Of a stretch of DNA of 29,642 nucleotides, positions 1 through 29,642 are shown piece by piece. The position numbers were made by a program, and so were the translations under genes. Position 1 is the stretch's first letter. Each line of letters opens with the position of its first letter. Under the pieces are notes generated by a model. The model had not been told where the DNA came from. It saw only the letters and a list, made by a program, of their open reading frames with translations, and did not search any database. The stretch covers positions 1 to 29,642 of the forward strand of contig JBHIAE010000034.1 in the NCBI GenBank assembly GCA_046758445.1, given 5' to 3'. This stretch comes from Candidatus Thorarchaeota archaeon. Its GTDB lineage: Archaea > Asgardarchaeota > Thorarchaeia > Thorarchaeales > Thorarchaeaceae.

Positions 1-1
1 T

Positions 2-469
2 GAGGGTCGAATTGGCGTTGCTGCGGCTGCAACAGAGATTGGGGCTTCTTCTGGAGACGTTGTCGATGCGGCCGAGAAGCTTGCCAAACGCAGACTCCCC
101 CTTGTCTACCTTGACAGAAGATCAAATGAGATTGTGAGTCCGGGAGCGGTGTCGCTTGAAGAGGGTCTCCTGCATCTTCTTCATGCTCAGAGGAGAATGA
201 CATTCGATCAGATTGGTCGCGTCACAAATGCCACGGATGACCAGATAGTTGAGGCGCTTGAGAACCTATCTCAATCTGGCAAGTTTCGAGGAACCATTGA
301 CAAGAACTCCCGGGTAGTATTCACCTCTGAGGCTGTTGAGCAGCTCCCAAAGGCTGTGACTAGATGTCCAGTATGCTCTGGCAAGCTCTCGAACCCTGTG
401 CTTCCTGGCGAGGAAGAAACCTGCGAATACTGCGGACACCTTATAGTAAACCGCCTTGATCTGGATTAG
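2..469 (+). CDS. PCI-like tandem winged-helix protein with C-terminal zinc ribbon (5'-partial)
   Basis: The frame is open from position 2 (EGRIGVAAAATEIG...). RMTFDQIGRVTNATDDQIVEALENLSQSGKFRGTIDKNSRVVF matches the PCI/winged-helix pattern. It is followed by CPVC...CEYC. Confidence 0.6.
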   Translation, partial: EGRIGVAAAATEIGASSGDVVDAAEKLAKRRLPLVYLDRRSNEIVSPGAVSLEEGLLHLLHAQRRMTFDQIGRVTNATDDQIVEALENLSQSGKFRGTIDKNSRVVFTSEAVEQLPKAVTRCPVCSGKLSNPVLPGEEETCEYCGHLIVNRLDLD

Positions 470-480
470 CAGTGAGACGA

Positions 481-1620
481 CTAGGCTATAGTTTTACGGC
501 TATAGACATCCCAGATGTCAACAATCTCGTCGCCGCTTGTTACGTAGTACTCGTCAGAGAGGTTTGCAGTGAGACAAGAGTGGTTGGGAAGTATCCTTAG
601 GTGGTCACCTGGTTTGAGTTTCTTGATTGGTGAGCCTGCTTCCAATTTGACCTTTCCATGTTCCTGAGAGAGACTGGTTATCACTGTTTCCTCAGCATGG
701 TCGCCTTCGTCATAATTCGAGAGAATCTTACCATATCCGCAGTCAGGATAGATATGAGTTGGCCCGGGGTCGTGTGAGAGTGCTGTAGCGCCAGCATCAA
801 TGATCAGCCTGTCCTTGAAGGCGCCAATCACACTGGATAAGACTGTAAGCGCACAACTGTACGACCTACACGTCCCTAGAGCCACCTGTGTATAGTCGTA
901 GAACACATAGTTGCCCGGACGGATTTCGGTTATTCCCTCAGGTATCGTGTCACTAAGCATCATCGTAGGTGTCGAACCTATGCTGACTATCTTGGGAGTG
1001 AGTTTCCGACTCTCCTTCCTCAGCAGCTTGGCAAATCGCAGGACTGCGCCACTCTCCTCAGCGGCAACTTTGCGAATCTCGTTGCGCGATCTTGCAGAGT
1101 AGGAGTGTCCCCCATGGGTGAGAATGCCTGCAAAGCGAAGCTTTCGAGCATTGTGAATCCTCTTGGCAAGGCGAATTGACGAACGTTTCTCAGGGTCAAC
1201 ACCACTTCTATGGTAGTTGCAGTCCACCTTGAGAAGCACATCTAGCTCTAGCTTGCTCTTCTTCAGTCCAAAGATTAGATGTGTGACAGTCGTTGAGTTG
1301 TCGACAAGGACTTTCAGACTAGCCCTGAAAGCAAGCTGTACAATCGCTGGTATCTTGTCAGGGGCCAAAGGAACTGAGAGAGTAATGTCTTTGAATCCGT
1401 TGCGCGCGAAGAACTGTGCCTCTCCAATCGTTGATACTGTTATGCCTAATGCTCCGAAGTTCTTCTGCAGCTCAGCAATCTCTAGACACCTGTGAGTCTT
1501 AATGTGAGGCCGAAGAGCAACTCCGTTGTCCAGAGCCTTTGCTGCCATGAATCTGATGTTCGCTTTCAGTCTGTCATAGTCTACGACAGTTGCAGGAGTC
1601 ACCAGGTCTGAAATCCGCAT
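481..1620 (-). CDS. D-threonine aldolase / D-serine dehydratase (DSD1) family PLP-dependent enzyme, alanine racemase fold
   Basis: RPHIKTH (PLP lysine), HRSGV, SIGSTP, EIRPGNYVFYD, SQEHG and PNHSC motifs. Confidence 0.9.
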   Translation of the reverse strand: MRISDLVTPATVVDYDRLKANIRFMAAKALDNGVALRPHIKTHRCLEIAELQKNFGALGITVSTIGEAQFFARNGFKDITLSVPLAPDKIPAIVQLAFRASLKVLVDNSTTVTHLIFGLKKSKLELDVLLKVDCNYHRSGVDPEKRSSIRLAKRIHNARKLRFAGILTHGGHSYSARSRNEIRKVAAEESGAVLRFAKLLRKESRKLTPKIVSIGSTPTMMLSDTIPEGITEIRPGNYVFYDYTQVALGTCRSYSCALTVLSSVIGAFKDRLIIDAGATALSHDPGPTHIYPDCGYGKILSNYDEGDHAEETVITSLSQEHGKVKLEAGSPIKKLKPGDHLRILPNHSCLTANLSDEYYVTSGDEIVDIWDVYSRKTIA

Positions 1621-1694
1621 GAGTCCACATTGGCGGAGTCCCTAAAAAACGGTTCTTGGTTTGTTATCGAATTCTGGGTGGCTCATCCTACTCT

Positions 1695-3131
1695 CTATGT
1701 TATTCCGCGCTGGTCCCCTCGAATTCGGCGTCGTAGAGTTAATCTGACTTCGTCGAGTTTGCTTCGTGCTCTACTTCTCTTAGGCCAGAAGTTCTTGATT
1801 TCCTCAAAGCCATGAACATCCCAATAGAGGGGACAGGCTCCTGTGCAATACTCGAAGTACTTGCATGGCCTGCAACCTTCAGGTGCAAAGTCCTTTGCTC
1901 GCCAGAACCTTGCTGCTCTGCTGTACCATACCTTCTCAAACCCATCTTCCAAGAGATTCCCTACAGGCACGCTGAAGCTAGAACAGGGCAAGACTCCTCC
2001 CTCTGCATCCACAGACAACAGACCGTCACAGCAGGCACACGACTTTGCACCGAGACCATGAGCAATGGGGTTGAACAGACAGACGGGCGTCGGAGCATAC
2101 CACACAAACTGGATTCCCTTCCTGTTGGCCCTCTTCTTGACGCGCTTCACAACATCACCTATCTCTGAGTAAGTGATCTGAAGCTCATCCCGAAGCTTCG
2201 CAGCAGTACCTGTGTATATCACCATGTTCATACTGAAGTAGCTGAGCTGAAGCTGGTCAGCAAGGAAGTCGACAAGTTCTTCCATGTGTTCTCTGTTCGG
2301 TTGGCAGATAGTGGTGTTGCAATGAGTGTAGATGTCAGTGTCCCTTAGATTCATGATGCCCTGGACTGTCTGATCAAATGCACCCGGGATGCCGACCATG
2401 AAGTCATGGACCTCAGGAGTAGGGCCTTCAATCGATACCTGAGCACTGTTTAGCCCTGCATCCACGAGTTCTTGGACATACTCTCTCTCAGCACATCTTC
2501 GGCCATTTGTAATGAGATTCACTCGAAGACCTCTCTTCCGAGCATACGCAATCAGGTCAAACAGGTCCTTGCGGAGAGTCGGTTCGCCTCCAGTGAACGA
2601 TAAGCTCGGAACATGAGCATCGTCATCAATGATGTCGATGACTCGCTTGACCTCTTCAGTTGTCATTTCGCCAGATTCACGATAAGGTGCATAGGCATAG
2701 CAAAATCGGCATTGGTTGTTACAACGATATGAAATCGCAATCTCACTTAGCACAGGATACTTGATCTCCCCTGTACCGAACGGGACGATATTCGCTGTCT
2801 TATAGGAGTAGACATTCAGATTGCCCATTGTCATGTTCCGAAGGTCGTCGACGAACGCGGCGAGATCATTCACTACAACCTGTTCAGTGGCACCGAAGTC
2901 TTCCACAAAGTGTCCTACCACATCTGTTGGAGAGGAACCATCTAGAAGCATTGTGAGCATTATGACTCCAGTCTCATTGAGATGCATGACTTTGTTTGGA
3001 CGGAGAATGAGCAGGTTATCTTCGGGTCGAACGAAGAAGAACTCCTTCACATCCTCGATGAAGGTGCCTACCCAACTCAGTTCCTCAATACTGTAGTCAT
3101 AGTGTGGATGTGGCATCGTTCTTGTTTTCAT
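1695..3131 (-). CDS. Radical SAM/SPASM peptide or protein maturase with N-terminal PqqD-like RiPP recognition element (RRE)
   Basis: N-terminal LNETG...helix-helix-helix PqqD pattern. CNNQCRFC (CxxxCxxC), FTGGEPTLR, ITNG and QVSIEG. SPASM cysteines CACC..PC..GNL..CRPC...CTGACP. The start could alternatively be ATG 3116. Confidence 0.9.
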   Translation of the reverse strand: MKTRTMPHPHYDYSIEELSWVGTFIEDVKEFFFVRPEDNLLILRPNKVMHLNETGVIMLTMLLDGSSPTDVVGHFVEDFGATEQVVVNDLAAFVDDLRNMTMGNLNVYSYKTANIVPFGTGEIKYPVLSEIAISYRCNNQCRFCYAYAPYRESGEMTTEEVKRVIDIIDDDAHVPSLSFTGGEPTLRKDLFDLIAYARKRGLRVNLITNGRRCAEREYVQELVDAGLNSAQVSIEGPTPEVHDFMVGIPGAFDQTVQGIMNLRDTDIYTHCNTTICQPNREHMEELVDFLADQLQLSYFSMNMVIYTGTAAKLRDELQITYSEIGDVVKRVKKRANRKGIQFVWYAPTPVCLFNPIAHGLGAKSCACCDGLLSVDAEGGVLPCSSFSVPVGNLLEDGFEKVWYSRAARFWRAKDFAPEGCRPCKYFEYCTGACPLYWDVHGFEEIKNFWPKRSRARSKLDEVRLTLRRRIRGDQRGIT

Positions 3132-3242
3132 CGAGTCTGTAATCTTAAGGGTTCGCGTATAGCTCGACAGTCTAGGCTAGCTGAAAGGCTTATCTACATC
3201 CAAGTTCGAATAGGCCCAGTGCACCATCAAGGAGTGTAATGA

Positions 3243-3638
3243 ATGAGTTCTAGCGAAATCACGCTGCCATATGGAACGATAAGCAAGAAGAAGCTAATCA
3301 TGCACTTCAGCGCGTTCGATATCGACCTTCCAGTAATTGCAGCCGGAATCAGGGAGCGAATGGATGTTCTGCGGGAACTCGACGTCGCCTTTGCGGGTTT
3401 TGGAACTGAGGTTCCAGAGGACATGACAGAACAAACTCCAGCCACAGTGAAGTGCTTCTTCGAGTACCTCGGAAAACAAGTTGACTCCTTTCTAGTACTG
3501 AAGAGAGTCTACCATCTCGTTTGGGGAGGGATGATTCAGGAGTTCCCAGATTTTGAGGAGTGGGCCGCTGCGAAGGCAGACCTGTCTTCCCTTACCATCG
3601 CCCAGGCGGATGTCATCCGAGCAAGAAGAGGAGAATAG
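3243..3638 (+). CDS. Hypothetical protein (131 aa), first gene of the cluster divergent from the radical SAM gene
   Basis: Clean ORF with GGAG RBS about 8 nt upstream and a plausible alpha/beta composition. No family recognised. Confidence 0.7.
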   Translation: MSSSEITLPYGTISKKKLIMHFSAFDIDLPVIAAGIRERMDVLRELDVAFAGFGTEVPEDMTEQTPATVKCFFEYLGKQVDSFLVLKRVYHLVWGGMIQEFPDFEEWAAAKADLSSLTIAQADVIRARRGE

Positions 3639-3678
3639 CATTAGGGATCAATATGAGAGAAGGATACGAAGTGTCACG

Positions 3679-5808
3679 GTGGGAATCCAACGCTTGAGAC
3701 GAGGACTGAAGCTTGCCGCCTTCATCGCAGTCGTCCTACTTGTTGCAGTGCCTGTAAGGGCCGACTTCACACCAAGTCAAGCTCCGGATGTGAACCTTGA
3801 CAGTATCTATGTTGATGTTGTTGTTTTGCCAAACGGACGCATCAATGTCACATACTGGATCACAATATCTGTATTGGATGGCTCTCTAGGAGGCTTTGAT
3901 CTTCTGGGAATCCAAGAGAGCACCATCTATGACTCTAACAGGGCATATGCAGAAGTTGGAGGGAATCAGTATAGTCTCATTGTAGGTACTCGCTCCAATG
4001 GTTATGCACTAGACTGGACTCCAAGGACTCAAACTGGAGAAACTGTCACTGTAGTATTTGGGTACTTCAGTACCAACCGTGTCATAGAGAGGACCCTGGA
4101 CCTCGGAGTCTTCCACTGGGCTCCAGTTCAGTGGAAGGTGCCTGTTGACTATGAGAGTGTTAGAGTAATCTACCCGATTGTGATGCAACCTTCTTGGATT
4201 ACCGGAGAGAGTGGGATAACACAAGAAGGTGCTGACTTCGCCGGCTACAACGTTTCAACTGATCAGGGTCTCTGGGACAATCAAGGAGGGCAATTCGCTT
4301 TCGACGAGGAGAACTTGCTCGCCTATCCAACATCTCCGTCGGCTACTCCCAGAAATTTCAGTGTGAGCCTTGCTCACAACAACCTAGATCCTTTCGATCA
4401 TTTCAGAGTCTTTCACTTCACAAATTGGAGCTTCTACGCTCCCTATCTGCTACCGGGATCTCTAGGATACAGCACTGAGGAGAACATCAATGTAGACGCG
4501 AACGTCGAGTTCAGCATAGACCTGAACGTGTTCAACTTCGGTGATGCGCCACTGGATGACGTCACAGCATCAATGTCCGTGCCTGAGAATCTCACATTGA
4601 CATCGGGTCAGGTCGTTACATATGTCGGGACACTTGATGGAGGGGAGAATTCGGCTTTGACCTTCAATTTCGTTCCAGACAACATCCCCGAGATTCTACC
4701 AGTCACATTCCAAGTAACAGCATCCAATCTCAATGCAAGCGAATGGATCACTTTCACAGTCAATGTATTCGTTCGAGAATTCATCCCTCCGCTGATACCG
4801 CCAAATGTGTTGATTCTTAGCTTCGCTGGAATCGCGGCCGTGGGCATTGTATACGTCGGCTATAGAAGAACAACCAGGCGATATGGAGCCAAGTGGAAAG
4901 CTGATGAAACCACATCCGTCTATCAAAGCCCTGAGATTTCAATCCAGACCTTCGGCACTCCCGGAACAGTGGCTGAGCTGGATCCCGTCGAGAGCGCATT
5001 CTTTGTCAACACAAGCCGAAAAGACATCGTATCTATGATTCTCATGTCATGTGTGCGAAAGGGAGCAGTCCGAGTCATCTCGGGGGACCCATTGCGTCTA
5101 TCAGTTACGGGACTGAAGTTTGAAGATCTGACTTACTATGAGGAGCTGTTTGTTGAATCAATTGACAACAATGAACTAGACCAAGACAAAATCGACGACA
5201 TGTTGGAGGAGCTCGCTCAAAGGGTACAAGACAAATCTTGGGATGCAGACTTTGAGGCTACCAAAACCAACCATGACGAGATGGTGAATGGTGCTTGGGA
5301 TGAACTCGAGAGCCACCCAAGTCTTGATGGTCGAGTCGACTACTACTTCAACAGACACTACCACGATACTTGGGCTTGGTACTGGTTGTTTATGCACCCC
5401 CGGCATCACTATCATGTTGGAAGAGCATTCACACCTCCCGGCGGGACTATAGCACCTCCAAGAATTCCAGATTGGTTTGGGCAGATGGCTGAGGCAACTG
5501 GTCATGCGATTGGCGAAGTGGGAAGAGTTGTCGGAGATGTTGCATCGACCACGGCACAGATCATGTCGAACGTGACGGATACGATTGGCAGTGTGCTCGA
5601 AGGAGTTGGAAACATCATTCGCGAACCGTTGAAACCTATCATCGAAGGGACCAGCCGTTGTGTGTCCCATGATGCTTGCCATTCAGCTTGTGTTTCACAT
5701 GATGCCTGCCACAGCGCTTGTCACAGCGCTTGTCATAGTGCGTGCGTATGCCATAGTGCTTGTCATGCTGCATGTCACTCAGCTTGTGTATCGGGTGGAT
5801 TCAGATAG
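3679..5808 (+). CDS. DUF2207-like single-pass membrane protein with Ig/CARDB-like domain and C-terminal Cys/His-rich (CHSA)n tail
   Basis: Start moved to GTG 3679 (or TTG 3694) to avoid overlap with the upstream ORF. Signal peptide RRGLKLAAFIAVVLLVAVPVRA. DUF2207-like VDVVVLPNGRINVTYWIT. Ig-like NFGDAPLDDVTASMSVP. TM helix near 4804-4863. Cytoplasmic LDPVESAF..LMSCVRKGAV..LTYYE. Tail CVSHDACHSAC...CVSGGFR. Confidence 0.8.
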   Translation: MGIQRLRRGLKLAAFIAVVLLVAVPVRADFTPSQAPDVNLDSIYVDVVVLPNGRINVTYWITISVLDGSLGGFDLLGIQESTIYDSNRAYAEVGGNQYSLIVGTRSNGYALDWTPRTQTGETVTVVFGYFSTNRVIERTLDLGVFHWAPVQWKVPVDYESVRVIYPIVMQPSWITGESGITQEGADFAGYNVSTDQGLWDNQGGQFAFDEENLLAYPTSPSATPRNFSVSLAHNNLDPFDHFRVFHFTNWSFYAPYLLPGSLGYSTEENINVDANVEFSIDLNVFNFGDAPLDDVTASMSVPENLTLTSGQVVTYVGTLDGGENSALTFNFVPDNIPEILPVTFQVTASNLNASEWITFTVNVFVREFIPPLIPPNVLILSFAGIAAVGIVYVGYRRTTRRYGAKWKADETTSVYQSPEISIQTFGTPGTVAELDPVESAFFVNTSRKDIVSMILMSCVRKGAVRVISGDPLRLSVTGLKFEDLTYYEELFVESIDNNELDQDKIDDMLEELAQRVQDKSWDADFEATKTNHDEMVNGAWDELESHPSLDGRVDYYFNRHYHDTWAWYWLFMHPRHHYHVGRAFTPPGGTIAPPRIPDWFGQMAEATGHAIGEVGRVVGDVASTTAQIMSNVTDTIGSVLEGVGNIIREPLKPIIEGTSRCVSHDACHSACVSHDACHSACHSACHSACVCHSACHAACHSACVSGGFR
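5659..5805 (+). repeat. Protein-level Cys/His repeat (CHSA / CVSHDA units)
   Basis: The 49 codons encode 11 Cys and 9 His. Synonymous codons differ between repeat units. Confidence 0.9.
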
Positions 5809-5874
5809 GATTCTGAAGCCTAAGCATTCTGCTTGATTTCGGAATGCTATTTAACATAAATCTCAGCCAACAGA

Positions 5875-7104
5875 GTGATTGAAATGTCCGTGGAAGAGAG
5901 ATTCGTACGTTTCTGCGGTGAGCTTGGCAACTTCTGCGAGAGAGTCACCGGGACCAGCCTGATTGATGCCTATTTCGGTCCTGACGAGTTGGTTCCTTCT
6001 AGGCAACGGAAGGACTCAATGCCAGAGGCCTTGCTACGAGAGCTGGATGTAATTCGAGACCTCATATCAGATCAGATTAGTGAGAGAATCCGGCAGGATT
6101 TCATGCTGAGTGACATCAAGTCGCTCCGAACGACTCTGCTTTGGTTGTCCGGCCATGAGATACCCTATGTCGACCTTGTTGAAGGTCTCTTTCACGTAGA
6201 GCCCAGAGCATTCGCCGAGTCTGACGTTGAGGCAGCTCGACAGCGAGTGGAAGATGCTTTCTCAACTTTTCCGGGTGAAGACACTCAAGACCGTGTGACT
6301 AGGTTCCGAACAGTAGGAGAGATTATAGGGCCCCAGGCTAAAGAGTTCATAGAGGTTGAACTTCAGAGAGAGAGTGTCGAAATCGGCCGGATGTTCAAGA
6401 CCAAGATCTACGATGTCATTGGGGAGTCGGTGACAGACAACGGTATAAGCTATGAGGCCGTCAGAGGTAAGCCGTGGGGTGCATACAACTGGTACAAGGG
6501 CAACTATCGTTCCGTGAACCAGTTCAATATCGACCGTCCTATCAACAGGAACACGGTAAACGCCGCAGTCTATCATGAATATGAACACCATGTGTCCCTT
6601 CTTTGGAGGGAGAAGGCATACTTGGAGCGCGGTTGGACTGATCTCTCTGTTGTTCTACTCCACACTGGCCGCTCCATTATAGCTGAAGGGACCGCTGACA
6701 CGGCTGCTGACTTCCTAGGAGTTGGAAGAGGGACACGTGAGGGGACCGCGGTCAGAGCGATGACTGATCTCTTCCGAATACTCAGCATCAATGCAGCAAT
6801 GATGATGAATCAAGAAGAGGTGCCCTTTGACGAGGCAGTAGAATACGCCATCGAGCGCAGCTTCAGTCCACGTGAAAGTCTAGAGGGGGCTTTGGGTTTC
6901 ATGACTCCAAAGACGCCTAGCGGCAGCCCCAACTTCTTTTCTCCGTATGTTTTCGCGTATTTTATCGGCCGGAACGAATTCGTGTATCCCGCATTCGCCA
7001 AGGCTAAGGAAAGGAACATGCTGTCCAAGTTCTACAGAACAGCCTACCTCAATCCGTATGTAGGACATAGCGCGACCTGGCGTGACGCATTTGATTGGCT
7101 ATGA
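5875..7104 (+). CDS. HExxH zinc metallopeptidase-like protein (gluzincin / DUF885-like)
   Basis: YHEYEHH followed about 30 aa later by IAEGTA (third-ligand Glu). WGAYNWYKG and YVFAYFIG segments resemble DUF885-like proteins. The start could be ATG 5884. Confidence 0.65.
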   Translation: MIEMSVEERFVRFCGELGNFCERVTGTSLIDAYFGPDELVPSRQRKDSMPEALLRELDVIRDLISDQISERIRQDFMLSDIKSLRTTLLWLSGHEIPYVDLVEGLFHVEPRAFAESDVEAARQRVEDAFSTFPGEDTQDRVTRFRTVGEIIGPQAKEFIEVELQRESVEIGRMFKTKIYDVIGESVTDNGISYEAVRGKPWGAYNWYKGNYRSVNQFNIDRPINRNTVNAAVYHEYEHHVSLLWREKAYLERGWTDLSVVLLHTGRSIIAEGTADTAADFLGVGRGTREGTAVRAMTDLFRILSINAAMMMNQEEVPFDEAVEYAIERSFSPRESLEGALGFMTPKTPSGSPNFFSPYVFAYFIGRNEFVYPAFAKAKERNMLSKFYRTAYLNPYVGHSATWRDAFDWL

Positions 7105-7210
7105 GCAAAGACGTGGTCCGATGCATTGCTTCCCCATACCGGATATTCCGGCGAGAGTGAAACAAAAGGGAAATGTGTGATGACCTTTTCGGCACCACAC
7201 ACTGTGGTTG

Positions 7211-8620
7211 TTATTCACCACTACCTTGAGCTGCAGAGTATGCTCTGTCAAGCTCTCTTTCCATCGGGGCTGGAATTGCACTTTTCCCTGTGACGTCCCC
7301 TTCCTTTCTCCGAATGAAGACATAGAGCAATGTGACATACACGATGTCAAAGGTCCTCAATACAAGAGTGACTGGGATGCCTGCTAGGACTGCAAATACT
7401 ACTGCCAAGATGATTGTCATGATGAGGTCGCCGGCGAACGCCACCCAACCTATGACCGCCCCGCCCAGAGCGAACGCGAGGAAGAACGTGACAGCAAGGA
7501 CGCCAAAAGCCCATCTCACCGCTGTTTCCTTGATAAGTACGTCAACGAAGTTGTTCCTCACAAGGCCAATGCTTCTTTTGATACCATCCTTTGCACCTAG
7601 CTCTTCCGCAACCATCGCTGGGATCGTGAAGTAGTTGACCAATGCCCATATCCAGCCAATTATCCCGCCTGCGGCCCTGCCGACTGCCTCACCACCGGAG
7701 CCTCCGACCTCTCTGCCCACGCGCTGCAGAATGAGCCTGACGATTACTATGATCACGCTCAATATGCTGAGAACAATGATGCCAGTGATGACACCCAGAG
7801 ATGATCTGACTCCGTCTCCCAAGTCCGGGTCTCGTCCTCGCATGTAGATGTAGACTATTGCTGACGAAGTCCCGTAGGCAAAGTTGTAGAAGAAGATGGT
7901 CGCGAACAAGTATAGGACAATGCCGATTCCGGCCGCCCAACCATTCTCGAGAGTGAGTGAGTAGCCACCGCTTCCTGCAAAGACATCTAATGCGTGACCT
8001 CCCGAAAGGACATCCACTGAGTAGAAGGCGATTCCGCCGAACATCACAGCTGAAATCAGAGTGAAGAACATGACTAGGACCGGGGGCACGAACACTCCTT
8101 TCTCATCCAGACACACTTGACCCGTAAGCTTCACAATCTCCCCCGCACGGCGAATCCTCTCCCTAAACACCGTGAACAACAGGAGCGTGAGAAATAGGGT
8201 GAACACACCAGGGATCAGAACTTGCCAAACCAATGGTCCTCCGAAGATCAGCATAATAACGGGGATTGCCCAGGTCATCAGGTTCATGAAGAACGCTCCA
8301 ATGTAGATGAGCGTCCCACCTAGCCTCTTCGCGAGAACTGAAGCCCCCCACGCTACAAAAACGCTCAGAAGTATCAGCCCAGCTAGTATAGCACCGATCG
8401 CTATGGCCGCATCTGTTGGTGAGATTACCAAGCTAATAACACTCAAGATATCATTGATGAAAGCCATCACTTGTGTACCATACTGATTCCATAGATTCCA
8501 TAAGGAAAAGACACCTGCAGCGAGAAATGCACCCAGCACGATTACGACTCCCGCCACAGCCATTCCGTGGCCTGGGTACTGTTTCTCATCATGATAATTG
8601 ATGATGTCAGTACGTGACAA
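7211..8620 (-). CDS. Polytopic membrane protein, choline-transporter-like (CTL/SLC44) or DUF6159-like
   Basis: About 9-10 hydrophobic helices. RERIRRAGEIVKL after a TM, and WALVNYFTIPAMVAEELGAKDGIKRSIGL. TTG start with GGAGG RBS. Confidence 0.6.
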   Translation of the reverse strand: MSRTDIINYHDEKQYPGHGMAVAGVVIVLGAFLAAGVFSLWNLWNQYGTQVMAFINDILSVISLVISPTDAAIAIGAILAGLILLSVFVAWGASVLAKRLGGTLIYIGAFFMNLMTWAIPVIMLIFGGPLVWQVLIPGVFTLFLTLLLFTVFRERIRRAGEIVKLTGQVCLDEKGVFVPPVLVMFFTLISAVMFGGIAFYSVDVLSGGHALDVFAGSGGYSLTLENGWAAGIGIVLYLFATIFFYNFAYGTSSAIVYIYMRGRDPDLGDGVRSSLGVITGIIVLSILSVIIVIVRLILQRVGREVGGSGGEAVGRAAGGIIGWIWALVNYFTIPAMVAEELGAKDGIKRSIGLVRNNFVDVLIKETAVRWAFGVLAVTFFLAFALGGAVIGWVAFAGDLIMTIILAVVFAVLAGIPVTLVLRTFDIVYVTLLYVFIRRKEGDVTGKSAIPAPMERELDRAYSAAQGSGE

Positions 8621-8761
8621 ACATATTCTCCTCCATTCAACGAGTTAAAATTCATGTCAGTTCAACCATCCTGTACAGTTAAATGTTGGGAGGCACAGAA
8701 GCGCCTCGTTGCACTCAACCATTTCACCTATAGATACGTATTTCAAAGAAGTAGCGAGAGT

Positions 8762-9241
8762 ATGTCCATGGAGTCTATAACTTACTGCGAACCGGAGCGT
8801 CTTTTCTGCAGAACAAGGGAGATACTGCTTGCAGTTGACGGGAGCAAGGGTTCAGCCCGGGCGGCAACCGTGGCGTTCGAGATAGCCGAAATGACAGAGT
8901 CCAAAGTGTTCATCGTACATGTGATTCCGACTCCGTCGATCAAGCAGCTGTCTCTCATGACTGGAATGAAAGAGGATGAGGTCCTTGCCAAGTATACGAA
9001 GAACGGTGAAACACTGTTGGCAGGGTATAAGAATGCCTCAATTGAGTTCGACCTTGAAGTAGAGTTGTTGCTTGAGAAGGGCTTGCCTTCTGAGCGGGTG
9101 ATCATGGCAAGTGAGCAGCACAACGTCGACCTTATTGTGATTGGGTCAAGAGGAACGGCCGGTGGCAGGCGAGCAGGCATGGGTAGCTTCACAGAGAGAA
9201 TTGTGCTTCAGTCCAAGTGTCCTGTGATCGTCGTGAAGTAG
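8762..9241 (+). CDS. Universal stress protein (UspA family)
   Basis: ILLAVDGS, DLIVIGSRG and GSFTERIVLQSKCPVIVVK. Start trimmed to ATG 8762 (or 8768). Confidence 0.92.
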   Translation: MSMESITYCEPERLFCRTREILLAVDGSKGSARAATVAFEIAEMTESKVFIVHVIPTPSIKQLSLMTGMKEDEVLAKYTKNGETLLAGYKNASIEFDLEVELLLEKGLPSERVIMASEQHNVDLIVIGSRGTAGGRRAGMGSFTERIVLQSKCPVIVVK

Positions 9242-9394
9242 GAAACCTCCTTCGGCTCAACACTTCCAGCCATAGCCATCCGCTATGCCAGGTACGGTCC
9301 TCAACTTCTATGATTGAACCTCCTGAAGTTGGGTTGATGCTACGCGAAATCCGTTTAATAGCAAGCACTTGAGAGGGTACTTGCGTGGAGTAAG

Positions 9395-10813
9395 ATGAGC
9401 GACGAAACCGGGACTCGGAACAGTCCAGACGTCAAGCCACTTCGTCAGCTGTTTCACTTCTCACACTTCACTCACTTCTATAGACTCTACGTACCTGCGT
9501 CAATCCTGATAGGCATAGTCTGCGGCCTGTTCATGGTCTGCTTCCAAGTCCTTATTGACGTGCTGACCAGCGGACTCCTCGGAATTCCAGTGTTCTTGGC
9601 TCCATTGATAGGAGGGGTCGTCTCGGGACTTCTGATCTACTTCGGTCATCGCGAGATAGAGGGGAGTGGAATATCGAAGGCAATAGAACTCACTCACGAC
9701 CCAGTTGAGCTTAAGTCTCAGACCGCCGTCAGCAAGATGATTGCGACTTCTTTGTCGATCGGGTCTGGCAACCCTGTTGGTCGTGAGGGTCCTGCTGTAC
9801 TCATAGGGGCGGCCATTGGCAACAACGTCGGCCGTCTCTTTGGATATGATGACGCGCCTCATCTGCGAGTCTTCATCATGATGGGGTCTGCAGCTTGCAC
9901 TGCTGGGATATACAAGGCTCCTCTTGGAGGTGCATTGTTCGCTTCAGAGGCTCCCTACAAGAGAGACGCGCGAATGGGCTACTTTGTCCCTTCCGTCTTG
10001 GCAGCAATAACCTCTTACATCGTCTTCGCAATCCTCCTTGGAATAGACTCTCTTCTCAGTCTGGATGTCAGATTTACGCTAACTCTTCAAGTTCTCCCCT
10101 TCGTCGTAGTACTTGGTGTTGCTGCTGGCGCGGTTGCGATATTCTTCTCGGTCTTCTTGATGTTCATGCGCAACGTGTTCAGGATTCGCCTTCCTGATTG
10201 GGCGGACCCGGTTGCGGGCTCCCTGCTTGGATGCGTGGTGATCTTCCTGGTTGGTCTATGGATGGTTCCGGACCTGAATGTGGCAGGTCTTGGCTATTCT
10301 GTGATTGAGAACATAGCCTTGGGCGGCACGACCGTGCCTATAGCGACCTTGCTTGTACTTCTCTTGGGCAAGCTCTTTGCATCTTCGTTTGTTGTTGCAG
10401 GTCGGGTGTCAGGCGGAGTCCTTGCTTCCTCAATCTTCGTGGGAGCAATGCTTGGCGCACTATGCGGTGAGGTCTTCTTTCCAGAGCATATCGCAGCTTT
10501 CATAGTCATGGGAATGGGCGCCGTACTGGCCGCTACCACGAATACGCCTGTAGCCACAACCATTCTTGTCCTTGAGATCAGTCACTCTTTTGAGCTCCTG
10601 ATACCGCTGGCTATTTGCATCTCAGTTTCATACTTAGTCGGAGGAGGAACGTCTCTGTATGAGGGTCAGAAGGTGACTAGAGACGATGAAGACCCCGGTT
10701 ACTTTGCTCGTGTCAATATCATCCCCGAGGGAGAAGACCTTATCTCAGCTTTTGCAGATGCCAACCCGGTAGACAGCGAAGAAGAGACCTCGGATGATGG
10801 AGGCTCTGTGTAG
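9395..10813 (+). CDS. CLC family chloride channel / H+-Cl- antiporter (no CBS domain)
   Basis: GSGI, GREGP (gating Glu), APLGGALFASE (proton Glu), SGGVLA and SLY motifs, with multiple TMs. Confidence 0.92.
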   Translation: MSDETGTRNSPDVKPLRQLFHFSHFTHFYRLYVPASILIGIVCGLFMVCFQVLIDVLTSGLLGIPVFLAPLIGGVVSGLLIYFGHREIEGSGISKAIELTHDPVELKSQTAVSKMIATSLSIGSGNPVGREGPAVLIGAAIGNNVGRLFGYDDAPHLRVFIMMGSAACTAGIYKAPLGGALFASEAPYKRDARMGYFVPSVLAAITSYIVFAILLGIDSLLSLDVRFTLTLQVLPFVVVLGVAAGAVAIFFSVFLMFMRNVFRIRLPDWADPVAGSLLGCVVIFLVGLWMVPDLNVAGLGYSVIENIALGGTTVPIATLLVLLLGKLFASSFVVAGRVSGGVLASSIFVGAMLGALCGEVFFPEHIAAFIVMGMGAVLAATTNTPVATTILVLEISHSFELLIPLAICISVSYLVGGGTSLYEGQKVTRDDEDPGYFARVNIIPEGEDLISAFADANPVDSEEETSDDGGSV

Positions 10814-10888
10814 GGCTTTCAATAAGTTAATAGGCCATCGGGATAGCAACTATGGTTTAGAACCGCTGAGTCCAAGGAGGAGTAAAGA

Positions 10889-13315
10889 TTGAAAAGACGG
10901 TACGTTGGCACGCTACTTATTCTGGTTCTTGCACTACCGGTCATGTTCTATGTACCGAATGTCCTCGTTGGGATCTTTGGGTTTGCCAAATCCAAAGATT
11001 CAACCATCGACTTTCATTCACTTAGTAGTGAATATGACGGCGAGATACCAGTTGTTGTAAGTTTCACTAACGCACTCACAGAAGAATGGATATCAGAGAT
11101 ACAATCGCATGATGTGAGGTTCAGCTTGGGCTCTCGAGAAGCGAGCCGAGTTGGTGATTACTATATTCTTCGAGGGACTCCAGACGGGCTCTCATCTCTC
11201 CAAGAGATGGGCCTGTTTGATAGTCTGGCTCTGGGCGCACCTTCAGGGAACATGCATCCTTCGCGGGATGTTTCCATTCCAGAGATAGCCGCCGATGACG
11301 TCTGGAGGACTATTGACGGACTTGGGAGGAACATAACCGGAGAGGGTATCCTAATCGCAGATCTCGACTCTGGAGTTGACTGGCTTCATCCAGATCTGTG
11401 GTTTGCCGATGGACCGACCTATAACTGGTATGAGTCGGGACTCCCGGATGCAGTCTTCACGAACGGTACTGATTATGTCGATTTGAACGGCGATTTGATT
11501 AAGCAACCTGACGAGAGTCTGTTTCATATCGACCTTGACAATGACGGTGTCATTGATACACGCACGGAATGGCTTTGGGCAGACAACATTTCCCAAGATG
11601 GAGTGATACAGATAGGCGAGCCCTTCTTTATTGTCAATGATACTGATGATGATGGAGCCATCGGTTTCACTGAAACACTTGTGATGCTGAGTACCCCCAA
11701 GACCAGGTATATCGTCGAAGGAAACGGGACCCTAGGAGGGATTCAGGTCTGGGATCGAAGTGCGAATCTCACCTCAACAACACACAAGGACATAGACGGT
11801 CACGGCACCACTGTTTCAGGTATTCTCCTAGGTGGTCATCTGGGCTTCAACAGAACGTACGTCGGCGTAGCTCCAAGTGCAGAATTGATGATGGTCAAAG
11901 TTCTTAGTGACAACTGGGGCAACTATGATTGGGTGGACATGCTCGATGCGCTGGGTTGGGCCTATAATCACGGAGCAGATGTAATCCTAACGGAGATTGG
12001 TTCATGGACATACCATTATCTGGACGGTAGTTCCGCAGAAGCCCTGCTTATTGATGCCATTGTATCGAATGGGGTTCCAGTGATTTCTCCAAGTGGCAAT
12101 CTTGGTGGAAAGCATAAGCATGCTCTCACAAACACCCTTCCAGGCATTGCAACCCAAATCGACTTCACGATTCCCCAACCTTTCACCCCAGGCGAGGGTG
12201 AATACATCGACTCAGAGATACGGGAAGTGTATATCACAGTGCTGTCGCGGAACACAACTGACTTTGCTGCCAGCAACTTCAGTCTGTTTATGGACATGTC
12301 AGCCTTTGTCCTACCGCCAGTCACCATCTATCTGCATCCTGGTGCAGGCTACCAGAACTTCTTCAAAGAACCAGCATCTCCAGCGCAGTTCGACGTACTT
12401 TCATTCATCTCGGTTTCTAGTCGCGGCACCAAGATGCTTGGTATAAAGATAAACGGCACACTGCCGGTCACACTTGCCCCTCCGTGGCATCAGCTCAACA
12501 TCACTACACCTCAGGAAACGACTTTCCACAGCTACATAGCGGATGACCAAAGCTCCTGGACTGGTGGATGTATCTGGAAGAGCCATGTTTCAGATGACTT
12601 TGAGATAACTTGGCCGTCTACTGCCGACAGCGCATTGAGCGTTGCTAGCTACAGAACCAGAAATCTAGTCCAATCTGGGTGGAATCCACCTGATGTGGTC
12701 GGCGACATTGCTGGCTTCTCATCTCGTGGGCCACGCATTGATGGAGTGGCCAAACAGGGAGTGGCAGCCCCGGGAGGCTTCGACATCATCTCGGACTATA
12801 CGAACGAATCAACATGGGAACCTTGGTTCAACGGTTTCGGAGCATTGTCATTCGGACCGCGCTTTGGAAGCTACCGACTCTTCAGTGGAACTAGCGCTTC
12901 GGGCCCACATGTCGCTGGATGTGCCGCGCTAATGCTTCAAGCTAAACCGACAATTGGGGTGACGGCGGCAGCCCTAATCCAGTCAACAGCTAGGACTGAC
13001 GGATTCACTGGACCGGTACAGAATTCTGTGTGGGGTTGGGGCAAGCTGAATGTTTCAGCCGCGGTAGAAGCAGCTATCAGTACCACCACAACGACGACTA
13101 CAACCACTACAACAACGACAACAACAACTACTACAACAACCACAGGCACGACCACTACAACTACCACAGGGACGACCACAACCACAACAACGACTGCTAC
13201 CACGACTCCAACAATACCGGAGTTCCCGAACTACCTTGTTCTTGCTGCTATGCTTGGAGCAATCCTAGTATTGATTGTCATATCGGTAGCGGTTTCACGA
13301 AGACGGGGCAAATAG
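10889..13315 (+). CDS. Cell-surface subtilisin-like (S8) serine protease with Thr-rich linker and C-terminal membrane anchor
   Basis: Catalytic motifs DLDSG, GHGTTVSG and SGTSASGPHVAG, plus FSSRGP and WGWGKLN. N-terminal signal, poly-Thr linker, and IPEFP-TM-RRRGK. TTG start after GGAGG. Confidence 0.93.
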   Translation: MKRRYVGTLLILVLALPVMFYVPNVLVGIFGFAKSKDSTIDFHSLSSEYDGEIPVVVSFTNALTEEWISEIQSHDVRFSLGSREASRVGDYYILRGTPDGLSSLQEMGLFDSLALGAPSGNMHPSRDVSIPEIAADDVWRTIDGLGRNITGEGILIADLDSGVDWLHPDLWFADGPTYNWYESGLPDAVFTNGTDYVDLNGDLIKQPDESLFHIDLDNDGVIDTRTEWLWADNISQDGVIQIGEPFFIVNDTDDDGAIGFTETLVMLSTPKTRYIVEGNGTLGGIQVWDRSANLTSTTHKDIDGHGTTVSGILLGGHLGFNRTYVGVAPSAELMMVKVLSDNWGNYDWVDMLDALGWAYNHGADVILTEIGSWTYHYLDGSSAEALLIDAIVSNGVPVISPSGNLGGKHKHALTNTLPGIATQIDFTIPQPFTPGEGEYIDSEIREVYITVLSRNTTDFAASNFSLFMDMSAFVLPPVTIYLHPGAGYQNFFKEPASPAQFDVLSFISVSSRGTKMLGIKINGTLPVTLAPPWHQLNITTPQETTFHSYIADDQSSWTGGCIWKSHVSDDFEITWPSTADSALSVASYRTRNLVQSGWNPPDVVGDIAGFSSRGPRIDGVAKQGVAAPGGFDIISDYTNESTWEPWFNGFGALSFGPRFGSYRLFSGTSASGPHVAGCAALMLQAKPTIGVTAAALIQSTARTDGFTGPVQNSVWGWGKLNVSAAVEAAISTTTTTTTTTTTTTTTTTTTTTGTTTTTTTGTTTTTTTTATTTPTIPEFPNYLVLAAMLGAILVLIVISVAVSRRRGK
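13082..13213 (+). repeat. Thr-rich low-complexity coding repeat (ACN codons)
   Basis: A run of about 40 Thr codons with mixed third positions, forming the linker of the S8 protease. Confidence 0.9.
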
Positions 13316-13443
13316 ACCAGCAGAGTCCGCGATGAAGAACCTGCAGTTCTGAGCGGCTTGTTGGCTGCTGGGGTCTTGAGATGCGCTTATATGAGACGAG
13401 ATTGTAGCGAGCCTGATGAGTAGACAGGCAAAAGGGACAGTCC

Positions 13444-13812
13444 ATGAAACACCTCGGTGAGTTTGAGCTCCGAATGGAGCGAAGGTTTGGCCTCTCTAGT
13501 AGGCGTATCCCAGTAGAGGTTCTCGTTGATCACGAGAGTACAACAGTGGTCCTTGACTGTGGATGCTGCAAGGAACTACTAGAGAACAAACTCCCAGGAG
13601 GTATTCTCATACCTATTGCTTCTGCCCTGAAGTCGTATTTCGAGAGTCATGGCATGAGAAACGTCGATGTCAGTGTGAATGGTACGTTGATGCGGAGAAC
13701 ATACAAAGGGGTCGCGGTCGAAAAGATGGTTCCCCAGATGAAGAGCCAACTGGAGGATGCTGTTTCTAAGTTCACAAGGAAGAGAAGGGGCCTACTAAGA
13801 GCACGTGTTTGA
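13444..13812 (+). CDS. Hypothetical protein (122 aa, CGCC motif)
   Basis: ATG-initiated ORF with protein-like composition. TTATAT box about 50 nt upstream. Confidence 0.7.
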   Translation: MKHLGEFELRMERRFGLSSRRIPVEVLVDHESTTVVLDCGCCKELLENKLPGGILIPIASALKSYFESHGMRNVDVSVNGTLMRRTYKGVAVEKMVPQMKSQLEDAVSKFTRKRRGLLRARV

Positions 13813-14569
13813 AGATCTATCTGACTCACTTTTGCGCAAATGAACAACCGTCAAAAAAGATGAGAAACTGCGAAAAGATGCAAAATTCGTCCAAAAATGG
13901 ACAAGATAGGCGTAACTTCACACTATCTTGGCCAGAAGAAGACGTTAATCAGAAGCACGTCTGTCTTACTTCAGATGAGAATTGATACTGCTAGAGAAGA
14001 AGATGGGGACGCTGGCCAGAGCCAAAGACTTGGTGCCCTATTGGGCATTGAGGTCCACCCTCTCTTTTGTGAACGTGAGTGGTGCTCCAAAACACGGGAA
14101 AAGGACGCCGTTCTCTGAACACTAGGTGAGAGCCGAATCTCCACAAATGAGGACATTCGGATTGGCGAACGAATCCCGCCCACGCATCAAAGATATCTCC
14201 AATGCATTAGGAGCAACGGGCTTCGGCCAGTCGTCCGATAGACAAGTATGCTTCCTATGAACATAAGCGTTTCTTCTTGCAGAAAGGCTTCTGAACTCGC
14301 ATGAAGCTCATGGAAAACTACTCTATAGTCGCAGACCACGGAGTATTGACACCCGCGGCTATTGTCAGACATAGTTCTGCGACTGAGAACCAATCCCTAG
14401 AGCGAGTCTTGGTGAATAGGACTGGACTTCAACAAAGATTACATGTCAAGTGCTGCGGCGTCTGCAAGAGAAAGGGATATCAAGGCCTCCCTTCCCGAGC
14501 TTCACAATGAACCTTCCAAGATGAGAATCTTGGATAACAGAAGTCGACTTGGGTCAGCGGTGCCACAAT

Positions 14570-15043
14570 ATGGAAACGACGGAAGACAGCTTCATGAGGC
14601 AATGGAGCTATGGCAAGGTAACACAGTGGGTACTGCTGACAATTGCCTTGATGGCCCTTCAGCTGGGGACTGGCAGACGGTTCCTGCCGCACATGGCCGC
14701 AGCTGCAGGAGCTATTGCCTCATTGGCCACAATTGTCATCTTCCTTCTCATACGGTTTGCTAACTCAGTCCTCAGATTGCTCACGCTTGGCGGCATCCTT
14801 GTCAGTGTACTGTTCTTTCTTGGGCTGTTGCTGGGAGGGCTTTTTGTAGTGATTGTGGTTGCCATTGTGTTATTGGCTGGGTCATATTGGATTGCGGTTC
14901 TGGTCCCCGGCATTGCTCAATTCTCTGGGCAGTATTTGGTGCTATTCATTTCGTTCATCATAGAAGTCATCCTGACAAGATGGAACTTGGACTTCATCAC
15001 GAAAGTACTACAGCTCGTCCGGACTCCGCGATCCGAGATCTAG
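14570..15043 (+). CDS. Hypothetical small polytopic membrane protein
   Basis: About 4-5 hydrophobic helices. Start taken at ATG 14570. Confidence 0.6.
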   Translation: METTEDSFMRQWSYGKVTQWVLLTIALMALQLGTGRRFLPHMAAAAGAIASLATIVIFLLIRFANSVLRLLTLGGILVSVLFFLGLLLGGLFVVIVVAIVLLAGSYWIAVLVPGIAQFSGQYLVLFISFIIEVILTRWNLDFITKVLQLVRTPRSEI

Positions 15044-15180
15044 GCCCGCATTGTTCGGAACTCTTCAAGACCATCATTTATATCAAAGACTCACCTGAAT
15101 ATTCTACAACCACATAACTTTAAAGGAACAGGAAATCTAGTGGACCGAAGTCCCGAGAATCGTAGTCAGAGGTGTTCTGA

Positions 15181-16248
15181 TTGAATGGAATCAAAGTAGC
15201 AATCGTCGGCGTCGGCAACTGCGCGAGCGCGTTGGTGCAGGGCGTTGAATACTACAAGGATGCTAAAGCGAATGAAGAACTCGTGGGTCTAAGTCACCCA
15301 GATTTCGCGGGCTATCATGTGAGAAACATCCAGTTCGTGGCTGCCTTCGACGTGGCCGAGGGCAAGGTTGGATTTGATTTAGCTGATGCAATCTTCGCAT
15401 CGCCCAATAACGTGATGCGCTTTGCAGAGGTCCCGAAGACTGGAGTCAAAGTGAAGAAGGGTCCAATCTTGGACGGTGTTGATGACATGCTGAAAGCACT
15501 AGTCAAGGTTTCTGGCGTTGCTGAGGTCGATGTGGTGAAGGCACTTCAGGAATCTGGATCTGAGATTGTGGTTAACTTGCTGCCGGGGTCGGCTGAGGAG
15601 GCTACCAAGTTCTATGCCGATGCAAGCTTGAAGGCGGGATGCGCCTTCATCAATGGTGCACCGATACCCATTGCTTCTGATCAGGAATGGAGTAAGAGAT
15701 ACGAAGAACGGGGACTACCGCTGGTCGGCGATGACATTCAGGATCAGCTTGGTTCAACAGTGCTCCATCGTAATCTTCTACAGCTTCTTGTGGCTCGTGG
15801 CGTTAAGGTTGACAAAAGCTACCAGCTGGATGTTGGAGGTGGCGCCGAGTCGCTTGACTCGCACTACCGCGGTCGAATGAGGAAGCGTGGGGTGAAGAGT
15901 AGCGCAATCAGTCAGGATCTTCCTTATGATGCTCCTTTGGTGGCCGGATCTTCTGACTATGTGCCATTCATGGACAACAGTCGAGAATCATACTTCTATA
16001 TCAAAGGTCGGCAGTTCGGCGGTGCCCCGATAAAGTTCGACATACGCGTAGAGGTCACTGATGGCCCGAACGCAGGCCCAATCTTGATTGACGCTATTCG
16101 TGGAGTCAAGCTGGCTTTGAAGAGGGAACTGGCTGGGTCTCTAGAGTCGTTGTCTGCTTACGGTTTCAAGATGCCGCCGACTCCAACGACGATGTACAGA
16201 GCAGAACGCTGGGTCGAGGAGTTCTTGCTTGGCAAGAGGAAGCTTTGA
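15181..16248 (+). CDS. ino1: myo-inositol-1-phosphate synthase family protein (divergent)
   Basis: GVGNCASALVQG, FVAAFDV, LPGSAEEAT, GDDI, DYVPF, D-PN and KMPP motifs. TTG start with GAGGTG RBS. Confidence 0.82.
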   Translation: MNGIKVAIVGVGNCASALVQGVEYYKDAKANEELVGLSHPDFAGYHVRNIQFVAAFDVAEGKVGFDLADAIFASPNNVMRFAEVPKTGVKVKKGPILDGVDDMLKALVKVSGVAEVDVVKALQESGSEIVVNLLPGSAEEATKFYADASLKAGCAFINGAPIPIASDQEWSKRYEERGLPLVGDDIQDQLGSTVLHRNLLQLLVARGVKVDKSYQLDVGGGAESLDSHYRGRMRKRGVKSSAISQDLPYDAPLVAGSSDYVPFMDNSRESYFYIKGRQFGGAPIKFDIRVEVTDGPNAGPILIDAIRGVKLALKRELAGSLESLSAYGFKMPPTPTTMYRAERWVEEFLLGKRKL

Positions 16249-16253
16249 TCAGA

Positions 16254-16649
16254 CTAGCCATGGGCCTTAACATAGCTCGCAATGAGTTTCTTCAGTTGAT
16301 CTATCTTGGTGACTATCTTGAACTCTGTTTCATTTCCTATCTCTTCTAGAGTTTCGTTAAACCCCACGACGCTGGCATAGTCCTTCATATGGTTCTCTCG
16401 GACGACCTTCTTCCTTGCGGCAGGGTCGAACACAACAATCAGATTCTCAGGCTCGAAGTTGATGACAAGACTGCGGTTCAGATACTGAACCTTTCGACAC
16501 TTGGGACACTGGACTCTGTTCGCTTTCCCTGATTTTAGATTCCTCCAGAGATCACGGTCCTCTGACAGGTCGATGTGATCAATGACGTCGGCCTCGTACA
16601 CATGCTTGCACTTGACACACTTCACTTCAGTTGTGCTCTTTCCGGCCAT
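16254..16649 (-). CDS. CpXC domain zinc-binding protein
   Basis: CVKC...CPKC pairs with the intervening IDLSEDRDL..LKSG pattern. GGTGA RBS. Confidence 0.75.
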   Translation of the reverse strand: MAGKSTTEVKCVKCKHVYEADVIDHIDLSEDRDLWRNLKSGKANRVQCPKCRKVQYLNRSLVINFEPENLIVVFDPAARKKVVRENHMKDYASVVGFNETLEEIGNETEFKIVTKIDQLKKLIASYVKAHG

Positions 16650-16731
16650 CGAATCACCTGAGCTGGAATCGTAGTTCCCGTGTGAGCCACTTAAGATTTG
16701 CTACAGCTGCCCACCATAGTAGAGATTGAGT

Positions 16732-17382
16732 CTAGGACCCCGTTTCTGAAGAGCTCGCCTCATCTGAATTGAGGATCTCGTCCTCTATTGAGTCTTGGGA
16801 AACGTCTGATTCCTCGTCTTCGGTCTTCCTCTTGAAAATGATCCCCAAGATTATCGCAGTGAGTGCTACTGACCCTAGAATCGAAGGTACCGATCCGAAG
16901 AACGCACTGACAGCTGAGGCTATGAGTGCACCAGGAATTGTAACTGCAACCTTCCCTAGGGAGTAACTGACGAGAAGCTTTGGGATGCTATACTGTGTGA
17001 GTCCACAGTAAATCACTATCGGGTCGTCTGGGACCGGAGATCCGGCGGAGATGAGGAGCGCAATGGCACCCCATTTCTCAACTCTTTCTCTTTCGTACTC
17101 GATTTTTGCTAGCATGTTGTCAGACAATACAACACGTGATCCCCTCATTGTTGAGTAGAGTACAAGCTTGGACAATGTCGCAGAAAAGGCAACGACAACA
17201 CCAACTTGAATTGCCAGTACAACATCCAGCTGCCCCGGAAACATAAGCAGCATGGCAAGGCCGGCCAGGACCATATTGCTTGGGCTAATGAAAGGAATCA
17301 TGTTGACCATGAAGCACGCTAAGAAGAGACCTAGATACCCCTGTAGAATGAGGTCTATGACAATCTGTACTATATCCTGCAT
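16732..17382 (-). CDS. VTT/DedA (SNARE-associated Golgi protein family) membrane protein
   Basis: NMIPF, KWGAIALLISAGSPVPDD and GK motifs, several TMs and an acidic tail. Confidence 0.75.
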   Translation of the reverse strand: MQDIVQIVIDLILQGYLGLFLACFMVNMIPFISPSNMVLAGLAMLLMFPGQLDVVLAIQVGVVVAFSATLSKLVLYSTMRGSRVVLSDNMLAKIEYERERVEKWGAIALLISAGSPVPDDPIVIYCGLTQYSIPKLLVSYSLGKVAVTIPGALIASAVSAFFGSVPSILGSVALTAIILGIIFKRKTEDEESDVSQDSIEDEILNSDEASSSETGS

Positions 17383-17409
17383 ATCAACTCAGCATCTCGC
17401 CACAGAAAC

Positions 17410-17832
17410 TTAAGAGTGCACCTTGGCGACATGCACCATGCTGACGCCTTCAAGCGCCGCCAACTCGTCGCGAAGTTCTGTTTCTGTATTTATGAGCTGC
17501 CCTGGATTGAAATAGCATTCGTAGAAGCATCTCGTACCCCGGAGGCAGACACCAGTCGAGAATAACAGATCAACAAGCCCAGCTGACTTGAAGACCTGGG
17601 AGAGCTGAGTTAGGAAGTCATTTGTGAGCTTCTTAATCTCAACGGATAGAAAACGTACTTCTTGATCTTCGAGCGGGAATATCTTGATGAGACGGTCCTT
17701 ATGGACCAGCACCATAAGCCCATTCTTCGCGCCCATAGCTTCTCGGAACTGTGCTGGAAACTTCACAGTTTCATTGTCATCGTACACCAGAACTCTGCCG
17801 GCGGTTGCTCCTTCGTAGTCCTCGGACATCAT
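17410..17832 (-). CDS. Hypothetical regulator with AbrB/SpoVT-like N-terminus and ACT-like C-terminus
   Basis: VKFPAQFREAMG (AbrB-like), then FLTQLSQVFKSAG...ELAALEGVSMVHV (ACT-like). Confidence 0.55.
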   Translation of the reverse strand: MMSEDYEGATAGRVLVYDDNETVKFPAQFREAMGAKNGLMVLVHKDRLIKIFPLEDQEVRFLSVEIKKLTNDFLTQLSQVFKSAGLVDLLFSTGVCLRGTRCFYECYFNPGQLINTETELRDELAALEGVSMVHVAKVHS

Positions 17833-18019
17833 ATCACCCGTTCGAGTTTCCCCAGACTCCGCTAACTGAAGTCTAACATTCTAGGCTTTGAGAAACTCGA
17901 ATATAAATGAAGCTCCAATATCTGCTCCCATAGACCAGACAAATAGCCCCTGTCTTCTTAGCCAATCTGGGGGTGGTTTTTGAGGATACGTTCTGGACAG
18001 AAGCTCGAGTGCGCCGGAA

Positions 18020-18274
18020 ATGACCGAGAACCAAGCTGTCCCTACTGGTAGGTATCGTGATGTAGCTGAGCTCCGCGTTCAATGCTTTTGCGAGTATCGG
18101 TTACATCTCAGCCGAAAGCGTGGCTACAAATCATCTGCAGACAGCGTTCTCGGAATCCGTCTGCATCAACATGTACCATTACAATCTAAGCAAGGGCAAT
18201 CAGTTGGCGAAGCTATCATGGTTTTGGTCATTATCATGACAATCCTGGCAGCACTCCTATGGGTAGCTGGGTGA
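18020..18274 (+). CDS. N-terminal half of a split Cas4/AddB-like nuclease with C-terminal TM helix
   Basis: VAELRVQCFCEYRLHL...LGIRLH matches the Cas4 N-terminal motif with its first Fe-S Cys and G..H. It ends in a hydrophobic helix. Confidence 0.6.
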   Translation: MTENQAVPTGRYRDVAELRVQCFCEYRLHLSRKRGYKSSADSVLGIRLHQHVPLQSKQGQSVGEAIMVLVIIMTILAALLWVAG

Positions 18275-18942
18275 TGGCTGTGGAACCTCTTCTCGATCTG
18301 TTACTTCTCTGCCTATTTCTTGGAGGAGTGCTGACTATGACTCACTGGAAACTCAGAGGCGGCCTACTAAGTTCCTCTGCTAGACTGCTCCGCGATGCAG
18401 AACTTGCTCGTTGGACGCTGAGCCAGTTTCTTCATCTAAACTCTGATCGGAGGACTTTCGGCAAGTCCTTCATCTTCAGGGAACAGACCATCAGGTCCCT
18501 AGGGCATCGTTATGTTGGCAGGTTCGATTATGCCGTTCTACACTGGAAAGAGGTACCCATTCTAGATGCAGTCATCGAGCGAAAGTTTCCCCGAAATTAC
18601 CTCCCCAGTAGACCCCGTCCTGAAGATACGTTTCAGGCAGGCCTCTACGCTCTTGGGTTACTACAAAGTGGGGTATCTTGCAGTTCCGCCAGACTCATAC
18701 TCATGTACTGTCTGCAGGAAGCCGCCAGACGATGCATCGGAAAGAACAGGGCCGATTGTTTGTCTTGCAAAAAGGGAACAATGTTCACACAAAGGTTTCG
18801 TCCGAGGAAGGTGCTGAAGGCGCTTCGGAAGCTTGATGAGGTCTGGTTTGACGGACGCAAGCCCAAGGCCTCGCCGATTCCTTCCAAATGTAGGGCGTGT
18901 CCATATGGCATCGACCAATCGTGCAGGCATTCGTCTACGTAG
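18274..18942 (+). CDS. C-terminal PD-(D/E)xK Cas4-like nuclease with N-terminal TM helix
   Basis: The ATG overlaps the upstream TGA (TGATG). Motifs GRFD, IERK, Q-AGLY and C-terminal CRACPY....C. Confidence 0.7.
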   Translation: MAVEPLLDLLLLCLFLGGVLTMTHWKLRGGLLSSSARLLRDAELARWTLSQFLHLNSDRRTFGKSFIFREQTIRSLGHRYVGRFDYAVLHWKEVPILDAVIERKFPRNYLPSRPRPEDTFQAGLYALGLLQSGVSCSSARLILMYCLQEAARRCIGKNRADCLSCKKGTMFTQRFRPRKVLKALRKLDEVWFDGRKPKASPIPSKCRACPYGIDQSCRHSST

Positions 18943-18980
18943 GCAAAAGAGTAATCTCCCTTGAGTTCACAGGCTGGTGT

Positions 18981-19394
18981 ATGCAAGAAATGAGAGATCT
19001 TCTGAACCACGTGATTCTCACTAAGCGTCAACTCAAGGAGATGTACTATACAACTCGAAACGAAAGTATGAAGGGGGATGCAAAGGAACTCGTTGCGTCC
19101 ACAATTGCGGTTCAGAGACTTCTCGAGCAGCTATTGGAAACAAGGAGGAAGTCCAGAGTAGCGAAGAGAGTGCTGAGTGATAGAAAAGCTGAGCTAGCAC
19201 TCAGAAGATGGAATGCGGGACTACCAAGACGCGCTAGAAACTTCCTTGTAAAACGAAAGAAGATCGAGCAACAACACCTTCATCGTTACCAGCAGTCACT
19301 TCTTGAGTATCTGAATGGCATCGGAACAGAACTGGCAGCTTGGGTTGAAGATATCGAAACTCTCAGGGAGATACCTCGTCTTCCGAAGGAATGA
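18981..19394 (+). CDS. Hypothetical helical, basic protein
   Basis: ORF with amphipathic helices. Start taken at ATG 18981 after GGTG. Confidence 0.65.
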   Translation: MQEMRDLLNHVILTKRQLKEMYYTTRNESMKGDAKELVASTIAVQRLLEQLLETRRKSRVAKRVLSDRKAELALRRWNAGLPRRARNFLVKRKKIEQQHLHRYQQSLLEYLNGIGTELAAWVEDIETLREIPRLPKE

Positions 19395-19397
19395 AGG

Positions 19398-20477
19398 CTA
19401 CCACCGAAGTATGGCAGCGATACCTCCGAATGAATTCAACTGCGCGCCAGATTCAGTCTGGGCTGAGAACACCATTAGTTCACTCCCAAAGCTAGAAATC
19501 TCGTCGTAGAGTCTGTCCAAAAGGTCTGTCTTATCTTCGACAATCATAACAGTTTCCACCCGGCCTTCGCGGAGAGCACTAACCACTTCGTTTTCACCGT
19601 ATGTGACGGTGGTTTCACCCTTCATCAGGGCTTCCATAAACGCGTCCCATTCCTGACGCTCCGCATAGATCTCCGTTTCTCTCAGGATACGCGATGCTTC
19701 TTTCATCGCTTGATAGAGACCCGTTTCATCAATAACACTGACAGGGATGATTGCTTCAGCTATCTTCTCCCTGAGCCTGTAGTCCAAGTCCCCCTTCTCC
19801 AGGAATTCTTGCGCACGGATCGTGTTTCCGCCAAGCACAATTGCGTCCACTTTGTCAATATCGTCCAGCAAGAGGTCCTTCAGTATTCGTCCAACATACT
19901 TGAAGAACTCAAGCATCTTCTCCTCTCTGATACGCAGATACCGTTTAGCGCTCTGGCCTCCTGCGCGAGTCTTCCCGATGATGTAAAAGTCCTCATCGCG
20001 CACCAGTTCCAGGTGCTTGCCCCTAAGGTAGCCAATCGTGACCTTTCCGCCTTCAATCAACACAATTACTACTAGGCTCTTGGGGAGTGTCATCTCCTCC
20101 AATTCATCTGTTATGAACTCGCGGCCGCAAATGTAAGTGAACTGGGATATGGGAGCAGGAGGAACAACAATCTCTCGAATCTCATCGTTGGCGCCCCCCT
20201 CTTCAACTATCCCGAAGAAGAAGGCAATCCCATTCTCCGGAATCTTGTCCACACGGGTCAGCTCACTTAGTATGGCAGTGAGGTTGTCCTGGACGTTCTT
20301 TCTGTTGGCCTTGCTCTTGATGTTTTCAGCACCGGCCAACTCTGCCTTGACGAAGCCTGTGACATCAACTAGGCTCTTAGTTGGTGGAACGTAGAGCGTG
20401 GTGAACGAGCTATGCCTACCTTGGAGTGATTTGAGCTCCTGTACTTTTCGCTTTAGCTTCTGTCGATCAACGGACAT
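19398..20477 (-). CDS. prf1: Peptide chain release factor aRF1
   Basis: NIKS, YICGREF (YxCxxxF), GGQS and C-terminal FGGIAAILRW. GAGGTGA RBS. Confidence 0.95.
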   Translation of the reverse strand: MSVDRQKLKRKVQELKSLQGRHSSFTTLYVPPTKSLVDVTGFVKAELAGAENIKSKANRKNVQDNLTAILSELTRVDKIPENGIAFFFGIVEEGGANDEIREIVVPPAPISQFTYICGREFITDELEEMTLPKSLVVIVLIEGGKVTIGYLRGKHLELVRDEDFYIIGKTRAGGQSAKRYLRIREEKMLEFFKYVGRILKDLLLDDIDKVDAIVLGGNTIRAQEFLEKGDLDYRLREKIAEAIIPVSVIDETGLYQAMKEASRILRETEIYAERQEWDAFMEALMKGETTVTYGENEVVSALREGRVETVMIVEDKTDLLDRLYDEISSFGSELMVFSAQTESGAQLNSFGGIAAILRW

Positions 20478-20776
20478 CTCGTTTCACCTCTGTATCACGT
20501 ACTATTTGACGGGGTTCATTAAGAATTAGTAGCCGTCAGGCAGGCGCCTTGAGTCATCCCCATAAAGTCTGTATTTTAACATTGCGTCAGGTACAGAAGG
20601 TTCTTCGACGACAAGTTAAAAAGGTGGTCAGATTCTCAGAGGAGCAACAGGTGAAGAAGGAATGTCCCACCAATTTACATCATCCTTATGAAGGAGAACT
20701 TCTTTTGCGGACCTAGTCCGCATGCGGCGGGGCGTTCCGAGCATCACAATGACAACTCAGGAGTTCTGATGAACAG

Positions 20777-22285
20777 ATGAGCGACCAGTTGACAGAAGGA
20801 GAGAGAACAGTTCTTCGACGACTAGTCGAAATAGGCAGGCGAATCTCAGCAGATGAGCTGGCGAATGGACTTGGTGAGAGGGCTGAGCGTGTAGTTTCAA
20901 TCATGAACTCGCTGTCTGAAAAGGGGCTTGTTGAGCTTGAAACACAAGAAGTCGTTTCTTACTCTCTCACTGACGAGGGGCAAGAATACGCAGAGAAGGG
21001 GCTCCCCGAAGTTAGACTTTTCAATGCTGTTGTAGAACTCGGAGGAACTGCTGGCATTGACGATGCTACAGCGAATAGTGGAATCCCGCCAGAGGCCAAA
21101 GGTATAGCGATAAACTGGAATCGAAGAATGGGTTGGCTCAAGATTCTCAAAGAAAAAGGAACTACAGTTCTCGAAGCTAGCACAAAGAGCATCGAGGCTC
21201 CAATCGAATCTGTTCTGAAGCATGTGCGTGATGGTATTACTGTGCTGCCTGAGAACCTGCTAGAAGCCTTAGATCAGGCAATAGAGAGGACCTTAGTCAA
21301 CGTAGCTACAACCAAAGTCTTTGAGGCTGAGATTGTCGCCGAGAAGAGAAAGACGATTGATGAGCTACTGACAATGGATGTCAGTGGAATCGAAGACCTC
21401 ACGCAAGACATGCTGTTGTCTGGTAGCTGGAGAGGAAGGACCTTCAGAGAATACAATGTCGAGCTTCAACCAGCTTTTGTCAACTATGGCAAGAAGCACC
21501 CGTATGCGGAGTTCAACGACTGGCTCAGAGAAATCATGGTAGGTCTAGGTTTCACTGAATGGATCGGGCCATATGTGGAAACAGAGTTCTGGGGTCACGA
21601 TTCATTGTTCGTACCCCAAGACCACGTGGCTCGCGAAGTCCAAGACCAGTTTCGAGTCGATTCGCCATACGACCATGGTGACGTATTGGATGAGGAGTAC
21701 TATCGCGCAGTAAAAGCAGTTCATGAGAACGGTGGCAACACCGGATCTAAGGGTTGGGACTGGCCATTCAGCAGAGAGGTAGCCACAAGGTTGTGTTTGA
21801 GGCCTCATACTACACCAGTGTCAATGAGATACCTATGGGAGCACCGTGAGAGTCCACAGAAGATGTTCATCATTGACAGGAACTTCAGGTCTGAGACTCT
21901 CACTGCCACACATGCTCGGGAGTTCGATCAGTGTGAGGGAATAATCATGGACAAGGGCCTGACACTTAGAGACCTGCTGGGCTATCTCACATTGATATGC
22001 AAGGGAGTTGGAGTAGAGAAACTGAAGTTCAAGCCGGGACAGTTCCCCTTCACAGAGCCTAGTGTTGAGTCGTTTGGGAAACACGAGAAGCTGGGTTGGA
22101 TAGAACTTGGAGGGTCCGGGATATTCAGACCTGAGGTCACCTATCCTCTCGGAATTAAGGACACCGTTCTTGCCTGGGGGATTGGAACTGGGAGGCTCTA
22201 CATGGCAGCGATGGGTATCAATGACATCAGGGAGTTGTTCTCCAGGAACCTCAATTGGTTGAGGAGGAGCGTCTTCGCAAAGTAG
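20777..22285 (+). CDS. pheS: Phenylalanine--tRNA ligase alpha subunit (archaeal/eukaryotic type)
   Basis: N-terminal winged-helix domains, GKKHP, LFVPQDHVARE, LRPHTT, FPFTEPS, ELGGSGIFRPE and AWGIG. Confidence 0.97.
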   Translation: MSDQLTEGERTVLRRLVEIGRRISADELANGLGERAERVVSIMNSLSEKGLVELETQEVVSYSLTDEGQEYAEKGLPEVRLFNAVVELGGTAGIDDATANSGIPPEAKGIAINWNRRMGWLKILKEKGTTVLEASTKSIEAPIESVLKHVRDGITVLPENLLEALDQAIERTLVNVATTKVFEAEIVAEKRKTIDELLTMDVSGIEDLTQDMLLSGSWRGRTFREYNVELQPAFVNYGKKHPYAEFNDWLREIMVGLGFTEWIGPYVETEFWGHDSLFVPQDHVAREVQDQFRVDSPYDHGDVLDEEYYRAVKAVHENGGNTGSKGWDWPFSREVATRLCLRPHTTPVSMRYLWEHRESPQKMFIIDRNFRSETLTATHAREFDQCEGIIMDKGLTLRDLLGYLTLICKGVGVEKLKFKPGQFPFTEPSVESFGKHEKLGWIELGGSGIFRPEVTYPLGIKDTVLAWGIGTGRLYMAAMGINDIRELFSRNLNWLRRSVFAK

Positions 22286-23959
22286 GTGATGACAATGATA
22301 GTGGAATCTAGAATTGATGACCTTCTTGGGCTAATTGGGAGGAAACTCTCTCTGGAAGAGCTGGAAGAGACCCTCTTCCTTGTCAAAGCGGAAGTTGAGA
22401 AGGTTGAAGACAAAACCATCGAGATTGAGGTGAACCCGGATCGCCAGGACATGCTCTCAACCGAGGGAATAGCTAGGGCCATCAAATCCTTCCTGCGAAT
22501 AGAACCCGGCCTCCGCAAATTCCCGACCAAGAAGTCAGGCCACAAAGTAATCGTCAAGCCGGGGCTTGCTAGAATCCGGCCATACATCTCTTGCTCCATC
22601 GTAAAGGGCGTTACAACGGATGACGAACTGATTAGGGAGTATATGCACCTTCAAGAAGCCCTCACTGCTACACACGGAAGAAACAGAAGCAAAGCCAGCA
22701 TAGGGCTCTATGTCTACGATGATCTTGAGTTCCCTGTGATTTATACTCCAATGAAACCAGAGAAGATACAGTTCATTCCGCTGGGACACGCCATCGAGAT
22801 GGATGGGCCCACAATTCTTACCAATCATGAGAAGGGTGTTGAGTTTGGGTCAATCATCGAATCCTACAAGAAGTGGCCAATGCTCTACGACTCGAAGAAT
22901 CAGGTCCTGAGCTTGCCCCCAATAATCAATAGCAATGACCTCGGAAAAATCACAACTGAAACCAAGAATCTATTTGTCGAAGTCACTGGTACCCACCTTC
23001 CGACAGTCGACCAGGCACTCAACATCATGACGGCCTCTCTCGCAGAACGAGGTGGAAGAATCGAGTCGGTTGCGGTGACATATCCAGATGGCACAGTCTA
23101 TGAAACTCCGGATTTCACACCGGAACTAATGACTCTGAGTATCGATGACACCAATGCCCTGACAGGCCTTGAGCTCAGTGGACGTGAGATCATTGAATCG
23201 TTGCGACGAATGGGGTATGGTGCAAAGTCGATGAAGGCAGGTCAGTTGGAGGTTCAGATTCCGAGGTATAGAATGGATATCCTGCATCCAGTTGATATCA
23301 TGGAGGATATCGCTATCGGGTACGGCTTTGACAGGATTAAGCCTGCGATGCCCCAGACAATGACCTCGGGGAAGCTGAACCCCATCACGAAGCTAAAGAA
23401 CAAGGTGAGGGACCTAATGGTCGGAGTTGGATATCAGGAGGTCATGAACTACATAATGACCTCTCCGGAAGTTCTCAATGTCAAGATGCTCAGAGAACGA
23501 CCACTTGTCACCACGGGAAACCCCAAGAGCCAAGACTATTCTGTCTTGAGGAACTCGCTTCTTCCAGTTCTGCTAGACTTTGCGGCCCAGAACCAACACG
23601 CCGACTATCCACAGAAGCTGTTTGAGGTGGGCGACATCGCAGTTCCCGATGAATTGATGGAAACAAGGATTCAGCAGATAGCATCTGTTTCAGGTATAGT
23701 GGCAGATGCGACAGTGAACATCACTGACCTAGCCACAGAGTTGGGATTCGTTCTGAGGAATCTTGGATTGGACGGACAGTTTCGTTATGTGTCCCGAGAA
23801 GACCCTACGTTCATTGCCGGGAGAGCTGCGGACATTCTCAAAGGAGATCAACCGATTGGGATGTTTGGAGAGATATCACCACAAGTGTTGTCAAACATGG
23901 AACTCACAATCCCTGTTGTTGGATTCGAGTTGTATCTCCCAAGAGAGGGCGAGTGGTGA
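22286..23959 (+). CDS. pheT: Phenylalanine--tRNA ligase beta subunit
   Basis: NPDRQDMLSTEGIAR, LSLPPIINS, RMDILHPVDIMEDIAIGYG and LRNSLLP. It abuts pheS; the true start may be 22289 or 22295. Confidence 0.97.
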   Translation: MMTMIVESRIDDLLGLIGRKLSLEELEETLFLVKAEVEKVEDKTIEIEVNPDRQDMLSTEGIARAIKSFLRIEPGLRKFPTKKSGHKVIVKPGLARIRPYISCSIVKGVTTDDELIREYMHLQEALTATHGRNRSKASIGLYVYDDLEFPVIYTPMKPEKIQFIPLGHAIEMDGPTILTNHEKGVEFGSIIESYKKWPMLYDSKNQVLSLPPIINSNDLGKITTETKNLFVEVTGTHLPTVDQALNIMTASLAERGGRIESVAVTYPDGTVYETPDFTPELMTLSIDDTNALTGLELSGREIIESLRRMGYGAKSMKAGQLEVQIPRYRMDILHPVDIMEDIAIGYGFDRIKPAMPQTMTSGKLNPITKLKNKVRDLMVGVGYQEVMNYIMTSPEVLNVKMLRERPLVTTGNPKSQDYSVLRNSLLPVLLDFAAQNQHADYPQKLFEVGDIAVPDELMETRIQQIASVSGIVADATVNITDLATELGFVLRNLGLDGQFRYVSREDPTFIAGRAADILKGDQPIGMFGEISPQVLSNMELTIPVVGFELYLPREGEW

Positions 23960-24069
23960 AGGGCTAGCCAAGCCTCAGGGTAACCAACTCCCGCAGAAAA
24001 GATATAAGAAGCAGCAGAGATGGTCAAGCATTATTAGTTGCACACGACCGAAAATAGGGGTACCACTGC

Positions 24070-24669
24070 ATGACGGAAGGTCCATCGGTCTCAGACGGAG
24101 GCTCAGCAGATGAACCATCTGACGAATTCAAGTTCAGAGTGGTCTTGCTGGGTGAGGCGGCAGTGGGCAAGACTTCACTTATTCGAAGGTTTACCGAGAA
24201 TGCATTCGACGAGGATTACAAGCAGACGATCGGTACTACCTTCGCCTCGAAGGATGTCAGTGTGACGGATGACGAGGGGGATTCCAGACAGATACGCCTC
24301 ATCATCTGGGATATGGGGGGCCAGACTACCTACCGGGAACTGCGGAGACAGTTCATGAAGGGTTCCTCTGGGGCAATCATTGTTTATGATGTTACACGTC
24401 CGGAAACATTCATGGCTATGAACAACTGGTTTGAGTCTTTCCGAGAGACTTGTCCTAATGCGGTTGTTGTAGTTGCCGCAAACAAAGTAGATCTCTTGGA
24501 CAATAGAATAGTGCCTGTGGAACCCGGACTTATGCTACGTGACTGGTTTCAAGCTGATTACTATGAAACGAGTGCCAAGACTGGTGCAGCTGTCACTGAT
24601 GTGTTTGCAAAGCTTGCGTTACTCGTACTCAAACAGAGCAGGGCTGACAGAGAAGGCACTGAGCTGTGA
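24070..24669 (+). CDS. Rab-like small GTPase (Ras superfamily)
   Basis: G1 GEAAVGKTS, G2 YKQTIG, G3 WDMGGQ, G4 NKVD, G5 ETSAK. No C-terminal prenylation Cys. Confidence 0.93.
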   Translation: MTEGPSVSDGGSADEPSDEFKFRVVLLGEAAVGKTSLIRRFTENAFDEDYKQTIGTTFASKDVSVTDDEGDSRQIRLIIWDMGGQTTYRELRRQFMKGSSGAIIVYDVTRPETFMAMNNWFESFRETCPNAVVVVAANKVDLLDNRIVPVEPGLMLRDWFQADYYETSAKTGAAVTDVFAKLALLVLKQSRADREGTEL

Positions 24670-24704
24670 TGCAAAGGTAAGGAAAACCGCCCGGAGATAG
24701 AGAA

Positions 24705-25109
24705 GTGCTGGTCCGAGACTTCATGACGTCCATGATCGTCACTGCGGAGTTCGAAACTCCACTGGTAGAGGCAGCCAGGCTAATGGCCGCTGAGGACATT
24801 GGTAGTCTCATGGTTACAAGAGGTGACGTGTTAGTAGGAATGGTCACACGAAGAGACATCATCGCGGCCCATTTACTGTCTGAGGACATATACATGTCCC
24901 TCTCTGTTGAGGACATAATGACGAGTCCAGTAATCTCGATAAGTCCTGAAGCGGATCTCGGCCAGGCCATCTCGGTCATGAATCAGACGAATGTCAAGTG
25001 CCTGCCTGTCATGGAAGGTGACTCGGTCATCGGTGTTGTGAGTGCGAGCGATGTAATCCGGGTCCTAGCTACAGTGAAGCTGATTGCTGACGGAGCGCCT
25101 GATGAATAG
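24705..25109 (+). CDS. CBS domain-containing protein (tandem CBS pair)
   Basis: VRDFMT...LVGMVTRRDI and VEDIMTSPV...VIGVVSASDV. Confidence 0.9.
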   Translation: MLVRDFMTSMIVTAEFETPLVEAARLMAAEDIGSLMVTRGDVLVGMVTRRDIIAAHLLSEDIYMSLSVEDIMTSPVISISPEADLGQAISVMNQTNVKCLPVMEGDSVIGVVSASDVIRVLATVKLIADGAPDE

Positions 25110-25149
25110 AAAGGTGCTTATTACGCCGAAGAATGCAGCAAATTCTGTG

Positions 25150-25346
25150 GGAGCGCGTCATTCGAAGTGGTGAGAGCCAGCAGGGCATTTGTTGGGTGTG
25201 GTCTCTACATAGAGAGATACCTATCCCTGCTGGCAGCCCACCGGATTCGCCTTGGTCATTTCTGTACTAAAGCGTTTTGACACGCATCAACCTCCCCGAT
25301 GGGTGTATCCTCTCATCTCTGTAAGAGTCCAAATGTTCCGCGCTCC
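25150..25346 (+). ncRNA. Candidate structured noncoding RNA (unassigned family)
   Basis: Closing stem ggagcgcg 25150-57 / cgcgctcc 25339-46. Inner 10-bp stem gccagcaggg 25176-85 / ccctgctggc 25225-34. Further small stems, with G-U pairs favouring the + strand. Confidence 0.4.
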
Positions 25347-25395
25347 GAGTTCCGTTCTCGCTAACAACTATAAGCCACAGAGCGAACGGACGCTC

Positions 25396-25674
25396 ATGGG
25401 CGCGAAGACCTACAGAGATGCACAAGGATATCTTCGCTTCAAGGATTCAGGAAGACTCGTTCACAGATGGAAGGCGGAGAAGAGTCTTGGCCGCAAACTC
25501 CATCCTGGTGAGGTTGTTCACCACAAGAACTCGTTCAAGACAGACAACAGGAATAGCAACCTCCGTGTCTTCAGTTCCTCGGCGAAGCATAGAGCCCATC
25601 ATATCAAGCGCGCGTGGGAACAGACCAGGCGACGGCGGAGTGTCAGAAGGCGTTCAGGTCGAAAGCGAAGGTGA
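25396..25674 (+). CDS. Small HNH endonuclease (HNH_3-like) with Arg-rich tail
   Basis: GYLRF..VHRWKAE..LGRKL..EVVHHKN..KTDNR..NL. ATG 25396 is preferred over the upstream TTG. Confidence 0.8.
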   Translation: MGAKTYRDAQGYLRFKDSGRLVHRWKAEKSLGRKLHPGEVVHHKNSFKTDNRNSNLRVFSSSAKHRAHHIKRAWEQTRRRRSVRRRSGRKRR

Positions 25675-25680
25675 ATACCA

Positions 25681-26397
25681 ATGTCGGAGCTTCTCTACTA
25701 TGAGGATTCATACATCAAAAAGTTTGAAGCCAAGGTGACTTCCGTTGATTCTAGTCCTGAATCTGTCAAGATCACTTTAGATAGAACCGCCTTCTATCCG
25801 GGTGGAGGAGGCCAACCCAACGATGAAGGTTGGATGACCCTCCATGACCGTAGACTAAGAATACTCAAGGTCGACAGAAACGGCCACTGGCTGGAACCCG
25901 AAGAAGGTGTGAGTTTTGCTGTTGGCCAGACGGCAGGCTTCGAGCTCGATTGGGACCGTCGCTTCACCTTGATGCGAACCCACACTGCATTGCATGTTCT
26001 AAGTGGTGTTGTCTGGCGTGATTATGGAGCAAGTGTGACTGGTGGCAGCATGGATCTAGCGAAGGGAAGATTGGACTTCGAGTTTGAGAAGATGAACAAA
26101 GACCTTGTTCAGGAGATAGAGGGCAAATGCAACGAGGAGGTCAAAGCTGCTCGAGAGGTTCGCACACAGTTCTTGCCGCGGGATGAAGCAATGAAGATCC
26201 CAGATCTGATACGAACCAAAGTGAATCTCATTCCCGAGAGCGTGAAGAAGATCCGAACTGTTGAGATTGTGGGTCTGGACCTACAGGCGGATGGCGGCAC
26301 TCATGTTGCCAACACACAAGAAGTCGGGGAGATCCGAGTAGTCGACTATAAGAGTAAAGGTGCCATCAACAAGAGAATATACATTGAGATTCTGTAA
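25681..26397 (+). CDS. alaXM: Alanyl-tRNA editing protein AlaX (AlaX-M type)
   Basis: LDRTAFYPGGGGQP, MRTHTALH and DGGTHV..T.EVG. GGTGA RBS. Confidence 0.88.
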   Translation: MSELLYYEDSYIKKFEAKVTSVDSSPESVKITLDRTAFYPGGGGQPNDEGWMTLHDRRLRILKVDRNGHWLEPEEGVSFAVGQTAGFELDWDRRFTLMRTHTALHVLSGVVWRDYGASVTGGSMDLAKGRLDFEFEKMNKDLVQEIEGKCNEEVKAAREVRTQFLPRDEAMKIPDLIRTKVNLIPESVKKIRTVEIVGLDLQADGGTHVANTQEVGEIRVVDYKSKGAINKRIYIEIL

Positions 26398-26449
26398 GCA
26401 TTTATCTCGGCATTCGTTTCTGCATCTGCAAAGCAGGTGTCCCGGGACA

Positions 26450-27139
26450 CTACGCAGGTCTGTATTTGGGAATCTCTGCACGCATCTCCTTCTTCAGTTT
26501 GAGGATATCTCTCGCCTGAAGCTCCTTTCTCTTTGGATAACCAGCTACCAGACTCTGCCACTTGTCCAGCTTGACTAGGACTGGGTCAGTTTCCACAATC
26601 TTCATGATGGCTTCCCTTGACTCCTCCATCTGATCCAAGACCTCACCGGACTTGCATCCCATCTTCAGGCTCGCAATGATATTGTCAATCTCGTCAGCAA
26701 TCTTCATTGCCTTGTCGGCAGAGACTGTCACAGAGGTCGGCTGAGAAGCAGCCGGAGAGGCAACAACCTCGGGAGAAGATGGTTTGGGTGCAGGTGCAGC
26801 AGGCTTTCGCGCCGCGACCGGAGGTGCTGCAGCCGGTATCTCTTTGAGGGCCGCAAACAGGTCGTCTCTTGTTCCCTCTATGGCATCGTTGATGAATTTT
26901 CCAATCGTATCGAACTGGCCCTTTATCAAGGCAGCAATCTCTTCCATGTTAACTCCAGACTCTCCCCCAGTCTTTGAGGTCTTAGTAACAGCTTCTAGAA
27001 TCTCATCCTTTGACATGCGAATGTCTGACCGTATCTCTGTCATAGCGCCAAGTATCGTGATCATCCTCTTCAAGGTATCATCGAGCGCTGCAATGCTCTT
27101 CTCGATACCTGTCAAACGTTTGAGAAATTCCTCTGCCAT
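26450..27139 (-). CDS. Hypothetical coiled-coil protein with Pro/Ala-rich linker
   Basis: N-terminal heptad pattern, PAAAPPVAARKPAAPAP linker and a helical C-domain. Start ATG 27139 after GGAGA. Confidence 0.75.
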   Translation of the reverse strand: MAEEFLKRLTGIEKSIAALDDTLKRMITILGAMTEIRSDIRMSKDEILEAVTKTSKTGGESGVNMEEIAALIKGQFDTIGKFINDAIEGTRDDLFAALKEIPAAAPPVAARKPAAPAPKPSSPEVVASPAASQPTSVTVSADKAMKIADEIDNIIASLKMGCKSGEVLDQMEESREAIMKIVETDPVLVKLDKWQSLVAGYPKRKELQARDILKLKKEMRAEIPKYRPA

Positions 27140-27331
27140 TGTACGGTCTCCTTGTCTATCTTTGCCAGTTGCTATGAGATAGAGGCCCACAAAAGGGTTC
27201 TTCTGATGGTCACAGGTAGCTCTGGCATTATCACAGTTACTATGAGGATATTCCGAGAACTAGGGACTCTATTTGATAGTATCAGGAAGTGTTATATACA
27301 GATGCTTCGTAGTTTTCGTAGGTAAAGTATC

Positions 27332-28486
27332 ATGTCAAAGACGAAGACTAAGACGAAGAAAAGGAAGAGGCTACATTCCGACTACAAGCGCTTCCTAGAG
27401 GAGCAGTCAGTCAAGGACTCCACACTCAATATGATGAGGTCGATCCTCAGAAACTTCCCGCCACCGAGGGACCTGAATGCGAAGTGGTTTAGGGAACGAA
27501 CAAAGAAGGCGAGTGCCTTCACCATCAAGAAAGAGTTTGGTCTGGCAAGACGAGTCCTGACCTACTTGGAACTTGAGAACGATCTGGACAAGTTCAAACT
27601 TCCAAGACGGGAGGACGCCGTGACTGTCGGGGACCTATACACCGAGAAGGAACTGAACGCGATATTCAAGGCTACCATAGACACTCGTGACCGTGCACTC
27701 CTGAAGACTCTCTTTGAGTCTGCCTGTCGTGCTTCAGAGATTCTAAGTATGACCCATGAGAATCTCGCATGGGAAGAGGACGATCTAGTTGTAGCAATCG
27801 TTAGTGGCAAGACAGGAACGCGCGAGGTCTATCTCAAGGAGTCCGTGCCAGCACTCAAGAGGTGGATCGACGTTCACCCCATTGGGTCTGGACCCGTTTG
27901 GGTCAGTCTGAGGGCACCACATCAGGCCATGTCCTATGGCAACCTACATCATATAGTGAAGATCGCCGTTGAGCGAGCAGGACTGAAGAGGCCCAAGAAG
28001 AAGCTCGTCCATATGTTCAGACATACTCGAATCACGGAGTTTGTCAAGATGGGCATCCGTGGTCAGATGTTATCCAAGCTTGTGGGTTGGTCCAAGAAGT
28101 CAGACATGGAGTCGGTGTATGTTCATCTTGCAACAAGTGACGTAAAGAATGAAGTGAGAGAGAAGGCCTTTGGAATGGTGAAAGAAAGACCGACCAAACC
28201 TTTGTTGACTTCGACAAAGTGTCCAAGGTGTGGAGCTGAGAATGATAACAGTTCTGTGGTCTGCGATAAGTGTAACATGCCACTGAGCGATGATGCGATT
28301 GTCAGGGGACTGTCGAAGGATGATAGGATCGCAGAACTGGAAGCAAAACTGGACAAGATGAGCGAGTTGGTCTGGCAGCTCTACGATCGGGCGGAGTGGA
28401 CCGAGGAAGAGAAGGCCGAGGCAGCTCTACCACTGTCCAAGAAATACTTGACGAAGAGGAAGAGGTCAAGTGACAAGGGCGACTAG
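27332..28486 (+). CDS. Tyrosine recombinase/integrase with C-terminal zinc ribbon
   Basis: Catalytic set CRASE (R), GKTG (K), HMFRH (HxxR), LVGW and VYVH (Y). C-terminal CPRC...CDKC. TTATATA box near 27290. Confidence 0.92.
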   Translation: MSKTKTKTKKRKRLHSDYKRFLEEQSVKDSTLNMMRSILRNFPPPRDLNAKWFRERTKKASAFTIKKEFGLARRVLTYLELENDLDKFKLPRREDAVTVGDLYTEKELNAIFKATIDTRDRALLKTLFESACRASEILSMTHENLAWEEDDLVVAIVSGKTGTREVYLKESVPALKRWIDVHPIGSGPVWVSLRAPHQAMSYGNLHHIVKIAVERAGLKRPKKKLVHMFRHTRITEFVKMGIRGQMLSKLVGWSKKSDMESVYVHLATSDVKNEVREKAFGMVKERPTKPLLTSTKCPRCGAENDNSSVVCDKCNMPLSDDAIVRGLSKDDRIAELEAKLDKMSELVWQLYDRAEWTEEEKAEAALPLSKKYLTKRKRSSDKGD

Positions 28487-28585
28487 TCGCCCTGCTCCTG
28501 AATGTCTTTATCCAAACACTTCCCTAATTGGTTAGATGATGACCGCGGCACTATAGTGCCGTTGTCAGAGCATTCAACAAGAAGA

Positions 28586-28744
28586 TTAAGCGTCCTTGGC
28601 CGTTTTCTCTTCTTTCTCTAGTTTTTCCCGGATAGAAGTTCTCACGAATTCTGAAAACGAAACATAGCTCTTTCTCCCCCTGATCTTCTCAAACCTACGC
28701 ACAAACTCTCGTGGGATTCTCACACTGGTTTCGTCTTCGGACAA
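28586..28744 (-). CDS. Ribbon-helix-helix (CopG/Arc-like) DNA-binding protein
   Basis: TSVRIPREFVRRFEKI...YVSFSEFVRTSIREKL is an RHH pattern. TTG start inferred at 28744. Confidence 0.7.
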   Translation of the reverse strand: MSEDETSVRIPREFVRRFEKIRGRKSYVSFSEFVRTSIREKLEKEEKTAKDA

Positions 28745-28928
28745 GTGCAAGGGTTTCGAGAGGACACCTGCGGTCTTTGTAGACGATACTGACTTCGCTG
28801 ATGGCATCAGCGAGAATCTGGAAGAAGGTGAATAGACAGGAGGCAAGCTTGCTCAGGTTAATAAGCCAAGATGAAGCAGAACGTATGAAATCGGTCATTT
28901 CGGTTGGAGTGTCGGTGGAGTATCAGCG

Positions 28929-29642
28929 TTGAGCGGAGAAGAAGGATGGTTTGGAAGACTCAAGAGAAGATACCGAGAGATGAGCATGTCGAGCCGCTGG
29001 TATGCGGCTTCTGTATTGTTGCTCATCATACCTGCGATACTAGTGTTTGCCTTTCAGGTGCAGGCCCCAACTTCGAGTGATGTTACGTTCAGCGAGTTTA
29101 TGTCGTTCCATGTCATGGCAACTCTTCTATGGATTTCCGCCATGTTCCTCATTAGGGGACACACGGATTCATTGGAAGAAGCCTCTAGGGAGATGTCTAA
29201 GATTCCACAGACATCACCTGCCACGACGAGCACCAGATACAAGCTCCAAGTTGAATGGTTACATGCAAGATCAGACAATCTGGACAGTGTAAGAAGTAAT
29301 CTTTGGAATGGAACCTATCTGTTCTTTGCGGTCGGCTCCGCGTTTGTTGTGGCCCTGTTCAGTATTGACATACAGCCACCCATCACGAAGTTGATGCTGC
29401 TCATCGCCAGTAGCGTTCTAGCGCTAGGTGCACTGGTTTCTGTCATCTTCTCCTTCACAGACATTTCAGGCAGATATCCTGGGATTGTCTTAAGTGATGG
29501 ACTGCTACCAACAGAATCCACTGAACAGGAGTACCAGACGCAGCTAGAGAGCACAATCGGCGCGAAGGAAGAAACGCTCTCCAAGATGCGACAGACACTT
29601 GGCTTGGGTTTCCTTGATCTAGCATTGCACCATTGTTTACAG
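28929..29642 (+). CDS. Hypothetical polytopic membrane protein (3'-partial; absent from the ORF track)
   Basis: I translated this frame manually. It is open from TTG 28929 (after GGTGGAG) to the window end: LSGEEGWFGRLKRRYREMSMSSRWYAASVLLLIIPAILVFAF..., with at least 4 hydrophobic helices. Confidence 0.7.
   Translation, partial: MSGEEGWFGRLKRRYREMSMSSRWYAASVLLLIIPAILVFAFQVQAPTSSDVTFSEFMSFHVMATLLWISAMFLIRGHTDSLEEASREMSKIPQTSPATTSTRYKLQVEWLHARSDNLDSVRSNLWNGTYLFFAVGSAFVVALFSIDIQPPITKLMLLIASSVLALGALVSVIFSFTDISGRYPGIVLSDGLLPTESTEQEYQTQLESTIGAKEETLSKMRQTLGLGFLDLALHHCLQ

Follow-up and report, generated by a model that had tools for sequence, protein, structure and literature searches.

An RRE-containing radical SAM/SPASM enzyme paired with the Cys/His tail of a DUF2207-like membrane protein in Thorarchaeota and bacteria

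A gene for an RRE(PqqD)-radical SAM-SPASM enzyme (rSAM) from a Candidatus Thorarchaeota archaeon is consistently paired with a gene for a membrane protein ending in a Cys/His repeat. We think it probable that the enzyme acts on this tail, forming thioether crosslinks in a tail that is then retained, and that some of the neighboring genes are accessory parts of the system and others bystanders. The enzyme, in the cytoplasm, would modify the (A-C-H-S)n tail of the adjoining DUF2207-like protein; the bonds are most likely several intramolecular thioether crosslinks of the ranthionine or sactionine type, formed from the 11 cysteines of the tail, and the modified tail most likely stays on the membrane protein. 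Two accessory parts are proposed for the Thorarchaeota version: a 131-residue protein (p131), whose translation would be coupled to that of the membrane protein, and a small Zn-ribbon membrane protein. An HExxH protein and a Dsd-like enzyme are most likely bystanders. The observed basis consists of gene linkage, co-presence and co-absence of the genes, tail conservation, and the domains and Fe-S motifs of the enzyme; linkage and co-evolution make the tail the most likely rSAM substrate. The pairing is also seen in bacteria and in other Asgard archaea; modification of the tail on the intact protein is therefore the most likely activity of the enzyme, and if it acts on the tail of a membrane protein, its substrate would be that whole protein and not a short peptide.

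The stretch of DNA that was analyzed, referred to here as the window, comprises positions 1 to 29,642 (29,642 nucleotides) of contig JBHIAE010000034.1 in assembly GCA_046758445.1, and the locus studied spans positions 1695-7104 (Table 1). Reading of the ORFs bore out the layout given in a preliminary description of this DNA, namely a radical SAM gene, a divergent spacer, a 131-aa ORF, a tailed membrane protein and an HExxH gene. No small Cys-rich ORF was present in the window outside the large genes, in agreement with the earlier remark that no short precursor peptide lies nearby. Together with the co-occurrence data below, this absence lends support to the earlier suggestion that the candidate substrate is the cytoplasmic Cys/His tail and not a short precursor. 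The locus falls outside the classical definition of a RiPP system (a short precursor with a conserved leader or a release peptidase), the candidate substrate being a protein of 732 residues.

Table 1. Features of the locus and its flank in window coordinates.
Feature	Position	Strand	Basis or remark
C-terminal part of small Zn-ribbon membrane protein (up155)	2..469	+	Truncated by window start
PLP enzyme, alanine-racemase-N/D-serine-dehydratase-like (Dsd-like)	481..1620	-	Pfam PF01168 and PF14031
RRE(PqqD)-radical SAM-SPASM enzyme (rSAM), 478 aa	1695..3131	-	Pfam domains, Cys motifs
Divergent intergenic region, 111 nt, between rSAM and p131-membrane protein genes	3132..3242	.	Putative promoter role
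p131, 131 aa, predicted cytoplasmic	3243..3638	+	Conserved ORF; no family match
Membrane protein, ~732 aa	3610..5808	+	ORF and full-length profile homology to bacterial partners
Cys/His tail, about 49 residues, candidate modification site	5659..5805	+	CVSHDA-CHSA-type units, CVSGGFR end
HExxH+E metallopeptidase-like protein, 409 aa	5875..7104	+	Motif, fold model

Pfam searches placed a PqqD domain at residues 42-99 of the rSAM (PF05402; 34.2 bits, cut-off 23.4), in addition to a Radical_SAM domain (PF04055; 104 bits) and a SPASM domain (PF13186; 30.4 bits, cut-off 21.5), each scoring over its Pfam cut-off. Invariant in 18 orthologues are the CxxxCxxC motif (C137, C141 and C144) and the SPASM cysteines C365, C383, C420, C423, C429 and C433, with C351 nearly so; residues 420-433 form a CX2CX5CX3C array. 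With its cluster motif, SPASM cysteines and PqqD-like element, the protein is a predicted member of the RRE-dependent radical SAM/SPASM maturase class. Within RiPP maturases, the RRE domain binds the peptide substrate. No NCBIfam model reached its cut-off with the rSAM, including those for the CrpC family (TIGR04463; 55.3 bits at C34:2214-2741, cut-off 525), the CXXX-repeat peptide maturase (TIGR04115; 19.7 bits, cut-off 350), the PapB-type ranthipeptide maturase (NF047865; 82.1 bits, cut-off 340) and StsB (99 bits, cut-off 625); its wide shortfall against each of the curated thioether maturase models counts against a thioether-forming activity. Its best PDB sequence match was SkfB.

The reading frame of the membrane protein is open from a TTG at 3553; the likely start is the ATG at 3610, which gives 732 aa to 5808 and an overlap of 29 nt with p131. 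The protein has two hydrophobic segments, an N-terminal signal/anchor (residues ~29-56) and a TM helix (~391-419) followed by RRTTRR, and on positive-inside grounds its last ~310 residues should thus lie in the cytoplasm. The predicted order is a signal/anchor, a DUF2207-like ectodomain with an extra insert, the TM helix, a cytoplasmic domain of ~260 aa and the tail. This plan is like that of DUF2207/TIGR04222 proteins, which have a signal/anchor, the ectodomain motif Y-V-x-V-x-L-x-x-G-R-(I/L)-N-V, a TM helix, a cytoplasmic region and a low-complexity tail, which in typical DUF2207 proteins is rich in Gly and Ser. The bacterial homologues P0008 and P0038 scored 25.0 and 25.4 bits against DUF2207 (PF09972; cut-off 24.4 bits), bacterial homologues reached 24 bits against TIGR04222, and they aligned with the Thorarchaeota protein over its full length (hhalign; probability 100, E 2e-94), so the DUF2207 relationship of the window protein is a remote one. 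Of the "DUF2207/Ig domains" in the preliminary description, this relationship through the homologues stands, whereas the window protein itself gave no match to PF09972 at E <= 1 and only a weak one to CARDB (E 0.018, below the cut-off). PF27846 is a precomputed assignment on full-length bacterial homologues (P0008, P0054 and others), and the window protein carries no precomputed entry.

Of the last 52 residues of the membrane protein, exactly 11 are Cys and 9 are His, arranged in an (A-C-H-S)n repeat, and the Thorarchaeota tail includes two C-V-S-H-D units. This tail is unchanged in about 40 Thorarchaeota species. Its coding DNA differs at 29-43 of 156 nt with 0-2 amino acid differences, compared to 6-31 amino acid differences in the preceding 52 residues, which shows strong purifying selection on its amino acid sequence. 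An origin of the repeat by chance or slippage was rejected, as the tail DNA has only short 12-nt and 30-nt periodicities and codons vary from unit to unit. The repeat is kept in 24 proteins of several phyla, and variant tails found elsewhere are (CA)n or mixed. Within the 3.25-Mb genome, the back-translated tail motif is confined to the membrane-protein gene, and among 5.8 billion sequences only about 8 short proteins bear such tails, mostly on tiny contigs.

Orthologues of the rSAM share 68-93% identity in Thorarchaeota and 40-51% in bacteria and other Asgard archaea, and all adjoin a tail protein. Both p131 and the tail protein lie beside the rSAM at 43 of 43 assessable Thorarchaeota loci (interrupted in L015). 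At all 27 Anaerolineae loci, a tail protein of 570-620 aa is encoded directly upstream of a 50%-identical rSAM, and the pair was also found on three unrelated bacterial contigs and in Promethearchaeota, Helarchaeota, an Odin-like contig and L110. The third genes of bacterial and other Asgard cassettes are of at least three unrelated kinds, encoding a ~410-aa coiled-coil protein, a ~330-aa membrane protein or a ~250-aa class-I methyltransferase-like protein; their identification with p131 or the HExxH protein was rejected for lack of similarity.

Both genes were present in 38 of 59 family-level relatives and neither in 14, and the remaining 7 were discordant. Contig ends, incompleteness or an in-frame stop explain five of the seven. 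The membrane gene is interrupted in discordant genome G197; in G242 (a single contig, 77% complete) the tail is intact, the N-terminal third of the membrane protein is unalignable and no rSAM orthologue was found. In the Asgard family f12, a relative of the rSAM adjoins a methyltransferase-like gene with no tail gene at 3/3 loci. That Cys-tailed DUF2207-like partners accompany the rSAM homologues, the check proposed in the preliminary description, was thus borne out across Asgard archaea and bacteria, and the two patterns named there as contrary to it, an rSAM without a tailed neighbor and a tail without the rSAM, were seen only in f12 and G242. Given an unvarying tail and a pair of genes that are lost and gained as one and have crossed between archaea and bacteria, a specific, selectable function is likely.

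Repeats of Cys and His are classic metal ligands, and the tail could therefore simply bind metal. It would then be a metal- or Fe-S-binding ladder in a membrane protein of sensor or transporter-like type, and the linked rSAM would not modify it covalently but would, for example, use it as a cluster or metal donor or docking site, or act on another substrate. The strict register of the 11 Cys and 9 His fits such a ladder, as do the variant tails, in which Cys is the sole constant, as ligands would predict; many Cys-rich archaeal proteins bind metal cofactors (PMC13692751, section 8). However, the enzyme carries an RRE domain, and a pure metal site is not obviously in need of a dedicated, co-lost rSAM. 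A phylogenetic tree of the enzymes (FastTree; small and quick, built without bootstraps) also argues against it: the rSAM clades follow the tail type of the partner and not the organism, with SH-like support of 97% for the (ACHS)n clade, in which bacteria and archaea are mixed, and of 100% for the (CA)n-GGGR clade. We therefore regard metal binding without covalent modification as unlikely.

Covalent modification by the rSAM could also be followed by release, the tail of a membrane-tethered RiPP being crosslinked and then cut off by the HExxH protein, possibly upon binding of a ligand by the ectodomain. In this window, 66 nt separate the membrane gene from the HExxH gene, which follows it on the same strand and is a neighbor in many Thorarchaeota genomes. 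The product of the HExxH gene contains an HEYEH motif, and 14 orthologues all keep H234, E235, H238 and E271. Neither Pfam nor NCBIfam gave a match, and the structural model (pLDDT 92.9) found in Foldseek first the DUF885 structures 3o0y, 3iuk and 3u24 (E 1e-6, TM about 0.5) and then M32, M2 and M3 peptidases. Combining HExxH and a downstream Glu with the clan fold, the protein is a putative peptidase of the gluzincin group (MA clan), and the label "gluzincin-type" given to it earlier holds for the modeled fold and the invariant zinc and catalytic residues. The proposed release of the tail, however, did not withstand comparison between genomes. The HExxH homologue occurs only at Thorarchaeota-type loci and in no bacterial or non-Thorarchaeota Asgard cassette, where different peptidases (InhA/M6-like, M4) or none are found. 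Synteny is loose even in Thorarchaeota: in many genomes 0.8-2.7 kb of unrelated genes (phosphoesterase, deformylase-like or GTPase-like) separate the membrane and HExxH genes, and at five loci (L029, L030, L034, L036 and L046) the HExxH gene is not near the pair. It is also kept in two high-quality relatives, G005 and G063, that lack the rSAM, tail protein, p131 and Zn-ribbon protein. The HExxH protein is probably a bystander outside the system and is very unlikely to release the tail, and any coupling of tail processing to an extracellular signal is pure speculation.

We give the least credence, and very little, to the rSAM being a lipid- or tetrapyrrole-modifying SPASM enzyme (Tes/Gms- or AhbD/NirJ-like) placed here through membrane or cofactor biology, since its top NCBIfam scores (AhbD 152 bits, cut-off 500; NirJ2 140 bits; Tes 85 bits), although they belong to such enzymes, are far under the curated cut-offs of 450-500 bits, and since, although the GDGT-MAS structure 7tol is among its PDB sequence matches and Gms homologues occur in Asgard archaea, Gms has a six-helix N-terminal domain and not an RRE (PMC11186832) whereas the PqqD domain of the rSAM clears the Pfam threshold, and the strict cross-domain pairing with an invariant peptide tail would be left unexplained.

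Modification of the retained tail by the rSAM, the reading that we prefer, can be compared with several known systems. Like PapB, CteB/SCIFF, SkfB and QhpD/QhpC, the enzyme is a SPASM radical SAM protein; those enzymes, mostly with an RRE, make Cys thioether links, but in short peptides or a soluble subunit, whereas the candidate substrate here is the tail of a membrane protein. PapB targets a Cys-X3-Asp motif, and QhpD crosslinks a whole small protein. The CXXX-repeat system (TIGR04115 rSAM_Cxxx_rpt; TIGR04117 Syntroph_Cxxx; PF27846 "tSAM_targ_Cxxx_rpt") is similar in concept, a repeat with Cys at every fourth residue being the proposed target of a radical SAM/SPASM enzyme. TIGR04117 matched nothing in the genome, and the model matched no control genome either. 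The literature searched held no experimental work on TIGR04115, TIGR04117 or PF27846 systems, and nothing on the tail repeat or on a connection of radical SAM enzymes with either a "Cxxx repeat" or DUF2207.

The closest published precedent is CrpC/CrpA of Methanococcus voltae, in which ranthionine crosslinks were demonstrated experimentally on an entire Cys-rich repeat protein, the first archaeal case of radical SAM thioether chemistry on a whole protein (Dieter et al. 2026, PMC13692751). Here, as there, an archaeal RRE-rSAM-SPASM gene adjoins one for a Cys-rich repeat protein and not a short peptide, and the cysteines of CrpA are concentrated toward its C-terminal end, where the tail also lies in the present protein. 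The repeat of CrpA is 17 residues long and contains C-X-X-Q/D motifs; the protein also has an N-terminal leader-like region, and the available part of that article describes no membrane anchor (PMC13692751). In the Thorarchaeota protein, units of only 4 residues (A-C-H-S) are repeated at the end of a ~730-aa membrane protein, and the two systems have different accessory genes. The earlier statement that such a system has not been characterized in Asgard archaea holds for the literature searched, with this related archaeal case published in 2026 (PMC13692751).

If true, our proposal would add the tail of an integral membrane protein to the targets of thioether radical SAM chemistry and would offer a first way into the function of the large DUF2207-like family. 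To our knowledge, studies of this chemistry have dealt almost exclusively with short secreted peptides. The chances are about even that the locus represents a widespread class, in which RiPP-type radical SAM chemistry on DUF2207-like cytoplasmic tails yields a retained Cys/His structure that is crosslinked or cofactor-like, dedicated helpers are provided by p131 and the Zn-ribbon protein, and Asgard archaea and anaerobic bacteria have exchanged the genes. With two genes, the system is amenable to a direct test by co-expression and mass spectrometry.

Among the other neighbors, the Dsd-like PLP enzyme is probably a passenger: its gene is beside the rSAM at most Thorarchaeota loci, is missing at L010, L032, L034, L036 and others, and is absent from all non-Thorarchaeota cassettes. 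In contrast, p131 and the Zn-ribbon membrane protein track the rSAM-tail pair. p131 is 67-85% identical across 13 Thorarchaeota orthologues, has only 16 relatives among 1.84 billion representatives, and occurs in 5/5 system-positive and 0/5 system-negative relatives. A 28%-identical relative is encoded directly upstream of the tail protein and rSAM at the divergent Asgard locus L110. No family matched p131, and neither the protein atlas nor a fold search of the PDB (model pLDDT 74) yielded a usable match; a weak ACT-like similarity was noted. The Zn-ribbon protein up155 is of a winged-helix-like/Zn-ribbon type, and its full-length orthologues (~240 aa; full form read in L005) have two N-terminal TM helices. 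It was absent from 5 relatives without the system in a search whose query had no separate positive control. At nearly all Thorarchaeota loci with enough flank it adjoins the rSAM, including loci without the Dsd-like gene, and it weakly resembles 2-TM plus Zn-ribbon proteins of the Anaerolineae, f2 and f9 cassettes (E 1e-3 to 9e-6).

The window derives from contig C34 of a 3.25-Mb Thorarchaeota-type metagenome-assembled genome with a completeness of 92.7%. When the window's ORFs, domains and residue counts were re-read, the preliminary description of the genes and of the Cys/His-rich tail proved accurate. In the membrane protein, a signal or anchor at the N-terminus and a single transmembrane helix further on, with RRTTRR after it, predict a cytoplasmic location for the last ~310 residues. 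The final 52 residues, referred to here as the tail, contain 11 Cys and 9 His and are built of CVSHDA and CHSA units with a CVSGGFR terminus. While this part of the tail-protein description held, the DUF2207/Ig label was overstated, as it represents remote homology only for the window protein.

Features of the window and of the compared loci, with their locations
Feature	Location	Strand	Remark
Zn-ribbon membrane protein gene, 3' portion	2-469	+	truncated by window start
PLP enzyme, alanine-racemase-N / D-serine-dehydratase-like (Dsd-like) type	481-1620	-	
Radical SAM enzyme (rSAM)	1695-3131	-	478 aa
Divergent spacer	3132-3242		111 nt
p131	3243-3638	+	131 aa
Membrane protein with tail	ends 5808	+	ORF open from 3553; ATG 3610 the likeliest start
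HExxH protein	5875-7104	+	409 aa; 66 nt 3' of membrane gene
DUF6159 membrane protein	7211-8620	-	469 aa
USP-like protein	8654-9241	+	
(CA)n-GGGR-tailed protein with distant rSAM	L095, L097, L098, L100, L103, L104, L106		other Asgard families
rSAM locus with cut membrane gene	L102 = G197:C8:1-8000		same as L015
Tail gene locus, same-genus relative	L101 = G242:C1:1226855-1240000		
Calcineurin-like metallophosphoesterase	L023:4498-5265; L038:3342-4088; L101:4228-4998		
Short repeat-tailed proteins P0095-P0097	L108:46-3594		metagenome contig
InhA-like (M6)/MA-clan protein	L051:7936-9915		equivalents in other loci

The tail was identical or nearly identical in ~40 Thorarchaeota-type species. Between the window tail and those of ten orthologues there were 29-43 nucleotide differences per 156 nt, yet only 0-2 amino-acid changes, and in the same ten orthologues the 52 residues before the tail had 6-31 amino-acid changes. 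The repeat units use differing codons and TRF found only short periodicities of 12 nt and 30 nt, indicating that the repeat is kept at the protein level and is not the product of recent slippage. Throughout the 3.25-Mb genome, the back-translated tail motif was confined to the membrane gene.

Linkage of the enzyme to the tail was assessed in one genome per species, which gave 80 loci with an rSAM relative. In all 43 Thorarchaeota-type loci of sufficient length, p131 and the membrane protein lay across the divergent spacer from the rSAM; one of these, L015, has an interrupted membrane gene. The rSAM of Anaerolineae/Chloroflexota is 50% identical to that of the window and, in 27 of 27 loci, was directly preceded on the same strand by a gene for a 570-620-aa protein that has a signal peptide, shares the N-terminal ectodomain motif of the Thorarchaeota-type protein and ends in (ACHS)n ... 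CVS(R/N)F. By hhalign, homology between the Thorarchaeota-type and bacterial membrane proteins spans their whole length (probability 100, E 2e-94), with an extra insert at about residues 276-400 particular to the former. A wider search of 5.8 billion proteins, with the cytoplasmic half of the membrane protein as query, returned 89 homologues from Thor-, Odin-, Hel- and Promethearchaeota, Anaerolineales, Ozemobacteraceae, Spirochaetia and others, and nearly all of those with a complete C-terminus had (ACH[SD])n-CVSGGxx, or a sequence close to it, at that end. An rSAM/SPASM gene adjoined the tail gene in each of the six contexts inspected (three bacterial and three Asgard), and these enzymes were, over their full length, 40-51% identical to the window rSAM. 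Paralogues within the source genome matched it over partial length only, at no more than 37% identity and ~100 bits.

The phyletic sample comprised 251 genomes of the phylum, among them 59 family-level relatives, which as kin are not independent observations. The tail protein was present in 41 of the 59 and the orthologous rSAM in 42; 38 had both genes, 14 had neither and seven were discordant. The 14 genomes with neither gene take in all sampled members of four genera (g2, g7, g8 and g14), a pattern of shared loss across entire genera that would be expected of a functional rSAM-tail pair. In five of the seven discordant relatives, the mismatch is explained by a contig end, poor genome completeness or a stop codon within the reading frame. 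In G197, a 99% complete genome, the membrane gene is cut after ~108 residues, and ORFs of 336, 91 and 402 aa, none related to the locus, come next. The rSAM and p131 are intact there, and a mobile element may have inserted into the substrate gene. The same-genus relative G242, a single contig of 77% completeness, retains an intact tail. Its membrane protein does not align over the N-terminal 227 residues, and searches for p131 and for an rSAM orthologue were negative. The place expected for those two genes is occupied by two inverted paralogous genes for membrane proteins of ~306 aa, as a result of either genomic rearrangement or chimeric assembly.

More distant rSAM relatives (30-36% identity) were present in four other Asgard families (f2, f5, f9 and f22), where they adjoin genes for membrane proteins of 500-630 aa with G-rich (CA)n-GGGR tails. 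In these cassettes the product of the next gene (~250 aa) carries a motif like that of class-I SAM methyltransferases, and in Promethearchaeota there are hybrid tails of the form (CHSx)n-CVS-(CA)4-GGGW. In three loci of a further family, f12 (L096, L099 and L105), the rSAM and methyltransferase-like genes were present and no tail gene was adjacent. When 24 enzymes were placed in a quick tree with two paralogues as the root, they fell into two clades that match the tail types, (ACHS)n with 97% and (CA)n with 100% SH-like support; thus the enzyme follows its presumed substrate rather than the organism. Bacterial and archaeal sequences intermingled in the (ACHS)n clade, which suggests transfer between domains, in one direction or the other. 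The short proteins P0095-P0097 (96-138 aa) carry C-[HY]-x-[AN] repeats and GSRGWR at their C-termini. Two of them have signal peptides, and one is encoded directly 3' of three rSAM/SPASM-type genes that match no curated family; they look like a separate, peptide-sized relative of the tail theme.

The PqqD, Radical_SAM and SPASM domains of the window rSAM all exceeded the Pfam cut-offs, and the protein has a CxxxCxxC motif at residues 137-144 and the complete set of SPASM cysteines. Among the curated family models scored, it reached no cut-off (TIGR04463, 55 bits against 525; TIGR04115, 20 against 350; PapB, 82 against 340), and it belongs to an uncurated family. SPASM enzymes that bear an RRE bind a peptide segment and act on it by radical chemistry, most often forming Cys thioethers. 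A 2026 study (PMC13692751) shows that an archaeal enzyme with this build, CrpC, makes ranthionine links on a whole Cys-rich protein, CrpA. A newer Pfam family, PF27846 (short name 'tSAM_targ_Cxxx_rpt'), has precomputed matches to bacterial homologues of the tail protein; curators therefore already flag such tails as rSAM targets.

The core of the preliminary description, that the rSAM acts on the membrane-protein tail, is backed in our comparisons by linkage, co-loss and tail conservation. The main rival that remains is that the tail is a metal site. A role of the rSAM in lipid or tetrapyrrole metabolism is unlikely, as both its RRE and its family scores count against it. Judged from sequence, the rSAM would most likely crosslink the tail in the cytoplasm, and the crosslinked tail would stay on the membrane protein. 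Such comparison supports a putative thioether-type maturase acting on a Cys-repeat target, a bond type that we infer. The two C-x3-D units of the Thorarchaeota-type tail resemble PapB targets, whereas the (CA)n tails offer only Ala and Cys as possible acceptors. The principle of an rSAM with a Cys-repeat target is already known; what is new is that the presumed target is the tail of a membrane protein and the enzyme is from an uncurated family. A literature search found no paper on this rSAM-tail pair.

Two further genes accompany the pair. p131 is 67-85% identical across Thorarchaeota-type genomes and had only 16 relatives among 1.84 billion representatives. One relative, 28% identical, is encoded directly upstream of the tail protein and rSAM on a divergent Asgard contig that shows the bacterial gene order. 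p131 was present in five of five system-positive relatives and in none of five system-negative ones. The full Zn-ribbon protein (~240 aa) has two transmembrane helices, a central part resembling a winged helix and a Zn ribbon at the C-terminus. Its gene adjoins the rSAM in nearly all Thorarchaeota-type loci, including those without the Dsd-like gene, and was not found in the five system-negative genomes; weakly similar small proteins with two transmembrane helices and a Zn ribbon occur in the Anaerolineae, f2 and f9 cassettes. From this conservation and pattern of presence and absence, p131 is assigned to the Thorarchaeota-type module, to which the Zn-ribbon protein probably also belongs; the left border of the system would then move to the window start.

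The HExxH protein was modelled confidently (pLDDT 92.9), and no signal peptide or transmembrane helix was found in its sequence. The best fold matches were DUF885 structures, then M32, M2 and M3 gluzincins, and H234, E235, H238 and E271 are invariant in its orthologues, which makes 'gluzincin-type peptidase' a reasonable label for a putative activity. Release of the tail by this peptidase, as had been proposed, was not borne out: a homologue was absent from every non-Thorarchaeota-type cassette examined, a metallophosphoesterase, deformylase-like or GTPase-like gene lies between the membrane and HExxH genes in other Thorarchaeota-type genomes, and the protein is retained in G005 and G063, two related high-quality genomes in which the system is absent. 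It was also missing near the pair in several Thorarchaeota-type loci. We read the HExxH protein as a bystander with a weak tie to the system.

Within the genus, the window HExxH protein shares 63% identity with its counterparts, and across genera only 45-51%, compared with 55-90% for flanking genes. At least one Thorarchaeota-type genome encodes the family twice (P0181 and P0230, with a common locus-tag prefix); the window protein may be a fast-evolving or paralogous copy. The DUF6159 and USP-like genes hold their place beside the HExxH gene in most Thorarchaeota-type loci and look like ordinary conserved synteny, not a system component. Directly 3' of the membrane gene, many Thorarchaeota-type genomes, though not the window, encode a calcineurin-like metallophosphoesterase with GD...GNHD motifs, and in L038 peptide-deformylase-like and GTPase-like genes are inserted as well. 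A different peptidase recurs in ~19 Anaerolineae loci, where the gene after the Zn-ribbon gene of the cassette encodes an InhA-like (M6)/MA-clan protein of ~660 aa that contains a MAM domain.

Follow-up and report, generated by a model that had tools for sequence, protein, structure and literature searches.

Work on RRE-bearing radical SAM/SPASM enzymes has, to our knowledge, dealt almost exclusively with their role in making small secreted peptides. Other SPASM enzymes, among them QhpD, which acts on QhpC, and the anaerobic sulfatase maturase, modify Cys in proteins that keep the modification. In the Cys-Xaa-Xaa-Xaa repeat system, a target with a Cys at every fourth position of a tandem repeat (TIGR04117) lies beside a radical SAM maturase (TIGR04115); a literature search found no experimental paper on these systems. 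In the ranthipeptide systems NxxcB/NxxcA and PapB/freyrasin, where beta-thioethers are formed, an RRE-radical SAM-SPASM enzyme acts on a repeated motif of 4-5 residues with a fixed distance between Cys and acceptor, and in N-x-x-C the enzyme NxxcB joins the Cys to the residue at i-3, other acceptor residues being tolerated as well (PMC9389541).

The locus described here lies in a 29,642-nucleotide stretch of DNA from a Candidatus Thorarchaeota archaeon (hereafter the window) and combines a membrane protein bearing a Cys/His-rich C-terminal tail with an adjacent RRE-radical SAM-SPASM enzyme. With the NxxcB and PapB systems it shares the enzyme architecture, a short repeated motif and a fixed spacing between Cys and putative acceptor, and its H-x-A-C unit parallels the N-x-x-C of NxxcA/NxxcB (PMC9389541); unlike the present case, those substrates are short and secreted and the acceptor is Asn/Asp rather than His/Ala. 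With the Cys-Xaa-Xaa-Xaa repeat system it shares the tandem every-fourth-residue Cys repeat beside a radical SAM maturase, but the TIGR04117 profile is only 98 positions long, which suggests small targets, whereas here the repeat is the tail of a membrane protein whose family ranges from 500 to 950 aa. With E allowed up to 10, TIGR04117 still gave no match to the C-terminal 101 residues of the window protein, and its scores on bacterial relatives (13.1-18.7 bits) did not reach the cut-off of 50; Pfam PF27846 ('tSAM_targ_Cxxx_rpt') is a weak precomputed label on bacterial members of the tail family. QhpD/QhpC and the anaerobic sulfatase maturase resemble the system proposed here in that Cys in a whole protein is modified and the modification retained, but their substrates and motifs are unrelated, and the window enzyme falls below every curated NCBIfam cut-off. 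Judged by such profile scores, the system is a radical SAM target with Cys-rich repeats that lies outside the curated families, with TIGR04117, TIGR04115 and DUF2207 all below cut-off, and we found no paper on the tail-enzyme system, its repeat or DUF2207 in this context.

The tail is encoded at window positions 5659..5808 on the + strand, from its first Cys codon at 5659 to the TAG stop at 5806-5808, and closes, on the cytoplasmic side, a membrane protein of ~710-730 aa that spans the membrane once. Translation gives 11 Cys and 9 His among 49 residues, arranged as nine H-x-A-C units with three C-V steps between them and the ending C-V-S-G-G-F-R. An initial annotation of this DNA had read the same residues, with which the open reading frame at 3553-5808 (+) exactly ends, and the four different codon sets that it quoted for C-H-S-A are all found in the tail DNA. 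It had taken C-H-S-A as the repeating unit and had proposed a pattern search for C-terminal repeats. A DNA pattern scan recovered matching tails, carried by homologous proteins, in Thorarchaeota and in what record titles indicate to be ~20 bacterial phyla; of 120 pattern matches, ~28 had no true C-terminal tail and were excluded (the inspected ones came from alternative frames of GC-rich DNA and had no neighbouring enzyme), leaving 92 tails for analysis. Across these the regular Cys/His repeat is real, but its conserved unit is H-x-A-C and not C-H-S-A: His is followed by x-x-C in 770 of 772 cases, the Ala is kept in 762 of those 770 units, and the residue right after His is S, D, N, G or T. 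A Cys stands at i+4 for 739 of the 912 tail Cys, giving an every-fourth-residue Cys repeat, and the overall make-up is 23% Cys and 21% His.

Among 30 Thorarchaeota species the orthologous tails are identical at 46 of 50 positions, while the rest of the protein shows only 55-79% identity among Thorarchaeota. Each tail position nevertheless uses 2-6 different codons, Ser sites swap between AGY and TCN at matching positions, and synonymous sites are saturated (mean pS 0.90, pN 0.043, against pS 0.755 and pN 0.18 for the 50 codons 5' of the tail in the same comparison). A near-invariant peptide over saturated synonymous sites bears out the earlier view that peptide selection rather than slippage accounts for the repeat, and this codon comparison indicates that selection is acting on the tail peptide; conservation at the protein and not the DNA level, also claimed there, is true both between repeat units and across species. 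Comparison of repeat numbers among orthologs found them constant within Thorarchaeota, with 6-12 His over the whole family and usually 8-9 copies of H-x-A-C, and the Cys/His spacing on which the initial annotation had staked its claim is conserved in orthologs and distant relatives. The assembly artefact that it had named as a ground for refutation is excluded, since the same tail was independently assembled in dozens of MAGs. At the DNA level, Tandem Repeats Finder reported short repeats only (a 12-nt unit x2.2 and a 30-nt unit x2.1 at 79%), and the window holds two occurrences of a degenerate pattern for (C-H-x-A)3-C, for which 100 shuffles gave an expectation of 0.00.

The tail-bearing protein is encoded at 3610..5808 (+), with ATG 3610 as the likely start (732 aa), GTG 3679 as an alternative and TTG 3553 opening the longest open reading frame. 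Its parts are, in order, a signal/anchor helix, a beta-rich ectodomain, a TM helix, a cytoplasmic domain and the tail. Numbered from 3610, AF2 placed the ectodomain at residues 60-390 (pLDDT >90), the TM helix at 398-422 and the cytoplasmic domain at 446-610, and gave no confident fold for the tail, drawn helical at a pLDDT of 33-46. Directly past the membrane helix runs a juxtamembrane strand (4915..4956, +; residues 436-449) with the motif [WY]-x-x-P-[KE]-[IL]-x-[VIL]-x-[TS]-[FY], in which Pro441 is invariant among 54 aligned family members. An ortholog was found in 61 of the 85 genomes of one Thorarchaeota family; the Thorarchaeota entries in the protein database all end before the tail, and tails were therefore taken from genome DNA.

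The initial annotation had called this host DUF2207-type, which holds in a weakened form. Classical DUF2207 proteins have Gly/Ser-rich tails, and we know of no link between them and a radical SAM enzyme. DUF2207 has been reported beside an ovothiol gene in a paper that states that the two are not linked (PMC12631010). Like DUF2207 proteins (PF09972, PF20990), the window protein starts with a signal/anchor helix, continues with a beta-rich ectodomain and a membrane helix, and finishes in a tail of low complexity, but it is itself below threshold: Pfam and NCBIfam scans assigned it no family, and PF09972 gave no match at E up to 1, its gathering score not being reached. Weak PF09972 matches in 15 of 54 relatives (best E 3.4e-6) are consistent with a distantly DUF2207-like family. 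Atlas neighbours have DUF2207 in some of their members, which we note as a lead only.

Divergent to the tail gene, at 1695..3131 (-), lies the gene for an enzyme with a PqqD-like RRE, a radical SAM domain and a SPASM domain, which we propose as the tail maturase. Pfam places PqqD at residues 42-99 (34.2 bits, cut-off 23.4), Radical_SAM at 133-290 (E 1e-29) and SPASM at 368-424 (30.4 bits, cut-off 21.5). Across 45 homologs, the cluster motif CxxxCxxC (Cys136, Cys140 and Cys143) is invariant, as are SPASM Cys364, 382, 419, 422, 428 and 432, with Cys350 nearly invariant; such a SPASM Cys set is what two auxiliary clusters would lead one to expect. With CxxxCxxC, the SPASM Cys set and an N-terminal PqqD-like RRE, the enzyme has, by sequence, the features of an RRE-dependent radical SAM/SPASM maturase of the sacti-/ranthipeptide type, and its closest solved relatives by sequence include the peptide-modifying SkfB, PqqE, CteB and SuiB together with non-peptide radical SAM enzymes. 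No specific family claims it: scores fell short for HxsC of the His-Xaa-Ser system, in which HxsA goes with HxsB/HxsC (107.3 bits, cut-off 267.9), for the ACGX-repeat system TIGR04340 (91.9 bits, and 108.9 for an Asgard relative, cut-off 400), for the PapB family (82 bits, cut-off 340) and for the TIGR04115 maturase (19.7 bits, cut-off 350). The candidate substrate is a large membrane protein rather than a short cleaved precursor, and a hunt for small precursors among 28-90 aa proteins returned just one fragment, on a 578-nt contig.

The enzyme gene adjoins the tail gene in 79 of the 92 scanned loci, or 79 of ~83 (~95%) where flanking DNA suffices, lying directly downstream in 76 (median gap 36 nt) and divergently in three; at four loci the flanks are long enough and the tail is intact, yet no enzyme lies nearby. 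Every one of the 28 Thorarchaeota loci with sufficient flanking DNA shows the adjacency, as do five other Asgard loci with related tails (enzyme identity 41-44%) and 3 of 3 bacterial contigs. Among the 85 genomes of the Thorarchaeota family, 57 have both genes, four the tail only, five the enzyme only and 19 neither, counts that overstate the statistical support, as related genomes are not independent. The tail-only and enzyme-only mismatches that were inspected are contig-end fragments or a scaffold gap; one apparent tail-without-enzyme genome, G369, was dismissed as uninformative because a 100-N scaffold gap cuts its locus. Gene content indicates that enzyme and tail gene are gained and lost together in Thorarchaeota. 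Enzyme clade also goes with tail type: the labels change 5 times, compared with 14.5 times on average after shuffling (0 of 200 shuffles as low). Relatives with (C-A)n tails have an enzyme clade of their own, at 33% identity, and the H-x-A-C and (C-A)n kinds are combined in one hybrid tail. A cultured carrier of the system is Desulfobulbus alkaliphilus DSM 24258.

Complex models of the enzyme with the tail protein scored 0.85, 0.85 and 0.84, and the best of three controls scored 0.00; among 80 solved complexes 58 attained this mark, and among 110 mismatched pairs 2 did. The runs share at least 24% of contacts, with partner pLDDT at least 65, and the predicted interface sets enzyme residues 40-120, the RRE, on tail-protein residues 436-449 with Pro441 central, making the juxtamembrane strand the predicted RRE docking site. 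Placement was confident for the RRE strand but not for the tail in the active site. RRE-leader complexes have already been solved for other enzymes, so that the pass may partly reflect resemblance to them.

Because the tail gene is so closely coupled to the gene for an RRE-radical SAM-SPASM enzyme, we favour enzymatic cross-linking over metal binding, the two mechanisms that the initial annotation had offered for the tail. Our overall reading, which we hold with better than even confidence, is that a membrane-tethered cytoplasmic tail is modified by the adjacent enzyme, perhaps by serial thioether cross-links. Its parts differ in strength: the tail is likely the enzyme's substrate; the modified product probably stays attached and is not cleaved; and the bond is assigned to the thioether type tentatively, at somewhat less than even confidence. 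The host protein would cross the membrane by a single helix, exposing its beta-rich domain outside and keeping ~300 residues within the cell. The PqqD-like RRE would then dock on the strand after the membrane helix, around Pro441, giving that strand the role of a RiPP leader, and the radical SAM/SPASM core would move along the C-terminal tail, ~250 residues beyond the strand. Each Cys sulfur would be bonded to a carbon of a nearby residue within its H-x-A-C unit, either the His at i-3, as the N-x-x-C parallel in NxxcB suggests, or the Ala at i-1. The acceptor is not readable from sequence, since the post-His residue varies and Ala is conserved as strictly as His, and the (C-A)n tails, which have no His, imply that His is not a universal acceptor. 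Up to nine small rings would result, forming a ladder that remains on the protein.

A different use of the same residues would be an unmodified multi-metal or Fe-S module, metallothionein-like or built from His/Cys ligands, with the enzyme acting on a different site or a different substrate. The Cys/His composition would suit such a site without any cross-link, and the i/i+4 Cys and i/i+3 His-Cys spacings would align ligands on a helix, the form in which AF2 drew the tail at low confidence. We consider this reading improbable, as it leaves unexplained both the adjacency of an RRE maturase at nearly all flank-sufficient loci in two domains of life and the tracking of tail type by enzyme clade, and a metal site alone would not require the strict Ala. 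Metallothioneins are small soluble proteins with C-x-C/C-x-x-C clusters; the tail here has 23% Cys at C-x3-C spacing and belongs to a membrane protein. The modified product could itself have a metal-binding role, alongside cross-linking.

Cross-linking of a tail that stays in place has also to be weighed against release, in which the 730-aa protein would be an oversized RiPP precursor whose modified tail is cut off as a free polycyclic peptide. The layout of a leader-like strand and a C-terminal core resembles that of a RiPP precursor, and a candidate protease exists in orf409 (5875..7104, +), which carries an H-E-x-x-H motif and lies downstream in many Thorarchaeota loci. Its link to the tail system is doubtful: its synteny is no stronger than that of the unrelated genes beyond (DUF6159, Usp), so that its placement may reflect shared ancestry only, and it was not found in the bacterial cassettes. 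Those cassettes contain no peptidase; the third gene after the enzyme encodes a 300-350 aa protein at 41 loci and a ~400 aa coiled-coil protein at 11, two mutually unrelated, non-peptidase families whose HMMs found no match in the window and the first of which occurs in Asgard at one locus only. Inspection of the annotated context of three bacterial contigs revealed no exporter gene, no conserved cleavage motif precedes the tail, where the sequence is variable, and it would be wasteful for a leader to include the large conserved ectodomain and the cytoplasmic domain, all of which makes release unlikely. A tail that is a functionless product of low-complexity slippage or of assembly has the short DNA repeats within it in its favour and is practically negligible as an explanation, given a peptide near-invariant over saturated synonymous sites in 30 species and assembled independently in many MAGs and distant phyla.

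A further protein of the locus is orf131 (3243..3638, +), a small conserved cytoplasmic protein encoded just upstream of the tail gene that has no conserved Cys and that we regard as a putative accessory component. It is 67-86% identical among Thorarchaeota, and four bacterial loci carry homologs at 35-39% identity on the upstream side of the tail gene. Its AF2 model is confident (pLDDT 82) and gave no structural match, and Pfam and NCBIfam scans assigned no family to orf131 or orf409.

The most specific form of the proposal, which we put forward as a possibility only, is an undescribed modification in which about nine His-Cys/Ala-Cys cross-links turn the tail into a permanent rigid polycyclic rod, possibly metal-binding or redox-active, on a DUF2207/ribophorin-I-like TM protein, with the RRE docking on an internal leader-like strand, a sister form on (C-A)n tails, and a sharing between Asgard archaea and bacteria that would probably reflect gene transfer. 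The machinery of peptide maturation here apparently targets a large conserved membrane protein, at the end that lies in the cytoplasm. The core of two genes is found again and again in Asgard archaea and, going by record titles, in ~20 bacterial phyla, with no curated family or paper found for it. If the tail is cross-linked, it would represent a new class of substrate and possibly a new type of bond, and would provide a first functional handle on DUF2207-like proteins.

The longest open reading frame at the tail spans window:3553-5808(+), and its C-terminus matches the peptide reported in the initial annotation, whose quoted codon sets for the C-H-S-A units were also correct on re-reading. 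The tail runs from the first Cys codon at 5659 to the stop codon at 5806-5808 on the same strand, and its 49 residues include 11 Cys and 9 His. Homolog alignments begin only near residue 45 of this frame, and translation likely starts at ATG 3610, giving 732 aa, with GTG 3679 as an alternative; residues are numbered here from ATG 3610. Within the tail the only DNA repeats are a 12-nt unit (2.2 copies) and a 30-nt unit (2.1 copies at 79%), and the window has two occurrences of a degenerate DNA pattern for (C-H-x-A)3-C, the number expected from shuffles being 0.00.

Protein-database names assign this gene to Thorarchaeota, an Asgard group. Because the orthologs stored there are all truncated ahead of the tail, we took tails from genomic sequence. 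When 400 genomes of the phylum were searched in six frames, the tail gene was detected in 61 of the 85 genomes of the window's own family. The tail is near letter-for-letter constant across 29 fetched orthologs whose bodies are 55-79% identical, and at 46 of the last 50 codons the same residue occurs in 30 of 30 species, with 2-6 codons used per position. Mean pS is 0.90 and mean pN 0.043 in the tail, compared with 0.755 and 0.18 in the preceding 50 codons. These comparisons show that the exact peptide is under strong purifying selection, as originally proposed, and that the number of repeat units, which the initial annotation had suggested comparing among orthologs, is fixed in Thorarchaeota. 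Slippage is thereby ruled out as the origin of the tail, given the near-invariant peptide in 30 species and the high pS, as is assembly error, given the conservation across 30 species. Several tail Ser positions (window:5659-5805 and orthologs) are AGY in some species and TCN in others. Passing between these codons takes two base changes via a non-Ser codon, and the differences point either to Ser being very strongly selected or to repeat units exchanging sequence.

The pattern search proposed in the initial annotation, run on the DNA of 185,579 species genomes, returned at least 120 matching stretches, and the tail recurs: 92 of the 120 matches listed are true C-terminal tails on homologous proteins. 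These come from Thorarchaeota and roughly 20 bacterial phyla, as named in the genome records, including Chloroflexota, Spirochaetota, Planctomycetota, Myxococcota, Bacillota, Omnitrophota, Acidobacteriota, Pseudomonadota and Gemmatimonadota; a cultured strain with the tail among the matches listed is Desulfobulbus alkaliphilus DSM 24258. The rest of the 120, which lack a true C-terminal tail, were excluded, and those inspected came from other frames of GC-rich DNA and had no radical SAM/SPASM enzyme nearby. Since these tails were selected for three units in a row, their statistics describe what lies outside that seed: in the 92 listed tails, x-x-C follows 770 of 772 His, with Ala directly before that Cys in 762 of the 770, and His is followed by Ser (629 times), Asp (100 times) or another small or polar residue. 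His follows only 717 of 912 Cys, so H-x-A-C is the invariant unit. The C-H-S-A unit first proposed thus gives way to H-x-A-C, while the Cys/His spacing itself is kept in the 92 listed tails. They contain 6-12 His (mostly 8-9) and 6-13 Cys, and end in C-V-S-G-G-x-[H/R] or in a short variant closing in Phe. A tail-only protein-database search found 39 proteins, mostly of 500-850 aa and with bacterial ones included, and some bacterial tail proteins have a weak precomputed match to Pfam PF27846 ('tSAM_targ_Cxxx_rpt'). A 54-member profile searched against 1.84 billion representatives matches 1268 clusters at E <=0.001, of which 247 reach E <=1e-30; the tail-protein family is real but small.

Divergent from the tail gene, at window:1695-3131(-), lies an enzyme with domain matches to PqqD (an RRE), Radical_SAM and SPASM that reaches no curated NCBIfam model's cut-off. 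Across 45 homologs there is no variation at the three cluster Cys or at six SPASM Cys, and almost none at a seventh, Cys350. Its nearest solved proteins by sequence include the peptide modifiers SkfB, PqqE, CteB and SuiB, as well as tetraether lipid synthase and cytosylglucuronate decarboxylase. The order of enzyme, divergent orf131 (a small conserved protein, window:3243-3638(+)) and tail gene is found in all 28 Thorarchaeota loci with enough flank. Relatives in other Asgard families, 26-33% identical in the body and alike in tail pattern with differing unit numbers, each adjoin an enzyme 41-44% identical. Tail gene, enzyme and a third gene stand in a row on all three bacterial contigs inspected, and for 76 of the 92 listed tails the enzyme is the next gene downstream, in the same orientation, at a median gap of 36 nt. 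It is divergent for three of the 92, all in Thorarchaeota loci; of the other 13 tails, nine have too little relevant flank and four have enough flank and no enzyme there. One Myxococcales MAG encodes two paralogous tail proteins (loci L060 and L071), and a single enzyme may serve both, since it adjoins only one.

Among 85 Thorarchaeota genomes, 57 have both genes, 4 the tail only, 5 the enzyme only and 19 neither, coupling counts of this kind overstating independence because related genomes share labels. Genomes with neither include ones 91-98% complete, and the mismatches looked at were on contig-end fragments or at a scaffold gap. By this distribution, tail gene and enzyme are gained and lost together in Thorarchaeota. 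Enzyme clades also follow tail type in a quick maximum-likelihood tree (5 changes, where shuffles average 14.5 and 0 of 200 are as low). Thorarchaeota enzymes cluster there with Chloroflexota and Myxococcota enzymes of like interrupted tails (SH-aLRT 86), and other Asgard lineages (loci L031/L032, L033 and L034) are placed apart from them. These separate places suggest several transfers between Bacteria and Asgard archaea, whose direction is unreadable under midpoint rooting.

A sister tail type occurs on homologous Asgard membrane proteins (loci L036-L040; database proteins P0139, P0150, P0153, P0159, P0167, P0176 and P0178): a conserved, His-free (C-A)n run that forms two blocks and ends with G-G-G-R. 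At three fetched loci (L038-L040) it adjoins a 33% identical radical SAM/SPASM enzyme of its own clade. In one Asgard relative (L035:6140-7462(+)) the tail, part of which reads N/X, passes from H-x-A-C units into a (C-A)n block, a hybrid that links the two types.

Of the neighbouring genes, orf131 is probably an accessory part of the system, since it is kept across Thorarchaeota and four bacterial loci (L067, L101, L106 and L164) have a homolog, 35-39% identical, upstream of the tail gene. The family is small and has no conserved Cys, and its confident AF2 fold found no match among solved structures. We rejected orf409, an H-E-x-x-H protein at window:5875-7104(+), as a component: it is absent from bacterial cassettes, and the unrelated genes that lie past it are just as syntenic. 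Bacterial third genes (loci L048-L167), whose start codon often overlaps the stop codon of the enzyme gene before them, form two unrelated families, both absent from the window: a 300-350 aa protein (41 bacterial loci and Asgard locus L033) and a coiled-coil protein of ~400 aa (11 loci, those with interrupted tails). Examples scanned had no Pfam or NCBIfam match. A few kb downstream, nothing ties a ClC-type chloride channel (window:9395-10813(+)) or an 808-aa subtilisin-like S8 protease (window:10889-13315(+); mycosin-type matches sub-threshold) to the tail system.

The AF2 model of the tail protein (mean pLDDT 80) has a beta-rich ectodomain (residues 60-390), a membrane helix (398-422), a confident cytoplasmic domain (446-610) and an unstructured or low-confidence tail. 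From the basic residues after the helix we infer that the C-terminus is cytoplasmic, within reach of the enzyme. We modeled the enzyme with tail-protein residues 436-732, each with its own alignment, and obtained scores of 0.85, 0.85 and 0.84 (best of three controls, 0.00), passing a mark that 58 of 80 solved complexes and 2 of 110 mismatched pairs reached. Runs shared at least 24% of contacts, with partner pLDDT of at least 65. At the confident interface, the RRE (enzyme residues 40-120) meets tail-protein residues 436-449, a strand just after the membrane helix in which Pro441 is invariant in 54 of 54 aligned members; the tail itself had no confident placement. RRE-leader complexes have been solved for other enzymes, so the passing score may partly reflect likeness to these. 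The model supports, without showing, docking of the RRE on this juxtamembrane strand.

The best reading is that the tail protein is a membrane-tethered substrate: the RRE would dock on the juxtamembrane strand, and the SPASM core would then modify the tail, forming serial Cys-to-carbon thioethers within H-x-A-C units. This chemistry is the most likely by analogy with NxxcB, which bonds the Cys of N-x-x-C with the residue at i-3 and also works with other acceptors (PMC9389541). Ala could instead be the acceptor, given the (C-A)n sister tails. The tail may alternatively bind metal without modification, a reading that does not account for an enzyme-tail coupling that holds in two domains of life; it may also be released as a free RiPP, and a stand-alone short peptide with this tail was looked for and none found. 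For the membrane-tethered substrate, metal binding may be the job of the modified product.

Among named kinds the nearest is the family of Cys-Xaa-Xaa-Xaa repeat radical SAM targets (TIGR04117, paired with TIGR04115; Pfam PF27846), on which, as on the window's system, we found no paper. Target and enzyme in the window are both below the TIGR04117/TIGR04115 cut-offs, and the 98-position TIGR04117 profile suggests small targets, whereas this one is a large membrane protein. The enzyme class and the theme of a Cys-rich repeat substrate are already known; new are the substrate type, the repeat unit, the predicted internal recognition strand and the Asgard-plus-bacteria range. PF09972 (DUF2207) weakly matches 15 of 54 relatives and does not match the window protein. 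Searched with the whole model, Foldseek ranks Ost1/ribophorin I chains highest, with E-values of 2e-10 to 1e-6 and TM-scores of only 0.2-0.3. These are eukaryotic oligosaccharyltransferase subunits of the same layout, in which a beta domain in the lumen is joined by a single TM helix to a helical domain in the cytosol, and this weak likeness is of interest since the host is an Asgard archaeon.
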